DNA of 64,000 nucleotides. Source: an uncultured virus (IMG/VR IMGVR_UViG_3300045240_000158) (taxonomy: Duplodnaviria > Heunggongvirae > Uroviricota > Caudoviricetes). The notes under the pieces are model-generated. The model was not told where the DNA came from and did no database searches. It was given only the letters and a program-made list of their open reading frames with translations. Below are positions 1 to 64,000 of this stretch, one piece after another. Position 1 is the stretch's first letter, and each line of letters starts with the position of its first letter. Where the stretch lies: the IMG/VR virus record IMGVR_UViG_3300045240_000158; one strand, 5' to 3'. Both the position numbers and the translations under genes were made by a program.

Positions 1-166
1 GCCTCCACTGCCATCCAGCACGGGGTTGGCGCGCCGAACCTGTTGTATTTTTTGCGTTGGCCATCGGATACCCAGCAATTTCCCAATCGAGTATCCCAGA
101 TATTCAGGTCAGGGTCTAGAAAGGTGCAAAAGCTCGATCGTCTTACGGATCGGCTATTTCTGGTTC

Positions 167-517
167 GTGGCGGACGAAACACTTGCGGCCATCGACCGCG
201 TGTTTGATTTTTTGGATCGCGGGGCAGACGCGGCTGATCGCGTCTTCAACCGTGGCCAGCGCCTCGCGGACGATCACAAGTCCCGTCGCACGCCGCCCAA
301 GCGCGAGGTCATCGAGGCCGAGGCCACCCCCAAGAAGAAGCAGCCGACTTCCAAGTCGACCGCGGTCGTTCACAAGCCCCGCTTCTACATCGTCGAAGCG
401 GCGGACCCCAAGACGGGCGCGACGATCTTCGTCGTCACGGACGGCGGCAACGCGCGCACGGAGTGCAGCACGCGCGACTTCGCCCTCCGGATCCTCGCCG
501 CATTGGAGGCAGCGTGA
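167..517 (+). CDS. hypothetical protein
   Basis: GTG start inside ORF 26..517, GC3-rich codons, stop overlaps next start (GTGA). Confidence 0.6.
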   Translation: MADETLAAIDRVFDFLDRGADAADRVFNRGQRLADDHKSRRTPPKREVIEAEATPKKKQPTSKSTAVVHKPRFYIVEAADPKTGATIFVVTDGGNARTECSTRDFALRILAALEAA

Positions 518-849
518 CCGACCAGCACGAACTCGGACGCCTCCGCAACGCGGGCCTGACCGGCTTCGACGTCGTGGTGCTCTCGAACCTGATGAAGGGT
601 GGGGGCGAGTTCGGCTTCTACACCGGCGGCGTCGCCGCGGAGCAGCTTCCGCGCGTGATCGCAGGCCTCGACTCTCTGGCCAATCGCAACCTGATCACGG
701 TTGACGAGGCACGGTCGACGACCAGCCGCATCGTTCTGCGGCTCACCGACAACGGGCGCGCGGTGTGTGCGCAGCTCGAGCAGATGAACGTCAAGCCTCG
801 CGTCGAGGTGCAGATGCACGGGGACACGCCCGAGGTGATCAAACCGTAG
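514..849 (+). CDS. winged-helix (MarR-like) DNA-binding protein, putative
   Basis: LDSLANRNLITV...IVLRLTDNGRAV resembles the MarR wing (L-T-x-x-G). Confidence 0.5.
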   Translation: MTDQHELGRLRNAGLTGFDVVVLSNLMKGGGEFGFYTGGVAAEQLPRVIAGLDSLANRNLITVDEARSTTSRIVLRLTDNGRAVCAQLEQMNVKPRVEVQMHGDTPEVIKP

Positions 850-882
850 CTGCTTCGCCAACGAGCGGCGCACACGCGCCGC

Positions 883-912
883 GGCCCGTACCGAGAAGCC
901 CTCGGTCGGGCC
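883..912 (+). promoter_or_regulatory. conserved hairpin upstream of CDS 942 (copy 1)
   Basis: GGCCCG-T-ACCGA-loop-TCGGT-CGGGCC; near-identical copy at 1406-1436. Confidence 0.6.
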
Positions 913-941
913 TTAGCCGATCAAGGAACCCAAGGATCAAC

Positions 942-1373
942 ATGCACATCACGGAAGAGCATCTCCAACACATGGCGCGCCGGCACCACGCCACGATGCA
1001 GAAGCTCGACGGGCTTCGCTCGAAGTTCGCCGGGTTCACCGGCCGCTTCGTCGGGACGATCGAGACCGCCGCAGGCGCCTGGCTCGGTGGTGCGATCGAG
1101 GGGAAGACAGCAGGCGCGACCATCGGTCCCCTGCCGATCAACCTCGGCCTCGGCGCTGCGTTCCTGGTGGCCGGTCACATCGGTGGCCAGCACCTCGGGC
1201 AGTGGAGCGATGACCTCAACAACCTCGGCAACGGCTTCATCGGCAGCTACCTCGCGGCCACCGGCTACGCGTTCGGCAAGCGCTGGAAGGAGACCGGCAA
1301 GATGCTCGGCGGCGGCGGCGCTCCGTGGACGCACCCGTACGAGAACGGCTGGCCGCACGCTCCGGCGCCGTGA
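942..1373 (+). CDS. Gly-rich hydrophobic (membrane) protein, paralogue 1
   Basis: MHITEEHL...; strongly similar to CDS 1515; AAGGA upstream. Confidence 0.85.
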   Translation: MHITEEHLQHMARRHHATMQKLDGLRSKFAGFTGRFVGTIETAAGAWLGGAIEGKTAGATIGPLPINLGLGAAFLVAGHIGGQHLGQWSDDLNNLGNGFIGSYLAATGYAFGKRWKETGKMLGGGGAPWTHPYENGWPHAPAP

Positions 1374-1405
1374 TCCGCGACCACTCCTAGCGGCAGTACG
1401 CCGAC

Positions 1406-1436
1406 GGCCCGTACCGAATAAGCCCTCGGTCGGGCC
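1406..1436 (+). promoter_or_regulatory. conserved hairpin upstream of CDS 1515 (copy 2)
   Basis: Same stems as 883-912, loop ATAAGCCC versus GAAGCCC. Confidence 0.6.
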
Positions 1437-1514
1437 TTAGGCGATCAAGAAGGGCTCCTTGTTTGGGGGCCAGCACCCCTCGCAGCTTTTTCAGGACAAG
1501 GACAAAGGACAGTC

Positions 1515-2021
1515 ATGGCAAACATCACCGAAGAGCATCTCCACCACATGGCGCGTCGCCATCACGCGACCATGAAGCAGCTCGACGGCCTCCGTGGGCG
1601 GCTCGCGGGGATGACCGGCCGCTTCATCGGCACGGTCGAGGTCGGCATGGCCTCGTGGATCGGCGGCGCGATCGAGGGGCACACCGGTGGCGGAACGTTC
1701 CTCAAGATCCCGATCAACCTCGGCATCGGCGCCGTGTTCCTGGCGGCAGCACACCTCGGTGGCCCGCAGCTCGAGAAGTGGAGCGGCCACCTCAACAACC
1801 TCGGCAACGGCTTCCTCGGCTCGTACGTCGCGGCCAGTGGCTACTCCTTCGGCAAGAGCTGGAAGGACACCGGCAAGATGTTCGGCGGCGGCAGCGCTCC
1901 GTGGACGCATCCGTACGAAGTCCCCGCCGGCCCGGGCGTGCAGGGCGATCTCTCCTCGGCGCAGATGGCGCAGATCATCCAGCGCATGCGGCAGGCCGCG
2001 AACGCTCCGGCGCATCCGTAG
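1515..2021 (+). CDS. Gly-rich hydrophobic (membrane) protein, paralogue 2
   Basis: MANITEEHL...; shares PINLG, LNNLGNGF and PWTHPYE with CDS 942; AAAGGA RBS. Confidence 0.85.
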   Translation: MANITEEHLHHMARRHHATMKQLDGLRGRLAGMTGRFIGTVEVGMASWIGGAIEGHTGGGTFLKIPINLGIGAVFLAAAHLGGPQLEKWSGHLNNLGNGFLGSYVAASGYSFGKSWKDTGKMFGGGSAPWTHPYEVPAGPGVQGDLSSAQMAQIIQRMRQAANAPAHP

Positions 2022-2271
2022 CTTCCGCAACTGGCTCTTTGACACTCCTAGATCGCTCACGATCTAGCCTTGACGTGCCGTCGGTCTCCCTGCCGGCACG
2101 TGAAGGCTCGACCGCGAGTCTGCCACCTCCTCAAGCGCGAGGGGCTGGCTGTCCCGTCGTCTAGCCGACCTCGAGCGCGAGGATCGACGCACCAGTAGTA
2201 GTTCTTCTCTCTTGCGGCACGTTCGCGTGACCGCCACGCGGCAGCCTTGCCGCGAACGAAAGGTAATCTGT

Positions 2272-2925
2272 ATGGCGAATCCTCTCCTCAATCCTCACCA
2301 GGTACAGGCGCTTCTGGCCGGGTGGTACGACATCGTCGGCCCCCAGGTCGGCAACTGGCAGGGTCACCACGGCGCCTACGGCGGTCGCGGGTACCTCCAG
2401 TACCCGTACCCGGGCGCGTACCTCGGCGCTGCGGGTCCCGTTCCGGCTGGTCCGCCCGTCCCGATGGGGCCGCCGCCGATGCCGATGCCGATGGGCCCGC
2501 CGCCCGACGCGTTCCCGTTCCCGCCGCGCGCCGCGGTAGTGGACGCGCCGCTCCCCACGCAGGCGAACCGCGACATCCTCCCGATGTCGACGGGCGTGCC
2601 GATCCTGCCGACGCAGTCGGCGCAGATCACGGGCCGTCCGCAGACCCTGGTCTTCAAGATCGGTCGTTTCGTGATCTCGAACGCGGGCACGGCCGGCGGC
2701 GCTGCCGACTGGATCGTGAACGACATCAAGATCGGCAACCGGTCGCAGTTCGTCCAGTCGGGTGACGTCCCGGGCGATCTGTTCGCGACCAACGCGATCG
2801 ACACGTTCGTGCGCTTCGAGTCGGCGCAGACGGCGATGGATGTCGTCGTCGTCGTCACATACATCGGCCTCAACGAGAGCGGCTGCCCGTTCTTCGGCGC
2901 GATGGTCGGCACGGCGGCGGTGTAG
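2272..2925 (+). CDS. beta-rich domain protein copy 1 (candidate single jelly-roll capsid protein)
   Basis: GAAAGG RBS; Pro/Gly/Tyr-rich N-terminus; C-terminal domain identical to CDS 2928 and 4082. Confidence 0.85.
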   Translation: MANPLLNPHQVQALLAGWYDIVGPQVGNWQGHHGAYGGRGYLQYPYPGAYLGAAGPVPAGPPVPMGPPPMPMPMGPPPDAFPFPPRAAVVDAPLPTQANRDILPMSTGVPILPTQSAQITGRPQTLVFKIGRFVISNAGTAGGAADWIVNDIKIGNRSQFVQSGDVPGDLFATNAIDTFVRFESAQTAMDVVVVVTYIGLNESGCPFFGAMVGTAAV

Positions 2926-2927
2926 TC

Positions 2928-3800
2928 ATGGCGTCTCGCGGGTACATGGGTCCGAACGAGGTGCAGGCGCTGATCGGCCAGTGGGTCGATCTCGTCGGCA
3001 AGGATCGTGACGACGACCGTGACCGTGATCGCGATCGCGACCGCGATCGCGGGCGCCAGCCGCCGTCGTGGTACCAGCAGCCGCCGTCGTGGTACCAGCA
3101 GCCGCAACAGCCGCCGTACTACGGGCAGCAGCCGTACTACCCACAGCGGCCGTACTACCCGCCGCAGCAGCAGTACTACCCGCCGCAGCAGCAGCAGTAC
3201 TACCCGCCGCAGCAGCAGCAGTACTATCCGCAGCAGCCTCGGCCGGCGAGCGGGTACCGGCGGACATCGATCGTACGAAGCACGCAGCCGCAGCAGCAGG
3301 AGCCGGACTTCTGGACGAAGGCCGCGCACTCGCTCTTGCCGATCACGAACTGGCTCGGCGCCGACCTGCCGGGCGGCGGTGATCTTCCGTTCCCGCCGCC
3401 TCGTGCGGCGGTGGTGGACGCGCCGCTCCCCACGCAGGCGAACCGCGACATCCTCCCGATGTCGACGGGCGTGCCGATCCTGCCGACGCAGTCGGCGCAG
3501 ATCACGGGTCGTCCGCAGACCCTGGTCTTCAAGATCGGTCGCTTCGTGATCTCGAACGCGGGCACGGCCGGCGGCGCTGCCGACTGGATCGTGAACGACA
3601 TCAAGATCGGCAACCGGTCGCAGTTCGTCCAGTCGGGTGACGTCCCGGGCGATCTGTTCGCGACCAACGCGATCGACACGTTCGTGCGCTTCGAGTCGGC
3701 GCAGACGGCCATGGACGTCGTCGTCGTCGTCACGTACATCGGCCTCAACGAGAGCGGCTGCCCGTTCTTCGGCGCGATGGTCGGCACGGCGGCGGTGTAG
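2928..3800 (+). CDS. beta-rich domain protein copy 2 with DR and PPQQQYY repeats
   Basis: Identical C-terminal domain; low-complexity N-terminus. Confidence 0.85.
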   Translation: MASRGYMGPNEVQALIGQWVDLVGKDRDDDRDRDRDRDRDRGRQPPSWYQQPPSWYQQPQQPPYYGQQPYYPQRPYYPPQQQYYPPQQQQYYPPQQQQYYPQQPRPASGYRRTSIVRSTQPQQQEPDFWTKAAHSLLPITNWLGADLPGGGDLPFPPPRAAVVDAPLPTQANRDILPMSTGVPILPTQSAQITGRPQTLVFKIGRFVISNAGTAGGAADWIVNDIKIGNRSQFVQSGDVPGDLFATNAIDTFVRFESAQTAMDVVVVVTYIGLNESGCPFFGAMVGTAAV

Positions 3801-4081
3801 CGCAGCTGGAAACGGCAGCTCGGAAGTGGTCCCGCGAGGTCCGATTCCTCGCCCGAGCTCGAAAGAAATGAGCATGCAGAGCAATCACGATCTGGCACTG
3901 AGCGCGTCGACGCCTTTGGCGTCTGGCGCGTTGAGCGCTCGACCGCGAGCCGACCTCGAGCGCGAGGATCGTCCTCTGCTGTGGCGCGAGCGCGCGTCCA
4001 CGATCGTCAATTGCGCCAACCCAGTTGGTGCACCTATGACCGGGCCGGGGCCGGTCAATTGAACGCGAAAGGTCATCGACA

Positions 4082-4882
4082 ATGGACAGGCAAACCTACG
4101 CACTTCTCGGCCGCTGGCATGACATCGTCGGCCAGCATCACGGCGGTGGCGGTCGCGGCTGGGGCGGCTCGCGCGGACGTTGGGGCCACGATCGTCGTGG
4201 CTGGGGCGGTTGGGGCTGGGGCGGTTGGGGCGGCTACCCGGGCTACGGTGTCGACCAGGGCGACGGCGGGTACGACCCGGCGGTCTGGATGGCGTATCTC
4301 CAGCAGCTCCAGCTTCAGCAACCGCAGATGCAGATGCAGATGCCGATGCCGGCGCCGCAAGCTCCTGCCGGTCCGCCCGCTCCGGGCGGTGCACCTGCTC
4401 CGGGCGTGTCGGGCTGGTACGACATCACGGGCCCGAGCGTCGGTCAGATGCCGGGCGGCGGTGATCTTCCGTTCCCGCCGCCGCGCGCGGCGGTAGTGGA
4501 CGCGCCGCTGCCGACGCAGGCGAACCGCGACATCCTCCCGATGTCGACGGGTGTGCCGATCCTGCCGACGCAGTCGGCGCAGATCACGGGCCGTCCGCAG
4601 ACCCTGGTCTTCAAGATCGGCCGCTTCGTGATCTCGAACGCGGGCACGGCCGGCGGCGCTGCCGACTGGATCGTGAACGACATCAAGATCGGCAACCGGT
4701 CGCAGTTCGTCCAGTCGGGCGACGTCCCGGGTGATCTGTTCGCGACCAACGCGATCGACACGTTCGTGCGCTTCGAGTCGGCGCAGACCGCGATGGATGT
4801 CGTGGTCGTCGTGACCTACATCGGCCTCAACGAGAGCGGCTGTCCCTTCTTCGGGGCGATGGTCGGCACGGCGGCGGTGTAG
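4082..4882 (+). CDS. beta-rich domain protein copy 3 with GWGG and QM repeats
   Basis: Identical C-terminal domain; GAAAGG RBS. Confidence 0.85.
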   Translation: MDRQTYALLGRWHDIVGQHHGGGGRGWGGSRGRWGHDRRGWGGWGWGGWGGYPGYGVDQGDGGYDPAVWMAYLQQLQLQQPQMQMQMPMPAPQAPAGPPAPGGAPAPGVSGWYDITGPSVGQMPGGGDLPFPPPRAAVVDAPLPTQANRDILPMSTGVPILPTQSAQITGRPQTLVFKIGRFVISNAGTAGGAADWIVNDIKIGNRSQFVQSGDVPGDLFATNAIDTFVRFESAQTAMDVVVVVTYIGLNESGCPFFGAMVGTAAV

Positions 4883-4884
4883 CC

Positions 4885-5217
4885 ATGGCGCGCGGCGAAT
4901 ACGGGACGCAGATCGGTCGCGGCGGTGGCGGCGGTCACGGCGGCGGCGGTCACGGCGGCGGACATGGTGGCCATCACGGCGGCCATCACGGCGGCCACCA
5001 TGGCGGTCACGGCGGATGGGGCTGGGGCGGCTGGGGCTGGGGCGGCTGGGGTGGCTGGGGATGGCCGTACTACGGCTACGGTGGCTACTACGGATGGCCG
5101 TACTACGACTCGTACTACGGCGACGTGGATCTCGCCCCGCACTGGCAGTCGCGGCGCTTCTTCGCCTATCGCCACCGTCGGCGGGTCCACCACCTGCTCG
5201 GCGCCGCTATCGACTAG
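4885..5217 (+). CDS. Gly/His/Trp/Tyr low-complexity protein with RGEYG tag
   Basis: MARGEYG, GGHH and GWGGW repeats; starts 2 nt after the preceding stop. Confidence 0.75.
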   Translation: MARGEYGTQIGRGGGGGHGGGGHGGGHGGHHGGHHGGHHGGHGGWGWGGWGWGGWGGWGWPYYGYGGYYGWPYYDSYYGDVDLAPHWQSRRFFAYRHRRRVHHLLGAAID

Positions 5218-5339
5218 GGATTCGGACCGGACTCAGTCCGGTCCTCACATAGCTCCGAAGGGTCGCGGGTTCGCGGCACGATCGCTGTTCGATTCGGCGG
5301 CGGAGCACCAGTAAACCAGCACCTTCGTCAGTCCCTTCC

Positions 5340-6038
5340 ATGTCGGATTACAAAATTCCTCCGCCTGGAAGAAAGTCTGGGCACCTGCAAAGTCAAGACG
5401 ACCGCGATGCGGAAGGTCTTGCGGCGCGCCGAGAGAGAGACGCGGCGGTGAAGGCTCTTGAGGATGACGAAGAAGAGGTCACGGGACGTCACGAGGGCGA
5501 GGATCTGGCTGCGCTGCGTAGTCTGCGGCCGGAGCGCGAGCGGATCAGTCGGCTTGAGCGGAAGCACGACGACCTGAAGCGCGACGTCAAGGAGAAGCAT
5601 GAAGAGCTGAAGGCTGACGTCAAGGACGTGCGCGATGATGTCAAGCAGCTCTCGAGCAGTGTATCGACGCTCAGCGCGTCCGTGTCTGGTGCGGTCGGCA
5701 AGCTCGACGGACAGAGCGGTGTGCTCACCGAGATGCTCTCGCTCGTGAAGAAGACCGCGGATCGCGATCACGTTACGTACACGACCAAGCTCGAGGTCGA
5801 CAAGGCTCACGAGCTGGCCAAGGTCGAAGTCGACAAGGAGCAGCAGCTCGCCGCGATCGAAGTGACCAAGGAAGAGAAGGTTGCTGAAATCGTGGTGGTC
5901 AAGGAAGAGAAGGTCGACGTCGTCAAGGCCAAGCGCGATCGCCGCAAGCGCAACATCAAGATCTTGAGCCTCGTCGCCAGTGGGATCGCGGGCGGTGCTG
6001 CCTTCATCGAGCTGCTTCACCGGATTGGGGTGCTTTGA
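5340..6038 (+). CDS. coiled-coil protein with C-terminal TM helix
   Basis: Heptad-like K/E/D/V stretch; hydrophobic ILSLVASGIAGGAAFIELL. Confidence 0.8.
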   Translation: MSDYKIPPPGRKSGHLQSQDDRDAEGLAARRERDAAVKALEDDEEEVTGRHEGEDLAALRSLRPERERISRLERKHDDLKRDVKEKHEELKADVKDVRDDVKQLSSSVSTLSASVSGAVGKLDGQSGVLTEMLSLVKKTADRDHVTYTTKLEVDKAHELAKVEVDKEQQLAAIEVTKEEKVAEIVVVKEEKVDVVKAKRDRRKRNIKILSLVASGIAGGAAFIELLHRIGVL

Positions 6039-6039
6039 G

Positions 6040-6882
6040 ATGAGTCGGAATTCGTATCTTCGCAACGCGTACCAGGCGTACCTCGGCGCCGAGCCCCCTC
6101 GGACGGCATCGAGCTACCGGGATCATCGCGGCCCGATCGTCACACATCCGCCGGTCGCGCAGCCCATTCACCCCCGTCGACATCACTTCCACGATCACCC
6201 GCCGTACCCGCACCGCTACTACAACGACTACCTCCTCGTCGAGGGCTGGGGCTGGTGGCCGCGTTGGTTCCCGTACTGGGACGAGCGTTGGTTCGCGTAC
6301 TGGTGGTCGCTCTACGACTACTACGGCGGCGACGCGTACCCCGAGTACGCGGAATATGCGCGTGACGCGATCTTGCGCCAGAACGCGCCGCAGTGGGGGC
6401 TCGTGATCAGTGGCGGCTACGGAAGTCGCGCTCTTCCTGCCCAGACCGGCTGGGGAGGTCATGCGTGGCCGGCGCAGGTCGGTTGGACCGGTCCCGCACT
6501 GCCGGCTTCGTCAGCGACCCCACGGAACTACTACGGCCTCGAAGAAGCAATGATGGACGGCTTCAAGCGCAGGGCGATCGAGTCCTCTTCGCGGTACGCG
6601 CGTGATCCGAGCGTCCCGGCAGTGGCCTACCTGCGCCTCAAGGGCGGTCAGGAGATCGTGCTTCCGTATCCGTCCCGCGACTGGATGGACGCGGGGTCTC
6701 CGATCCGGCTCTGGTGGGATCAGATCGCCGGCTACGGTGACGCGGCCCAGAGGAACTACGGCGCCTGGGAGTTCGCGGCGATCGTGGCCTACGATCCGAG
6801 GACGCGGCAGGCGTTCGCCAATTCGTACGCCCTGTCGCCGGTGATCGTCGGGCCGCTGCGCGCGCTCGAAGGGAGTGCCTGA
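6040..6882 (+). CDS. hypothetical Trp/Tyr-rich protein with degenerate YxAxF module
   Basis: ATG 1 nt after previous stop; aromatic-rich; VAYLRL...WEFAAIV. Confidence 0.75.
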   Translation: MSRNSYLRNAYQAYLGAEPPRTASSYRDHRGPIVTHPPVAQPIHPRRHHFHDHPPYPHRYYNDYLLVEGWGWWPRWFPYWDERWFAYWWSLYDYYGGDAYPEYAEYARDAILRQNAPQWGLVISGGYGSRALPAQTGWGGHAWPAQVGWTGPALPASSATPRNYYGLEEAMMDGFKRRAIESSSRYARDPSVPAVAYLRLKGGQEIVLPYPSRDWMDAGSPIRLWWDQIAGYGDAAQRNYGAWEFAAIVAYDPRTRQAFANSYALSPVIVGPLRALEGSA

Positions 6883-6885
6883 CCG

Positions 6886-7431
6886 ATGATCACGCCGAAG
6901 GTCCACCTCACGCTCCCCGAGTACATGGACGAGGACGAGCACGACGAGGAGCGCCACTTCGCGCCGATTCTCCCGTTGCTCGAGGGCCTCATCAAGGTGA
7001 ACGAGTGGCACATGCGTCGCTCGCTTCGCCGCGCGCAGAAGGGCCTCGGCTACCCGTTCCCGCCGCTCTACAAATCAGGCGTCCGGTACAAGGAAGACCC
7101 TCCCGGGCAGGAGAACTGGAAGGACTGCCTGGCGGTGCTCGCGGATGGTCACGGGGACTGCGATCGCCTCGTCGCCTGGCGCACCGCCGAGCTGCGCGTG
7201 GCGGGCTACGACGCGCAGCCGGTCATCAAGTGGCGGCAGGTGCCTCGGGACGTCATGATCAGCCTCGGTCACCCCCCGAACATGGTTCCGCCGGACGGGA
7301 TCTCGATGGTGCACGTCTGCGTCGGACTGCCGGGTTGGCAGCAGTACGCGCACCTCTACGAGAACAATCCTCTCGTGGAGGATCCGTCCAAGCGCCTTGG
7401 AATGGGTGGTTCGTACACGAGCAAGGTATGA
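6886..7431 (+). CDS. transglutaminase/papain-like cysteine enzyme (candidate maturation protease)
   Basis: GDCDRL (Cys), VHVCV (His) and EDPS (Asp) in transglutaminase-like triad order. Confidence 0.65.
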   Translation: MITPKVHLTLPEYMDEDEHDEERHFAPILPLLEGLIKVNEWHMRRSLRRAQKGLGYPFPPLYKSGVRYKEDPPGQENWKDCLAVLADGHGDCDRLVAWRTAELRVAGYDAQPVIKWRQVPRDVMISLGHPPNMVPPDGISMVHVCVGLPGWQQYAHLYENNPLVEDPSKRLGMGGSYTSKV

Positions 7432-7441
7432 TGGGTGCCTG

Positions 7442-8248
7442 ATGAGCATCGACGCCGACGAGCTGAAGCTCTACATCGACAACGAAGGCTCCTTGCATGG
7501 GCAAGCGACGTCGATCTTCAAGAACCTTGCGACCAAGAAGGCGCGTAGTCAGTACAAGCACGACCTCGCCGTGAAGGCGTTTGGTTACCTCGTCGAGGCA
7601 GGCGCGAAAAAGTACGCCAAGGAATTCGGCAGCGCTGCGCCAGCCCTTGGGAGTCGGCGTTACAGCGGTCAGTGGCATCAGATGTTTCCGGTGTCGACGC
7701 GCAAGGAAGTCGCCGAGGATCTGACGCGCGCCTTCGAGGCCGAGTTCGAGCTCGGCAACTACGATTACCTGCTTCCCAAGAAGTACCAAGAGGGCGGGAC
7801 CAAGCTTCCTCGGCGCGGTCACGCCATGAAGAAGATGAACTTCCGCGCGCCCGAGGGACTCAAGATCTCCTGGTCGCCTATGAACCAGACGTACTTCGCG
7901 CTGTGGCCTGCGAGCGCGCCGACGTCGAAGCAACAGGTCCTCAAGAGCGCCGACGCGGACGAGATGTGCTCGTGGCTGCGCGAGACCTACGGTGAACCGT
8001 ACGGCTGCTCGTCGCGCACGCATCACAGCCGCAAGGCGAAGCACACGCAGATGCACGATCCTGGCGCGCTGAGATCCGCGACGGATCGCCAGCTCCGCGG
8101 CTTCTACCGCGAAGAGAAGCGCGACGTCGCGCGGGCGCGCGCGGAGGCGGCGCGTCGGGGGCTGCCGCTACATGCGCGCAAGAAGACCGCGGCGCAGCTC
8201 GAGCGTGAGATCGCCGCACACGTGCCGTCGTGGCGGGGAGGCCGGTGA
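7442..8248 (+). CDS. multi-domain basic hypothetical protein with HARKKTAAQLEREIA motif
   Basis: ELKLYIDNE...GAKKYAKEFG N-domain; C-terminal motif shared with CDS 45482. Confidence 0.8.
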   Translation: MSIDADELKLYIDNEGSLHGQATSIFKNLATKKARSQYKHDLAVKAFGYLVEAGAKKYAKEFGSAAPALGSRRYSGQWHQMFPVSTRKEVAEDLTRAFEAEFELGNYDYLLPKKYQEGGTKLPRRGHAMKKMNFRAPEGLKISWSPMNQTYFALWPASAPTSKQQVLKSADADEMCSWLRETYGEPYGCSSRTHHSRKAKHTQMHDPGALRSATDRQLRGFYREEKRDVARARAEAARRGLPLHARKKTAAQLEREIAAHVPSWRGGR

Positions 8249-8252
8249 GCCC

Positions 8253-9692
8253 ATGTGGTTCGTTCCTCTCTTCGTCCTGGGCGTGATTGCGATCGCGGCG
8301 GCGAGCCGATCGGCTGGCCGCGACGCCGCGCCGTCGACGCACCTTCTCGCGCCGTCGTCGCCATCCATGCTTGCGCCTCCACCGCCACCGCCACCTCCTC
8401 CGAGTCCGCCTGTGGCTTCGGGTGAGCTTGGTCCACTCTCGGTACTCGGGGAGATCCTGCGCGGTGGTCAGACGCCCCCGCCGCCGGTGATCTTCAGTGC
8501 GATCGCCGAGGCCGAATCTCTCGGGCGCCCAGATCTCGTTTCGGACATCGTGCACGCGTTCGTCATGCCGGCTATCAACGCACACCAGAAGACGAAGCCC
8601 CACGAGCGCGGGACGTGCGCCCCTGCCGGATCGCCGCGCGCGCAGGACTATCAGCGCGGGACGTGCGCGCCTACTGGATCGCCACGCGCGCAGGCGGACT
8701 CCTGCGCTCCGCGCGGGACGTGTGCATCGCCGATTCCGTCCGCACCCGCTGTACCGTCCCCTGCGGCCTCTCCGCAGATGACGTCGCGGTACGCAACTCA
8801 GGACGAGATCCTCGCGATGCTGCACTCCGACCCGAGCGCCTTCCTCAAGGTGATGGCGACCGGACGCGCTCCCATGATCGAGGTACCGGTTGCAGCGCCG
8901 CCCGCGCCGCCCGCGTCGCCTGTGCCCCCGCCCGCAGCCGCAGCTCCTCCACCTGTGCCCGCAGCCGTCGAAGAAGCCACAACGGACCAGGTCGTCGCGC
9001 AGCTCATGCAGGTCCCGGGCTTCTCCGGCGCAGGGATTCTGCTCGTCGATCCGTCGACGGGCGCAGAGGTCTTCGAGGTGAGCTGGCTTCGTGGCTACTC
9101 GATCCCGCTCCTGCCCCAGCAGGTCCTCGGAAGGCCGGTGCGCGTCGCCGTCATCGACGCGTTACCCGTGCCACTGAATTCCGGACCGTCCCAGGCCGGT
9201 CCTCAAGCTATGGGACTGTCGCCCGAGACCGTTGCCGATCAGACACGCGCGATCGCTCCCGGATCTCCGATCGCCAACGTCCCGGACGACGCCTGGCGCG
9301 CGTTCGTGGTCTTGCTCGCGCGCGAGTCGCCGCAGTTCGATTCGTCCAGGCATGTCGGTCAGTATCGCCAGCGGCGCGAGCGGCTCGCTGACCTCGGGAT
9401 CGATCCGCGATCAATCTGGGGTTCGGCCGTCGCGCAGCGCACGGCACTCGACGCAGATCTCGTCGACGCGTACCGCCATGCCGTGGACGGCGGCGTTATC
9501 GCCGAGCACCTCAAGCGGTCGATCTCTGTCCCGGGGGTCGAGGGCACCACGACGATCACGCTGTCCGGCTTGCTCGGCGTGATCCAGTGCGCGGGGTTGG
9601 ATGGCGCGGTCGGTTGGCTCGAAAGACCCAACGATCGCAAGCGCTACCCTCACACCACGCAAGCGTTCCTGCGCACGAACGGAAGGTTCTGA
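8253..9692 (+). CDS. N-terminally anchored Pro-rich protein
   Basis: MWFVPLFVLGVIAIAAA; three RGTCAP-like repeats; polyproline linkers. Confidence 0.8.
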   Translation: MWFVPLFVLGVIAIAAASRSAGRDAAPSTHLLAPSSPSMLAPPPPPPPPPSPPVASGELGPLSVLGEILRGGQTPPPPVIFSAIAEAESLGRPDLVSDIVHAFVMPAINAHQKTKPHERGTCAPAGSPRAQDYQRGTCAPTGSPRAQADSCAPRGTCASPIPSAPAVPSPAASPQMTSRYATQDEILAMLHSDPSAFLKVMATGRAPMIEVPVAAPPAPPASPVPPPAAAAPPPVPAAVEEATTDQVVAQLMQVPGFSGAGILLVDPSTGAEVFEVSWLRGYSIPLLPQQVLGRPVRVAVIDALPVPLNSGPSQAGPQAMGLSPETVADQTRAIAPGSPIANVPDDAWRAFVVLLARESPQFDSSRHVGQYRQRRERLADLGIDPRSIWGSAVAQRTALDADLVDAYRHAVDGGVIAEHLKRSISVPGVEGTTTITLSGLLGVIQCAGLDGAVGWLERPNDRKRYPHTTQAFLRTNGRF

Positions 9693-9694
9693 TC

Positions 9695-10078
9695 ATGTCG
9701 AACGGTCGCGGGCAGTACGGTAACAACGGCGTGATCGTGGGGCAGGCTCCACCGACCACGATCTACGTCGAGCGCCAAAGCTCGTCGATCGGTGCGTGGC
9801 TCCTCGGTGCGGTCGTGGTCGGCGGCGGGATCCTCTACGCACGTCATCAGTCGCAGCAGATCGCGCAGCTCTACAAGAAGGGCGGAATGCCGTACCAGAC
9901 GTTCACGGGAAGCCTGCGCGAAGCGCTGCCGACCCGAGCTCGCCAGACGTATCGGGCGATCACCGGCTACGTCCGTCCGAAGAAGACGCCCGCGGCGATC
10001 GCTGCGCCAGCTGCGGAGGTGCCCACGTCCGCCGAGGCGCCCGCTCACAGCGCCCGATCGCGATCGGGTAAGAGGTAG
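9695..10078 (+). CDS. single-TM protein with RGQYG tag
   Basis: MSNGRGQYG; TM AWLLGAVVVGGGILYA. Confidence 0.75.
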   Translation: MSNGRGQYGNNGVIVGQAPPTTIYVERQSSSIGAWLLGAVVVGGGILYARHQSQQIAQLYKKGGMPYQTFTGSLREALPTRARQTYRAITGYVRPKKTPAAIAAPAAEVPTSAEAPAHSARSRSGKR

Positions 10079-10084
10079 GTCCAG

Positions 10085-10510
10085 ATGGATCCCAACGCAG
10101 CTCTCGGTCGGATCGACCGTGCCGTCCGCGTCGACTCCGAGACGCGCGAGATCATGCGCGGGCTTCATGAGTGGCTCCGCGGCGGAGGCTTCCAGCCCAA
10201 CTGGGAGGCATATCCGACGGGCACCAAGCGCTATCGGCGCGCCTACAAGCTCGCACCCCGCGCTCACACGACGAGGGCTCACGCGACGAAATCGAAAGCG
10301 CCGATCGGTTTCACGAACATCTCGACGACGTATCAGCTCGCGTACCAGACGTACGACGGCAACGTGCAGGTGCGGAAGATCGGCGATCGGCTGTGGGAGA
10401 TCCTGCCGCGTGGCGGGGCGTCGATCTATGAAAAGTCCAAGCAGTCGGCGCTCGAGCGTGCGTTTCAGCTCGCCGCGACGCGCACGGCGCAGAAGGTACG
10501 GAAGAGCTGA
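10085..10510 (+). CDS. basic two-domain hypothetical protein (HATK linker)
   Basis: AGAGGTAGG upstream; RAHTTRAHATKSK linker. Confidence 0.75.
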   Translation: MDPNAALGRIDRAVRVDSETREIMRGLHEWLRGGGFQPNWEAYPTGTKRYRRAYKLAPRAHTTRAHATKSKAPIGFTNISTTYQLAYQTYDGNVQVRKIGDRLWEILPRGGASIYEKSKQSALERAFQLAATRTAQKVRKS

Positions 10511-10764
10511 TGGCGCTGTCTGGTGATCAGAAGAAGCACCTCCTCATCGGTGGAGGACTCGGCGCGCTCGCCCTCGCCGCGGGGTACCTGTTGATCGGCA
10601 AGCGCCACATGCTTCCGGCGGGACGTGGGGATCACGACGAGCATCGACATCATCACGGCCATCACGAAGAGCACGACCAGAGCGAACGCGATCACGAGAA
10701 CGCCCGCGGCGAGTACGGGCGCAAGAGGCACCGGCATCATGGGGAGCATGGGCATGGCGAATAA
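10510..10764 (+). CDS. single-TM His-rich protein with RGEYG tag
   Basis: TM LLIGGGLGALALAAGYLLIG; His-rich tail; ENARGEYG. Confidence 0.7.
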   Translation: MALSGDQKKHLLIGGGLGALALAAGYLLIGKRHMLPAGRGDHDEHRHHHGHHEEHDQSERDHENARGEYGRKRHRHHGEHGHGE

Positions 10765-11281
10765 TGATCGGCCGCCGTGGGAGACGTCGCAGTGGCGGAG
10801 CTTTCATCAGCTGCCGCCCTCGCCGGAGCCTCCGGCGAAGAAGTCGATCGGCGTGTTCGGCATCCTCGCGATTGCTGCGGGCGTGGGCGTTTTTGGCTAC
10901 TTCATGCTGGATGGTCACGCGCATCAGTGCGACGGCTGCGGACATCGCTGGCGGCATCTTGGCGCCTTCAACTTCGGCGATCCGGCGGCGCACACATGCG
11001 CCCGGTGCGGCACTGTCCAGTGGTGGAAGGACGGATTTCAGCACGTGTTCCGAGACCCGAGCCAGCCGCAATACGGCACGCCGCCTCCTCCGCCGCCTCA
11101 GTACGGTGCCCCGCCGCCTCAGTACGGTGCCCCACCGTCTCAGTACGGTGCCCCGCCGCCTCAGTACGGCGCCCCGCCGAGTCCATACGGCGCTCCGCCG
11201 AGTCCATACGGAGCGCCGCCAAGGCAAGAAATTCGCGAGGTTCCCCCCAGCGGGTTACCTTCCTGGAAGGAGCACGTATGA
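10754..11281 (+). CDS. TM + zinc-ribbon protein with QYGAPP repeats
   Basis: TM; CDGC...CARC; about seven (Q/P)YG(A/T)PP repeats. Confidence 0.75.
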   Translation: MANNDRPPWETSQWRSFHQLPPSPEPPAKKSIGVFGILAIAAGVGVFGYFMLDGHAHQCDGCGHRWRHLGAFNFGDPAAHTCARCGTVQWWKDGFQHVFRDPSQPQYGTPPPPPPQYGAPPPQYGAPPSQYGAPPPQYGAPPSPYGAPPSPYGAPPRQEIREVPPSGLPSWKEHV

Positions 11282-13458
11282 GCGCAGACGGCAGCTATCC
11301 AGACGTCGCGGCGCGAGCTGTGGCGAGCGCCTCCCAGCAGACGCCGTCGCCGATCTACGGCTACCTCCGCGTCGGCACCCAGCAGAAAATCTACCTGTTC
11401 GGCACGCTCGAGCAGGGGAGCGGGTGGCTCGCCACGATCGTCCATGCGCAAGCGCAGCCGTACGACTACGCGGCGGTGTTCGCGGCGACGGACCTCACGC
11501 GTCCTGTTCCGGGCATGGAGAGCTTCGGCCACACCGTCGTCAGTGGCGGCGTCGGTACCGAGGATCCTTACCGCAATCTTGGTGATCGCGAAGCGCGAGA
11601 AGCAGTGGAGGCGCGATTCCGCGAATTCCCCCCGGCACAGCGGGATGATGTCGCCTTCTGGCGTTTCGAGCGCAAGAGCGCCATAGCGGACTTCACGGAT
11701 CAAGCGACGCGTTTCCTCAACGATCCACTCAATCGATACAGCTATTTGTGGGGAACGAAGGTGGCGCTCGCGAGGATCGCTTACGCGGATCGCGAGCTGG
11801 CGCGGCTTCATGCCGGTGGAACAGCTGTCGGAGTGGGTTCCGACGGCAGCTACCCCGAGGTCGCCGCGCGCGCTGTGACGAACGCAGCCCAACAGGCGGC
11901 GTCGCCGCTCTACGGCTATGTCCGTCTCGGTGCTCAGCAGAAGGTCTACCTCTTCGGCGCGATCGGCGACGCCCAGCAGTGGCTCGGCGCATTCGTTCAC
12001 GGTCAGGCGCCGTACGAGTATGCAGCGGTGTTCGCGGCGACAGACCTCTCGCGTCCGATCGCGGGCATGGAAAGCTTCGCGCACACGGCCGTCAGCGGAG
12101 CCTACATCGGCGCGGACGGCAGCTACCCCGAGGTCGCCGCGCGCGCTGTGACGAACGCAGCCCAACAGGCGGCGTCGCCGCTCTACGGCTATGTCCGTCT
12201 CGGTGCTCAGCAGAAGGTCTACCTCTTCGGCGCGATCGGCGACGCCCAGCAGTGGCTCGGGTCGATCGTCAACGGGCAGTCGCCGTACGACTACGTCGCG
12301 ATCTTCGCCGCACCGAACCTCTCGCACCCCCTACCGGGCATGGAGAGCTTCGGGCGCGCGGCGATCAGCGGGACGTACGTCGGCAGCCTGCTGCCGTTCT
12401 TGCTCGGTCTGCCACTCGGCGGTCTCGCGGGCTACTTCCTGCGGCGCTGGCAGGAGGAGAATCCGGGCCACACGCTCCCGGGTGTCTCGCCGGGGGTGCT
12501 GAAGGCGCCGAGCATCCCGCCGACAGCGGCGAAGACGTCGGGTGACTACAACGTCGGCGGCCCGTGGCTCGACATCGAAGCGCCGTACGTGGGTGGCCCG
12601 TGGCTCGACATGGTCGGCCCGCAGGTCGGTGGTCCGTGGCTCGACATGGTCGGCCCGCAGGTCGGTGGTCCGTGGCTCGACATGGTCGGCCCGCAGGTCG
12701 GTGCGTCGATGTATCCGTCGCACGATCGGCCCTACCATGGCGAGTCGGAAGCCGATCGCAAACGGAAGTGGCCGCAGACCCGCGCCCTCATCGAGGCGGC
12801 CAAGCGAGAGGCCGTCGACTACAACGCGGCGTACCCGGCCGCGGCGCTGGTCTGGAGCCTCGATCCGTCGGGGCCGTCGTCGGTGCCGGGTGTCCAGCTG
12901 ACCGGAGGCACGACGATGACCATGCCGTTCTCGTCGTACGCGGAGGCCCTCGACTACATGCGGAGCCGCGTGCAGACGCCGCACGTGGCGCTGGCGCTGT
13001 TCGACACCACGAGCCCGCACTGGCCCAACCCGATGAGCTGGACCAAGAGCGACGATCCGGTCTACGCGCAGATCATCGCGGAGCGGACCGGGACGGTGCG
13101 CACCGCGGGTGACTACGGCAGCACGGCGATCGGCAGCGCACTCGATGACGTGCGCAAGAAGGCGGAGGATCTTGCGGCACGTCGCGCCGGGAACGTCATC
13201 GGGGTCATCCACACGGCGAAGGACGACCTGTGGCATGTGCTCGCGTTCCACAGCGCCGATGATGCCGACGACTGGCTCAATACCGCGACGCAAGATCCGG
13301 CCTCGTACACTTACGCGGCGTACTTCGACAAGCATGGTGACTCCTGGCCGCACGCGTACATCGAGAAGATCAGCGGCATGCGCGCAGCTCCGGGCACAGA
13401 AGTTCCGCGCAGGTCGGCTTCGGTCGGTTGGCGTCACCGCCATGGATGGGCAGCTTGA
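11278..13458 (+). CDS. modular polyprotein-like protein with repeated ~90-aa modules
   Basis: AAGGAG RBS; three DGSYPxVAARAV modules, GGPWLDMVGPQV repeats, two further YxAxFD modules. Confidence 0.85.
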   Translation: MSADGSYPDVAARAVASASQQTPSPIYGYLRVGTQQKIYLFGTLEQGSGWLATIVHAQAQPYDYAAVFAATDLTRPVPGMESFGHTVVSGGVGTEDPYRNLGDREAREAVEARFREFPPAQRDDVAFWRFERKSAIADFTDQATRFLNDPLNRYSYLWGTKVALARIAYADRELARLHAGGTAVGVGSDGSYPEVAARAVTNAAQQAASPLYGYVRLGAQQKVYLFGAIGDAQQWLGAFVHGQAPYEYAAVFAATDLSRPIAGMESFAHTAVSGAYIGADGSYPEVAARAVTNAAQQAASPLYGYVRLGAQQKVYLFGAIGDAQQWLGSIVNGQSPYDYVAIFAAPNLSHPLPGMESFGRAAISGTYVGSLLPFLLGLPLGGLAGYFLRRWQEENPGHTLPGVSPGVLKAPSIPPTAAKTSGDYNVGGPWLDIEAPYVGGPWLDMVGPQVGGPWLDMVGPQVGGPWLDMVGPQVGASMYPSHDRPYHGESEADRKRKWPQTRALIEAAKREAVDYNAAYPAAALVWSLDPSGPSSVPGVQLTGGTTMTMPFSSYAEALDYMRSRVQTPHVALALFDTTSPHWPNPMSWTKSDDPVYAQIIAERTGTVRTAGDYGSTAIGSALDDVRKKAEDLAARRAGNVIGVIHTAKDDLWHVLAFHSADDADDWLNTATQDPASYTYAAYFDKHGDSWPHAYIEKISGMRAAPGTEVPRRSASVGWRHRHGWAA
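11842..12260 (+). repeat. 146-nt identical direct repeat (11842-11987 and 12115-12260)
   Basis: Direct comparison; period 273 nt = 91 codons. Confidence 0.85.
12556..12702 (+). repeat. 36-nt in-frame tandem repeat, about 4 units (GGPWLDMVGPQV)
   Basis: ggtggtccgtggctcgacatggtcggcccgcaggtc repeated. Confidence 0.85.
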
Positions 13459-13480
13459 AGGGTACGAAGGGAGCACGCTG

Positions 13481-13645
13481 ATGGCGAACGAACGCGGCAC
13501 ATACGGCACGGTCAAGACGTTCGGCGAGGGGATGCTCGCGGGCGCAGTCGTCCTCGGAGTCGGCGCGCTGCTGCTGCGCTACGCGGCGCAGGCGCAGAAG
13601 GCGCACGTCGAGGCGATCAACCTCTACCGGCCGAGGACGGGCTGA
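13481..13645 (+). CDS. small single-TM protein with RGTYG tag
   Basis: AAGGGAG RBS; MANERGTYG; TM MLAGAVVLGVGALLL. Confidence 0.7.
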   Translation: MANERGTYGTVKTFGEGMLAGAVVLGVGALLLRYAAQAQKAHVEAINLYRPRTG

Positions 13646-13647
13646 AG

Positions 13648-14169
13648 ATGAACGCGCGCGGACAGTACGGCACGCGCGTGGGCGACGCGATCGATCCGCG
13701 CTTCGCGGCGCGTCGTCGCGCCGTCCGCGCTGTCTTCGACATGTACGCGTACGCCCGCGCACCGTACTACGTCTACGCCGAGGTCAACGGGATCGTCGAC
13801 AAGCGTGCCGCGCAGTCGCTCGAGGAAGCCAGCGCGATCTTCTCTTCCTTCGACCGTGCTCCGGGCGAGGTGTACGTCGCGATCTTTGACGCCTCCGACG
13901 CGGTGTACTGGCCGGGGCCGTCGCGCGACGTTTACCGGCCGGTGGTCTCGGAGAGCTCCGCGCGTGTCGCAGGGGTCGAGTCCACACTCGCGACCGGTGC
14001 GAGTGACGTCTGGGCGATCCTCAAGTTCGGTGCGTGGGCCGTGCTCGGCGTCGGCACCGTCGTCGCGCTTTCGAGCGTCGTCCAGAACCTGCGCAGCGGG
14101 CAGGATCCGGCCGCGAAGTACATGGAGCTTTTCCGCGCTCGTCGCGCGCATGCGGGGCCAATGCCATGA
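13648..14169 (+). CDS. RGQYG tag + YxAxFD module + TM
   Basis: MNARGQYG; YVAIFDASDAVYWPGP; C-terminal TM. Confidence 0.8.
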   Translation: MNARGQYGTRVGDAIDPRFAARRRAVRAVFDMYAYARAPYYVYAEVNGIVDKRAAQSLEEASAIFSSFDRAPGEVYVAIFDASDAVYWPGPSRDVYRPVVSESSARVAGVESTLATGASDVWAILKFGAWAVLGVGTVVALSSVVQNLRSGQDPAAKYMELFRARRAHAGPMP

Positions 14170-15494
14170 ACAGCCTTGATCCTTGGCGTGTCATCGTGAC
14201 GGATCCGGCCGGTGAGGTTGTCTGGCCGCGCCCCTACTACGGTCACCCCTTCTACCAGGAAATCCCGAGCTGGATTCACTATGGGGACGACAACAGCACG
14301 ACGCGACAACTCTTCGACGGCGTCTTCATCGGCGCTGATCCTCACGCAGGAGCACGCACCATGAACACTACCAACGCGCAGCGCGCCGGACTCGTCGCGG
14401 AGATCGCACCCGTCGTCGCTCCTGCGACTGGCGGGATCACCTTCAAGAAGGAGCTGGACGACAAGCAGATCCTCCACGTCGAGATCTGCGTCGATGGCAA
14501 GTGCTATCGCGCGCAGATGGACCTCGCGCCGGCGATCGCGATGGTGATGGACAAGCTCGCCGCGTGGCACCACGCACAGCATGCGCAGACGGTCGTGGGA
14601 AGCTCGCTCAACACAGCTGTGGACGAGGCCGCTAACGGAATGGTCGTCGCCCTCGTCGGGCGACACATCTCGACGATCTGCGGCAGCTTCCTCGACGACA
14701 TCGGCAGTGCGATCAAGGGCGCGGCCAGCGGGCTGGCAGGCGGGGTGATGGACACGGTCAAGCAGTTCAAGGGTCCGATCGCGGCAGCCGCGGGGACAGC
14801 AGCAGCGGCGGGAGCCGCGATGATCCCGGGCGTCGGCCCGATCGCGGCGCCGCTCGCCAGCAAGCTCGCCAACGATCTCGTCAACTCGGCGATCGGTGAC
14901 CCGCAGGCGCAGCAGGCGGTCGCCGCGGCCAAGCAGCAGGCCCAGACCGATCCGACCGTCGCGGTCGCGCTGAGCGAGGCCCAGAAGGCAACGGCCCATT
15001 CGACGGTGGCGCATCACGTTCATCGCACGGCGAAGCACGCCGCGCAGGGTCAGCCCCAGGCCCAGCAGCAAATCACCCAGGTCGCCAATGCCGCCCAGTC
15101 CGGCGATCCAGCCGCCAAGGCGATCATGAGCCTCATCGCGAGTGCCTTCGGTGGGTCGACGATCGCCTCCGGCTGGCACGACATCGTCGGTGCGGCGATC
15201 GACGATGTGCGTGCCAGCGCGCAGACCGTCGCGCGCGGCAACAACGCGAGCGTCGTCGGCGTCATCCGCACCGCGCGTGGCGTGTGGCAGTCGAGGGGGT
15301 TCCGCGACGCAGATGCTGCGGACGACTGGCTCGGGGGCACGACGCGCGATCCATCGGCGTACGTGTACGCCGCGATCTTCGACAAGACGGACTACACCTG
15401 GCCATATCCGCTCAACGAGAAGATCGGCACCGCGCGTGAAGTTCCTGCCGAGGGCGCGCCGATCCATCGCGGGGTCGCGACGACGAGCGGTTGA
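14166..15494 (+). CDS. Ala-rich helical protein with C-terminal YxAxFD module (possible internal start 14361)
   Basis: ATGA overlap at 14166; AGGAG before in-frame ATG 14361; GWHDIVG; YVYAAIFDKTDYTWPYP. Confidence 0.8.
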   Translation: MNSLDPWRVIVTDPAGEVVWPRPYYGHPFYQEIPSWIHYGDDNSTTRQLFDGVFIGADPHAGARTMNTTNAQRAGLVAEIAPVVAPATGGITFKKELDDKQILHVEICVDGKCYRAQMDLAPAIAMVMDKLAAWHHAQHAQTVVGSSLNTAVDEAANGMVVALVGRHISTICGSFLDDIGSAIKGAASGLAGGVMDTVKQFKGPIAAAAGTAAAAGAAMIPGVGPIAAPLASKLANDLVNSAIGDPQAQQAVAAAKQQAQTDPTVAVALSEAQKATAHSTVAHHVHRTAKHAAQGQPQAQQQITQVANAAQSGDPAAKAIMSLIASAFGGSTIASGWHDIVGAAIDDVRASAQTVARGNNASVVGVIRTARGVWQSRGFRDADAADDWLGGTTRDPSAYVYAAIFDKTDYTWPYPLNEKIGTAREVPAEGAPIHRGVATTSG

Positions 15495-15594
15495 TAAGGC
15501 AAAGGAGACGCGCGTGCCGCGTAGATCAAGCTGTCAGGTCGAAGACATCGAAGCGCTCTTGCGCGGGCCGTCGTGCGCCCAAGGAGACGCGTAG

Positions 15595-16344
15595 ATGATC
15601 GGAGCAGCTGTCGACAGAGGCGCGACGAGTCAGATCCCAGGCTCGCTGTTCTGGGCCTATCAGGCCTCGTTGAATCGCCAGACGGACTTGTTGTTCTGGC
15701 AGGAGACGCACTACAAGCCGAACCAGCGGCTCAACCCGTCGGATCCGGTCGATAGCAAGATGATCCAGCGGTGGTGGGCGACGCGAGCGCGCGTCGAGCA
15801 GAGCCGCACACCGAGGGACTTGATCCGCTCGCAAGCTGTCGAGCAGGTATTCGCCAAGCACGTCCGCGATCCCAATCCGCTGCTGGTGTATGCGGCCGGA
15901 CCCGGTGGTGACTCGATGAAGTCCTTCCCGGGGTTCAGCGGTAAGCAGGTCGACGAGTACGTGCGGGCGCGGACGGGTGACTCGAGCTACATCGCGATCT
16001 TCAATGCGGCGGATTCGAGGTGGCCACAGCCCACCTACGAGACCTACCCGGGAGGGGAGACGCGTGAGATCGAGATCGATCAGCCCTCCCCACCGACTGT
16101 GTCTGGTAACGCGTCGGCGGTCATCTATCACGAGGGTCTCGTGCTCAGGCCACTCTCCCCGGATGAGGCAGCCGAGCAAGTTGTCTCACTGGAGCGATCT
16201 CTGGGGAGATTGCTCAAGATCTTTCGGCCGGGCGACGTGCTCTATTATTGGGACGGACCCTGGGGCGTGCTCGCCGGCAGCCGAGGGATCGCGATCGTCC
16301 GCCGCGGCGTCGTCGTCGAAACCTTCACGACGATGATTTCTTGA
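15595..16344 (+). CDS. modular protein (TD..FW..T.YKP module + YxAxF module)
   Basis: AAGGAG RBS; modules shared with CDS 21021 and 11278. Confidence 0.8.
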   Translation: MIGAAVDRGATSQIPGSLFWAYQASLNRQTDLLFWQETHYKPNQRLNPSDPVDSKMIQRWWATRARVEQSRTPRDLIRSQAVEQVFAKHVRDPNPLLVYAAGPGGDSMKSFPGFSGKQVDEYVRARTGDSSYIAIFNAADSRWPQPTYETYPGGETREIEIDQPSPPTVSGNASAVIYHEGLVLRPLSPDEAAEQVVSLERSLGRLLKIFRPGDVLYYWDGPWGVLAGSRGIAIVRRGVVVETFTTMIS

Positions 16345-16355
16345 AGGAGCATGCG

Positions 16356-16757
16356 ATGGGCAAGACGAACGTCGGTGACATCCTCGCCAAAGCGACGGCC
16401 TTCGGCGTGGCCGGCTGGGTCGCGGAGAACGCGCTCTCCGATCACGACCGCTACTCGGCGCTGTTCAAGGGACACCGGGTTCCGTTCCTGCCGGTCTACG
16501 CATTCGGTGGTATCGCGATGACGACGGCCGCGCCCCTCGTTGGCAAGTGGCCGACGTTGGCGCGCGGTCTCGCGTACGCGATCCTCGGCACCGCGATCGA
16601 GTACGCGGGGTGCAGGATCGATCGCGACCTGCTCCGCAACCGGTCGTGGGACTATGGACAGCGCGATGCGTTAGCCCGCGCCTCCGACGGCTGCCTCAAC
16701 TTCGCGCATGCGGCACTGTGGGGCGGAGTCGGGCTCATCGCGGAGAAATTCAAATGA
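16356..16757 (+). CDS. membrane protein, putative ABC transporter permease (CmpB/DUF1113-like)
   Basis: GWVAE...PFLPVYAFG...IEY...WDY...CL...WG pattern. Confidence 0.6.
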   Translation: MGKTNVGDILAKATAFGVAGWVAENALSDHDRYSALFKGHRVPFLPVYAFGGIAMTTAAPLVGKWPTLARGLAYAILGTAIEYAGCRIDRDLLRNRSWDYGQRDALARASDGCLNFAHAALWGGVGLIAEKFK

Positions 16758-16969
16758 GTCCGCTCGCTACAATGACCGACGGTGAGCGTCTGGTGTGGGC
16801 AGCGGCCTTCGCGCTCGCGATCGAGCATGCCGATGACGGATCGACCGCGGTCAAGGTCGCGACGCGGACGGTGCAGAAGCTGCGAGCTATTGCCGACGCT
16901 CCGGCGTCAGCGGAGCACTTCACTGTCGACGAGCGCGAATGCCTCGACGAGATCGCGAAGGCACCGTGA
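16754..16969 (+). CDS. small hypothetical protein
   Basis: ATGA overlap; coupled to neighbours. Confidence 0.55.
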   Translation: MSPLATMTDGERLVWAAAFALAIEHADDGSTAVKVATRTVQKLRAIADAPASAEHFTVDERECLDEIAKAP

Positions 16970-17139
16970 CGAATGTGACGAACGACGAGAAGTGCGAGGC
17001 GTGCGATAAAGCGCGCGGCGGCGAGACCTACGGTTGGACCTGGACGTGGAGCGATCTCGCCAGGCGATCGTTGTGTTTTTGTCCGTCGTGCGCGGAGCGG
17101 TTGCCGTCACCCTCCGAAGACAGGAGACTGCCGTCATGA
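16966..17139 (+). CDS. small zinc-finger protein
   Basis: CEAC...CPSC; GTGA and ATGA overlaps. Confidence 0.5.
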   Translation: MTNVTNDEKCEACDKARGGETYGWTWTWSDLARRSLCFCPSCAERLPSPSEDRRLPS

Positions 17140-17963
17140 TCCCGCTCGTGATCCTACTCGGCCTGGGTGTCGCCGCGCTCGCGACATACGAGTTCTCCCC
17201 CAAGACGCACGCGTGGGTCGACGAGCACGTCGCGGCGATCCGTGCCGCGGTCGCGGCGCATTCCGAGGCCGACGCGCACATCGCCGACGCGCAGGCGGCC
17301 GTGGCTGCGCATCAGTCCATGCCGCCAGCACCGCCAGCAGCGCCGCCAGCAGCACCGCCAGCAGCGCCGCCAGCACCGCTACCGCCAGCACTGCCGAAAC
17401 AGACACCGCCTCCACCGGCGCCCCCCTCACCGGCGCCCCCAGCTCCGGTACCGTCAGATCCTTCGATCATCGACCAGGGGACAGCCCTGCTCAAGCACGC
17501 CTGGGACAAGCTGCTCGCGGCGTCTGCCGCGAACGCGCGCGCCGCGGACGCCACGGCTACCGCGGGCAAGACAGCCTCGACGCCGCAGGAGAAGGCGGCG
17601 ACCGCGCAGAGCGCCGCCGCCGTCGAGACACGGGCCAAGACAATCCAGGAGGCGCAGGCCTCCATCGGGGGTTTGGGTCGCTGCGGACTACGCACGTATG
17701 GCAACGTGACTGCTGCGAAGAAGGACATGCTCCTCGGCAAGCTTCACGCACAGGGGATGACCGTCACGGGTGGCAACCCGTGGGACGTGGATACCAAGAC
17801 GGCCGGAGTGAAGCTCCGCGCGCTCTGGGACCCGGCTGGGCAGACGCTGTACCTGATCGTCGTTGCGCCGACTGATCCGACGCTGTATCCGGCGCTGTGC
17901 GGCATGATTTGGAATCAGATCGATCCGGTCTTGAAAGAGATCGGCGCGAGCAGGACGGCATGA
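17136..17963 (+). CDS. N-terminal TM, Pro/Ala-rich protein
   Basis: CAGGAG RBS; MIPLVILLGLGVAAL; PPAA repeats. Confidence 0.8.
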   Translation: MIPLVILLGLGVAALATYEFSPKTHAWVDEHVAAIRAAVAAHSEADAHIADAQAAVAAHQSMPPAPPAAPPAAPPAAPPAPLPPALPKQTPPPPAPPSPAPPAPVPSDPSIIDQGTALLKHAWDKLLAASAANARAADATATAGKTASTPQEKAATAQSAAAVETRAKTIQEAQASIGGLGRCGLRTYGNVTAAKKDMLLGKLHAQGMTVTGGNPWDVDTKTAGVKLRALWDPAGQTLYLIVVAPTDPTLYPALCGMIWNQIDPVLKEIGASRTA

Positions 17964-18784
17964 CGCGCGACCGCGGCCATTACGGCCCTCTCGATCGCGA
18001 TCGACACTGGGTCGTCGGTTGGGGAGCCGATCGCGTGTCTGACCGAGTTCAAGATCGGATCGGTGCGGCCATTGCTCCCTACATGCCGGTCGTCGCTGAT
18101 ATCTCGAGCGCCCGTCGCGGTGCCCAGCGCTGGTGGGAGGCCTCGCGTGCGATCGGCGGCCGGTCGGAGGCCGAGAGGCCAGCCACCGAGATCGGCCAGG
18201 AACTGTTTCATACGGTTGCCGATCGCGAGCGCGCGATCATCTATTTGTCGACGAGCTTCCGTGCGCTCGTGAGCGATCTTGCTATCTGGCAGGAGTCGAA
18301 CAAAGGGCATCCCGACGCGAGCATCAACGCGCAGTGGTTCGCCGCGGACGTCACGCCGACGCTCGAAGAATGGAATGAGTTTGTCGAGCACGAGCGGAAG
18401 TCGTGGTGGACCAAGCTGGCGACGAGCTGGGAAACCTTTCCGATGTGGTGGGAGCGGCTCAAACAGCTTCGTTCGCTGGCCCGTGCGCACGGCATCATGC
18501 TTCAGAGTGCCGAGTTGGTTCCGCTGCCCAAGACGATCTGGGAGAAGAGTGCCGAGGGTAAGGGTACGGAGGCGACTGCGATCCTGGGCGTCCTCAAGAT
18601 CGGCGCCTATACCATGCTCGGTATCATGGGCGTCGCGGGCCTCTACGGCGCGGTCAGAAATCTCAGGTCGAAGGCGCGCGTCGCGGCGGATCGCGAGGCA
18701 CTGCGAGAGATCTTGCGTCACGAGTTGCACGAAGAGCTGCGCGAGAAGGCCGCGGCAATGACGCCTCAAGATCTGTCACGCTGA
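17960..18784 (+). CDS. RGHYG-tagged helical protein with C-terminal TM
   Basis: MTRDRGHYG; TM YTMLGIMGVAGLYGAV. Confidence 0.8.
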   Translation: MTRDRGHYGPLDRDRHWVVGWGADRVSDRVQDRIGAAIAPYMPVVADISSARRGAQRWWEASRAIGGRSEAERPATEIGQELFHTVADRERAIIYLSTSFRALVSDLAIWQESNKGHPDASINAQWFAADVTPTLEEWNEFVEHERKSWWTKLATSWETFPMWWERLKQLRSLARAHGIMLQSAELVPLPKTIWEKSAEGKGTEATAILGVLKIGAYTMLGIMGVAGLYGAVRNLRSKARVAADREALREILRHELHEELREKAAAMTPQDLSR

Positions 18785-18848
18785 TCGCGAACTTCCGCGA
18801 GATCTGTCGTGTTGATCGTAGATCGCGTTCTCCGTGTTAAAAAGGCCC

Positions 18849-19754
18849 ATGGCCGATAACGCGGAGATCCACGGCAAGATCCTTGGCTTTCTGATGGCCG
18901 AGTGGGCCCGCAAGGACAATCGCCAGCTCGTCGGCGTCGATCTACTCTACGCGCCTGGTCAGGGCTTCCGCGACGAGGAGATTCGCCGGTGGGAGCGCGC
19001 TGACGAGCCGGAGTTCTTCGCCGAGTTTGTCAATATCGAGAAGCTCGTCACGCAGATCGTTGACCTCGCCGAGGGCGAGGCAGACGCCAAGTTGCCGGGC
19101 AAGCACCGCTTCGTCGTGCGTTGCCGCCAGCACATGGGAAGCAAGCCCTCGATGTCGTTCGCGCTCTACCCGAGCTACACAGGTGCCGGCGACGAGACCT
19201 CGCTCATGCCCAGCGGCGGTGGTGGGGGCGGTGGCGGCGGCGGCGGGGGCAGAGGAAACGAGATCGCCGTCGCGCAGGTACTCGCGTCGAACAACTCGCA
19301 GCTGATGCGCACCAATCAGCAGATGTTCGATGGCACGATCCGCGTGCTCGGCCAGCAGAACATGAACCTGCACGAGCAGATGGCGGCACTCGTCACCGAG
19401 AACGCGACCTTGCGCAAGGAGCTGGAGGATGCGCGGTCGAACAAGATGGATCGTGAGTTCCAGATCGCGATGGCGGCCGAGAAGAACGCGCGCACCAATG
19501 CGGGTTTCCAGAAGCTTCTCCAGCTCGGTACCGTCGTCGCGGCGAAGATCGGCGCGGGTGGCGAGGGGCAGGGTGGCGGCGGCGGTGAGACGCCGCTCGC
19601 AATACTGATCGCCGAGTTCCGCCAATCGCTTCGCCAAGATCAGATGGGCATGTTCATGCAGACTCTCGACATGGCCCAAAAAATCATGCTGATGGAGATC
19701 TTCAACATGTCGCAGCCGCCGGAGCAGAAGCAGGCAGCAGCGAGTGGCGGGTAG
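18849..19754 (+). CDS. coiled-coil hypothetical protein
   Basis: AAAGG RBS; poly-Gly linker; coiled coil. Confidence 0.8.
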   Translation: MADNAEIHGKILGFLMAEWARKDNRQLVGVDLLYAPGQGFRDEEIRRWERADEPEFFAEFVNIEKLVTQIVDLAEGEADAKLPGKHRFVVRCRQHMGSKPSMSFALYPSYTGAGDETSLMPSGGGGGGGGGGGGRGNEIAVAQVLASNNSQLMRTNQQMFDGTIRVLGQQNMNLHEQMAALVTENATLRKELEDARSNKMDREFQIAMAAEKNARTNAGFQKLLQLGTVVAAKIGAGGEGQGGGGGETPLAILIAEFRQSLRQDQMGMFMQTLDMAQKIMLMEIFNMSQPPEQKQAAASGG

Positions 19755-19939
19755 CCTTGACCGAAGTGACAGAGCTGCTGTTGTCCTGCGCCTATTGCAC
19801 CGCGCGCGCGGCGATTTGGCGATCGAACCGAGGGCTTGAGCCCTTTGGGGGAACTGCCACTTGGGCTTTGTGCCTGAGTTGGAACTTGGCACTCGTCGGG
19901 TACAGCGTCGCGATGCAACAGTTCGCGCAGGGCGCATAG

Positions 19940-20923
19940 GTGAGCACTCTCGACACGATCCTCGTGACGGGCGGTGCCGGTTTCATCGGCTCTCACATCG
20001 CCAGGGCTGCCGCTGAGGCTGGCAGCCGCGTCATCGTCCTCGATGACTTGTCTGGGGCTCCCGACTGGCCGGCGCTGCCGTCAGCAATCGAGCTCGTTCG
20101 CGGTGACGTCGCGGACCGCAAGCTCGTCGAGGAGTTGATCGCGCGATCCTCCGTTACGGCGGTCGTGCACCTTGCCGGGAAGATCTGCGTTGGTGAGTCG
20201 GTCGTAGATCCTGCCGCGTACTTCGACCACAATCTCGTTCGTCTGATCGCGCTGCTCGACGTCGTGCGCGTGGTCGGTCCGCGTGCGTTCGTGCTGTCGT
20301 CTTCGGCGAGCGTCTATGGCACGCCGACGGCTTCTCCGATCACCGAGCACGCGCGGTATGCCCCGGTGAGCCCGTACGGGGCGACCAAGCTCGCTGCCGA
20401 GCACGCGATTGCCTCGTACGGGCGCGCCTATGGGATTGGTTGGGCGGCGCTGCGCTACTTCAACGCGGCCGGGGCTCATCCCGACGGCACGCTCCGCGAG
20501 CGTCACGACCCGGAGACACACCTCATTCCGCTCGCGATCGATGCGGCGATGGGGCGTCGACCGCCCTTGGCCGTGTTCGGCAACGATTATCCGACGCGCG
20601 ACGGAACTTGCGTACGCGACTACGTCCACGTGTGTGATCTCGCCACCGCGCACCTCGTGGCGATCGCTGCGATCGATCGCGGTGAGGAGATCGGCTCGAT
20701 CAACCTCGGCAGCGGGCGCGGGCATTCCGTGCTGGAGGTGATCGCGACCTGCGCCCGTGTGCTGGGCAGGGAGGTACCGCACAGCTTCAGCCCGCGGCGC
20801 GAGGGCGATCCGGCCGTGCTGGTGGCGGATGCAGCGCTTGCGCGGGGAGCGATCGGCTGGAGGCCGGAGCGCGGCGACCTCGGGACGATCGTCGAGGACG
20901 CGGTGCGCTCGCGCCGTACCTGA
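19940..20923 (+). CDS. galE: UDP-glucose 4-epimerase
   Basis: TGGAGFIGSH, YGATK, LRYFNAAGAH, ETHLIP, DGTCVRDYVHV. Confidence 0.92.
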   Translation: MSTLDTILVTGGAGFIGSHIARAAAEAGSRVIVLDDLSGAPDWPALPSAIELVRGDVADRKLVEELIARSSVTAVVHLAGKICVGESVVDPAAYFDHNLVRLIALLDVVRVVGPRAFVLSSSASVYGTPTASPITEHARYAPVSPYGATKLAAEHAIASYGRAYGIGWAALRYFNAAGAHPDGTLRERHDPETHLIPLAIDAAMGRRPPLAVFGNDYPTRDGTCVRDYVHVCDLATAHLVAIAAIDRGEEIGSINLGSGRGHSVLEVIATCARVLGREVPHSFSPRREGDPAVLVADAALARGAIGWRPERGDLGTIVEDAVRSRRT

Positions 20924-21020
20924 AGCACCGATTTAGATTAGATCGCGCTGGGCATGATAGGATCGGGGTCCTGGCGCGGCGGTCGACACACGCGTGCCTT
21001 TTCCGCTACTTGGAGATTTT

Positions 21021-22544
21021 ATGGCAACCCCCGTCAGTCCAGACATCTTGAATCAGGAGACGGACGCCAGACTCGCCGCACAGACAGGGCATGTCCGGAA
21101 GCTCGACCCGAACAACCCGACGGACAGCGCCTTCATCAAGGTCTGGAAGGACATCTACGCCAAGGTGAAGCGTGAGGCCGACGCCGGCACGCTCGTTACC
21201 ACGTTCGATCATCCAGCCGTCGCACAGGACCTCTCCGATGCGGCGGTCGCGCACAAGGCCGCTGCCGCGCACCTCGATATCGCCGCGTCTGCGCCTGACG
21301 CGGCTACCGCGCAGACCAACCTCACTGCCGCGACGGTAGCGCAGCAGATCTCGACGCAGAAGGCACGCGAAGCGGCGAGCAAGCAGCCGCCGACGGTCTC
21401 GCCGCCGCTCGTGCAAGAAGCGTCGAAGGAAGTCGCCAAGAACCCGCCGCCTCCACAGGCACCCGCGAGCGAGCACCTCGCACACGAGCATGCGAGCAAG
21501 CACGCGCATGCTCACGCGCGCGAGGTCCACGCGCAGGCGCAGGCTGCGCAGTCCCAGGTGCAGCAACCGCAAGCTGCGCCTCAGCCGGTGACGCACGAGG
21601 CGATCGACGCGGAGACGGATCGGCGTTTCTGGCAACGCACTGGCTACAAGCCGGGCCAGAAGCTCAACATGTCTATCCCCGAGGACGTGGAGAAGGCGAA
21701 GATCTGGCGACAGATTCTCGATGAGGTTCAGCGCGAGGCCGCTGCCGGTACCCTCGTCATCGTGGCGCCGCCCCTGCCTGGTCCGGTCGTCAGCCCTGCT
21801 GATCTCTCGCCCGGTCCGGTTGTCAGTCCATCCGACATCGTGCGGGCGCCCGAGGCGCCGCCGCCACCGCCACCACCGTCGATGCCGCCGCCGTCCCAGG
21901 CCGGGCCGTCGGCGCCGAGGCCGTGGCAGCCCCCGCCGATGCAGTCGATGCCGCCGATGCCTCCGCCAGGGTGGCGACAGCCGATGCCTCCGCCAGGGTG
22001 GCGACCGCCGACGCCTCCGCCAGGGTGGCGACCGCCGATGCCTCCGCCAGGGTGGCAGCCAGGCATGCAGCCAGGCATGCAGCCAGGCATGCAGCCAGGC
22101 ATGCAGCCGCCTGGCACGAGTCCGGGCCCTCGATCGGAACATCATGAGCATCGCCGCGGTGAGCATCGCCGTGGTGAGGGTCGCCAAGCCCGACCGGATT
22201 TTCAGCAGTCTCCGCCTTCAGGCATGCCCGGACCGACGAATGGCGCTCCGCCGAGTCCGCCGGGCGCGCCCGGACCGGACAGCGGTGCTCCCGCCGGGGG
22301 GCCTTCGACCGACGGTGGGCCTTCGTCTGGAGATACGACGTCGTCGGGACTGTCCGGTGGAAAGATCGCATTGATCATCCTCGGCGTTGGTCTCGGCGGC
22401 ACGCTCCTGTACATGGGAGCGAAACACAAGTCGGCGCCGGCACCACGCCCTCGATCCCCGAAGGTGATCGTCGCGACGCCAGCGCGCGCGATCGCGGGAC
22501 GCCTTCCACCGGGCCGTGCAGCTGTGGAGGTCGACGATGAGTGA
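21021..22544 (+). CDS. Pro-rich protein with two ETD modules and C-terminal TM
   Basis: GGAG RBS; PPPGW and QPGM repeats; TM IALIILGVGLGGTLLYM. Confidence 0.85.
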   Translation: MATPVSPDILNQETDARLAAQTGHVRKLDPNNPTDSAFIKVWKDIYAKVKREADAGTLVTTFDHPAVAQDLSDAAVAHKAAAAHLDIAASAPDAATAQTNLTAATVAQQISTQKAREAASKQPPTVSPPLVQEASKEVAKNPPPPQAPASEHLAHEHASKHAHAHAREVHAQAQAAQSQVQQPQAAPQPVTHEAIDAETDRRFWQRTGYKPGQKLNMSIPEDVEKAKIWRQILDEVQREAAAGTLVIVAPPLPGPVVSPADLSPGPVVSPSDIVRAPEAPPPPPPPSMPPPSQAGPSAPRPWQPPPMQSMPPMPPPGWRQPMPPPGWRPPTPPPGWRPPMPPPGWQPGMQPGMQPGMQPGMQPPGTSPGPRSEHHEHRRGEHRRGEGRQARPDFQQSPPSGMPGPTNGAPPSPPGAPGPDSGAPAGGPSTDGGPSSGDTTSSGLSGGKIALIILGVGLGGTLLYMGAKHKSAPAPRPRSPKVIVATPARAIAGRLPPGRAAVEVDDE

Positions 22545-23445
22545 TCGGCGCATTCCCAGAGCCCTCCACGTCGATCCCATCTATCCGGGCAATGGCCTTC
22601 CTCCCCGGCCTGGTGAGGATCGTCCAGGGCTTTCGCCGTTCGGCCGGCTCGCGATGGGGCAGGTCCTCGGCCACAGCTCGATCCTCGTCTACGACAGCGA
22701 CGCGTCGGGCGTGCAGGATGCCTCGGTCGACATGATCAATGTCGAGGGCGACGATCTCGATGCCCTCCAGCTCGTCGTGACGCTTCATCCGCCACGCGTG
22801 ATCCCGATTGCCTTCGAGGAGGTCGGTCGAATCCTCGCCCAGCAGAACCTGACTGGCGAGCAGAGCACCGCGGAGGTCGCGATCGATCACTTCCCGGGCA
22901 CCAAGCATTCGATCCGCTGGCCTCCGCTCGAGGCCACGGTCGAGTTCGGTGTTGGCGGCGTCGCCACGAAGGTCGTCGTCGACTACTTGAACGGCGTGAC
23001 GTTTACGGTGCCCTCCGCGTCGTTCTTGCGCGTCAGCGCGCTCGTCACGCAGAGCAAGGAGGATGGTGACATCACCGGCACGAGCGCTGCGTACTACCTC
23101 GCGGCGCACGTCGGTCCAGGTTTCGCCGAGTCTCATGCGCAGCGGACGATCTTCGTCGGGCACATCGACAACCGCCATGAGAGCGAGATCTTCGACGTGC
23201 CGAAGTTCGCCAAGGTCGCGACACTGATCGGGACCAGGGAGCACCACCGTCACCGGCAGCCGATTCTCTCGGTCGGTTGGATCCGGTTCTGGCAATCCCC
23301 GGACGGACACGAGGGCGTGTCGGACGCCTTCATTTCTGACGGTCAGTCACACGTCGAGGTCCCGAACGCCGCGCAGTACTTCAGCGTGTATAATGAATCC
23401 GGACACAAGATGAAGATGGCCGCGATCTTCGAGCTGGCGCTCTGA
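22537..23445 (+). CDS. beta-strand-rich hypothetical protein (candidate structural)
   Basis: GGAGG RBS; alternating hydrophobic strands. Confidence 0.75.
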   Translation: MSDRRIPRALHVDPIYPGNGLPPRPGEDRPGLSPFGRLAMGQVLGHSSILVYDSDASGVQDASVDMINVEGDDLDALQLVVTLHPPRVIPIAFEEVGRILAQQNLTGEQSTAEVAIDHFPGTKHSIRWPPLEATVEFGVGGVATKVVVDYLNGVTFTVPSASFLRVSALVTQSKEDGDITGTSAAYYLAAHVGPGFAESHAQRTIFVGHIDNRHESEIFDVPKFAKVATLIGTREHHRHRQPILSVGWIRFWQSPDGHEGVSDAFISDGQSHVEVPNAAQYFSVYNESGHKMKMAAIFELAL

Positions 23446-23466
23446 ACGCGCGAAAGGAAAAACAAC

Positions 23467-24588
23467 GTGAGTGAAACGACCGTCCTGCGGACTTCCGCGA
23501 TCGTACAGAACGCCGCTGTCGGCACCTCGAAGCCCCCGCTCGTGAGTGCTGGGGCTCTCTCCCTCGTGCAGGTCAAGGCACCTCCCGCCGGACGTCAGGT
23601 CCAGGATGGACAGCAGAAGCCCGTCCAGATCATGGCCCCGAACTCCAAGGGTGCGGTCGCGACGGGCGCTCTGCCGATGGTCCAGGTCAAGATGACCCAG
23701 AAGGGTCCACAGCTCGATGACGGACAGAACAACGCCGTCGTGATCATGGACAACCGACAGACTGTCGCGGCGGGCGCGTTGCCGATGGTCCAGGTGCGGA
23801 TGGATGGCGGGAAGCCGCAGGTCCAGACGATCCCGAACGTCCAGGGCGGACCGCCACAGATCCCGATGGCCGCGCCCGTGCTCAGCCGTCCGCGCACCGT
23901 CGGTCGCATTGCAGCTCCGCAGCAGGTGCAGGTGTACCCGCAGCAGATCGCTCAAGCGCCGGTGCAGGTCGCGCAGGTGCCGCAGGCGCGTGGGCCCGAG
24001 CTGTCGATCGACGGGGCTCTGTTCCTGCGTCACCGCGCCGACACGTACATCAGCGAGCACACGAGCGACGTCAACGCGACGCCCGACTCCACTACCGCCA
24101 ACAACCTCAAGATCGCCGAGGACGCGATCTTCGTGCTCGATCAGATGATCGCCGCGGCGAGCTCGACCGAAGAGGTCGTCGAGGTGACCGAGCCGGCGGC
24201 TCCGATCTCGACGGCCCCCAGCCCGGCGGTCCGCGCGCAGGCCGTCGGCTACGTCGCGCCGCACGCGCTCTCGTCGACTGGCCGCGTCGCTGCTCCGGCG
24301 CGCGGCTACGTCGCGCCCCGTCCGGGTGGGCGGAACATTCGGATGGGCAACGCGTCGCTGGCGCCGCGCCGCGTGGCACGCGCTCCCCAGTCTCAGGGCG
24401 GGCTGCCGATCGTCCAGGTGAAGATGGACGGTCAGCGCGCGGTCGTGCAGAACCAGGCGGAGGTCGCTGCCGCGAAGGCGGCGCAGCTCCAGGCGGAGGC
24501 CGAGGCCCTGGTGGCCTCGCAGCCCGCGCCTGTCGCGACGGCTCCTGCCCCGGAGACGACGGACACGCAGGCGACCGGGACGCCCTGA
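23467..24588 (+). CDS. Gln/Pro/Ala-rich protein with GALPMVQVKM repeats
   Basis: GAAAGGA RBS; four GxL(P/S)xVQV(K/R) repeats. Confidence 0.8.
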   Translation: MSETTVLRTSAIVQNAAVGTSKPPLVSAGALSLVQVKAPPAGRQVQDGQQKPVQIMAPNSKGAVATGALPMVQVKMTQKGPQLDDGQNNAVVIMDNRQTVAAGALPMVQVRMDGGKPQVQTIPNVQGGPPQIPMAAPVLSRPRTVGRIAAPQQVQVYPQQIAQAPVQVAQVPQARGPELSIDGALFLRHRADTYISEHTSDVNATPDSTTANNLKIAEDAIFVLDQMIAAASSTEEVVEVTEPAAPISTAPSPAVRAQAVGYVAPHALSSTGRVAAPARGYVAPRPGGRNIRMGNASLAPRRVARAPQSQGGLPIVQVKMDGQRAVVQNQAEVAAAKAAQLQAEAEALVASQPAPVATAPAPETTDTQATGTP

Positions 24589-24596
24589 GGCCGCGA

Positions 24597-25493
24597 ATGC
24601 GCGACGAGGGGGGAGGCAACGCGGCAGTCCTCGGCGTCGGAGCGATCGCCGGTGTGGCAGCAATCTGGTTTTGGATGCGCCGATCGTCCGCTGCGACCTC
24701 GCCCGGTCGGGCTCCTGCCGCGCTGGATGTTCCGCCCCCAGGATCGTCGGAGCTGTCGGGGTTGTACGCGCAGACGCGCGCATGGCTACCCTACATCCGG
24801 TCTCTGGCCGCGGCGTACGGGATCCCGGTCGCGTTCGTGCTCTCGTGGATTCAACACGAGAGCGGAGGCAACCCGTGCGCCGTTGGCAACGCCGGTGCCG
24901 TGGACAGCAAAGGGCAGGCGCTCGAGACGGGGATCTTGCAACTGATGAGCCCCGGTGACATCAAGCTCGCTGGTACGACGGTGGCCGAAATGCGGGTGAA
25001 CTGCTCGGCGAACCTGCACTCAGGACTCGACATCGAGCAGAAGCCGCTTCGGCCGCTCACAGCCGACGAGATGACCACGCACGCGGCAAAGAGCCTCGAC
25101 TACATCGCTGCCGTCACGCGGATCGTGGACGGTTCGTTCGCGCGTCACGGTGTCAGCTGGCCAAAGACTTCGACCGACTACTGGACCATGGTCAAGGCCT
25201 ACCACGCGGGCCAGGGGATCCCGACCGCTGGTCTCGACGCAAGTGTGAAGGGCCTGGGGCACGCGCCGTCGAGCTGGGCCGAGTTCAAGCAGGGCATCGA
25301 GAACCTGCTCGCCAGCGGTCAGCATCCACTCGGGCTCACCCGGGATCGCTGGCAGGGCGCGTTTGCCAACGCGGAGAAGACCGGGCGCCAGGCGTTTGGT
25401 GATAAGCCAGCAAGCGTGTCCGGGAACGCGCGCGGCCGGTACGGTGTTGTGTCGGAGAATGCTCGCGGTCAGTATGGGGCTGCGAGGTTCTGA
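24597..25493 (+). CDS. membrane-anchored lytic transglycosylase (SLT)
   Basis: TM; YGIPVAFVLSWIQHESGGNP; GILQLM; AYHAG; C-terminal NARGxYG twice. Confidence 0.8.
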   Translation: MRDEGGGNAAVLGVGAIAGVAAIWFWMRRSSAATSPGRAPAALDVPPPGSSELSGLYAQTRAWLPYIRSLAAAYGIPVAFVLSWIQHESGGNPCAVGNAGAVDSKGQALETGILQLMSPGDIKLAGTTVAEMRVNCSANLHSGLDIEQKPLRPLTADEMTTHAAKSLDYIAAVTRIVDGSFARHGVSWPKTSTDYWTMVKAYHAGQGIPTAGLDASVKGLGHAPSSWAEFKQGIENLLASGQHPLGLTRDRWQGAFANAEKTGRQAFGDKPASVSGNARGRYGVVSENARGQYGAARF

Positions 25494-25496
25494 ACG

Positions 25497-26792
25497 ATGA
25501 AGCAAGCGTCCGATCTGTTGCCGTGGAAGGTGACGGACATCTCCGTCTACCCGTACGGTCACGATTTCTGGTCCATGAATCCCTCGGTCCATCGCGACAA
25601 CAGCGACGGTACGTGGCGCTGCGTGGCGCGGATCGTCGACTACAGCATGCCGAACGGTGTCATCGTCCGCAGCAAGAAGGCTGGTCCCGGGCACCAGACG
25701 CGGAACGCGATGCTCATCCTCGACCCGCAGTCGTGGAAGCCAGCCAAGATCTACCAGATGCACGAGCGCGACGATCATCCGCGCGTGAGCTGTCCCAACA
25801 CCGGCTACGAGGATATGCGCCTCTTCCGTACCGATCAGGGTGGACTGCAAGGGATCGCGGCGTCACTCCACCTGAAGCGCGACGGTCGGACGGCGGCGGG
25901 AGGTCCCTCGCACCAACCACCGGAGCAGGTGATCCTCTCGTTCGACGCCGAGTACAACATCGTGGCGGTGCGCCCGGTCCGCGGCGAGGGCTTTTCGGGG
26001 AGACCCCAAAAAAACTGGGTGCCCTTCGACCACTGTGTCGAGCCGCGCTTCCTCTATTCCGTCGACAAGGGCTCGATGTTTGATGATCGGGGACCGGTTC
26101 AAGGCGATGCGGCGGTGGTCAGGCCGTCGGTCAACGCGCCGTCCGTCGCAACAAGTGCGCCCGTCGAGCTACCCGTCTCCGAGCTCGCGCCGCCGCCGCC
26201 GCCGCCGCCCGCTCAAGTGCAGACTGCGCCTGCTCAAGCGCCGCCCGCTCAAGTGCAGACTGCGCCTGCTCAAGCGCCGCCCGCGAAGCCGCCCGCGAAA
26301 CCGCCTGATCGGCGCACCTTGATCCGCAGTGGCACCGAGGCACAGCTGGTGCGCGGCCGAAGAGTCGTGATCGATCAGCAGTCCACCCGACCGACCGCGA
26401 CCAGGTATCGCGGCGCGCGGAGCGGCGGCGAATCAACGCGCGTGCTCGGCACGGGGCGCGCGTTGCCGCCGAAGTACGAGGGGCTCCGTGGCGGGACCCA
26501 GCTCGTGCGCGTGGGCGACGACGCGTGGCTCGGGATCGGGCACGAGATGAAGTTCGTCGACGGGAAGAAGTACTACTGGCACGTGCTCTACGTCGTCAAC
26601 TCGAAGGGAACGATGACGAGCGCGAGCGAGCCGATGAAGCTTGCGCCCGAGGGAATCGAGTTCGCGGCGGGGATGGCGATCGAGGGTGATCGCGTCGTGG
26701 TGTCGTTCGGCGTCGACGATATGTACTGTCGCATTGGCGAGACGAAGCTGTCGGCGGTGAGGGGGATTCTGCGTCCTGTGGAGGCGCGATGA
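25497..26792 (+). CDS. beta-propeller glycoside hydrolase/phosphorylase-like protein (GH130-like) with Pro-rich insertion
   Basis: NPS, GYEDMRLF, QKNWVPF, LRGG, GIEFAAG; paralogous to the C-terminus of CDS 36939. Confidence 0.7.
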   Translation: MKQASDLLPWKVTDISVYPYGHDFWSMNPSVHRDNSDGTWRCVARIVDYSMPNGVIVRSKKAGPGHQTRNAMLILDPQSWKPAKIYQMHERDDHPRVSCPNTGYEDMRLFRTDQGGLQGIAASLHLKRDGRTAAGGPSHQPPEQVILSFDAEYNIVAVRPVRGEGFSGRPQKNWVPFDHCVEPRFLYSVDKGSMFDDRGPVQGDAAVVRPSVNAPSVATSAPVELPVSELAPPPPPPPAQVQTAPAQAPPAQVQTAPAQAPPAKPPAKPPDRRTLIRSGTEAQLVRGRRVVIDQQSTRPTATRYRGARSGGESTRVLGTGRALPPKYEGLRGGTQLVRVGDDAWLGIGHEMKFVDGKKYYWHVLYVVNSKGTMTSASEPMKLAPEGIEFAAGMAIEGDRVVVSFGVDDMYCRIGETKLSAVRGILRPVEAR

Positions 26793-27850
26793 AGATCTCG
26801 ATCGGTTACATCACTGCCCGCGAAGAGCCTCACCTCGAATGGTTGATTAACGGAATCGAGAAACAAGCGGAGCGCCGCGATGAGATCGAGCTGATCGTCG
26901 TCGATGCGCTCGGGCGCCCCGCCGAGGCGATTGGCTACCGTCCGATTCGCGCGATCAAGCGCGTCGTCGCGACGCGCCCCAAGCCCACGCCCTGGCAGGG
27001 CCCGCACCGACTCACCGCGCACGATTTCTTTGCCAACGCGAACGCGCGCAACACCGCGCTCGTCTTGTGTCGCACGGACTACATCGTCTTCCTCGACGAC
27101 CGCTGCAAGCCCGACCAGAGCTGGCTCGAACAGATCCGGATCGGCGAGAAGAAGCGTCGGTCGGTGATCTGCGGTCCCTATGACAAGTACGAAGACCGTG
27201 GCGTCTCGATCGACCACCGAAAACAGCACGCGCCGCAGGGCAAGAAGAACTGCGGGGGCGGCTGGTGCTTCGGCGGTAACTTCGCGCTCCCCCTCGAATG
27301 GGCGCTGGAGGTCAACGGCTGCGAGGAGGGGTGCGATCCAGTCGGCTTGGAGGACTGCGTGCTCGGGCACATGCTCGAGAACACCGGCCGCCGGATCGAC
27401 TTCGTGATCGAGATGTCCGTGCAGCAGGATCGCCGCGGCTACGTGCATCCGCTGAACTTCCCCCGCCAGGACAAGGGGACATCTCCGCAGGATAAGAGCC
27501 ACAAGATCCGGGAACTTTTCCATCACGAGAAGCGCACCAAGTTCACGCCGGATCTGAAGAAGCTCCGCGAGACGATCGCAAGTGGCGGCGCGTTTCCGCT
27601 GCCCGATCCGGCGCAGCGCGACTGGTACGACGGGAGGCCGATCGCCGGTACCGGCATGGGGGAGCGCGATCGTCTGACGGCGGCGAGCGGCGCAGTCGTA
27701 CACGATCCCACGCCGGCACCGTCGGCTCCAGCCCCTGCGCCTCGGCGCGACGTGGAAGTCCCTACCAAAGCGGAGGCAGCGACGGTGCGCAGCGCGGCTA
27801 TCCACACCGGTGACGCAGATCGACGGGCCTCTCAGGTCAAGGACAAGTAG
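26789..27850 (+). CDS. glycosyltransferase family 2-like
   Basis: ELIVVD, ANARN, YIVFLDD, NGCEE...GLED. Confidence 0.8.
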   Translation: MKISIGYITAREEPHLEWLINGIEKQAERRDEIELIVVDALGRPAEAIGYRPIRAIKRVVATRPKPTPWQGPHRLTAHDFFANANARNTALVLCRTDYIVFLDDRCKPDQSWLEQIRIGEKKRRSVICGPYDKYEDRGVSIDHRKQHAPQGKKNCGGGWCFGGNFALPLEWALEVNGCEEGCDPVGLEDCVLGHMLENTGRRIDFVIEMSVQQDRRGYVHPLNFPRQDKGTSPQDKSHKIRELFHHEKRTKFTPDLKKLRETIASGGAFPLPDPAQRDWYDGRPIAGTGMGERDRLTAASGAVVHDPTPAPSAPAPAPRRDVEVPTKAEAATVRSAAIHTGDADRRASQVKDK

Positions 27851-27873
27851 GCCTGGCCTTCGCTCCCTGGGAC

Positions 27874-28518
27874 TTGGATCTCCAGCGGCTGTTCCCTGAT
27901 CCGGGCATGTTCGACTCGCGAGACGCCTGGCATTCAGCGCGCTTCGATATCTTGGAGCGATCGAACCCTCACGCGGTCATGGTCGGCAAACACAAGCGTG
28001 CGAAGGGCTATCTCTTCAAGAAGTACAGCGACGACGTTGCGCTGGACGTTCAGTACGCGAACTACGTGAAGCGCGTCGAGGGCGCTCGGCGCTTCCGTGC
28101 GCTCATTGCCGAGAAGCAGTTACGGCACATCACCGTTCCACAAAAGTGGCTCTACGAGCTACCTCGCGAGTTCTCCTCGGGGAAGCCGTCCTACGTGCCG
28201 TCCTACGTGCTCGTCGTCGAGCGCTTGAAGATCCTCTCCAATGACAAGTCGAGGCGCGAATACAAGCGCATCGACGATGAGGTCTTGATGGATTTGTGCA
28301 GCGTGCTCCACACCTTCAGGGGCCTGGACTTCGCCGTCAAGAACATGCCCTTCACCAAGGATGGTCAGATCGCCTTCATCGACACCGAGCATTGGGAGGT
28401 AGGTAGCGCCAGGGGACCGTGCCCTGATCGTCTCAGCACGTATCTTTCGCGCGAGCAGTACGAGCTGGCGACAGAGATCTTCGAGAAGCTCGGGCCGCAA
28501 GCGCCAGGAGTAGGATGA
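27874..28518 (+). CDS. protein-kinase-like fold protein
   Basis: YLFKK, VLVVE, DFAVKN, IAFIDTE; start uncertain (TTG 27874 or ATG 27907). Confidence 0.5.
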   Translation: MDLQRLFPDPGMFDSRDAWHSARFDILERSNPHAVMVGKHKRAKGYLFKKYSDDVALDVQYANYVKRVEGARRFRALIAEKQLRHITVPQKWLYELPREFSSGKPSYVPSYVLVVERLKILSNDKSRREYKRIDDEVLMDLCSVLHTFRGLDFAVKNMPFTKDGQIAFIDTEHWEVGSARGPCPDRLSTYLSREQYELATEIFEKLGPQAPGVG

Positions 28519-28522
28519 GGGC

Positions 28523-29449
28523 ATGATCGACATCTACATCACGCACTTCGTGACCCGCGCGACGCTCGAGATCAACGACCTTGTCGTCGATCAGATCTTC
28601 AAAATGCGCGACACGACGCCGGCCGATCTCTCGCGCACGAGCGTCGTGATGTGGACCGATGACCCGGCGTGCCTGGACGACCTGCGGCGGCGCGTGCCGT
28701 CAGGCGTCGCGGTCGTGATGAACGATCGGCCGGGCCGTCCGGACGCGCAGCCGAGCATGCGCAACAAGGTGATTGATCTCGCACGGGCCAGCGGCTGCGA
28801 GGCGTTCGTGATCATTCACAACGATGTCCGCCCGGCGCGCGGCTGGCTCCCGCTCCTCGTGGACGATTGGCGCGCGGCGGAGAAGCGCTGGGGCAAGGGT
28901 AACTCGCTCATTTCTCCGCGCCTCATCCCGTACCACGTGACCGCTCCGCATCCCGAGTCGGGGGTCCGTGCGGACTCGGAGCTGTGGACGAAGAAGCTCC
29001 CGACCGGGCGAGACTCGATGAGCACGGAGCAGATCGAGGCGTGGTGCAGGACGCAGTCGTCGGACGAGGTCCGCTTCAAGCACGGCGAGGTCCGCTGCCC
29101 GAAGGAGTCAAAGATCCAGCTCGACGGGCGCGAGCTCATGATCTTCATGGCGAGCCCGCATTTCTTCGACGCCGTCGGCGGGTGCGACGAGACCATGACC
29201 GGCGTGAACTACGACGATACGGACTGGGCGATTCGCGCGTACCAGGCGGGCAAGCGGAACCTTCAGAGCAAGGGGTCGTTGATCGGGCACGTCGGCGCGT
29301 TCACGTTGAACCACGGCGCGTCGACCACGGCAGAACGGCCTCGGGCCGACAACGCTGCACTGTTCGTCGCGAAGTGGGGCCGGGCGGTGTGGGACGAAAT
29401 GCACGCGGGGAAGCTGTGGGCGCGGCTACAGCAGGACCAGCGTCGGTAG
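28523..29449 (+). CDS. glycosyltransferase family 2-like
   Basis: MRN, IIHNDV, VGGCDE...YDDTDWAIR, IGH. Confidence 0.8.
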   Translation: MIDIYITHFVTRATLEINDLVVDQIFKMRDTTPADLSRTSVVMWTDDPACLDDLRRRVPSGVAVVMNDRPGRPDAQPSMRNKVIDLARASGCEAFVIIHNDVRPARGWLPLLVDDWRAAEKRWGKGNSLISPRLIPYHVTAPHPESGVRADSELWTKKLPTGRDSMSTEQIEAWCRTQSSDEVRFKHGEVRCPKESKIQLDGRELMIFMASPHFFDAVGGCDETMTGVNYDDTDWAIRAYQAGKRNLQSKGSLIGHVGAFTLNHGASTTAERPRADNAALFVAKWGRAVWDEMHAGKLWARLQQDQRR

Positions 29450-29470
29450 AAGCTGCGGTAGGATCATCGC

Positions 29471-29656
29471 ATGCGAGACGGACACCAGATCCTCTACGAC
29501 GTTGCGATGACTGTCGCCGGCATGGACCGCTTCAAGCGTCGACCCGGCGCGCTGTTCTCCGCCATGGACGCCGACAGCAAACGCGTGGTCGTGGCGGCCG
29601 TGGAGTCGGGACGTGGGCCTGCTCCGTGGGTTCTGAAGCTGCTCTGCGGAGCCTGA
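29471..29656 (+). CDS. small hypothetical protein
   Basis: ORF with typical codon usage. Confidence 0.4.
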   Translation: MRDGHQILYDVAMTVAGMDRFKRRPGALFSAMDADSKRVVVAAVESGRGPAPWVLKLLCGA

Positions 29657-29899
29657 CGCCGGATCAGGGGCTGCACCGGAAGGACCGCGGCGAGATCGTC
29701 GGCGGAGTCCCGGCGCAGGGCTTGTGCAGATGGTCGGCGCGGCGGACGATCCCGCAACGAGAGCACGTCGTCCATGCGCCGATCGCGTCCGACCACGCGT
29801 GCGTCGCGTCGCCTGCTGATGAACGCACGCCTGGGGTAGCAAGCGATCGTGGAGGGGCGTCCAGGTTCCAGTTTTCATCGAAGGGCGACATTTTGCGGC

Positions 29900-30436
29900 T
29901 TACTGAAAGGTCCAGTTTGACACGTCGCTGAAGTTCGAGAACACGCTCGTCCACGGGGTGTGCTTCTTGTACGTCGTGGCGTACTTGAAGAGCCCAAGGA
30001 TCTTGGCGTAGCCGTAAATGGGATCCTCGGTGTCGTGCACGACGACCACGCGCGCGCAGGTTGCAAGCCACACGATATCGACGACGCGCCTCTCTGCCGG
30101 TGCATGATCGACGAATGCGACCGCGTACGTCAGCCCCTTCAACACGTGAGGGCCGTCGAGGTCGGTCCACGACGGGAGGTGCACCAAATGGTGGTTGTCG
30201 GATCGAAGGGTCGCAAAGCGTGCGATCCAGGAGGCGTCGCTCTCGAGCGTGACGACAGTCCGGCCGGTCGCCTGGGAGACCTCGTGCAGCGCGGGTGTGC
30301 TGCCCTCACCGGCACCCAACTCCAGGATGAGACCGCTCGGGACGCGGAGGAGGGCCTCGCACAGCACGGGGCGATGCGTCTGGTAGGGGCCGTTGACGCC
30401 TTGGAAGGCGCGGCGAACGCGATCACTCGTGCTCAT
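29900..30436 (-). CDS. class I SAM-dependent methyltransferase-like
   Basis: ILELGAGEGST, VTLESD, AFVDH, VVVHDTE. Confidence 0.75.
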   Translation of the reverse strand: MSTSDRVRRAFQGVNGPYQTHRPVLCEALLRVPSGLILELGAGEGSTPALHEVSQATGRTVVTLESDASWIARFATLRSDNHHLVHLPSWTDLDGPHVLKGLTYAVAFVDHAPAERRVVDIVWLATCARVVVVHDTEDPIYGYAKILGLFKYATTYKKHTPWTSVFSNFSDVSNWTFQ

Positions 30437-30454
30437 GCTGCTAGCATAAGCGAA

Positions 30455-31006
30455 GTGAAGCGTGCAGACGGGCTCGCGACGATCTCGGTGGTCATTCCGA
30501 CCATGAACCGCCCAACGCTCGCACGTACGGTGCGAAGTGCCGAGGGCGCAGATGAGGTCATCGTGGTAGGAGATCGCGTGCACCCGACGGAGGGACAGCA
30601 CCGCCTGCGAGAGAAGCCCAAGTCGGAGCGTCGCGAGGCGCGCGCGGCTGAGCTACGAAACGCGGGAATGCGACAGGCGACGGGAGACTGGATCGCCTTC
30701 ATGGACGACGACGACGTCTTCGCACCCGGGGCGATCGAGACGATCCGGAAGGTCGTGTCGGGACAGCCTCCAGCGCTCTACTTGTTTTGTATGCTCCTCG
30801 CTGGTGTGCGCCACTGGTCGCGTCCGGTCATCGCCCATCAGAACATCGGCACACCGATGATCGTGTGCCCATTGCGTGGATGGCGACCGTGGCCGACGAA
30901 GGACTACCAGAACGAGGACTACGGCTTCGCTGACCTGAACAAGGATGCGTGGCCAGGTGGCACTGTTTTTCGAGAAGAAATCATCGCGCTCGTTAGGCCC
31001 GCTTAG
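30455..31006 (+). CDS. glycosyltransferase family 2
   Basis: ISVVIPT, EVIVV, RNAG, WIAFMDDDD, NED. Confidence 0.85.
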   Translation: MKRADGLATISVVIPTMNRPTLARTVRSAEGADEVIVVGDRVHPTEGQHRLREKPKSERREARAAELRNAGMRQATGDWIAFMDDDDVFAPGAIETIRKVVSGQPPALYLFCMLLAGVRHWSRPVIAHQNIGTPMIVCPLRGWRPWPTKDYQNEDYGFADLNKDAWPGGTVFREEIIALVRPA

Positions 31007-31019
31007 CCGAGGGCCCTCT

Positions 31020-32021
31020 TCACGGCTCCCTCGCGCAGCGCACGCCGACACCACCGAAGCGCATCGACGGCACCACGTCGCCACGCCGATACCCGTTGCG
31101 TAGAGACGTCGCGACATCGGCCAGGTCACCTCCGCGTAGCACGCGTGTGGATCCAGAAATGAGATTCGCACAGTCGTCGCAGGGCACCGCGTATCCGGCG
31201 AACCGATCCAGAACCCACTCCAAAATGTTTCCGCCCATATCAGCCTGGCCCCACAGGGCATCCCCATTAGGAGAAGTGCTCCCGACGTTACTCGTTCCGG
31301 CTGGCACGCACGCGGTACTCGGGTAGGAAGGACCGCCGTAATTTGCCTCCGCGCAGTTGAGTACTGTCGTCGCTGCCGGATTTGACCATGGATACGCGCG
31401 TTGATCACTGCCGCCGCTTGCCGCGTAATTCCATTCGGTTTCGGTGGGCATAAAGCCTCCATCCCAGGCGCAGAACGCAAAGGCCTCGAACCAGGTGATG
31501 TCGCCGATGGGCCTATTGTCCTCCGGTCCAGGCGAAGCACTCCACGGTATGAGGTTGGCGGTGAGAATAGAGGTATCAGTCGTCAGGCTCGCGTTCCAAC
31601 TCGCGTCCCAACCGCTGTCCTGGATCTTTGCATGTGCCCCGGATCCAGCTGGTGGCGGATGCACCTGCGTTCCCATGCCCGCCTCAACGAACTTTCGGAA
31701 TCGTCCGACCGTGACCTCGAACCTGTCGAGCCGAAAAGCACTGACCGTTGCCGGATGGCTATTGCTCGGGAACATGTTGTCGCCCGCTTCATCGAAGCTG
31801 CGAAAAAACGAACCGCCAGGGATCGGCGTCGCTGTCGAGCAGCAATCCTCGTCGCCGGCTGGGCCGCAGGTCGGTGCGAGGTCGATGCAGCTGGGGAATT
31901 GCAGCGGCCCCATGCCGTCCGTGCTGCTGCTCGCATCCGCGCTCGTGGCGGCGGAGCGCGGTGTGAAGGAGCAGGCGACGAGTGTCAGCGCGGTGCCGAT
32001 GACGAAGGTCTTCACGATCAT
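31020..32021 (-). CDS. FGE-sulfatase (SUMF1/C-lectin fold) domain lipoprotein
   Basis: LVAC lipobox; FRLDRFEVT, PTETEW, DMGGNILEW, RVLRGG, GVRCAR. Confidence 0.85.
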   Translation of the reverse strand: MIVKTFVIGTALTLVACSFTPRSAATSADASSSTDGMGPLQFPSCIDLAPTCGPAGDEDCCSTATPIPGGSFFRSFDEAGDNMFPSNSHPATVSAFRLDRFEVTVGRFRKFVEAGMGTQVHPPPAGSGAHAKIQDSGWDASWNASLTTDTSILTANLIPWSASPGPEDNRPIGDITWFEAFAFCAWDGGFMPTETEWNYAASGGSDQRAYPWSNPAATTVLNCAEANYGGPSYPSTACVPAGTSNVGSTSPNGDALWGQADMGGNILEWVLDRFAGYAVPCDDCANLISGSTRVLRGGDLADVATSLRNGYRRGDVVPSMRFGGVGVRCAREP

Positions 32022-32154
32022 GGCTTGACCATGGTTACTTCATGCCGCGCGCCCGTCTAGCAGATCTTCTAACCTGTTGTGATCTAAGACCGGGTAGGAA
32101 CATACCCGTCTCCGGCCGTTCACCTTTTCGCGGTGCGGGAGTGGTGTGGCGACG

Positions 32155-33018
32155 TCAGTCGAGCACGCCGCTCAAATAGCGCCCGTACTCGCTCTTGCCG
32201 AGCTTCATGATCAGCTCTTGGAGCTGCGTGGCATCAATGAACCCGAGCCGGTACGCGATCTCCTCGACGCACGCGATCTTGAGGCCCTGCCGCTTCTCGA
32301 TGATGTGGACGAACGTCGCCGCTTCGAGCAACGCCTCGGGCGTACCGGTGTCGAGCCATGCGTTCCCGCGTGACAGCACTCGCGCACGCAGCTTCCCGCG
32401 TTCCAGGTACGCCTTGTTGACGTCCGTGATTTCGAGTTCGCCGCGCGGAGATGGCTTCAGCTGCCTTACGATCTGGACGACGTCCTCGTCGTAGATGTAC
32501 AGACCCGTTACCGCGAGGTTCGATCTGGGCTGGTGCGGCTTCTCTTCGAGGCCGATCACGCGTCCAGCAGCGTCGAACTCGGCGACACCGTAGCGCTCGG
32601 GATCGCGGACAGGGTACGCGAACACCGTCGCGCCGTCGTTCTCGCGCACGGCTTCGGCGATCTGCGCGCCGAGCGCCTGGCCGTAGAAGATGTTGTCGCC
32701 GAGCACGAGCGCGACGCTTCCGTGATCGATGAAGTGCTTCCCGATGAGAAACGCCTGGGCGATGCCCTCGGGTCGCGGCTGCTCCGCGTAGTCGATCGAG
32801 AGACCCCACTGGGCACCGTCGCCGAGCAGCTCTCGGAAACGCGGCAGATCGTGTGGCGTCGAGATCACGAGGACCTCGCGGATCCCGCCGAGCATCAGCG
32901 TCGACAGCGGGTAGTAGATCATCGGCTTGTCGTAGACGGGTAGGAGCTGTTTGCTCACGACGCTCGTCACTGGATGAAGCCGGGTACCGCTACCGCCCGC
33001 GAGGAGGATGCCCTTCAT
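32155..33018 (-). CDS. rmlA: glucose-1-phosphate thymidylyltransferase
   Basis: [41 protein letters not shown]. Confidence 0.96.
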
Positions 33019-33099
33019 CTCAGCTTGAAGCGTGTGCTGAAAAGAGGCCCGAGCGCAACTTTTCGCCGGCTCCCTTCATCGGACCAAGCGGAGGTCACG

Positions 33100-33309
33100 A
33101 TGAGCTACAAAATCACGTACACGAACAAGTGGACCGGCCAGAAGACCGAGCACATCTACAGCGGGAACCAATCGGGTGCAGAAGGCTGGGCCGCGGGGCT
33201 CTCCCGCGACAACAACGGATGCCGCGCGGAGGCGGTGCACGTCGCCGATGGGCCCTACGACCACTCGGGTAAGGTGACGCACATCGTTACGGTCGGCCAC
33301 GACGACTAG
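33100..33309 (+). CDS. small hypothetical protein
   Basis: GGAGG RBS; between divergent rmlA and rmlB. Confidence 0.6.
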   Translation: MSYKITYTNKWTGQKTEHIYSGNQSGAEGWAAGLSRDNNGCRAEAVHVADGPYDHSGKVTHIVTVGHDD

Positions 33310-33343
33310 CTCGGAGGTCTTGGGCAGGTGGTAACTTTCTTCA

Positions 33344-34411
33344 GTGCGTCGGATCCTTGTCACTGGTGGTGCGGGCTTCATCGGCTTCAACTACGTCCGC
33401 GAGCTGCTCGCGGTGGAGCCCGACACCGAGGTCGTCGTCCTCGACAAGTTGACCTACGCCGGCAACACGCAGTCGATCGCGGAGATCACGGAGCGCCTGC
33501 TGTTCGTGCATGGGGACATCGGCGATCGCGCACTCGTGCGCGACCTGCTCGCGATCCACCAGCCCGACGCGGTCGTGCACTTCGCGGCCGAGAGCCACGT
33601 CGATCGATCTATCGATGGCCCCGAAGACTTCGTCCAGACCAACATCGTCGGTACGTTCCACCTGCTCGAGGAGTGCCGCCGCTACGGGCGCACTGGATTC
33701 CGCTTCCTGCATGTCTCGACCGATGAAGTGTTCGGCGCGCTCGGCTCGACCGGCGCGTTCACTGAGACGACGCCCTACGATCCGCGATCGCCGTACGCGG
33801 CGTCCAAAGCGTCGAGCGATCACCTCGTGTCGGCGTACGTGCACACCTACGGCTTCCCGGCGATCACGACGAACTGCTCGAACAACTACGGTCCGTATCA
33901 GTTTCCCGAGAAGTTGATCCCGCTGACGATCTTGAAGGCGCTCGCGGGTAGCCCTCTACCGGTCTACGGTACCGGTGCCAACGTCCGTGACTGGATCTAC
34001 GTGACCGATCACTGCGACGCGATCCGGGCCGTGCTCTCGACCGGCAAGATCGGCGAGTGCTACCTCGTTGGCTCGCGCAACGAGAAGAAGAACATCGACG
34101 TCGTCCATACGATCTGCGACGTGCTCGACGAGTTGCATCCCAAGGCGACGTCATATCGGGCCCAGATCGAGTTTGTCACCGACCGTCCCGGTCACGACTT
34201 TCGCTACGCGATCGATCCGTCGAAGATCGAGAGCGATGTCGGCTGGCGCGCAACCGTCCTGTTTGCCGACGGCATCCGTAAGACGATCGAGTGGTACCTC
34301 AGCAACCGCACATGGACCGACGCGATCAAGTCGGCCCCCTACCGGGATCGCTTGGGGCTGGGCCCAGCAGCCGCAGCTCCTTCTCCAGGAGCAGCACCAC
34401 GAGGCCGTTGA
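33344..34411 (+). CDS. rmlB: dTDP-glucose 4,6-dehydratase
   Basis: TGGAGFIG, HFAAESHVDRSI, HVSTDEV, SPYAASK, DRPGHD. Confidence 0.96.
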   Translation: MRRILVTGGAGFIGFNYVRELLAVEPDTEVVVLDKLTYAGNTQSIAEITERLLFVHGDIGDRALVRDLLAIHQPDAVVHFAAESHVDRSIDGPEDFVQTNIVGTFHLLEECRRYGRTGFRFLHVSTDEVFGALGSTGAFTETTPYDPRSPYAASKASSDHLVSAYVHTYGFPAITTNCSNNYGPYQFPEKLIPLTILKALAGSPLPVYGTGANVRDWIYVTDHCDAIRAVLSTGKIGECYLVGSRNEKKNIDVVHTICDVLDELHPKATSYRAQIEFVTDRPGHDFRYAIDPSKIESDVGWRATVLFADGIRKTIEWYLSNRTWTDAIKSAPYRDRLGLGPAAAAPSPGAAPRGR

Positions 34412-34508
34412 CGGAGCGGTGATCGCTCTTGGCGGCATCGCGCAGCTTGGATCGAAGCGAGGTCGGGATCCGCAGCGTCAACATCACGGTTTTCGGGCGT
34501 TTCGCCAT
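34326..34508 (-). CDS. Arc-like ribbon-helix-helix DNA-binding protein
   Basis: MLTLRIPTSLRSKLRDAAKSDHRSVNGLV; overlaps the rmlB 3' end. Confidence 0.65.
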   Translation of the reverse strand: MAKRPKTVMLTLRIPTSLRSKLRDAAKSDHRSVNGLVVLLLEKELRLLGPAPSDPGRGPT

Positions 34509-34538
34509 GCGAGTGCATATGGTATCACCGCCGCAACC

Positions 34539-36110
34539 GTGAAGCTCACGCGCGCAGGTCTCGCCGCTGTTGATCCTGAGAAGCTGCGATCGCACGTCGG
34601 CGATTCCGAATGGTTCTACGCAGAGGCTGGACGCGAGCACCATCGACTTCTCGCGTACCTCTCGACGATGTTCGAGGGGCGCACGATCTTCGATATCGGG
34701 ACACACCTCGGGGATTCGGCGCTCGCGTTCTCGTATAACGAGAGCAACCGCGTCCTGTCGTTCGACGTCGTCGACAAGGTTCCGTCGCACCGACGGGGGC
34801 GATCGAACGTCGCGTTTCACCAGGTTGACCTGTTCGATTCGGCGACGCGCGATAAGTGGAGGGTCGAGCTCCTGGGCAGCGCGATCATCTTCATCGATGT
34901 CGATCCGCACGATGGCGCGCAAGAGTACGACCTCGTCGACTGGTTGTTCCGCAACGAGTATCGCGGGATCATCGTCCTCGACGACATCTGGCACTTCAAG
35001 TCGATGCGCGATCGGCTGTGGTACCGCCTCGAAGATCGCCACAAGCTGGACGTCACGCACGTGGGGCACTGGTCCGGCACGGGGATCGTGGCGTTCGCCG
35101 AGGAGATCACGTGCGAGGGCAGCTATCGCGCGGCGGACACGACGAACTGGACGCTCGTCACCGGCTACTTCGATCTGACGACGCGCACGGACTCGACCGA
35201 CGCGCTTCGATCCAGGTCCCCCTCGTACTACCTAGACGAGCACTCGGCATCGGTCATGATGCTCGAGCAGAATCTCGTGATCTTCTGCGAGCCCAAGAAC
35301 GAGGCCAAGATCTGGGGACTTCGTCCGCGACATCTGCACGAGCGAACGCGCGTGATCACGCAGGCGTTCGACGACTTCCCACTCTCGCGGTACGGCGATC
35401 GGATCCTTGCGAACCGTGGTGGCGGCCCGTGTCCCACCGATCCACGCAACACGGCGGGCTACTACCTGTTCTGCGTCGCGCGCTGCGCGATGGTGAAGCG
35501 TGCGATCGAGGAGAATCCATTCGCGTCGTCGCACTTCGCGTGGATCAACATCTGCATCGAGCGCATGGGCGCTTCAAACCTCGCCCACCTGACCGAGGCC
35601 CTCGCCCAGCAGCGCGACGAGTTCTCGACCTGCTACATCGACTATGTCGACGAGAAGACGTCTCGCGATCTCGCGAGCAACTTCGGCGCGAGCTGCCGCG
35701 GGCGCTGCACGATGTGCAGCGGCTTCTACACGGGGAGCGCGGCTGTCATGCGCGAGGTGTGCGGCCGGATCGAGCGGAAATTCGTCGAGTGCCTTGAGGC
35801 CGGCTACGGACATGCCGACGAGCAGCTCATCAACCTGGTCTACTTCGACGCGCCGGACTTGTTCGACTGGTACCTCGGGGACTACCAGGAGATGATCACG
35901 AACTACGCGCGCGTCTACCAACACCCCGAGAAGCCGCTGCGGAACGTTATCCAGAACAGTTACGCGGCGAAGGACTGGGCCGTGTGTGCGCGGGCGTGCG
36001 ACCTTCTGTGGGACGCGATCCATGGCGGCGCTTGCAAGCTCTCGGACGCCGACCTGATCGCGCTGGCGAAGATGCGTGCGGTCGCGCGCGATGCGGTAGT
36101 GCCTCGATGA
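34539..36110 (+). CDS. methyltransferase + HtrL/WlaTC-like glycosyltransferase fusion
   Basis: FDIGTHLGDSA, IFID, IVLDDI; TLVTGYFDL, NPF..HFAWI, ADEQ. Confidence 0.75.
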   Translation: MKLTRAGLAAVDPEKLRSHVGDSEWFYAEAGREHHRLLAYLSTMFEGRTIFDIGTHLGDSALAFSYNESNRVLSFDVVDKVPSHRRGRSNVAFHQVDLFDSATRDKWRVELLGSAIIFIDVDPHDGAQEYDLVDWLFRNEYRGIIVLDDIWHFKSMRDRLWYRLEDRHKLDVTHVGHWSGTGIVAFAEEITCEGSYRAADTTNWTLVTGYFDLTTRTDSTDALRSRSPSYYLDEHSASVMMLEQNLVIFCEPKNEAKIWGLRPRHLHERTRVITQAFDDFPLSRYGDRILANRGGGPCPTDPRNTAGYYLFCVARCAMVKRAIEENPFASSHFAWINICIERMGASNLAHLTEALAQQRDEFSTCYIDYVDEKTSRDLASNFGASCRGRCTMCSGFYTGSAAVMREVCGRIERKFVECLEAGYGHADEQLINLVYFDAPDLFDWYLGDYQEMITNYARVYQHPEKPLRNVIQNSYAAKDWAVCARACDLLWDAIHGGACKLSDADLIALAKMRAVARDAVVPR

Positions 36111-36301
36111 CCGGTGCAGAGCGCCGGGCCGCCGCCCGTGATCAGAAGATCGAGGCCTTGTTCCGCAAGCGTCATGCCCGCGGGGATCACCATGACCACA
36201 CGAATTGCCTCATCCATCGCGAGGCGATCGGGCGCTGGCAGCGCGTGGAGTGCACGCGCTGCTCGGCGGTGATCAACTTCGTCGAGGAGGACCTTCAGTG
36301 A
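36107..36301 (+). CDS. small hypothetical protein
   Basis: ATGA and GTGA overlaps; CTRC. Confidence 0.5.
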   Translation: MTGAERRAAARDQKIEALFRKRHARGDHHDHTNCLIHREAIGRWQRVECTRCSAVINFVEEDLQ

Positions 36302-36942
36302 GCACGCAGGACATCGACGAGCTTTTCAACGCGCACGCGAGCGACAAGCAAAGCCAGAACGGCTACGCGCCGATCTACCACGGGCTGCTCAAGCACCTGC
36401 GCGATCAGCCTGTACGGCTGCTCGAGATCGGGATCGGGACGGTGATCCAGGGTGCGTACTGCTCGATGTACGGACACGACCTCCCTGGCTACCGCCCAGG
36501 AGCTTCGCTGCGCGCCTGGCGCGACTATTTTCCAAACGGCTCCATTCACGGCATTGATGTCCAGCCGGACACGATGATCAAAGACGAGCCTCGGATCTTC
36601 ACGGCGCTTGTTGACTCGACCGATGCGGGTGCAGTGCAAGCGTACTGCTCGGTGTTCGGGCACAACCTTCCCGGCTACCTAGGTATGAGACCCTTCGACA
36701 TCATCGTCGATGACGGCGCCCACATCCCCGAGTTGCAGGTGAAGACGCTGCGCAACTTCTTTCCAGCGCTCGCGCCTAACGGGCTTTACGTGATCGAGGA
36801 CGTCAACCGCGTCGATCCGAACCAGGAGCGTATCCTTATCGATCGCAAATCCGAGTTCGAGAGCATCATCGGCGACGCGCTGTACTTCACGGTGAGTGTG
36901 CCCAAGGCCGATGTCATCGTGATCTCGAAGCGGGACCGGTGA
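36298..36942 (+). CDS. SAM-dependent (sugar) O-methyltransferase
   Basis: LLEIGIG, GASLRAWRDYFP, GIDV, FDIIVDDGAH, YVIED. Confidence 0.85.
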   Translation: MSTQDIDELFNAHASDKQSQNGYAPIYHGLLKHLRDQPVRLLEIGIGTVIQGAYCSMYGHDLPGYRPGASLRAWRDYFPNGSIHGIDVQPDTMIKDEPRIFTALVDSTDAGAVQAYCSVFGHNLPGYLGMRPFDIIVDDGAHIPELQVKTLRNFFPALAPNGLYVIEDVNRVDPNQERILIDRKSEFESIIGDALYFTVSVPKADVIVISKRDR

Positions 36943-39900
36943 AGACGCTCACATTCGTCACCAGCCTCTATGACCTCGTCAAACGGGGGAGCACGGAGCA
37001 CCGTACGTTCGACTGGCTCTTCGCGCACGCAGACTTCGTGCTCGGACTTGATCGCGAGCTGGTGATCTTCACCGATCCCGAGCTGGAGACCGAGCTGCGC
37101 AAACGTCGGGGCTCTCGCCGGACGAAGATTGTACCGGTTTCATTCGAGAAGCTTCTTTCTGCGGATCGTGTAGCCGCCGTCGCACGCGGCGCGCTCCAGC
37201 GCAACGCACACCGGTTGAAGGTGACACCGTCCTACGTCCAGCTGATGTGGGCGAAGTACGCGATGCTCGACATGGCGCTCGAGATCACAAGCACGAGTCA
37301 CCTTGGATGGATCGACATGGGGATCACACATGTTGCCAAGCTCCCGCCCGAAGGCGTAGACGTTTTCGCGGATCCCTCCGACGCTCCGCGGGTTCACGTT
37401 CTCCGCTGCTTCGGCAAGCGTGACGTCGACGCGATGGACTACTGGTACAGCGTGCAAGGGCACCTCGCCGGGGGTCTCGTCGTAGGTGCGCGGGGACGCA
37501 TGCGCGACTTGATCGATGATTTCTGGAATGCGACCGATCGCGCGATCTCGATGGGGCTCTCGCCCCTCGACGAGGGGCTGCTCTCCTACGTCGTCGGGCA
37601 GGATCCATCGCGCTACGCGTATAGCTACGGGGACTATGAGGACATCTTGCGAAATCACGATCTATCTCGCGGCGGCGAAGGCCACTGCAAGTGGATCGTC
37701 GAGGACGCCATTAACCGAGGGCTGCCGTCCATGATGGGCGCGCGATCGAGGAGCACGCTGATGGGGATGTACGAGCACGGCTTCATCCAGAAGGTCATCG
37801 GCCAATACCCGGGACACGTGGCGACGCGCGTCGTCGAAACGGGCACCTGCACCGGATACTCGACGCGAAAACTGAGTCGGCTCTACAGCCGTGTGGACAC
37901 GGTCGAGCTCGGCGAAGATCTCGCTGCTCAGACGCAGGGGCGCATGACCATAGAAGGCTACCGCAACGTGCACTTCCACGTCGGGGATTCCGCGCGCGTA
38001 CTGCGGTCGATCGCGCCCGAAATTCACGAGCCGTGTGTGTTCTACCTGGACGCGCACTGGAGCGGAGACGAGACGGTCGACTGGGCGTCCTCCGAGTGGA
38101 AGGGCTACGGCGTGGCCACGGCGCATCGGGGGAAGTCAGGGGAGAGGCCCTCGTCGGAGGACCAGGTCCCGCTCCTGGCGGAGCTACGGGCGATCTGCGA
38201 GGAGTTTCCGCACCGCGCGATCGTGTACATCGACGACTACGGCCTCTTCGGCGCGGATGGGCGCGGGAAGTGGGACGTCGGCTTCATCGGCAACGACTGG
38301 AGTCACCTCCATGTGGATGACCTCAAGAAGGTCTGCGAGGGGCGCCTCGTCGACTGGGTAGTCGACTCGAGCGGACTCCAGGTCGCGATCGTCCTCGCCG
38401 CGGCGGACGAACCTGTAGAAAAAGTTCCGCGGGTGACCGTCGTGGTGGCGCCCCCGAGGCCCGTGGCTTCCGGCGATCGGCCGCTGCTTGGCCTCGTCAT
38501 GATCGTCAAGAATGAGGCGAAGCGCGTCGCTTCCGTCCTAGCCTCCTACCGACCGTACATCGACTCGTGGACGATTCTCGACACCGGATCGACGGATGGC
38601 ACGCAGGACCTCGTGCGCGGTGAGCTCGCGGGCATCCCAGGCACGCTCCACGAGGAGCCGTTCGTCGATTTCGCGACGAGCCGCAACCGCGCGCTTGATC
38701 TGCATGGCATCTCGACGGTGTTCTCGATCATGCCCAACGGCGACGTCCTCCAGGGCGGTGCCGAGCTGCGCACCTTTCTCGAAGCGCACACACGGGATCG
38801 CGCGGGTGCCTATCGGGTGCGGATCGCGCCTGGTCACTACTACCACCCGCTCGTGATGCGCTGCGGTGCGGGCTGGCGCTACAAGTGGCGGACGCACGAG
38901 TGCGCGATGGGTCCCGACCTCGGGCCACAGATCCCAGGCGTGACGGTTCATCGTGATCGCGGGCAGCGCACCGACGCCGAGTGGCGCCAGCGGTGGGAGC
39001 GCGACCTCGTCCTGCTCAACCAAGATCGAGAGGCGGATCTGAGCGATCCACGTCCCTACTTCTACTTGGGACAGACGCACGAGTGCCTGGGACAGTACGC
39101 AGAGGCACTCCCATTCTTCGAGCAGCGCGCGACGATGGGCGGCTACTTCGACGAGGTCTTCGAGGCGAAGCTCCGGATCGGCAAGATGAAGGAGAAGATC
39201 GGTCGGCCATGGGCCGAGGTCCAGCAGGCGTACCTGGAGGCGTACGCGCACGATCCTCGCCGCGCCGAGCCTCTCTACCTGATCTCCGAGCACTGGTACG
39301 ACAAGGAGATCCACTCGGTCGCGCGCGTCTTCGCGGTCGCCGCGGCCAAGACGCCCAAGCCTCCGACTGATCTCTTCCTCGACGAGGACGTCTATACCTG
39401 GAAGGCGGCGGATCGGGCAGCGATCTCGTCGTACTACGCCGGGCACAAGGACGACGCTCGTCACTGGGCGGACGTGGCCCTGCGCTGGAGTCCCGACGAC
39501 GAGCGCCTTCGGGCGAACCGTGCTTTCTCAACGCAGAGCGCTGGCGAGCTGTTCGGCGCCGTTGCTCGGCCGATCGAGTTCTCGCCCGAGCCAGGTTGGC
39601 AGGCGAGTAACCCGTCGATCTATAGCGACGGCACGGAGGTCCGCTGTGTCGTGCGCACCGTGAACTACCGGATCGTGAACGGTAGGTACGTGACGCCACC
39701 CGACGACGTCGTCCGTGACGAGGGTCCGTGGAAGGATTGGCAACTGATCCGGACTCGCAACTTCCTTCTCGATCTGGACGCCGGCCTCAAGACGCAGTGT
39801 TCTGTCGAGCTGGTTGACGCGACGAATACGCCGCGCACGACCTACCCGGTCCACGGCTTCGAGGACATGCGGCTGTTCGCGTGGCGGGGCTCGTGGTGGG

Positions 39901-40475
39901 CGACAGCGACCGTCTGCGATTTCACCGAGGACGGTCGACGCGAGATCGCACTGCTTCAGTTCGGGCCGGACGGAGCGGTCGTTCGAGCCAAGCCGCTACG
40001 CGGCCCGTGGAGTCCGCAGGCCCAGAAGAATTGGATGCCCTTCGTCATGGGGGACGTCCTACGGTTCATCTACGCGACACATCCCACGACGGTATTCGAG
40101 CTGATCCACGCGGAGAACCACGACCACAGGGTCCTGCACGCGCCGAACGCGTCCCTCGGACATGGGCGTCTTCGTGGTGGATCACAAGGTGTCCGCTTCG
40201 ACGGCGGCTGGATCTTCATCGTGCACGACGTCGCCTTCCCGGGAGACGGCCGGATCTATCTCCACCGCTTCGTCTTCTTCGACGCCGATCTTTGCCTCGT
40301 TTCGATGACCCCGCTGTTCTACTTCGAGCGGTTGGGGATCGAGTTCTGCGCGGGTCTGGCTCAGGTCGGCGACAAGCTCGTCGCGAGCTACGCGGTCAAC
40401 GACGGTTCGGCGCGGCTCGGGGTCTTCGATGCGCAGGCTGTCCGGCGCGAGCTGCGCAAAGATTTCGTGATCTGA
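36939..40475 (+). CDS. multidomain glycan enzyme: HtrL-like + methyltransferase + GT2 + TPR + beta-propeller
   Basis: TFVTSLYDL/WIDMG; VETGT/FYLDAH/IDD; MIVKNE/DTGSTDGT; FYLGQT/PRRAE; NPS/FEDMRL/KNW/LRGG/IEFC. Confidence 0.85.
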   Translation: MKTLTFVTSLYDLVKRGSTEHRTFDWLFAHADFVLGLDRELVIFTDPELETELRKRRGSRRTKIVPVSFEKLLSADRVAAVARGALQRNAHRLKVTPSYVQLMWAKYAMLDMALEITSTSHLGWIDMGITHVAKLPPEGVDVFADPSDAPRVHVLRCFGKRDVDAMDYWYSVQGHLAGGLVVGARGRMRDLIDDFWNATDRAISMGLSPLDEGLLSYVVGQDPSRYAYSYGDYEDILRNHDLSRGGEGHCKWIVEDAINRGLPSMMGARSRSTLMGMYEHGFIQKVIGQYPGHVATRVVETGTCTGYSTRKLSRLYSRVDTVELGEDLAAQTQGRMTIEGYRNVHFHVGDSARVLRSIAPEIHEPCVFYLDAHWSGDETVDWASSEWKGYGVATAHRGKSGERPSSEDQVPLLAELRAICEEFPHRAIVYIDDYGLFGADGRGKWDVGFIGNDWSHLHVDDLKKVCEGRLVDWVVDSSGLQVAIVLAAADEPVEKVPRVTVVVAPPRPVASGDRPLLGLVMIVKNEAKRVASVLASYRPYIDSWTILDTGSTDGTQDLVRGELAGIPGTLHEEPFVDFATSRNRALDLHGISTVFSIMPNGDVLQGGAELRTFLEAHTRDRAGAYRVRIAPGHYYHPLVMRCGAGWRYKWRTHECAMGPDLGPQIPGVTVHRDRGQRTDAEWRQRWERDLVLLNQDREADLSDPRPYFYLGQTHECLGQYAEALPFFEQRATMGGYFDEVFEAKLRIGKMKEKIGRPWAEVQQAYLEAYAHDPRRAEPLYLISEHWYDKEIHSVARVFAVAAAKTPKPPTDLFLDEDVYTWKAADRAAISSYYAGHKDDARHWADVALRWSPDDERLRANRAFSTQSAGELFGAVARPIEFSPEPGWQASNPSIYSDGTEVRCVVRTVNYRIVNGRYVTPPDDVVRDEGPWKDWQLIRTRNFLLDLDAGLKTQCSVELVDATNTPRTTYPVHGFEDMRLFAWRGSWWATATVCDFTEDGRREIALLQFGPDGAVVRAKPLRGPWSPQAQKNWMPFVMGDVLRFIYATHPTTVFELIHAENHDHRVLHAPNASLGHGRLRGGSQGVRFDGGWIFIVHDVAFPGDGRIYLHRFVFFDADLCLVSMTPLFYFERLGIEFCAGLAQVGDKLVASYAVNDGSARLGVFDAQAVRRELRKDFVI

Positions 40476-40517
40476 GAGGCAGCTGGCGACGTAGCGGGGC
40501 GCATGCGATAAACGAGC

Positions 40518-41021
40518 ATGGTCGCGCTAGCTACGTTGCAAGGCTCCCGGCCGGTCGTCTACGACGGCGTCCGCCCCGATCTCTGTCCGGCGCTCGAGCA
40601 GATCATCTTGGGTCGGATGCAGCGTGCCCGCGGCCGAAAGGTCGGGTCGATCAACGTCGGTGGCTGGAAGTCGGGCGAGGACTTCTTCGCGTGGCCTGAC
40701 GAAGCGGTTCAGACGCTGCGCGAGACGATCGTCGGCATGATCGGAGCGCGGTCACCGGTGGGCTGGACGATGGTGAATCGCGCGGGGAGCTATCATCCGC
40801 GGCATCAACATCCGATCGCGACCCTCACCGGAATCTTTTACGTGACGGCCGGCAGCCCGGAGGCGGTCACGCCGACGGTGTTCGAGTGCGAGGACGGTGA
40901 TCTGGAGGTCGATCCTCATCCGGGACGGCTCGCGCTGTTTCCCGGTACTTTGTGGCACAGCCTCCCGTCCTATCCGGGAAACCTGCCACGGATCACCGTC
41001 GCGTTTGACGTGCGCCGCTAA
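40518..41021 (+). CDS. 2OG-Fe(II) oxygenase (TIGR02466-like)
   Basis: SINVGGWKS, HQH, GIFYV, FPGTLWH, RITVAF. Confidence 0.75.
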   Translation: MVALATLQGSRPVVYDGVRPDLCPALEQIILGRMQRARGRKVGSINVGGWKSGEDFFAWPDEAVQTLRETIVGMIGARSPVGWTMVNRAGSYHPRHQHPIATLTGIFYVTAGSPEAVTPTVFECEDGDLEVDPHPGRLALFPGTLWHSLPSYPGNLPRITVAFDVRR

Positions 41022-41029
41022 GCCTAGAG

Positions 41030-41461
41030 TCACGAGATGCGTGCGCGGACCTCGCTGTCGCCGAGGATATACAGCGCCAGCGCTCGGTGATTTCCGTCGG
41101 TGATGTAGTAGCGCTGGAGGGGAACGATGCGCACGGCAGCGCTGGCCCGATGCGCGCCGACCGTACCTTGCGCCTTGGACTTCACTCGGATGCCTTTCGG
41201 ATCGATCTCGTAGATCCCTTCGCGTCCCTTGTCCACGAGCCACCGGAGGGCTTCACGCTGGGCGGCCCAGCCCTCGTGCGAGGGTACCTCGGCGCCTTCG
41301 TACGCGCGCTTGACCCTGGTCGCCAGGTCGAGGAAGGGTCGGTCATACAGCGTGCGGAAGCCGAAGACGTCGCGGAAGCCCCAGCGACGATCGCGGTGGA
41401 GGCCGATCTCGCGGTGGCCTAGGACCAGGCGCGAGAAGGGTACCGCGATCCATTTTGGCAT
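41030..41461 (-). CDS. ParB/sulfiredoxin-like domain protein
   Basis: YYITDGNHRALA. Confidence 0.6.
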   Translation of the reverse strand: MPKWIAVPFSRLVLGHREIGLHRDRRWGFRDVFGFRTLYDRPFLDLATRVKRAYEGAEVPSHEGWAAQREALRWLVDKGREGIYEIDPKGIRVKSKAQGTVGAHRASAAVRIVPLQRYYITDGNHRALALYILGDSEVRARIS

Positions 41462-41568
41462 CGGCCCATGTATATCGCGAGACCGTTCGACGATCACCGC
41501 TCTGTACCGGGGGCATGTCGAAAATTCGCCCCGTTCTTGGTCTTGATGGAAGATGGCTCAACCTGCCA

Positions 41569-42219
41569 ATGCCCGAGATTAAGATCATCGGTTCGCAAGA
41601 CCACGACGAGGACGATTGCGAGCGAGGCGAGCGAGGGAAGCGCGGCAAGCGGGGTCCTCGGGGCCACGAGGGCCCGACCGGACCAGCAGGCACCGCTACT
41701 AACACTGGCGCGACGGGCCCGACGGGGTTCACCGGCAGTACGGGCCCCACCGGACCGAATGCGGGGCTTGCGTCCTATGGTTATGCCGTAGGAACCGACG
41801 ACGCGGACATCGATTCGGGGACCGACGTCACCTTCGACCAAGGAGCGCTCGTCTTCCGCAACATCGTAGCGCCCGCGCCTGGTGGCACTTCGTTCACGAT
41901 TCTGGAGGACGGGGACTACGAGTACAACTTCTACGCTGTCGGACAGCATAATGCTGCGTCGACCACGTCGATGTTGCTCGGGATCTCTTTGAACGGCGTT
42001 GCTCCGGCAACGGCGAATTCGTTTCGCAGCAATCAAGGAGACAACGACAACGATAGACAGGTTGTTCGCGGCGAGGGAATCATCACCTTGTTAGCAGGTA
42101 CCGTTGTTACGCTGCGCAACCTGGGTGACCGGATATCTTTCGCAGCTGCTGTTCCTGGTGGCGGAACGAGCGCGAATCGAACGCTCTCCCTGATATGGCT
42201 CGCCCCTCCAGCGCTTTAG
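41569..42219 (+). CDS. collagen-like fibre protein 1 (BclA-like beta C-domain)
   Basis: GERGKRGKRG, GPT triplets; FTILEDGDYEYNF, TVVTLRN; alternative start 41515. Confidence 0.8.
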   Translation: MPEIKIIGSQDHDEDDCERGERGKRGKRGPRGHEGPTGPAGTATNTGATGPTGFTGSTGPTGPNAGLASYGYAVGTDDADIDSGTDVTFDQGALVFRNIVAPAPGGTSFTILEDGDYEYNFYAVGQHNAASTTSMLLGISLNGVAPATANSFRSNQGDNDNDRQVVRGEGIITLLAGTVVTLRNLGDRISFAAAVPGGGTSANRTLSLIWLAPPAL

Positions 42220-42284
42220 CCTAGCGGTCGGTCGGACATCGAAGGCGAAGGATCTTCGATCTCTCTGAGCTAGGATCGACATAC

Positions 42285-42635
42285 ATGACAACGACCGTCA
42301 CCAAGCCATGGGGCCACGAGCTGATCTGGGCCAAGACCGATCGCTACGTCGGCAAGATCCTCCACGTACGTGCCGGTGAGGCTCTCTCCCTCCAGTACCA
42401 CCGGGTGAAGGACGAGACGATCATGGTCCTTGCTGGCCTGTTGCGCTTCGAGTTCTTCGCCGAGGGTGAAGCACTTCAGACGCGCGAGCTTCTGCCCGGG
42501 GAGCCTGTGCATATCGTGCCCGGCATGCGTCACCGGATGATCGCGATCGAAGATACCGACGTGCTCGAGGTTTCGACGCCGGAGCTGGACGACGTGGTGC
42601 GCCTCGAAGACCGTTACGGGCGCGAGGGACGATAG
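42285..42635 (+). CDS. cupin (mannose-6-phosphate isomerase C-domain-like)
   Basis: KPWGHE, LSLQYH, HRM, VLEVSTPELDDVVRLEDRYGR. Confidence 0.85.
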   Translation: MTTTVTKPWGHELIWAKTDRYVGKILHVRAGEALSLQYHRVKDETIMVLAGLLRFEFFAEGEALQTRELLPGEPVHIVPGMRHRMIAIEDTDVLEVSTPELDDVVRLEDRYGREGR

Positions 42636-42703
42636 ACGCTAGGCGCTGCGCGCTGGGTGGCCGTTTTGTTGCCCAGCTCGGCAGAAAAACCTATCGTTGT
42701 CGC

Positions 42704-43246
42704 ATGGCTAACGCCCTGATCCTCAACCCGGGTTGCGATGATGACTGTGACGAGGAGCGCGGGGAGCGTGGGAAACGCGGCCACCGTGGCCACCGCGGCC
42801 ATCGGGGCTCGACGGGTAGCACGGGTCCGACGGGTCCGACGGGGTCTTCAGGAACCGGCTCAGGCGCCATGTTCAAGTTCTCTGGCGTGGCTGCCACCAC
42901 CACCGACGGTCCGGCGGACGTCACGTTTCTGGCGGACGTCGGCTACGACACGGGCACGCCGCGCGAGACGACCGCTGTGGGCTATCCGCTGCCCGCCGCC
43001 CGCACGGTCGTGAGCATGTCCGTGAATATCCCGACGGTGCTCGCTGGTGGCTCGGTGGTCGTGGTCGAGCTCCTCGACAATGGAGTCCCTGTGCCTGGGT
43101 TCGTGTTGACGTTCAACGCCGCTGGTGTCCAGACCGTGACCCCGGCGCCGGTCACGATCGCCGCCAACCACCTGATCGACGTCCGCGTCACCGGATCTGG
43201 CAGCGATCAGACCTTCGATATCGCGGCAGTCGTCGCGTTCGCGTAA
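42704..43246 (+). CDS. collagen-like fibre protein 2
   Basis: DDDCDE, GERGKRGHRG, GST/GPT triplets, beta C-domain. Confidence 0.8.
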   Translation: MANALILNPGCDDDCDEERGERGKRGHRGHRGHRGSTGSTGPTGPTGSSGTGSGAMFKFSGVAATTTDGPADVTFLADVGYDTGTPRETTAVGYPLPAARTVVSMSVNIPTVLAGGSVVVVELLDNGVPVPGFVLTFNAAGVQTVTPAPVTIAANHLIDVRVTGSGSDQTFDIAAVVAFA

Positions 43247-43260
43247 CGCCGTACGGCGCT

Positions 43261-43301
43261 GAAAATTCGCGCGACGCCAAGGATCGAGAGAAGCTAGGTC
43301 C
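43261..43301 (+). promoter_or_regulatory. conserved 41-nt upstream element of collagen genes
   Basis: GAAAATTCGCGCGACGCCAAGGATCGAGAGAAGCTAGGTCC; near-identical at 46775. Confidence 0.65.
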
Positions 43302-44165
43302 ATGTCGGACATCAAAGTCGGCGGTTTCGGCTTGGAAGGGCCCAAGGGCGAGCGCGGCAAGCGCGGCGAGCGGGGGCATCGCGGCCCGACGGGTTCGACA
43401 GGCAGCACGGGTCCAGCGGGAACAGCCACGAACACTGGAGCAACCGGCCCGACCGGCCCGACTGGTTTCACGGGGCCGACGGGTTCCACTGTCGGGACGC
43501 TCATCGGTCGGCAGACCTTCACCACCGCCGGATCCGGCACGTATACGCCCACGCCTGGAACGACCTCTGCGATCGTGCGCGGCAGCGGCGGCGGTGGTGG
43601 TGGCGGCGGTTCGGCGATCACGCCCGGCGGAAACGTTTCTGCGGGTAGCGGTGGAAATTCAGGGATCGCTGTCGAGCGCAGGGTTTCTGCGCCGCCCAAC
43701 ACGCTCTTGACGGGCGGTCCCATTACCGTCGGAGCTGGGGGAGCTGGCGGTGTGGGCGTCGGCGGCACAGATGGCGGTGATTCGACGCTCGTGATCGGTG
43801 GGTTGACCTTGACCGCGCCTGGCGGTCGCGGCGGGAACACCGTGACGGGCGTGCCGCCCTTCGTCGTAGCTTCGCTCACGCAGATCGTGTTGGCCTCCAA
43901 CGTCGACTACTCCGCCGGCGATCAAGGCGAGCCTGGAGTCGCTTCTGCGACCACGGTCAGTCCGCCGGGCGCGAGTGGCGGGGCTGGAGGAAGCGGCGAC
44001 TACGGACTCGGCGGCAACGGCACCTTCAATGTCGTCGGGAATATTGCCTTCAACGGAGAAGGCAACGGTGCGGGGGGTGGCGGAAATTCGGATCCTCCCG
44101 GCAGCGCGGCGGGCACTGGAGGTAACGGCGCCCCCGGGATCTGGATCATCGAAGAGTACGCCTGA
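43302..44165 (+). CDS. collagen-like fibre protein 3 with glycine-rich tail-fibre-type domain
   Basis: Collagen triplets; [28 protein letters not shown]. Confidence 0.85.
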
Positions 44166-44238
44166 TCTGTCCGGTCTGCCGCGGCAGCATCCTGGCCTGG
44201 CGTGATCGCACGGAACGCGGCGGTGTTATCGTCGCCGC

Positions 44239-44535
44239 ATGGCCCTGACCTTACCCGCCGACGCCGGTGAGCCGATGTCGGCGGTGCTCGTCGCGGACGC
44301 CGAGGTGCGTTGCCACAAGTTTCCCGCTGGCACGCGTCAGGTCTCGTTGCGTAACACGGGTACGAACACGCTGTGGATCTCGCTCGATCAGCAAAACTTC
44401 TTCGACGTGGCCGTGGGGACATCGTGGGATGACCGGGTGTGCGTCACCAGTCTCTGGTACTGCACGCAGCTCGGAACGACGGCGTTCGTGGTGATCGGCT
44501 TGGCATTGATGAGCACTCCAGAAGGCGAGGGCTGA
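44239..44535 (+). CDS. small beta-rich hypothetical protein
   Basis: QVSLRNTGTNTLWIS. Confidence 0.6.
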   Translation: MALTLPADAGEPMSAVLVADAEVRCHKFPAGTRQVSLRNTGTNTLWISLDQQNFFDVAVGTSWDDRVCVTSLWYCTQLGTTAFVVIGLALMSTPEGEG

Positions 44536-44537
44536 TC

Positions 44538-45011
44538 GTGTTTTCGCACTACCCTAAGATCGTCTCAAACGTGGTGCTCGCGTGGGTCCAGCCTCCGCCA
44601 CCAGATGTTCCGCCGCGTGAGGGGCTGCCCGATTTTGTCGGGCGTCCGTTCTCCACGCTGAATCGCTTCAAGGAACCGATCGGCCCCGGCGAGGCGGTCG
44701 TCGGCTACCACGACGCGCAGCCGTTCACGCGTTTCTACGGGACCGTCTTCGCAGATCGCGCGCTCGAGGTCACGATCGCGTTCTCCAACGACGACGTGGA
44801 CTCCGACGGGCGCGTGATCGGCGACGACAACATCAGCGCGCTTCACTACGACGGCGAGGCGCTGAAGCAGTTCTACGATCCGCAGAAACAGGGACCGACG
44901 GGGAAGTTTTTCTGCACGATCTACGGCCGCTTCATCCGCGTCGAGATCAAGAACACGGGTGAGGCCCCGACGAAGGAGCTGCGCGTCTACGTTCGGGGCA
45001 GTGTTTTCTAG
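44538..45011 (+). CDS. beta-rich hypothetical protein
   Basis: GTG start after GAGG; RFIRVEIKNTG. Confidence 0.65.
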   Translation: MFSHYPKIVSNVVLAWVQPPPPDVPPREGLPDFVGRPFSTLNRFKEPIGPGEAVVGYHDAQPFTRFYGTVFADRALEVTIAFSNDDVDSDGRVIGDDNISALHYDGEALKQFYDPQKQGPTGKFFCTIYGRFIRVEIKNTGEAPTKELRVYVRGSVF

Positions 45012-45229
45012 TGACCAAGCACGAGATCAAGACGCCTGTCGGCGGCAGCGTGTGGACGCACTCGGTCGGTGTTGGGCAGCGCGTGATCGCGGGGACGACG
45101 CTCCTCATCTGCGAGGTGATGAAGTGCGAATTCCCGCTGGAGACCGACGTGGGCGGGACCGTCGCGTGGCTTCTCCCGTGTGGCGAGACGATCGAGGCTG
45201 GGGATGTTGTCGCGATCCTGGACGTGTGA
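45011..45229 (+). CDS. stand-alone biotin/lipoyl carrier-like domain
   Basis: PVGGSV...VGQRV...EVMKCE...GTV...GETIEAGDVVA (E-x-M-K). Confidence 0.75.
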   Translation: MTKHEIKTPVGGSVWTHSVGVGQRVIAGTTLLICEVMKCEFPLETDVGGTVAWLLPCGETIEAGDVVAILDV

Positions 45230-45237
45230 CGCGTGAC

Positions 45238-45426
45238 CTATTCGATCACGCGCGCGATTTCCCACGATCGCTGCTGGGCGTAGGCCGTCGCGCGGGTGCG
45301 CGCGGTGACTGCGGTCGGCAGTGTCGCCGTGCCGTACAGAATCTCGGCGTCGTTCGCGTCGGCGATCTCGGCGTAGTAGCCGTTATCGCGCGCGTAGACC
45401 AAGATCACGACTTGACGCATATCCAT
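45238..45426 (-). CDS. small hypothetical protein
   Basis: ORF in minus-strand block. Confidence 0.5.
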   Translation of the reverse strand: MDMRQVVILVYARDNGYYAEIADANDAEILYGTATLPTAVTARTRATAYAQQRSWEIARVIE

Positions 45427-45481
45427 TGTTGATCAAAGCGCGGATCGCCATGCCAGGCAAGTTATCTGACGTACGCCCTAA

Positions 45482-45985
45482 CTACGGCGCGATCCGCTCG
45501 CGGCGACGAATCGCGCGAAAGGGCACGCCGCGTTCGTTCTCGCGGTACTCACGCAGGCGCTCCTTCGCCTCCTTCCAATTCTCCTCGGCGGTGACGTCCT
45601 CCCAGCCGTGGCCATAGCCGTAGTTGCCCTGGACGACCCACATGATCTGGGTCTTGCGCGCGCGTGTCGAATGCGATCCAGGACTGCGCTTCGGTGTCGC
45701 AAGTGCCTTGGCGATCTCACGGTCGAGTTGTGTCGGACTCTTCTTGCGCGTGGTCGCGTGGTGCCGCGTCGTTGGTTTCCATGTCTCGAGCCAACGTGGA
45801 TGCGTCCAGTTCCCCGCAACCTCGGGCAACACCCGATCTCGGATGTACGCGTCGACCGTGTTGTTCCATGCCTCGCGCCGCGCGGGCTTGTCGGGGATGC
45901 CGTCCTGCTCGTAGCGCTCGATGAGCGACGGCAAGACCTCCTCGCGAAACATCTCCTCGAACTGGCGCTTCGTCATCTTCGGCAT
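45482..45985 (-). CDS. two-domain basic protein with HATTRKKSPTQLDREIA linker
   Basis: Linker shared with CDS 7442; VVQGNYGYGHGWEDV C-domain. Confidence 0.75.
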   Translation of the reverse strand: MPKMTKRQFEEMFREEVLPSLIERYEQDGIPDKPARREAWNNTVDAYIRDRVLPEVAGNWTHPRWLETWKPTTRHHATTRKKSPTQLDREIAKALATPKRSPGSHSTRARKTQIMWVVQGNYGYGHGWEDVTAEENWKEAKERLREYRENERGVPFRAIRRRERIAP

Positions 45986-45998
45986 GTCGCTCTCGATA

Positions 45999-46496
45999 CT
46001 ACTTCGCGAGCGCGTGCTCGCGCCAGAACGCGGCACTCGCCGACGGATCCTTGCAGCCCGGATCGCCCGGTTCCTGCGGTGCGAGGGGACCGCCGAATGC
46101 CGTGTACAAGATGCAGGCGTATTTGAGCTTGCCGTAGCCGTCACAGAGGTCGCACGCCCCAGGGGCGCCGAGCTTTCCGGCGCATCGCGGGCAGACGTCG
46201 GCCTCCTCGTGCGGCCCGGCGATCACGGTCACTTCGTGCTGCTGCCGCGGCGGCAGATCGATGAGGCGCGACGTCCAGGTCCGCGTGCCGCGGGCAGCGT
46301 ACATGACCTCGTCCTCGCTGATGATCGGATCACCCATCAGCGGGCCGTAGAGCCCACACGGAACGGTCCCCAGCTCCGCAGGGAGCGTGATCGTCTCGAT
46401 GAAGAAGCTCGTCCGATCGGCGAACCGATCGAGGAGGTAGCGGAGTTGGGCATCTGTGAGACCGTGGTCGACGTGGCTGTCGGGGTGTTTGATCAT
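45999..46496 (-). CDS. hypothetical protein with zinc-finger insertion
   Basis: SHVDH, CPRC...CDLC, LYTAFGGPLAPQEPGD. Confidence 0.7.
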   Translation of the reverse strand: MIKHPDSHVDHGLTDAQLRYLLDRFADRTSFFIETITLPAELGTVPCGLYGPLMGDPIISEDEVMYAARGTRTWTSRLIDLPPRQQHEVTVIAGPHEEADVCPRCAGKLGAPGACDLCDGYGKLKYACILYTAFGGPLAPQEPGDPGCKDPSASAAFWREHALAK

Positions 46497-46732
46497 GGTG
46501 CTTTCATCTCATCGACGTTGCTGGCCGGGGTTTCTGACAGACGCACGACGATTTCCTTCCTCCGACCCGCGACCAGAGCTTTTTCGCAGCGCTTGCATGG
46601 GCGGTTGCCGCACGGCGACTGCCGCTGGCCGATCTCGATGCCGCAGAGCGTGCGGTGCGCGTCGATCGTCTGGTGCTCGCAGATGTCGCCGTGGCTATCG
46701 ATCCGGTCGACCTTGGTCGGGGTGCCTGTCAT
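46493..46732 (-). CDS. small Cys-rich protein
   Basis: TLCG...CKRC; ATGA overlap. Confidence 0.5.
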   Translation of the reverse strand: MTGTPTKVDRIDSHGDICEHQTIDAHRTLCGIEIGQRQSPCGNRPCKRCEKALVAGRRKEIVVRLSETPASNVDEMKAP

Positions 46733-46774
46733 CTGCTCAGAAGACGTCCTCCGGTGTGCGATCTGACAGCTGCC

Positions 46775-46815
46775 GAAAATTCGCGTGACGCCAAGGATCG
46801 AGAGAAGATAGGTTC
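46775..46815 (+). promoter_or_regulatory. conserved 41-nt upstream element of collagen genes
   Basis: Near-identical to 43261-43301. Confidence 0.65.
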
Positions 46816-47406
46816 ATGTCTGACATCAAGCTCGGTTCCGAAGGTTCGCGTGGACCACGCGGCGAACGCGGCGAGCACGGCGAGCGCGGCCGTCCGGGAC
46901 CGACGGGAGCTACGGGATCAACTGGAGCAACGGGCCCAGCCGGCAGTGCTACGGCGACAGGAGCGACGGGGGCGACGGGGCCGACGGGGGCGACGGGGGC
47001 GACAGGGCCGACGGGACCGACGGGACCGACGGGACGCACGGGACCGACGGGGCCGACGGGCAGCACGGGCAGCACGGGCAGCACGGGCAGCACGGGGCCG
47101 ACTGGAGCAGACGGTAACGTTGCTCCACTCATCGCTGCTGCCCGCGTCAACGATGACGGCACCTTCGCGGCCAACCATCCCGGTTTTTCGGGGGTGTCTC
47201 ACCTTGGTCCGGGTGCTTACGAGCTCACCTTGGCAAGCCCGCCGGCAAACATGAGCAACGCGGTCATCCAAGCTACGATCGGGGCCGTGGCGGGCGAAAT
47301 CGCATGGTCAGTCGGCGGCCCGGGCCTGGTTCGAGTCTTCACGTTCGATTCAACGGGGGCCTCGGTCGACGAGCCCTTCACGGTCTCTGTCATTAACGTG
47401 ACGTAA
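46816..47406 (+). CDS. collagen-like fibre protein 4
   Basis: MSDIK; long GAT/GPT/GST run; beta C-domain. Confidence 0.85.
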
Positions 47407-47459
47407 GCGCGAATCCCGCGAGTTTCCACGCCTTCGGCGTTCCGTGGTAGGACTATGCT

Positions 47460-47927
47460 GTGCTGCCGCCCGCGCGTCACACTGGCGCCAACGACTCGCT
47501 CGCCGCAGGTTACGGACGGCAGAAGCTCAAGCTCGCGGCGATCGGGTACGTGAGCGCACGGCACGGTGTCGACGCGGACGCCGATCTTGTCCGGTCCGGT
47601 TTGGCGCTCCTGGCACAGACGGCACTCGAATACTACGAGGCCCTCAAGGGGGCCTTCCCCAAGGATCGTCCCGCCGATCCCTACTTCTTGATCGACGCTG
47701 TGGACGTGCCGGAGGCCACACGCGCCCGGCAACGTCTCAAGCTCGCAGCGATCGCGTATGTCAACGCGCGGCACGGGATGGACGCAGATCGTGGAATGTC
47801 CATCGCCGGTCTGGCGCTTTTGGCGCAGGCTGCGCTCGAGTATTACGAGGTGCTCGCGGCTGTCGGCGGCGCCTCGAAGAAGGCCCCGATCGAAGTACAA
47901 CGTCAGCTCGGCAATGGTGCTCGATGA
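47460..47927 (+). CDS. hypothetical protein with internal duplication
   Basis: RQxLKLAAIxYVxARHGxDAD...GLALLAQxALEYYE twice. Confidence 0.75.
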   Translation: MLPPARHTGANDSLAAGYGRQKLKLAAIGYVSARHGVDADADLVRSGLALLAQTALEYYEALKGAFPKDRPADPYFLIDAVDVPEATRARQRLKLAAIAYVNARHGMDADRGMSIAGLALLAQAALEYYEVLAAVGGASKKAPIEVQRQLGNGAR

Positions 47928-47945
47928 GCGGTAAGCTGTGAGCAC

Positions 47946-48416
47946 ATGAGCGCGGGCTACGGACGAGGCTACTACGGGGACGAGCAGCTTGCGAAGCCTC
48001 CGAAGCGCAAGGGCTTCCCCTGGGTCAAGATCGCGCTCGTCGTGGGTGTCGGTGCTGTGGTCTGGTTCATGTGGCCGCGGCGGCCGAGCGTCCAGCCCTG
48101 GCCCGTCACGTCTCCGCCGCCGCCGACGCCTCCACCGCCGGAATCACTTCCCGTGCAGGCCCTGCCGGCAGCGTTCCAGCCGCAGATGCAGCAACTGCCA
48201 CAGCCAGCTCTGCCGCAGGCGCAAGCGCTCTCGGCGCCCTTGCAGATCGCCGCCGCACCCACACAGGCCACACAGTTCGCGCAGTCGCGCGGCTATCCCT
48301 CGACGAAGGAGTATGAGGACGCCGTCGTCGCGAGCGCGCGGCAGCTCAAGGACTCGGGAGCCCAGATCGTGCTGGCCCCGCATCTCGCGCACCTCACGCC
48401 GCGTCTGGGGTCGTGA
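47946..48416 (+). CDS. single-TM Pro/Gln-rich protein with RGYYG tag
   Basis: MSAGYGRGYYG; TM IALVVGVGAVVWFMW. Confidence 0.75.
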   Translation: MSAGYGRGYYGDEQLAKPPKRKGFPWVKIALVVGVGAVVWFMWPRRPSVQPWPVTSPPPPTPPPPESLPVQALPAAFQPQMQQLPQPALPQAQALSAPLQIAAAPTQATQFAQSRGYPSTKEYEDAVVASARQLKDSGAQIVLAPHLAHLTPRLGS

Positions 48417-49540
48417 GAGTCGTTGGAGGTCTACAAGTGAGTCGGCGCTTCGTGTGCCGCTCCTGCCGGCAGATGCACGTCACGTGGTCTCCGCGCTGCC
48501 CGAGCTGCCTGTCGCTGGAGGGGCTCGTCGCCTCGGTCGAAGCAGGTGCGCCGGAGCCTCCAGGACCGACGGACATTCCGGTCGAAGGACAGTTCGTGTG
48601 CCGCTCGTGCCGGCAGGTGCATTCCATGTGGGCGCCGCGCTGCCCGAGCTGCCTGTCGCTGGAGGGGCTCGTCGTCGCGTCGGAAGCGTCGCTCGAGCAG
48701 CCGACTTCAATGACGGCTTCGACACCTCCGCCGGATCAAGATCTACCGACGCCGCTTCGTCCGCGCCTCGTGATCGCGCGACCGGCCTCTCCAGAGCCCG
48801 AGCTCACCGCGCCGGAAGAGGAGCTGGATGATCTGCTCGATGGCGATGACGCCCCGATCCCGATCACCGAGATCGCCGAGACGTCGTTCGTGCGCAATTC
48901 GACGGGGCTGCCACCGCTCGACTACGTGCTCGGCGGTGGACTGGTGGAGGCGTCGGTCGTCTTGCTCGCTTCTCCAAGAGGGGTTGGGAAAAGCTCACTG
49001 ACGCTCCAGATGCTCGCTGGGCTCGGACATCGGTGCCTCTACGTATCGGGCGAGGAGACGCGCGTGCAGATCGCCGCGACGGCCCGGCGCATTGGGGCCC
49101 TGACGCCGCAGCTCCACGTGCTGGTAGAGCGAAACCTCGCCAAGATCCTCGCGCACGCGCGGAAGATGCGTGCGCAGACGATCGTGATCGATTCGATCCA
49201 GAAGATGACGTGCACTGTCGTTGGCGGTCGCGCCGGTTCGCCGGGACAGCTCAAGGAGTGCACCGCGCAGCTGGTCGACTACGCCAAGCAGAACGCCACC
49301 GCGCTCTGGCTCATCGGGCACGTCACGGGTGATGGCGATATCGCGGGCCCCAAGACGATCGAGCACGACGTCGACGTGGTGCTCGAGCTGTCGCAAGGGA
49401 CGAAGTTTGAGGGTAACGAGCGGGTGATCCGTTGCCTAGACAAGAATCGTTACGGGCCCAGTAACCTGGTGGGGTACTTCGAGATGACCGCCACGGGCCT
49501 CGTCCCCATCGACCTCGATGGGTGGAACGAAGAGCTGTAG
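48413..49540 (+). CDS. radA: RadA/Sms-like ATPase, duplicated Zn finger, lacks Lon-like C-domain
   Basis: CRSC..CPSC twice; LDYVLGGG; GVGKS; YVSGEE; VIDSIQ; IGHVT; AGPKTIEHDVD; KNRYG. Confidence 0.8.
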   Translation: MRVVGGLQVSRRFVCRSCRQMHVTWSPRCPSCLSLEGLVASVEAGAPEPPGPTDIPVEGQFVCRSCRQVHSMWAPRCPSCLSLEGLVVASEASLEQPTSMTASTPPPDQDLPTPLRPRLVIARPASPEPELTAPEEELDDLLDGDDAPIPITEIAETSFVRNSTGLPPLDYVLGGGLVEASVVLLASPRGVGKSSLTLQMLAGLGHRCLYVSGEETRVQIAATARRIGALTPQLHVLVERNLAKILAHARKMRAQTIVIDSIQKMTCTVVGGRAGSPGQLKECTAQLVDYAKQNATALWLIGHVTGDGDIAGPKTIEHDVDVVLELSQGTKFEGNERVIRCLDKNRYGPSNLVGYFEMTATGLVPIDLDGWNEEL

Positions 49541-49572
49541 AGCTGTCAGACCCATGGCGTAGGCTCTTCCAC

Positions 49573-49806
49573 ATGGCGAAGAAGCAATCTCGGCGCTCTG
49601 CCTCTCTGAATCGAAGTGTTTACGAAGCGGCCAAGCAGGAAGCTGCTCGCCGCGGCGTGACCCTCTCGGCGCTCGTCGAGTCCGCGCTGGGCGCGATCGG
49701 TGTCCCGGTCGTCGAGCACGTCCAGCAGACGCCGGATCTGGTGCGTATGGGCGCGGCTCGCCGGGCGGAGAGCGTGGCTGCGCGACAGGCAGGCGCTCTC
49801 GCGTGA
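49573..49806 (+). CDS. ribbon-helix-helix DNA-binding protein
   Basis: SASLNRSVYEAAKQEAARRGVTLSALVE. Confidence 0.6.
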   Translation: MAKKQSRRSASLNRSVYEAAKQEAARRGVTLSALVESALGAIGVPVVEHVQQTPDLVRMGAARRAESVAARQAGALA

Positions 49807-49969
49807 TGACCGAGCAGAAGCGGCACAAGCGCCGGGCACTGATCGTCCGTCGCCAGGCCTTCCGCGACGGGCGCACGCAGCGCGAGAGCAAGCGCTCCGC
49901 TGACCCGGACGACCTTGACGAGATCACCGACGATGAGGGCGCCTTGACGGATCTGTTAGACTAGGGCGC

Positions 49970-50455
49970 ATGAAGGACAAAGCGCACGAGATCGTCTCGG
50001 CCGATGGGTGGATCGGCTTCGACAGCCGCTCGGGGCGTTTACTCGCGGGCGAGGTAACCAAGACCGGCGAGGTCGAGCCGGCCGGCTACGTGATGATCGT
50101 GTCGCGGCCCCAGGTTCCGTTCCGTGGCGAGCGGCTGTTCGTGCACCTGCCGATCGCGTCGTCGTTCGTCATCCACTCACTTCGCGTCGGAACGCGTGAG
50201 ATGACAGCCTCGGCCTGCTCGCCGATCCCCGCCGACGCGTTCGCGACGCGCATGGACGCGATCGCCGAGATGGACGCGATGTTCGCCCGTGACAAGGTGA
50301 TCGAGATCAAGGTCGGCAAGAAGGGCGTCGAGCTGCTCGGATCACCGTGGACGCTGCCGTTGACCCGCGCGGGCGATGACCTGATGATCTCCATCGAGAA
50401 CATCGGGGATCGGCCGCTGCGCTTTCTCGCCGGGATGCTCGGCAAGGTGTCCTAG
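49970..50455 (+). CDS. diverged homologue of the triplicated beta-rich domain
   Basis: SRPQ..F..RL, FVIHSLRVG, IPADAFA, NIG, FLAGMLG align with GRPQ..F..RF, WIVNDIKIG, VPGDLFA, YIG, FFGAMVG. Confidence 0.7.
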   Translation: MKDKAHEIVSADGWIGFDSRSGRLLAGEVTKTGEVEPAGYVMIVSRPQVPFRGERLFVHLPIASSFVIHSLRVGTREMTASACSPIPADAFATRMDAIAEMDAMFARDKVIEIKVGKKGVELLGSPWTLPLTRAGDDLMISIENIGDRPLRFLAGMLGKVS

Positions 50456-50457
50456 CC

Positions 50458-50928
50458 GTGACGACGCCGCCGTGGACCGTCGCTGCGCAGAACGAGGTCG
50501 CTCCGCGGCTCTTCGTCGGCAGCAAGCCCCCGGCCGGCCGACACGCTTGCGTCGACGCGATCGTCCTCGCCGCGATCGAGTACCAGCCGCCAGTCAACCT
50601 GTTCCCGGGCGTCGAAGTGATCTATGCCCCGCTCGATGACGACCCGAGCCGGCCGATGCGCGAGGATGAGATCGCGATCGCGACGAAAGCAGCCGGCCGC
50701 GTCGCTCGTCGCCTGCACGCGGGCAAACGCGTGCTCGTGACGTGCGCGGCAGGTTTGAACCGATCGGCACTCATCGCGGCGATCGCGATGCACGACGTCT
50801 TCGGCATGGGAGCGGATGAGATCGTCGCCCGGATCCGCCGCGCGCGCGGTGAGTGGGCGTTGTCGAATCCGAACTTCGAGAGGCTCGTTCGCGTCGTGGT
50901 CGAAGTGACAGCCCTGCGCACGGACTAG
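50458..50928 (+). CDS. dual-specificity/tyrosine phosphatase
   Basis: RLFVGS, PLDDD, VLVTCAAGLNRS (CX5R), NPNF. Confidence 0.85.
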   Translation: MTTPPWTVAAQNEVAPRLFVGSKPPAGRHACVDAIVLAAIEYQPPVNLFPGVEVIYAPLDDDPSRPMREDEIAIATKAAGRVARRLHAGKRVLVTCAAGLNRSALIAAIAMHDVFGMGADEIVARIRRARGEWALSNPNFERLVRVVVEVTALRTD

Positions 50929-50931
50929 TCT

Positions 50932-51441
50932 ATGATGGCGTCTATGCGCATCCAGGTCGCCCAGGTTGCCCGGCGTATCTTGTCTCAGCGCCGCGACGCT
51001 TTTCTGCACGATATGTCACTGCCTGGGCCGGTAAGAGGAATGATCAGTGTGCACCTCGATGGAGGATGGATCCCGAACTTCTGGACTCTCGCGATCCGCG
51101 CACCGAAGCTTTCTCCTTCGTCGACGTCTGGTCAGCGCGCGCCTTCAGCCATACGCGGATACTTCGACTTTCCGATCGGTCTCGCCGAGGACGGAACCTC
51201 GTGGTTCTTTCCGTCGCGCCAGTGGTGGATCGCGCACGCGCACGCGAGTCATCCGCCCGACGGCACCGGCTGTGAAGCTGACGTGCACACGAAGTTCCTG
51301 TCGAGTGAAGGAGACGTGCACGAGTTTGACTACGCGACGGTCTTCCAGGACGGGACGCTCAAGATCCTGGGGCGCGCCGACTTCGTCCAGGAGTGCTTCT
51401 TTTGGCAACACGCGTTCGGCACGCCCGAGGCGCAGCCATGA
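50932..51441 (+). CDS. hypothetical protein
   Basis: ORF 3 nt after the previous stop. Confidence 0.55.
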   Translation: MMASMRIQVAQVARRILSQRRDAFLHDMSLPGPVRGMISVHLDGGWIPNFWTLAIRAPKLSPSSTSGQRAPSAIRGYFDFPIGLAEDGTSWFFPSRQWWIAHAHASHPPDGTGCEADVHTKFLSSEGDVHEFDYATVFQDGTLKILGRADFVQECFFWQHAFGTPEAQP

Positions 51442-51471
51442 CGCGCGACGAGGCCCTAACCGGATTCGACG

Positions 51472-51888
51472 CTACGTCTCGTCGGGGGGTTCTGGGAGGG
51501 GCCTGTCGACCGGCGTGACTTCCTCGTCGGGCGCCTCGGTCATCTTCGGTAGGACATCGCGCGTCGACGTGCGGGGAAGCTCTTCGAGCGGTACGCGGAC
51601 CAGCGGCAACATCTCGCCGGTCGCGATCCGCGGCGGCGTGACGTCGTCGTCGTCTTGGAACGGGGGCGTCACCATGTGCAGCACGCGTCTGGGATGATCG
51701 GGGACGTCGACGACGACGAACAGGTCGCGTCCGGTGCCTGGTCGCAGGCCGGGAAGGCTCCCCAGACGACGCATGTCGTCGATCGCCTCCCAGATCTCGG
51801 CTAGGCCGTCGATCTCGATCGTGGTCTCGGTCGCCGCCAAGAATTTGCCGGTAGGCCGAAAGTAGAGCAGCTGGATCTTGTACGCCAC
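51472..51888 (-). CDS. hypothetical protein
   Basis: GTG start; LLYFRPTGKF; acidic tail. Confidence 0.6.
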   Translation of the reverse strand: MAYKIQLLYFRPTGKFLAATETTIEIDGLAEIWEAIDDMRRLGSLPGLRPGTGRDLFVVVDVPDHPRRVLHMVTPPFQDDDDVTPPRIATGEMLPLVRVPLEELPRTSTRDVLPKMTEAPDEEVTPVDRPLPEPPDET

Positions 51889-51968
51889 GTCGTCGACGAC
51901 ACTACCGCAGTGCACGCGCGGGGGCGCCTTTTCGGCCGAGCATGCGTTGTCAGCGTCTCGTGATAGAA

Positions 51969-52520
51969 ATGCTTTTCGTGACCCAGGTCTCCCGCGTCTA
52001 TGCCTCATTCGCCGAGTTCGATCGTGCAGAGCGACGGCGCCTGGGGCAGCCCGAGTCCGAGCCAGCGCAGCTGACCGTGTCCGAGCTGGTCCCAGACGTC
52101 GAGGCTCGCGCCGGGCGTGCCGCAGTCTCCCACGCGCTATCTCGCGTCACGCTCGCGACTCTGCGCGCGGAAGGTGTCCTCGAGATCGGTCGCGCGGCGG
52201 GGACGAGTGTCTTGTTCGTGCGAACGCGCGTGAAGATCCACCTGCTCCACGTAACAGCTCTGCCGGATCGCGAGCTCGACGACTATGCGGTGCAGCTGGC
52301 CGTGACCTGGATCGATGAGCACGGGCTACCAGGTCACGCGGTCGCGCGGAATCTCGGCGTCGGCGAAGAGACGCTCAGGAAGGCGCTCGCGCGAGCGGGT
52401 TACGAGCGGGCTCTCGCGTGGCGGTACACACCACGCGCGTCACGCGGTCGTGGAGGGCGCGGAAACAGGAGCGGTGGACGACTCAAGCGCGTGCGTGATG
52501 TGGCGTTGCAAACACCGTGA
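51969..52520 (+). CDS. putative HTH DNA-binding protein
   Basis: VARNLGVGEETLRKALARAGY. Confidence 0.55.
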   Translation: MLFVTQVSRVYASFAEFDRAERRRLGQPESEPAQLTVSELVPDVEARAGRAAVSHALSRVTLATLRAEGVLEIGRAAGTSVLFVRTRVKIHLLHVTALPDRELDDYAVQLAVTWIDEHGLPGHAVARNLGVGEETLRKALARAGYERALAWRYTPRASRGRGGRGNRSGGRLKRVRDVALQTP

Positions 52521-52529
52521 GGTGAACGA

Positions 52530-52883
52530 ATGACGATCGATGACTTACTCAACGAGGAGCCTGACGGGCCAGAACCTGTCGCGCCTCCTTGGCACGTCCA
52601 TTCCAACGCGTGCCTGCACGGCTGGATCATTGGAGGCACCGAGTGGGGCACATGCGACTGCGAAGACCCGGCGAATCCGTGGCCTCCGCGCGTTCCTGGC
52701 GATGGCCCGATAGACTGCCAGTGCTACGCCTGCGAAGGCCACAAGCCGCGGTGGGAGCGCGGCAAGCTCGCAGGGTGCGAGTACAAAGATCACCACTGCG
52801 AGGACTGCCACGCGCATCGACGCTGCACGATCCCGGAGTGCGGCTTCGCGAGTTCATTGACAAGCGCGCCCTCGTCGCGCTAG
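52530..52883 (+). CDS. Cys/His-rich hypothetical protein
   Basis: GAGG RBS; multiple CxC and CxxC motifs. Confidence 0.6.
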   Translation: MTIDDLLNEEPDGPEPVAPPWHVHSNACLHGWIIGGTEWGTCDCEDPANPWPPRVPGDGPIDCQCYACEGHKPRWERGKLAGCEYKDHHCEDCHAHRRCTIPECGFASSLTSAPSSR

Positions 52884-52886
52884 CCT
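52857..52886 (+). promoter_or_regulatory. sigma70-type promoter for the tRNA array
   Basis: TTGACA (52857-62)-N18-TAGCCT (52881-86). Confidence 0.65.
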
Positions 52887-52902
52887 TCCTCTTGTAGAGC
52901 CC

Positions 52903-53076
52903 ATGTCGATCTCGCGCGTATCCACGACAGTCACCAGGCGCCAAGGCGTCGTGGGACACGTGTGCGCGCGTCACGATTGGACCTGCCAGGCGAACTTCGT
53001 CGGCCAGGGGACCGTCGTGGGTATCAAGCGCGAGCCGCAGCCCACGACCTACGAAGGGAAGGCTCCAGACGCATAG
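52903..53076 (+). CDS. putative 57-aa leader (attenuator) peptide
   Basis: ATG..TAG just downstream of the promoter; codon-diverse, no Leu; 3' end complementary to the terminator 5' arm. Confidence 0.6.
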   Translation: MSISRVSTTVTRRQGVVGHVCARHDWTCQANFVGQGTVVGIKREPQPTTYEGKAPDA

Positions 53077-53104
53077 AACAGGCTGAAACAGCCGAAGCGA
53101 TCTG

Positions 53105-53147
53105 GAGCCGCCCTGGAGAAAACCCTCCTCGGCGGCTTTCTCGTTTT
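53105..53147 (+). terminator. intrinsic terminator/attenuator before the first tRNA
   Basis: GAGCCGCC/GGCGGCTT stem with inner GGAG/CTCC, then TCTCGTTTT. Confidence 0.65.
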
Positions 53148-53148
53148 C

Positions 53149-53234
53149 GGGCGCGCAGTCCGGCGTGGCTCCGGGCGTGGCTGTAACCCACGCGTGCTTT
53201 GCGCACCGTCTCGGTTCGATTCCGAGCGCGCCCA
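53149..53234 (+). tRNA. tRNA-Tyr(GTA), atypical D-arm
   Basis: Acceptor GGGCGCG/CGCGCCC; loop ctGTAac; variable arm; TTCGA. Confidence 0.75.
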
Positions 53235-53288
53235 CGAAAGGAAAGTGATGACGAAGAAGCTCAAACGCTCGACCACGAAACCCATCCT

Positions 53289-53360
53289 GGGCTCGTGGCG
53301 TAACGGCAGCGCACGCGGCTTTTAACCGCTGAGGTGGGGGTTCAAATCCCTCCGGGCTCA
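53289..53360 (+). tRNA. tRNA-Lys(TTT)
   Basis: Cloverleaf; ctTTTaa. Confidence 0.85.
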
Positions 53361-53369
53361 CGAAATCGA

Positions 53370-53440
53370 TCAGGGGTCGTCTAATGGTAGGACGCGAGAT
53401 TCTGGATCTCGCTATATGGGTTCGATTCCTATCCCCTGAA
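53370..53440 (+). tRNA. tRNA-Gln(CTG)
   Basis: Cloverleaf; ttCTGga. Confidence 0.9.
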
Positions 53441-53588
53441 CCGCGGCCGACTGCATCGCGCGTGAATCGACGGTCCCCCGAGCAACAGCGCTCACAGTGG
53501 GATGACAGCGACACGGCGAGACGGGGCAGATGACAACTGAATAGTTGACGACGATGACGCGAGCGCGGCATGTAGCGCGCTCGCAAGC

Positions 53589-53661
53589 GCCACTCTTGCG
53601 TAGATGGTCTGCGCGCTCGGCTGAAGCCCGGGAGGTTCTGGTTCGATTCCAGAGGGTGGCA
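53589..53661 (+). tRNA. tRNA-Phe(GAA)
   Basis: Cloverleaf; ctGAAgc. Confidence 0.85.
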
Positions 53662-53698
53662 CGTTGTCAGAGGCAGCTGACATGATGAGCATGTCGCC

Positions 53699-54181
53699 AT
53701 GCAGCGCACGTGCGAAACTTGCCAGGATACGTTCGAGGCCAAACCGTGCAAGGTTGCACAGGGCAAAGGAAGATTTTGCTCGATGAAGTGCTTTGGAAAA
53801 AGCCAACTTCAAGGGCAGTGGGTCCGCTGTCACGTATGCCCAAAGAAGATTTGGCGATCCCCGTGGCAATTTCGTCACTCGAAGACTAAGACTTTCTTCT
53901 GTGGCCCGAAGTGCCGTAGTCAGTGGAATGAAAAAGTAATGCCTGCCGGTGAGCAGCATCATCTTTGGAAAGGAGGCTATCGTTCTTATAGACGACGGGC
54001 TATTAAGCATTATGGCGCGCGATGTTCAAACCTGGCTTGTCCGATTCCGAGGTCGCGGATGTCTACAAAGATGCTTGATGTAGATCACATCGACGGAAAT
54101 CGCCAAAACAACCGTCTAAAAAATCTTCGCGTTTTGTGCGTTTGGTGTCATGCCGAATGCACACGAGCCTCTTGGAAATAG
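53699..54181 (+). CDS. HNH homing-type endonuclease with CxxC...FC zinc repeats
   Basis: LDVDHIDGNRQNNRLKNLRVLCVWCH; AT-richer than flanks. Confidence 0.85.
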   Translation: MQRTCETCQDTFEAKPCKVAQGKGRFCSMKCFGKSQLQGQWVRCHVCPKKIWRSPWQFRHSKTKTFFCGPKCRSQWNEKVMPAGEQHHLWKGGYRSYRRRAIKHYGARCSNLACPIPRSRMSTKMLDVDHIDGNRQNNRLKNLRVLCVWCHAECTRASWK

Positions 54182-54224
54182 TCTTTCGCCTTTCGCGTTT
54201 GGTTTTTGTTCGTTAGGTGCCTTC

Positions 54225-54354
54225 GCCGGAAAAGCCACGTGGTGTGGCACTTCTCTATCAAAGAAGCAAATTCCCAGCTTCGATAACTCGTCGCGCACGC
54301 GCGACATCCTTCGATGCTCACAAGCAAAGGTCGGTTCGACTCCGACTTCCGGCG
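54225..54354 (+). ncRNA. tRNA-Asp(ATC)-like RNA with 58-nt variable-region insertion
   Basis: Acceptor GCCGGAA/TTCCGGC, G73; D-arm; CTTCT-ctATCaa-AGAAG; T-arm GTCGG-TTCGACT-CCGAC. Confidence 0.75.
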
Positions 54355-54386
54355 CGATGAAGGACTGCATTCCTTCAGATTTTTCT

Positions 54387-54519
54387 GGGCGAAGATGCTC
54401 CACGGTGGGGCACTTGACTATGGATCAAGCAAACAACCGACAACAACACTCGCCTCGCTCGCGTGGCATCCGTTGCGTGTCTACAAGCAAAGTCGGTTCG
54501 ACTCCGGCCTTCGCCCCCA
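54387..54519 (+). ncRNA. tRNA-His(ATG)-like RNA with 58-nt variable-region insertion
   Basis: G-1:C73, encoded CCA; CTTGA-ctATGga-TCAAG; T-arm GTCGG-TTCGACT-CCGGC. Confidence 0.75.
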
Positions 54520-54530
54520 ATTATCTAATC

Positions 54531-54602
54531 GTCTCCGTAGCTCTAATGTAGAGCAGCCGGTTCTTACCCGGACGCGTGTTGGTTCAAGTCCAACCGGGGG
54601 CA
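54531..54602 (+). tRNA. tRNA-Lys(CTT)
   Basis: Cloverleaf; ttCTTac. Confidence 0.75.
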
Positions 54603-54611
54603 CTGCATGAT

Positions 54612-54683
54612 CGAGGTGTGCGCCTAACGGTAAGGGACGTGGTTTGGGACCATGGGATGCAGGTTCGACTCCTGTCACCTCGA
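54612..54683 (+). tRNA. tRNA-Pro(TGG)
   Basis: Cloverleaf; ttTGGga. Confidence 0.85.
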
Positions 54684-54780
54684 CGAAATGCAGTGGCGCC
54701 CCGAGCGTCCTGCCCGGCGCTCAGCCGGCGAACGATGAAGCACGGCTCTCAGGCCGTCGCCGAGCTGACTCGGGAGATCT

Positions 54781-54852
54781 GCGGGTGAGGCGGCTTGGTG
54801 CCGCGCCAGCTTGCCAAGCTGGTTTAGGTGGGATCGTTCCCCACCATCCGCT
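54781..54852 (+). tRNA. tRNA-Gly(GCC)
   Basis: ttGCCaa; U73; variant T-loop. Confidence 0.8.
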
Positions 54853-54857
54853 CGACT

Positions 54858-54929
54858 GCTGCTGTAGCATAAGGGTAATGCAGCCGCCTCGTAAGCGGCA
54901 GACTGTCGGTTCAATTCCGACCAGCAGCT
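54858..54929 (+). tRNA. tRNA-Thr(CGT)
   Basis: Cloverleaf; ctCGTaa. Confidence 0.9.
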
Positions 54930-54936
54930 CGACGAC

Positions 54937-55012
54937 GCTACTGTAGCTCAGCTGGCAGAGCGCCTGATTTGTAATCAGGATGTCCCGAGTTCAATTCTCG
55001 GCGGTAGCTCCA
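54937..55012 (+). tRNA. tRNA-Thr(TGT)
   Basis: Cloverleaf; ttTGTaa; encoded CCA. Confidence 0.92.
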
Positions 55013-55022
55013 AGATCGTTAT

Positions 55023-55103
55023 TCCGAGGTAGCCTAGTGGCAAGGCACGCGGCTGTTAACCGCGCGTGGAAACACATCGCAGGTTCGATCCCTGCCCTCG
55101 GAG
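55023..55103 (+). tRNA. tRNA-Asn(GTT) with long variable arm
   Basis: ctGTTaa; extra GTG-GAAA-CAC hairpin. Confidence 0.85.
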
Positions 55104-55112
55104 CTGCTTCAA

Positions 55113-55184
55113 GCGAACGCGGTGTGATGGTCGCATGCGGGCCTTCCAAGCCCTGCGGTGAGGGTTCGAGTCCCTTCGTTCGCT
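55113..55184 (+). tRNA. tRNA-Gly(TCC)
   Basis: ctTCCaa; U73. Confidence 0.85.
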
Positions 55185-55191
55185 CGATGAT

Positions 55192-55263
55192 GCGCGCGTA
55201 GTTCAGCAGCAGAACGCTCGCTCGACACGCGAGAGGCCGCAGGTGCGATCCCTGCCGCGCGCA
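55192..55263 (+). tRNA. tRNA-Val(GAC)
   Basis: tcGACac (C33). Confidence 0.8.
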
Positions 55264-55326
55264 CGAAGGCTCGTGACTGGGTGGAACACCACCGCAGCGT
55301 TTGGACCTTTCACGAGCCATCAACAT

Positions 55327-55400
55327 GTCGCTCTCGTCCAGTGGCCTAGGACGCTCGCCTCTCAAGCGGGAAACGTCGGGTTCGACTCCCACGAGCGACG
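55327..55400 (+). tRNA. tRNA-Glu(CTC)
   Basis: ctCTCaa. Confidence 0.88.
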
Positions 55401-55408
55401 CTCTCTTT

Positions 55409-55481
55409 GACTCCGTCTTCTAATGGATCAGGATCTGAGATTACGAATCTCAGGATGGTGGTTCGAGTCCACCCGGAGTCA
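55409..55481 (+). tRNA. tRNA-Arg(ACG)
   Basis: ttACGaa. Confidence 0.88.
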
Positions 55482-55556
55482 CTAGCGGCTCTCGTGCACG
55501 TGGGCGGCTCGCGATGGTCACCGTTGCGATGACCGGTGCGCGCGGGCCCTGTTTCT

Positions 55557-55626
55557 AGGGCGCGCGAGATGGTCTCGGCATGGTCTCCAAAGCCGTTGCG
55601 ATCGGGTTCAATTCCTGAGCGTCCTG
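55557..55626 (+). tRNA. tRNA-Trp(CCA), short D-arm
   Basis: ctCCAaa; G73. Confidence 0.75.
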
Positions 55627-55630
55627 CTTA

Positions 55631-55707
55631 CGTGGTCTTGGCCTCGCGGATGACGAACGCGGGGAGGTAGCCAAAGAGGAAACGGGTGCAAGTCCCGTAG
55701 ACCACGC
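55631..55707 (+). ncRNA. tRNA-like element (acceptor + T-arm, no normal D/anticodon arms)
   Basis: CGTGGTCT/AGACCACG; ACGGG-TGCAAGT-CCCGT. Confidence 0.5.
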
Positions 55708-55710
55708 CTT

Positions 55711-55782
55711 CGCAGCGACCAGTGGATCTGGACGACGGCTTCATAAGCCGTGCGGGGTACGGTTCGAGTCCGTCCGTTGCGA
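55711..55782 (+). tRNA. tRNA-Met/Ile2(CAT)
   Basis: ttCATaa; atypical D-arm. Confidence 0.75.
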
Positions 55783-55794
55783 CGATACGATTAA

Positions 55795-55866
55795 CGGGGT
55801 GTAGCGAAGCGGTATCGCGCTGCGTTCGGGACGCAGAGATCGTGAGTTCGATCCTCACCACCCCGA
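55795..55866 (+). tRNA. tRNA-Pro(CGG)
   Basis: ttCGGga. Confidence 0.9.
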
Positions 55867-55877
55867 CGATGTTTTAT

Positions 55878-55973
55878 GCCGCGTGCGCGTGAGAGCGCTG
55901 CCCGTTCGAGGAGCAATCCAGGAGGTGCACCTCTGTATTCGACGGACATCGTGGTGAGAGCCCACGTGCGGCA
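55878..55973 (+). ncRNA. tRNA-like element with enlarged central domain
   Basis: GCCGCGT/GTGCGGC-A, D-like GCGC/GCGC, T-like GTGG/CCAC. Confidence 0.45.
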
Positions 55974-55983
55974 CTTTTGACAC

Positions 55984-56056
55984 GGAGGACAGTTCACCTG
56001 GAGGTGATGGCGCCCTTACAAGACGCTCGCGGTCGGTCCGATTCCGACGTCCTCTA
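55984..56056 (+). tRNA. tRNA-Val(TAC), degenerate
   Basis: ctTACaa; mismatched anticodon stem. Confidence 0.65.
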
Positions 56057-56062
56057 CTTCAT

Positions 56063-56134
56063 CCGCCTGTAGCTCAGCAGCAGAGCGCTCGCTTGATAAG
56101 CGAGAGGTCGTTGGTGCAATACCAACCAGGCGGA
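56063..56134 (+). tRNA. tRNA-Ile(GAT)
   Basis: ttGATaa. Confidence 0.85.
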
Positions 56135-56145
56135 CGTACGTCGAC

Positions 56146-56216
56146 GATGCCGTAGCACAACGTAGTGCGGTCGCCCTATAAGCGAAAGGTTGGCGGTTCA
56201 AGTCCGCCCGGCATCA
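56146..56216 (+). tRNA. tRNA-Ile(TAT)
   Basis: ccTATaa loop (C33); A73. Confidence 0.7.
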
Positions 56217-56222
56217 CGATCT

Positions 56223-56299
56223 GGTGTACGTAGCCATCTGGTGATGGCGGTGGGTTGTGGACCCACTCCAGGCGAGTTCGATCCTCGTCGTGCACCCCA
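56223..56299 (+). tRNA. tRNA-His(GTG)
   Basis: G-1:C73; ttGTGga; encoded CCA. Confidence 0.9.
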
Positions 56300-56302
56300 A
56301 CT

Positions 56303-56374
56303 CGAGCAGTGGCGAAGTGGCATCGCGCACGGTCGGGGACCGTGAGATCGCAGGTTCGATCCCTGTCTGCTCGA
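56303..56374 (+). tRNA. tRNA-Pro(GGG)
   Basis: tcGGGga. Confidence 0.85.
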
Positions 56375-56446
56375 CGAAAGGAGGTCCGGTTGTCAGATCC
56401 GAGCCGGGCGAAGCGTCATAGGATCAACGAAGGAGCACATCACGCC

Positions 56447-56989
56447 ATGGAGCCGACACATAGTAGGACCCTCGTCCTGAGCCAGAGCTACGAACCCATC
56501 AACATTGTCTCGGTGCAGCGGGCGATCACGCTCCTGTTCCTTGGCAAGGTCGAGGTGATCGAGGAGTACGACGGCAACGTCAAGACGATCTCCGCGATCT
56601 TCAAGACGCCGGCCGTCGTGAGGCTCCTGAATGCGTTCCGCCGTCACAAGAAGGCCGTGAAGTTCTCGCGCGTGAACATCTACGGCCGCGACAAGTACAC
56701 CTGCCAGTATTGCGGCACGAAGAAGAAGTCGATCAGCGAGCTGACGTACGATCACGTCGTGCCGCGGTCGCGTGGCGGCAAGACGGTGTGGACCAACATC
56801 GCGACGTGCTGCTCGGACTGCAACCGCAAGAAGGCGAACCGCACGCCCGCCGAAGCTGGCATGAAGCTTCTCAAGGAGCCCGTGCAGCCGACAGCCACGC
56901 CCGTACTGATCCTTACGATCAGCAAGGAGTCGACGCCGGACGCGTGGCGCGACTACCTGTACTGGACGGCCGAGCTGGAGCAGGAGTAG
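56447..56989 (+). CDS. HNH endonuclease (McrA-like)
   Basis: AAGGAG RBS; LVLSQSYEP; RDKYTCQYCG; TYDHVVPRSRGG; CSDCNRKK. Confidence 0.9.
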   Translation: MEPTHSRTLVLSQSYEPINIVSVQRAITLLFLGKVEVIEEYDGNVKTISAIFKTPAVVRLLNAFRRHKKAVKFSRVNIYGRDKYTCQYCGTKKKSISELTYDHVVPRSRGGKTVWTNIATCCSDCNRKKANRTPAEAGMKLLKEPVQPTATPVLILTISKESTPDAWRDYLYWTAELEQE

Positions 56990-57100
56990 GTCGTGCGGCT
57001 CGTGCGAAGGTGGATCGCGATAGCGCGCTTCGAGATCGAGCAGTGGAAGTTGCGCTTCTGGTGGTAGCTCGTGCGAGTGCGCGGCAACGCGCTCGCATTT

Positions 57101-57174
57101 GGGAACGTAGGAGAGTTGGAGTCTCCGCCGGCCTGTCACGCCGGAGATCGCGGGTTCAAGTCCCGTCGTTCCCG
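57101..57174 (+). tRNA. tRNA-Asp(GTC)
   Basis: ctGTCac; G73. Confidence 0.92.
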
Positions 57175-57188
57175 CTCGAAGATCTAAA

Positions 57189-57257
57189 GGGCTCGCCATC
57201 GGGATGGCACACCGCCTCGCACGCGGAGTTGTGGGAGTTCAACTCTCCCCGGGTCCA
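57189..57257 (+). tRNA. tRNA-Ala(CGC), short D-arm
   Basis: ctCGCac; G3:U70. Confidence 0.75.
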
Positions 57258-57258
57258 C

Positions 57259-57330
57259 GGGTTCGTAGCTCAACAGGAGAGCAGCGCGATGGCATCGCGA
57301 AGGCTGAGGGTGCGATTCCCTTCGGATCCA
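57259..57330 (+). tRNA. tRNA-Ala(GGC)
   Basis: atGGCat; G3:U70. Confidence 0.8.
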
Positions 57331-57335
57331 CGATT

Positions 57336-57408
57336 GGGGAGGAATGTTCCAAGGGGGCGAGCTGGATTTGCAATCCGGCTGCGGCCGGTTCGATTCCGGT
57401 CCTCTCCA
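57336..57408 (+). tRNA. tRNA-Ala(TGC)
   Basis: ttTGCaa; G3:U70. Confidence 0.8.
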
Positions 57409-57415
57409 CGCAACT

Positions 57416-57490
57416 GCCGTCAAGGTGCCCGGAGTTTCGGCACGCTCGCTTGGTACGCGGGAGGGCTCGGTGCGACTCCGAGTGGCGGCT
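57416..57490 (+). tRNA. tRNA-Thr(GGT)
   Basis: ttGGTac; variant T-loop. Confidence 0.75.
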
Positions 57491-57499
57491 CGAAGATGA

Positions 57500-57570
57500 T
57501 CAGGGGTCGTCTAATGGCAGGACGCGCGATTTTGGATCGCGCTATAAGGGTTCGATTCCTTTCCCCTGAA
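57500..57570 (+). tRNA. tRNA-Gln(TTG)
   Basis: ttTTGga; near-copy of tRNA at 53370. Confidence 0.9.
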
Positions 57571-57574
57571 CCGC

Positions 57575-57646
57575 GCATCGGTAGCCAAGTGGCCAAGGCA
57601 CGGAGCTGCAACCTCCGCAACGCGAGTTCGATTCTCGCCCGATGCT
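57575..57646 (+). tRNA. tRNA-Cys(GCA)
   Basis: ctGCAac; U73. Confidence 0.88.
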
Positions 57647-57828
57647 CTACGTGCGCCGACGTCGTCTCGCGCGCATCGCGTGTCGAGCGAACAACGCGGA
57701 CCATTGCTGGGCCGCGAGGTACTGATCGACCGTCATGAAACAGCGCGCTGCCTCGGCCTGGAGCACGAGCAGCTCGTCATCGCGGCGATCGCGCTCGGCG
57801 GTGCGCTTCATCGCATCGACGGTAGCAC

Positions 57829-57902
57829 GCTCCTGAAGTCCCATTGGAAGGGGCACCCGTTTTCTAAACGGACCGTTGGAGGTTCGAGCCCTCTCAGGAG
57901 CA
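57829..57902 (+). tRNA. tRNA-Arg(TCT)
   Basis: ttTCTaa. Confidence 0.8.
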
Positions 57903-57931
57903 CTAGGAGTCACGAGATGTGGACACGTTCC

Positions 57932-58004
57932 GGTCCCGTAGCCTAGTGGATGAGGCGCGCGTTTCCTAAACGCGCTCACGCAGGTTCGACCCCTGCCGGG
58001 ATCA
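57932..58004 (+). tRNA. tRNA-Arg(CCT)
   Basis: ttCCTaa. Confidence 0.9.
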
Positions 58005-58208
58005 CTTCTTCTGCGCGGCAGCGTCGGAACGCGCGCAAGCGATCGTTGTGCTCGTAGGTGTAGTCGAGGATCGTACAGTTGCCGATCGGATCGCGTTGCT
58101 TCGCGTCAGCGCGAGGCACGCAGTGACGACCGCAGCTGCACTTCGGCAACTTCCGACGGCGGCGCGATCGACTCACGTCTTCATCGTAGCATCGTCGTCG
58201 ACTATCAC

Positions 58209-58276
58209 GCCTCCGTACGTGGACGTGACCCGAGTTTCCGAAACTCGGAGAGCCGGTTCGAGTCCGGCCGGAGGCA
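58209..58276 (+). tRNA. tRNA-Arg(CCG), reduced D-arm
   Basis: ttCCGaa. Confidence 0.75.
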
Positions 58277-58282
58277 CGCAAC

Positions 58283-58356
58283 GCTCTCGTCGTCTACTTT
58301 GGTTAGGACCGTCGATTTTCACTCGATCAAAGCGAGTTCGATCCTCGCCGAGAGCA
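58283..58356 (+). tRNA. tRNA-Glu(TTC)
   Basis: ttTTCac. Confidence 0.88.
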
Positions 58357-58361
58357 CGTCC

Positions 58362-58541
58362 CTACGCGCGCTTCAGCTTCTGAGCTGCGTGCAGCGCAAC
58401 GCTCAGCATCCATGAGCTGAGCCCTAGACCCGTGCTCTTCGCGGTCGTGGCCAGCATGCGCTTCTGCTCTTCCGTGACGCGGATGAGGATCCCTTTGTCC
58501 TTGCGTCCGGCCTTGCGTCGCGTCGTCTTTTTGGCGGCCAT
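58362..58541 (-). CDS. 59-aa ribbon-helix-helix regulator (DUF1778/MobC-like), absent from the ORF track
   Basis: Manual translation MAAKKTTRRKAGRKDKGILIRVTEEQKRMLATTAKSTGLGLSSWM... Confidence 0.7.
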   Translation of the reverse strand: MAAKKTTRRKAGRKDKGILIRVTEEQKRMLATTAKSTGLGLSSWMLSVALHAAQKLKRA

Positions 58542-58550
58542 GTCGTGATA

Positions 58551-58650
58551 GCGCTTGTATAGCGTCGTCTAGCGCGTGCTGTCAATCGAGCGAAGCGATC
58601 ACGATCGTGATCGCGGGATTGACGCCGCTTGCGAATGGATATACAAACGC
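58551..58650. promoter_or_regulatory. divergent sigma70-like promoters with an inverted operator pair
   Basis: + strand TTGACG-N17-TACAAA; - strand TTGACA-N18-TATACA; GCGCTTGTAT/ATACAAACGC. Confidence 0.5.
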
Positions 58651-58676
58651 TAGCGTTGAATGCAGGAGGGTTTGCG

Positions 58677-60572
58677 ATGACGACAGCAGAGAAGTTGGGG
58701 CCAGCGGAGAAGATCCTCCAGACGCTCCTGAACCACACGGACCACATGGTCCACAACCGGCCCGGCATGGTGACGGCGGACGCGCGACACACGATCGGCG
58801 TGCGTTGGGTGCCCGTCACGCACAAGGAGGAGAACGGTTCCAAGGTCGTCTACGAGCTGACGAAGGTCGGCAAGAAGACGAACAAGATCCGCAAGGGCGT
58901 GATGCGCGCCGACGGAAAGGTCGAGGAGAACGGCAAGGTCGTCGGCGAGTACCGCGCCCCTGGCCTCTTCCCCGAGGTCGCCGCGTGGATGTATCGCCAG
59001 GTCGCCGAGGTCTGGAAGATGGACAACGAGTTCGCAGCCCGTTGGGCTTCGTACTCGTTCGGCCAGGAGCATCGTGACCTCAAGGTCGTGCTCGCAGCGT
59101 TCATGCTCGTGCAGACGCGCAAGGGAGACCCCGTGCTCGATAGCGGCAAGGTCGCGTTCTACGACGACGACTTCCGTGACATCGGCGAGGCGATGGTGCT
59201 CATCCATCGCCGGGACGGCAAGGATCTGAACCCGAAGCTTCTGCTCCGCGTTCACGACCTCCTGAAGCTGCCCGGCGTTGCGGCTATCAACCGCGAGCTC
59301 GGATTCGGCAACTCCGCTCGGCGTCCCTTCCTTGGCCGCTGGGGCAAGGCGGTCGAGAAGTGGCTCCAGTTTCGCGAGGAGAACCCCAAGATGCTCGACG
59401 GTCTCGTCAAGGCCGGCTTCAAGAGCACCGTGAAGGATCTCGCGCGGGCGGTCGGCTACAAGCCCGAGACCCCGAAGTTCTTCGAGGCACTCGCTTGGGC
59501 GCAGGATCAGTCCAAGGACGGCCGGCGCCAGATGCTCATCGGCGTCGAGCTGGTCAAGGCCGAGACCTGGGACGAGCTGACCGAGGCGCAGATCTGCGAG
59601 AAGATCGTCGCCGAGAAGCCGGACTGGAAGCGCATCGTCGGCATGCTGCCGAAGAAGCTCGGTGTCACGCGCGCCATCATGAGCGCGGCGGTCGAGTCGA
59701 ACGCGCTGTCCAACAAGGATCTGATCATCCTCACGCCCACGCTCGAGGAGCTGGGACTGTTGGAGGTCAAGGAGGTCAAGGCGAAGTGGGATCGGGCTCT
59801 GAAGAAGGCCGAGGACGACATGCGTGCGGCGAACATCGCGCGCAACGTGAAGTCCAAGGACGTCCAGGAGCAGCTCGTCGCTGCGGCGGACACCGCTCTC
59901 CAGAAGGCCGTCGATCAGGTGACGAAGAACCTCCGGATCTACGTCATCATCGACGTCTCGGGCTCGATGGGGCAGTCCATCGAGAAGGCGAAGATGCTCC
60001 TGGGCAAGTTCCTCCAGGGCTTCCCGCCTGATCGCACGCATGTCGCCGTGTTCAACACGACCGGGCGCGTGGTCGAGATCAAGCACGCCTCCGCGGCCGG
60101 TGTTGCGAACGCCTTCAAGGGCATCTCGGCAGATGGCGGTACGGCCCACGGTGCTGGTGTCCTCGCGCTGGAGAAGTTCCAGCCCAAGGACGACGAGGAT
60201 TCGCTGTTCATCTTCATCGGTGACGGCGGCGAGCAGCGGACGTTCGAGACCTACGTGACGCGGTCCAAGCTGCGTCCCATGGCCTTCGGCTTCCTCAAGC
60301 TGCCGGGGGAGAACTTCGGCTGCATCGAGAGCACGGCCGCGGCTCTCGGTATCCCGTGCTTCCCGATCGTCGAGAACACGTTCGACGACGTCTACGCGAT
60401 CCCGCGGACCATCCGCGCGCTCGTGGCGGCGACACCAGTCGGTGCGGTGGCCCGTGCGGCGGTGGCGCCTCGTGTGACGCTCGTCGATACGATCCTCAAG
60501 ACCGATCTGCTCAAGAAGCCTGCGTGGGCCTTCTCGGCCCGCGCACCCGCTCCGGCGGTTGCGACGGCGTAA
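58677..60572 (+). CDS. VWA-domain protein with large helical N-domain (TROVE/Ro60-like architecture)
   Basis: AGGAGG RBS; MIDAS IIDVSGSM, GGT, FIGDG. Confidence 0.8.
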   Translation: MTTAEKLGPAEKILQTLLNHTDHMVHNRPGMVTADARHTIGVRWVPVTHKEENGSKVVYELTKVGKKTNKIRKGVMRADGKVEENGKVVGEYRAPGLFPEVAAWMYRQVAEVWKMDNEFAARWASYSFGQEHRDLKVVLAAFMLVQTRKGDPVLDSGKVAFYDDDFRDIGEAMVLIHRRDGKDLNPKLLLRVHDLLKLPGVAAINRELGFGNSARRPFLGRWGKAVEKWLQFREENPKMLDGLVKAGFKSTVKDLARAVGYKPETPKFFEALAWAQDQSKDGRRQMLIGVELVKAETWDELTEAQICEKIVAEKPDWKRIVGMLPKKLGVTRAIMSAAVESNALSNKDLIILTPTLEELGLLEVKEVKAKWDRALKKAEDDMRAANIARNVKSKDVQEQLVAAADTALQKAVDQVTKNLRIYVIIDVSGSMGQSIEKAKMLLGKFLQGFPPDRTHVAVFNTTGRVVEIKHASAAGVANAFKGISADGGTAHGAGVLALEKFQPKDDEDSLFIFIGDGGEQRTFETYVTRSKLRPMAFGFLKLPGENFGCIESTAAALGIPCFPIVENTFDDVYAIPRTIRALVAATPVGAVARAAVAPRVTLVDTILKTDLLKKPAWAFSARAPAPAVATA

Positions 60573-60584
60573 AGGAGGCCATCG

Positions 60585-61517
60585 GTGGGTTGGCGCGATC
60601 TAATTCAGACAGGCGACGAGAAGGTCACCCTTCCGTGGCTTGGCGGCGGGACGCTGTACTCCGCCGCGCAGCGCTGGTCCATCGAGGGCCGCCATCCGAA
60701 GGAGTACGGGTGGTTCACGTTCAAGATCGTCAACCGGGTAGCGCGCCTCGCTTCTCCGGCTGACGCTCAGCCGGAGCTGCTCCAGCACTCCGTGCGCGGC
60801 TACCTGGTCGGCGATCGCCTCGTCGCCGATGATGTTCGTGTCGATCCAGATCCGAAGCGCATCGTGGAGTTCTCCGAGAAGGTGTTTCTACTCGACGATG
60901 GTATCGATCGCTTCGCGCGCGTGCGCGCGGGACGGGTCAACAAGGAAGGTCCCCTGGTCTACCAGGGGCTGGAGATGCCGCTCGGGCAGGAGGATCAGGT
61001 ACTCGAAGCGTTTCTCGATCAGAAGACGTCGGTGGCCAATCTCAAGGACGTTGCCCCCGCGCTCGACGCCGCCTTCCGCATGGAGAGCTGGCAGCGGGCA
61101 GAGGCCGAGCGTCGCCGCGTCGAGCTGGAGCGAATTCGTCGGGAAGAGGAGGAGAAGCGACAGAAGGAGGAGCGGCGCAAGGAGCTGGTGAAGAAGCTTG
61201 GGGACGGAGAGGGCCGGCGTGAGATGGCGCTTCACGACTTTGACGCCGCGGCGCGCGCGGCGCTCGCCGTGGGTGGCGCGGTCTTCCTTGACGCGAAGAA
61301 GCTCCGGCACAACGAGTGGGCGGTCCGCTATCGCCTCGACCGCCAGCGGTTCGAGTGCGTTTGCAACGAGCGCCTTCGCATCATCGACGCTGGCATCTGC
61401 CTCATCGATCACGACACTAACGAGAAGGGTGACACCTTCTTCACGCTCGAATCCCTCCCAGTCGTCGTGCAGCAAGCACAGCGCGAGCGACGGCTGGTCA
61501 TCTTCCGCCACGTGTGA
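60585..61517 (+). CDS. hypothetical protein, candidate E2-like (DAGICL)
   Basis: AAGGAGG RBS; coiled coil; C-terminal IIDAGICL; Ubl operon context. Confidence 0.6.
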   Translation: MGWRDLIQTGDEKVTLPWLGGGTLYSAAQRWSIEGRHPKEYGWFTFKIVNRVARLASPADAQPELLQHSVRGYLVGDRLVADDVRVDPDPKRIVEFSEKVFLLDDGIDRFARVRAGRVNKEGPLVYQGLEMPLGQEDQVLEAFLDQKTSVANLKDVAPALDAAFRMESWQRAEAERRRVELERIRREEEEKRQKEERRKELVKKLGDGEGRREMALHDFDAAARAALAVGGAVFLDAKKLRHNEWAVRYRLDRQRFECVCNERLRIIDAGICLIDHDTNEKGDTFFTLESLPVVVQQAQRERRLVIFRHV

Positions 61518-61670
61518 GGTCATCGTGAAGCCGAAGCGGCGTATCCCGAAGCGGCGTATCCCGCCGAAGCGCGGCCGGAAGAAGAAGTCTCGAATCAGAC
61601 AAACGCTCACGCTCGCTGAAGCCGAAGGGCGCTACGTACCCGACGGCTGGCTCTAAGAAGGACAACGGTC

Positions 61671-62252
61671 ATGAAGTTCTCGGACATCAAGCTCACGGAC
61701 ATCGGCAACACGATCCAGATGGTCGGCGTCGTCTACACCGACTCGAATGGCAAGGCGTTCTACTTCCCGTTTCCGTCGGCCGGCGACGAGGGCAAGGATC
61801 CGACGCGCGTCGAGATGACCAACGAGGACTGGAAGACAATGCTCCGTCAGGCGGACCTCGTCGAGACCGAGGTGCTCGCTCAGCGTAAGGACGGCGAGCT
61901 GTACAAGGTCATCGCGCGCAAGTCGCAACGCCAGGTCGACACGCAGGTCCAGTGGAACGTCTACCGCCGGGACAACTTCATGTGTCGCTATTGCGGCACC
62001 GAGAAGCTGCCGCTCACGGTCGATCACCTCGTACGTTGGGAAGACGGCGGCCCGACGATCGAAGATAACCTCGTCGCAGCCTGCCGAAAGTGCAACAAGG
62101 TCCGTGGCGACACCGCCTACGCGGCGTGGCTCCGGCACCCCTACTACGTCGAGGTCTCGCAGAAGGTCTCGTACGCCTACCAGGAGCTGAACCGGCGCAT
62201 CGCCGACACGCTCGTCAACATCCCCCGCACGCCTGTCGTGAAGGACCGTTAG
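61671..62252 (+). CDS. HNH endonuclease domain protein
   Basis: RDNFMCRYCG, LTVDHL, GG, NLVAACRKCN. Confidence 0.85.
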   Translation: MKFSDIKLTDIGNTIQMVGVVYTDSNGKAFYFPFPSAGDEGKDPTRVEMTNEDWKTMLRQADLVETEVLAQRKDGELYKVIARKSQRQVDTQVQWNVYRRDNFMCRYCGTEKLPLTVDHLVRWEDGGPTIEDNLVAACRKCNKVRGDTAYAAWLRHPYYVEVSQKVSYAYQELNRRIADTLVNIPRTPVVKDR

Positions 62253-62254
62253 CC

Positions 62255-62644
62255 ATGATCGAAGCAGGCGTCGTCATCAACAAGCTGCTCAAGCCGATCT
62301 ATTGGCATCTTCCGCCGGGTCGATCGGGCGGGGCGCTCCCCGACTCGGTGACCTTGTGGGACGTCATCTGGGATCAGTTTCAGGAAGGGATGTTGTTCGG
62401 CTTCGCGCACAGCCATCCGGGAAGCGGCGTGCCAGGGCCGTCGTACACCGACGTCACCACGTTCGCCGCGATCGAAGCGGCGCTCGGCACGCGCATCTAC
62501 TGGTGGATCACCAGCTCGGACCACGTGGTCGTGCTCCGCTGGGAGGGCCCCGACAAACTTTCATACCGCTCCACGATCGTCACGGAGGCACCGACGTGGG
62601 TAGCGGAACTGCGACGCCTCTCTCAAGAAGGACAAGGACAATGA
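62255..62644 (+). CDS. JAB/JAMM metalloprotease
   Basis: E near N-terminus; FAHSHPGSGVPGPSYTD (HxH...SxxD). Confidence 0.85.
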   Translation: MIEAGVVINKLLKPIYWHLPPGRSGGALPDSVTLWDVIWDQFQEGMLFGFAHSHPGSGVPGPSYTDVTTFAAIEAALGTRIYWWITSSDHVVVLRWEGPDKLSYRSTIVTEAPTWVAELRRLSQEGQGQ

Positions 62645-62910
62645 ACGACATCAAGGATACCGAGGCGCGCGTGAACGTAACTTTTTCGGGGGCCAATGGC
62701 GACCTCCCGGACCCCGTCATGTTCCAGGCGACGGACGGCGACATCAGGGCGTGGGTCACGGAGGCCGTGCGCACTGGAGGCGTGCCGGGAATCCCTGCCG
62801 CACCGAATGCGGACTTCTCGGACTTCGTCATCGATCGCTTCACGGCGACCGAGGCGCGTCCGTGGAACCTGCTGGCCGTGCGCCCCAAGACCCCCTTTGG
62901 GCTGATCTAG
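62641..62910 (+). CDS. ubiquitin-like (beta-grasp) protein candidate ending RPKTPFG-LI
   Basis: 89 aa; between JAB and E1; Gly two residues from the C-terminus. Confidence 0.7.
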   Translation: MNDIKDTEARVNVTFSGANGDLPDPVMFQATDGDIRAWVTEAVRTGGVPGIPAAPNADFSDFVIDRFTATEARPWNLLAVRPKTPFGLI

Positions 62911-62982
62911 GCCGTTCTAAGACACCGTTTGGGTTCTTTCGTGCCCAGCTCTGCGTCAGAGCGCTGAAACGGTTATAATGTC

Positions 62983-63807
62983 ATGATGCGGAGAGAACGG
63001 CCTAAGCTGACTAGATCCGAATGGCTAGCTAGCAGGGAAAACCACATGGTGTTGACGCCACCGTTGCATGAAGCGCTTGACGGCGTCCTTCTCTCAGATG
63101 GTTCGTTACACCACAAAGCTGGTCGTAGAACCGCCAGTCTCCGCTTGATGCAAAGCGCAAAGCGGAAAGGTTGGTTGTGCTTGCTAAGGAAAGAACTAGC
63201 TGCGGAAGGTGTGGCCGCGGTTATCGATTCTGTTTTGATACGACCGTCCAAGATCGAAGAACGTGAACTGCCTGGAGGACAGTACCTCCTACTTCGCAGC
63301 ATGAACTACGTTGAGCTCGTTTATGAGCGCAATCGGTGGTACCCAAACGAGCGGAAAATTGTTCCGCGGGACCTTCGACTGACTCCGACGGTTCTTTTGC
63401 ATTGGTTCTGTGGTGACGGGCGAGGAGGTGACTCAAAAGGAACATTAGGTTTCTGCACGGACGGTTTCTCTGTCGACGATGTAGAATTTCTTGTGGACCG
63501 TCTTCAAACGGATCTCGACATAGCGACCACGCTAGTTTTCAACCCTCGGGGTCATCCGCAGATATTGGTCGGAAGACGCGGCGAGGCGGTCAAAATCCAA
63601 GAGCTCCTTTTGCGCACACTTCCGATTTGTTGTCGTTACAAGTTGCAGCATGTACGTCCCCTGCCGTTAGAAGGGCGTGGACGACGGCTTTCTGAAAGCC
63701 TAAAACAAGCTGTTCTGGCCGATCGAGGTGCTTGCTCGATGCGCGAGGCGGCTACCAAACACGGGGTGTCCGTGTCAAAGGTTTGGAAACTGTGGACCAC
63801 AGCATAG
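62983..63807 (+). mobile_element. free-standing LAGLIDADG homing endonuclease
   Basis: LDGVLLSDGSL and LHWFCGDG motifs, FCTDGF; C-terminal HTH; AT-richer than flanks. Confidence 0.85.
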
Positions 63808-64000
63808 TGATCGTAGGTGTTGGGTCTCTTGGATCTCATCTCGTTCAATTTATACGCAATGAAAAGTGCGCGCTGAAGATCATCGATATGGATCGCGTCG
63901 AGCAGAAGAACGTGATGTCGCAGTTCCACGGCAAACCCGGCGTGGGCAGGCACAAGGTCGACGCGCTGAAGCAGACGATGGATTTCCTGTTCAAGCGCCA
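63792..64000 (+). CDS. ThiF/E1-like adenylyltransferase (partial, runs off the window)
   Basis: Manual translation IVIVGVGSLGS...IIDMDRVEQKNVMSQF...VGRHKVDAL. Confidence 0.85.
   Translation, partial: MDHSIVIVGVGSLGSHLVQFIRNEKCALKIIDMDRVEQKNVMSQFHGKPGVGRHKVDALKQTMDFLFKR

What the first reader, a model, noticed from the sequence alone, without database searches (positions are those of the whole stretch)
52857..53147. Pan-codon leader-peptide attenuator controlling a 33-tRNA array
Seen, in order: (1) a TTGACA-N18-TAGCCT promoter; (2) an unlisted 57-codon ORF at 52903-53076 (MSISRVSTTVTRRQGVVGHVCARHDWTCQANFVGQGTVVGIKREPQPTTYEGKAPDA); (3) a terminator hairpin plus U-tract at 53105-53147, 1 nt before the first tRNA. 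GGCTCCAGA (53061-69, last codons) is the exact reverse complement of TCTGGAGCC (53101-09), which overlaps the terminator 5' arm; AGGG/CCCT extends the pairing. The two helices are mutually exclusive. The peptide contains every amino acid except Leu, with Ser only in the first 7 residues, and I find no Leu or Ser tRNA in the array. Its synonymous codons mirror the array isoacceptors despite the GC bias: Thr ACG/ACA/ACC, Pro CCG/CCC/CCA, Ala GCG/GCT/GCA, Gln CAA/CAG, Glu GAG/GAA, Val GTA/GTC/GTG, all four Gly, Arg CGC/CGT/AGG. Known: trp/his-type attenuators sense one amino acid by ribosome stalling. Inference: a ribosome reaching the stop masks the antiterminator and termination occurs, while stalling at almost any codon (tRNA depletion, anticodon nucleases) allows read-through into a backup tRNA set. 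This would be a general tRNA-pool sensor.
Basis: partly seen in the sequence, partly recalled or inferred. Interest (0 to 1): 0.92.

Follow-up and report, generated by a model that had tools for sequence, protein, structure and literature searches.

The report
Translated leader switch before phage tRNAs
A giant soil phage and its relatives begin their roughly 33-gene tRNA cluster with a conserved promoter, a small reading frame that is kept open while its peptide drifts, and an RNA fold that should stop transcription only when a ribosome reaches the frame's end, which looks like a gauge of translation health controlling tRNA supply.

Summary
All of them recur in 13 of 13 related metagenome loci (10 distinct sequences), always directly before a syntenic tRNA array that starts with tRNA-Tyr.

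The ORF is very likely translated. ATG and stop are kept in 11/11 sequences, and all six indels inside it are multiples of 3, while spacers after the stop vary by 1-4 nt. It is not conserved as a protein: pN/pS is 0.63 overall and 1.24 in codons 2-11, and AlphaFold finds no fold. Synonymous sites are 2-4 times more conserved than in flanking genes, so RNA-level constraint dominates.

In 11/11 homologs, folding gives the same switch. When the last codons are free, helix A forms and the terminator stem is cut back from the U tract. When a ribosome sits at the stop, the full terminator forms.

My best reading (about 0.5) is a ribosome-dependent attenuator that senses general translation stress, closest in logic to the mycobacterial whiB7 uORF.

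The "pan-codon / no-Leu" layer is weak. Leu occurs in 5/11 homologs, and amino-acid diversity is ordinary.

No function has been shown. My literature searches found no such control of tRNA genes. Earlier notes of this scan describe the same family on other DNA.

The parts
52857..52886 (+). Promoter: -35 TTGACA (52857-62), 18-nt spacer, -10 TAGCCT (52881-86). Relatives have TTGACT-N17-TAGCAT or TAGCGT.
   Evidence: The -35 is kept in 10/10 loci that reach it and the -10 TAGCNT in 11/11, while the spacer and upstream sequence vary. The transcription start is inferred about 7-9 nt downstream (around 52893-95) and is not measured.
52903..53076 (+). Leader ORF of 57 codons, ATG to TAG, with no Shine-Dalgarno motif and a roughly 9-nt inferred 5' UTR.
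   Evidence: The ORF is intact in 11/11 sequences with lengths 156-180 nt, all multiples of 3. There are 15 protein homologs. pN/pS is 0.63 and pS is 0.23, against 0.52-0.53 in flanking genes. GC3 is 0.79.
52937..52950 (+). 5' hairpin GGCGC-CAAG-GCGUC inside the ORF (codons 12-16). It is a possible pause or folding element.
   Evidence: 100% of cells are paired. A C-G to U-A double change in L004 and L012 is accompanied by the amino-acid changes R>C and V>T.
53052..53062 (+). Purine tract (codons 50-53) that forms the outer stem of a three-way junction with the U-rich tract 53136-53149.
   Evidence: MFE. The pair 53058:53140 is G-C in 7 rows and A-U in 4, so the synonymous GGG/GGA change covaries with C/T. 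96-100% of cells are paired.
53061..53072 (+). Region 2: the 5' strand of helix A (antiterminator), covering the last four codons of the ORF and ending 2 nt before the stop codon.
   Evidence: Exact complement of 53101-09. It is invariant in 11/11 sequences, including the A/T-ending codons GCT and CCA. Helix A forms in the unconstrained fold of 10/11 homologs (shortened in L012, 0.4 kcal/mol from the full form).
53081..53093 (+). Small hairpin capping helix A.
   Evidence: The closing pair takes four pair types (GU, AU, GC, CG). L011 has a different sequence that still forms a hairpin.
53097..53109 (+). Region 3: the 3' strand of helix A. Positions 53104-09 are also the base of the terminator's 5' arm.
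   Evidence: The core is invariant apart from one T>C in L011. In L008, L015 and L011 three substitutions re-form the helix extension in a shifted register.
53104..53147 (+). Intrinsic-terminator-like element: 9 outer and 4 inner base pairs (53104-53139) plus the U-rich tract 53137-53147.
   Evidence: -23 kcal/mol. Stem pairs covary: GCCGCC/GGCGGC, GCCTCC/GGAGGC and GCCACC/GGTGGT. It is the only strong hairpin next to a T-rich tract in 64 kb.
53149..58357 (+). The controlled tRNA array: 29 ARAGORN tRNAs plus about 3-4 more, interrupted by HNH endonuclease genes. It starts with tRNA-Tyr(GTA).
   Evidence: The same gene order (Tyr-Lys-Gln-Phe-Lys-Pro-Gly-Thr-Thr-Asn...) is found in the related loci.

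Best explanation
This is a ribosome-dependent transcription attenuator at the head of the phage tRNA operon.

**Proposed mechanism**
- A sigma-70/sigma-A-type promoter starts a transcript whose first roughly 250 nt carry a 52-60 codon ORF.
- The last four codons of the ORF (region 2) pair with a segment 25 nt past the stop (region 3). That segment is also the base of a strong terminator hairpin lying directly before tRNA-Tyr.
- If a ribosome follows RNA polymerase closely and sits on the last codons or the stop, region 2 is covered. The full 9+4 bp terminator then forms against the U tract and transcription ends.
- If no ribosome arrives in time (slow decoding, stalling before about codon 49, poor initiation), helix A forms first. 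The terminator stem is then pulled 3-6 nt away from the U tract, polymerase runs into the tRNA genes, and the purine tract later locks the U tract into a three-way junction.
- The net logic is: healthy translation means few phage tRNAs; impaired translation means more.

**Shown**
- The anatomy, its conservation, frame selection, RNA-level constraint, and the thermodynamic switch in all homologs.

**Inferred**
- The transcription start, translation, termination efficiency, ribosome footprint geometry, and the physiological signal.
For: - **Conserved unit.** The leader is followed by tRNA-Tyr in 13/13 metagenome loci: 12 by ARAGORN and 1 truncated contig seen by eye. Contigs reach up to 461 kb.
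- **Promoter.** The hexamers are conserved amid variable flanks.
- **Frame selection.** ATG is kept in 11/11. The stop is kept in 11/11, as TAG in 10 and TAA in L011. All six indels inside the ORF (3, 3, 3, 6, 6 and 18 nt) are multiples of 3. The two non-coding spacers vary over 21-24 nt and 35-39 nt.
- **Product not constrained.** pN/pS is 1.24 in codons 2-11 and 0.63 overall, against 0.26-0.33 in two flanking genes. AlphaFold gives pLDDT 53 and no secondary structure.
- **RNA-level constraint.** pS is 0.23 overall and 0.12 in the last 20 codons, against 0.52-0.53 in the flanking genes.
- **Structure.** 94.7% of cells are paired, against 41-50% when the partners are slid. Covariation is seen in the terminator, the outer stem and the 5' hairpin.
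- **Switch.** The predicted switch is reproduced in 11/11 homologs.
- **Unique terminator.** It is the only canonical terminator-like site in the 64 kb.
- **Geometry.** The stop-to-tRNA distance is held at 67-72 nt.
- **Precedent for the logic.** In the whiB7 uORF attenuator, efficient translation forms the terminator, and depletion of amino acids, tRNAs or synthetases induces expression (passages of bioRxiv 10.1101/2023.06.02.543512).
Against: - There is no Shine-Dalgarno motif, and the inferred 5' UTR is only about 9 nt.
- The core of helix A never varies, so covariation cannot test it.
- The RNAalifold consensus did not choose helix A. It preferred an extended terminator and a GAGCC:GGCTC pairing.
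- The overlap with the terminator is partial, at 6 of 9 outer positions. A 3+4 or 5+4 bp hairpin coexists with helix A, and in the full-length MFE both sit in one three-way junction.
- The U tract is itself under pairing constraint (53058:53140), so it may exist for structure rather than for termination.
- RNase P cleavage at 53148/53149 would produce nearly the same 3' end as termination.
- No conserved 1:2 helix or pause element was found.
- No run of regulatory codons is present.
- No experimental data bear on any step.
Confidence: 0.5

Rival explanations
1. The element is a constitutive structured 5' leader. The three-way junction, including the "terminator", is an architectural or processing element of the tRNA precursor. 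It could keep the leader from interfering with tRNA-Tyr folding, define the RNase P site, or stabilise the released leader. The ORF is translated, but this has no regulatory consequence.
For: - The full-length MFE is a single three-way junction that abuts the first nucleotide of tRNA-Tyr.
- The covariation 53058:53140 supports the outer stem that sequesters the U tract.
- An RNA-library contig of a relative spans 53035-53233, across the hairpin and into tRNA-Tyr. This is a contig only, and DNA carry-over is not excluded.
Against: - It does not explain why the reading frame is preserved by indels that are all multiples of 3, nor why the ORF's end is placed exactly on one strand of the junction.
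- A hairpin of -23 kcal/mol touching a U-rich tract is the textbook intrinsic-terminator signal, and it is unique in the 64 kb.
Confidence: 0.2
2. This is an ordinary small protein gene with its own promoter and a leaky terminator. The peptide, with its conserved C-terminal GIKREPQPTTYEGKAPDA, is the functional product, and the tRNAs are made by passive read-through.
For: - There are 15 protein homologs with a nearly invariant C-terminal half.
- pN/pS is 0.26-0.36 in codons 12-26 and 41 to the end.
- The frame is conserved.
Against: - Synonymous sites in the conserved half are also frozen (pS 0.12 against 0.52 in neighbouring genes). Amino-acid conservation there can therefore be a by-product of RNA constraint.
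- The compensatory RNA change in the 5' hairpin is bought with the radical amino-acid changes R>C and V>T.
- The N-terminus evolves at pN/pS 1.24.
- No fold is predicted: pLDDT 53.
- There is no Pfam or PHROG match.
Confidence: 0.12
3. Antitermination is factor-dependent. The terminator blocks tRNA transcription until a phage or host factor (a protein, a small molecule or an uncharged tRNA) binds the conserved leader RNA. The ORF is incidental or auxiliary.
For: - The strong nucleotide-level invariance of 53020-53060 is explained neither by a covarying helix nor by protein selection. Five lineages carry uncompensated mismatches in the window's predicted 53014-22:53040-48 hairpin.
- The leader is highly structured, with z = -4.6.
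Against: - No Rfam family (T-box, riboswitch or other) matches 52900-53148 at E <= 1.
- It does not explain frame conservation.
Confidence: 0.1
4. The element is a purely non-coding RNA. The ORF is an accident of 65% GC sequence and is not translated.
For: - There is no Shine-Dalgarno motif.
- Variable sites are spread almost evenly over codon positions: 21, 23 and 28 of 60.
- Other frames, including the antisense frame, are also open in many or all homologs.
Against: - Six of six indels in the ORF are multiples of 3, against spacer lengths differing by 1-4 nt after the stop.
- ATG is invariant, and the stop is kept through a TAG>TAA change.
- A further relative in a sequencing run has a net -3 change.
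- Sense-frame GC3 is 0.79, whereas the antisense frame would have GC3 of 0.60.
Confidence: 0.08

Closest known systems
whiB7 uORF-mediated transcription attenuator of mycobacteria and other actinobacteria
   Same: - Both have a long, compositionally diverse uORF rather than a run of one codon.
- In both, efficient uORF translation lets a Rho-independent terminator form, and impaired translation (amino-acid, tRNA or synthetase depletion, or ribosome inhibitors) gives an antiterminator and read-through. I read this in passages of bioRxiv 10.1101/2023.06.02.543512.
- The peptide sequence varies between species while the frame is kept.
   Different: - The regulated genes here are about 33 tRNAs of a phage, not a transcription factor.
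- There is no alanine enrichment.
- Here the antiterminator strand lies in the ORF's last four codons, and a third stem ties the U tract into a three-way junction.
- Sequence homology to whiB7 leaders was not tested.
Leader-peptide attenuators of amino-acid operons (trpL, hisL, and the multivalent thrL and ilvL); features recalled from textbook knowledge
   Same: - Both are arranged as promoter, short ORF, alternative 2:3 / 3:4 helices, then the regulated genes.
- In both, a ribosome at the stop favours the terminator.
- The stop-to-termination distance is about 70 nt, similar to trpL (recalled).
   Different: - There are no tandem regulatory codons.
- No conserved 1:2 helix is present. It appeared only in the RNAalifold consensus and in 1 of 11 single-sequence folds, so the untranslated default is probably read-through rather than super-attenuation.
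- The ORF is 3-4 times longer.
- The overlap with the terminator arm is only partial.
- The output is tRNAs rather than biosynthetic enzymes.
T-box riboswitches
   Same: Both are leader RNAs with a terminator/antiterminator choice that report on tRNA status.
   Different: - T-boxes bind one uncharged tRNA directly and need no translation.
- There is no T-box match in Rfam here.
- This leader carries a frame-conserved ORF.

Membership tests
Ribosome-dependent (leader-peptide/uORF) transcription attenuator | Short ORF between the promoter and the regulated genes, with evidence that it is translated | tested here: inconclusive
   The ORF is present in 11/11 sequences and its frame is preserved by six indels that are all multiples of 3. 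However, there is no Shine-Dalgarno motif and there are no ribosome data.
Ribosome-dependent (leader-peptide/uORF) transcription attenuator | Intrinsic terminator between the ORF and the regulated genes | tested here: met
   The hairpin is -23 kcal/mol, covaries, and directly abuts the U-rich tract 1 nt before tRNA-Tyr. This is met at the sequence level only; termination was not measured.
Ribosome-dependent (leader-peptide/uORF) transcription attenuator | Antiterminator helix that competes with the terminator's 5' arm | tested here: met
   The 9-bp helix A overlaps 6 of the 9 outer terminator positions. In the unconstrained fold of 10/11 homologs (near-isoenergetic in L012) it forms and leaves only 3 outer base pairs, 3-6 nt from the U tract. 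The overlap is partial, and the helix core is invariant, so there is no covariation test.
Ribosome-dependent (leader-peptide/uORF) transcription attenuator | ORF positioned so that a terminating ribosome masks the antiterminator strand | tested here: met
   Region 2 (53061-72) ends 2 nt before the stop codon in 11/11 sequences. Masking 53056-88 gives the full terminator in 11/11. The footprint size is taken from general knowledge.
Ribosome-dependent (leader-peptide/uORF) transcription attenuator | Read-through responds to translation of the ORF | not testable with these tools
   This needs reporter or in vitro assays.
Classical amino-acid-operon attenuator (trp/his type) | Clustered codons for the regulating amino acid | tested here: not met
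   There are 36 distinct codons among the 57, with no run of any single codon.
Classical amino-acid-operon attenuator (trp/his type) | Region 1:2 anti-antiterminator / pause hairpin | tested here: not met
   The partner of region 2 before region 3 emerges is inconsistent across the 11 homologs. GAGCC:GGCTC appears only in the RNAalifold consensus and in 1 single-sequence fold.
T-box riboswitch | Match to the T-box covariance model (Stem I, T-box bulge) | tested here: not met
   No Rfam match lies in 52900-53148 at E <= 1.
whiB7-type uORF attenuator | Sequence or structural homology to whiB7 leaders, with a whiB7 gene downstream | not tested
   The downstream genes are tRNAs. Only the logic is shared.

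The most novel reading that the evidence does not exclude
A family of huge soil and sediment phages runs a closed feedback loop on translation capacity. A codon-diverse test ORF (34-38 different codons among 51-59) is read by the infected cell's ribosomes. Any slowdown, whether from host tRNA decay, anticodon-nuclease defence, amino-acid starvation or a codon-usage mismatch, lets polymerase pass the attenuator. The phage's near-complete tRNA set is then made until decoding speed recovers. This would be the first transcription attenuator known to control tRNA genes, and a phage-encoded general sensor of tRNA-pool damage.
Probability: 0.3. Interest if true: 0.9.

Novelty: new variant of a known kind. 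Interest (0 to 1): 0.78.

Why it matters
Phage tRNA arrays are usually discussed as static codon-usage patches or as spares against host tRNA-cleaving defences. How they are switched on is essentially unstudied.

A translated leader that gauges decoding speed and gates about 33 tRNA genes would give these phages demand-driven control of their own translation supply. It would also extend ribosome-mediated attenuation, known from amino-acid operons and whiB7, to tRNA genes.

The element is compact (about 290 nt), conserved and easy to test with reporters. It could also serve as a natural, portable sensor of translation stress.

Five literature searches turned up no description of such control of tRNA genes. 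Unchecked earlier notes of this scan report the same family and analogous leaders in unrelated phages, which suggests a recurrent design.

Tried and rejected
**Searches for relatives that found nothing**
- INPHARED phages, blastn with 1 kb: no match.
- No whole genome is held for this window.
- IMG/VR with the ORF protein: 67 pattern hits, 0 relatives.
- IMG/VR with alignment A1: 8 hits, 0 relatives.
- IMG/VR with a tRNA-Tyr DNA pattern: 2 hits, both chance matches inside coding sequence.
- Genome contigs with A1: 17 hits, 0 relatives, so there is no host clue.
- The upstream Cys-rich gene found two IMG/VR relatives (L001, L002), but neither has tRNAs nearby.
- A search of the 461-kb record behind L013 for Leu/Ser tRNAs was not possible because the record is not held.

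**Generic scans**
- The generic promoter/terminator scan missed both elements. Its rules need 4 of 6 matches to TATAAT and an uninterrupted stem.

**Helices considered and dropped**
- The window's predicted hairpin 53014-22:53040-48 is rejected as a conserved helix, because five lineages carry uncompensated mismatches.
- A trp-like 1:2 helix was not found to be conserved.

**Tree**
- A tree to count independent covariation events was unresolved: 6 of 8 inner branches were open. The GGG/GGA-C/T covariation therefore reflects between 1 and 3 events.

**Sequencing runs (contigs only)**
- RNA-library contigs of relatives cover the ORF, mature-length tRNA-Tyr (two 88-nt records) and one piece bridging 53035-53233.
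- They cannot show starts, ends or strand, and DNA carry-over is possible.
- The uncovered stretch 53108-53141 in run X22 means nothing.

**Other**
- A PDB sequence search of the 647-aa protein after the array found no hit.
Full report
**What the window is.** The window is about 65% GC. Its genes lie almost all on one strand and include a helicase-like ATPase, a dual-specificity phosphatase, glycosyltransferase-like giants and several HNH endonucleases. It has no match in INPHARED and no genome is held for it. Related metagenome contigs reach 332 and 461 kb, so this is a huge-phage lineage from soil and sediment. I did not determine the host.

**Checking the observation.**
- The sequence shows TTGACA-N18-TAGCCT at 52857-52886.
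- A 57-codon ORF lies at 52903-53076, with exactly the quoted peptide.
- GGCTCCAGA at 53061-69 has its perfect reverse complement at 53101-09.
- An interrupted GC-rich hairpin (53104-53139, -23 kcal/mol) runs into TTTCTCGTTTT and ends 1 nt before tRNA-Tyr at 53149.
- ARAGORN finds 29 tRNAs between 53149 and 58357, none for Leu or Ser. It also makes an implausible permuted "tmRNA" call that overlaps eight tRNAs.
- Rfam and inspection add tRNA-Ala(GGC) at 57259-57330, a tRNA-Trp(CCA) homolog at 55556-55626, a probable CAT-anticodon tRNA near 55716-55790, and two odd tRNA-like genes. "33" is therefore about right.
- The generic consensus scan listed neither the promoter nor the terminator, and the promoter pattern alone is not significant, since 22 of 100 shuffles match.
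- Against that, the leader folds far better than shuffles (z = -4.6, 0 of 200 as good). Among only nine T-rich 11-mers in the whole 64 kb on both strands, this is the only one preceded by a strong adjacent hairpin.

**Conservation.**
- The ORF's peptide has 15 homologs among 15 candidates in the large protein collection (64-88% identity). The C-terminal half is almost invariant.
- A scan of metagenome contigs with that alignment gave 105 pattern hits, of which 13 encode a relative.
- In 12 of these 13 loci ARAGORN places tRNA-Tyr 71-78 nt after the match. It is followed by the same order of tRNAs as in the window. The thirteenth contig ends inside the tRNA-Tyr 5' end.
- Three loci are identical to L008 and one to L012 over the leader. 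This leaves 10 distinct sequences plus the window (alignment A2).
- The upstream neighbourhood is only partly syntenic. A minus-strand gene is shared by all loci, but the Cys-rich gene that abuts the promoter in the window is absent from the others.
- Even so, the -35 hexamer (10/10) and the -10 hexamer TAGCNT (11/11) are kept, with a 17-nt spacer of variable sequence. The promoter is therefore real by conservation.

**Is the ORF translated?**
- For translation:
  - ATG is kept in 11/11 sequences.
  - The stop is kept in 11/11, including one TAG>TAA change.
  - ORF lengths are 156, 168, 168, 171, 174 (five sequences), 177 and 180 nt.
  - All six indels (3, 3, 3, 6, 6 and 18 nt) are multiples of 3.
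  - The two non-coding spacers after the stop vary over 21-24 nt and 35-39 nt, so they are not constrained to multiples of 3.
  - A further relative seen in a sequencing run has a net -3 change.
  - Sense-frame GC3 is 0.79, as in real genes.
- Against translation:
  - There is no Shine-Dalgarno motif. The -10 to ATG distance of 16 nt implies a 5' UTR of only about 9 nt.
  - Other frames are often open in this GC-rich DNA.
- I take the frame to be under selection, so the ORF is translated. This is an inference.

**What is constrained?**
- Variable sites are spread almost evenly over codon positions: 21, 23 and 28 of 60.
- Pooled pairwise pN/pS is 0.63, and 1.24 in codons 2-11. Two flanking genes compared across the same loci give 0.26 and 0.33.
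- Synonymous divergence is only 0.23 overall and 0.12 in the last 20 codons, against 0.52-0.53 in those neighbours.
- A compensatory C-G to U-A change in the 5' hairpin costs R>C and V>T in the peptide.
- AlphaFold on the 16-sequence alignment gives pLDDT 53 and no secondary structure.
- There is no Pfam or PHROG match.
- The pattern is that the frame matters and the RNA matters, while the peptide largely does not. That is the signature of a regulatory uORF.

**The RNA.**
- In the window the 3' part folds into a three-way junction with three elements:
  - an outer stem, 53052-62 with 53136-49;
  - helix A, 53063-72 with 53097-107, capped by a small hairpin;
  - the terminator hairpin.
- On the alignment, 94.7% of cells pair, against 41-50% when the partners are slid by 1-3 columns. 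Compensatory changes occur in the terminator stem, the small hairpin, the 5' hairpin and the outer stem. In the outer stem, 53058:53140 is G-C in 7 rows and A-U in 4, so a synonymous GGG/GGA change tracks C/T in the "U tract".
- The tree is too poorly resolved to say whether that covariation reflects one event or three.
- The 9-bp core of helix A never varies, so it is neither supported nor contradicted by covariation. Its extension is re-formed in a shifted register by three substitutions in L008, L015 and L011.
- RNAalifold's own consensus preferred an extended terminator and paired GGCTC with GAGCC at 53032-36. Single-sequence folds truncated before region 3 show that pairing in only 1 of 11 homologs. 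I therefore do not accept a trp-like 1:2 helix.

**The switch.**
- Each of the 11 sequences was folded up to the start of the U tract.
- Unconstrained, 10 of 11 form the full helix A, which leaves a terminator with only 3 outer pairs whose base lies 3-6 nt from the U tract. In L012 the unconstrained fold keeps a shortened helix A beside a longer terminator stem, and the full-helix-A form is only 0.4 kcal/mol less stable.
- With 53056-53088 masked, as by a ribosome with the stop codon in its A site, all 11 form the full 8-9 pair stem touching the U tract.
- The overlap is partial, at 53104-09. The truncated hairpin keeps about half its stability (-11.7 against -23 kcal/mol). The expected effect is therefore a change in termination efficiency, not an all-or-none switch.
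- By footprint geometry (general knowledge), a ribosome stalled with its A site at or before about codon 49 leaves region 2 free.
- With no conserved 1:2 helix, an untranslated leader should default to read-through.

**The "pan-codon" layer.**
- Having 19 or 20 amino-acid types in 57 residues occurs in 14% of windows of this phage's own proteins. Lack of Leu occurs in 2%.
- Leu is present in 5 of the 11 homologous ORFs. One homolog lacks Asn and Trp, and another lacks Tyr.
- Because the array covers almost all codon families except Leu and Ser, "codons mirror isoacceptors" is nearly automatic.
- Two points stay mildly in favour:
  - 45-residue windows without Leu and Ser are rare (0.2%), although this test was chosen after seeing the data.
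  - Codon diversity (36 distinct codons, and 38 in six homologs) is in the top 1.5% and 0.3% of real-gene windows. Against a composition-matched random ORF, however, it gives only P = 0.12 and 0.025, as expected for a frame free of protein and codon-usage constraint.

**Comparison with what is known.**
- The logic matches ribosome-dependent attenuation.
- Among published systems the nearest is the whiB7 uORF. It is a long, diverse uORF whose efficient translation forms the terminator, and it is induced by depletion of amino acids, tRNAs and synthetases (passages of bioRxiv 10.1101/2023.06.02.543512).
- This element differs from trp/his-type leaders in having no codon run and no 1:2 helix.
- It differs from T-boxes, which give no Rfam match here.
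- Five literature searches found no attenuator or leader peptide described in front of tRNA genes (listings only; listing plus passages).
- Earlier unchecked notes of this scan describe the same family on another genome and analogous leaders in unrelated phages. One of them gave me the whiB7 comparison, and I reached the rest before reading them.

**Verdict.** The attenuator reading is the best-supported mechanism (about 0.5) but rests entirely on sequence analysis. The main alternatives are a constitutive structural or processing leader, a small protein gene with a leaky terminator, factor-dependent antitermination, and a purely non-coding RNA.

Noticed in passing
window 54387-54516 and 54320-54355: A 130-nt tRNA-like gene has a good acceptor stem, D arm and T arm but carries a 58-nt insertion in the anticodon/variable region (Rfam tRNA-Sec model, 32 bits, below threshold). 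A duplicated copy of its 3' half lies about 130 nt upstream, just after an HNH endonuclease gene. The element is about 97% conserved in related loci. It could be an intron-bearing or split tRNA, or possibly the missing long-arm (Leu/Ser-type) species.
   Followed up: partly
window 53699-54181, 56255-56989, 61671-62252: HNH homing-endonuclease genes are interspersed in and after the tRNA array. Their presence and positions differ between related loci, which suggests mobile insertions between tRNA genes.
   Followed up: partly
window 58629-60572 and 57209-57316: The first protein gene after the array (647 aa) has a VWA domain and a weak PHROG "RNA-binding protein" hit. A weak YrlA (Y RNA-like) Rfam hit (24 bits, E = 0.1) lies inside the array. 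A PDB sequence search gave no hit, so this is unverified.
   Followed up: partly
window 54594-55218: ARAGORN's permuted "tmRNA" call overlaps eight ordinary tRNA genes and has no Rfam support. It is almost certainly a false positive.
   Followed up: partly
window 55556-55626, 55632-55706, ~55716-55790, 57259-57330: ARAGORN misses several tRNA genes here: a Trp(CCA) homolog of the relatives' tRNA-Trp, an odd tRNA-like gene, a probable CAT-anticodon tRNA, and Ala(GGC) (Rfam, 53 bits).
   Followed up: partly
window 52530-52883: A Cys/His-rich 117-aa protein has its stop codon inside the leader promoter's -10 hexamer. It is absent from the 13 related loci but 62% identical to genes in two lower-GC IMG/VR huge-phage contigs that have no tRNA array nearby. 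It looks like a small gene inserted next to the promoter.
   Followed up: partly
window 53020-53060: Codons 40-52 of the leader are nearly invariant even at synonymous sites. Yet the hairpin predicted there in the window carries uncompensated mismatches in five lineages. What constrains this stretch is unexplained; candidates include a factor-binding site, codon identity or a nascent-peptide effect.
   Followed up: partly
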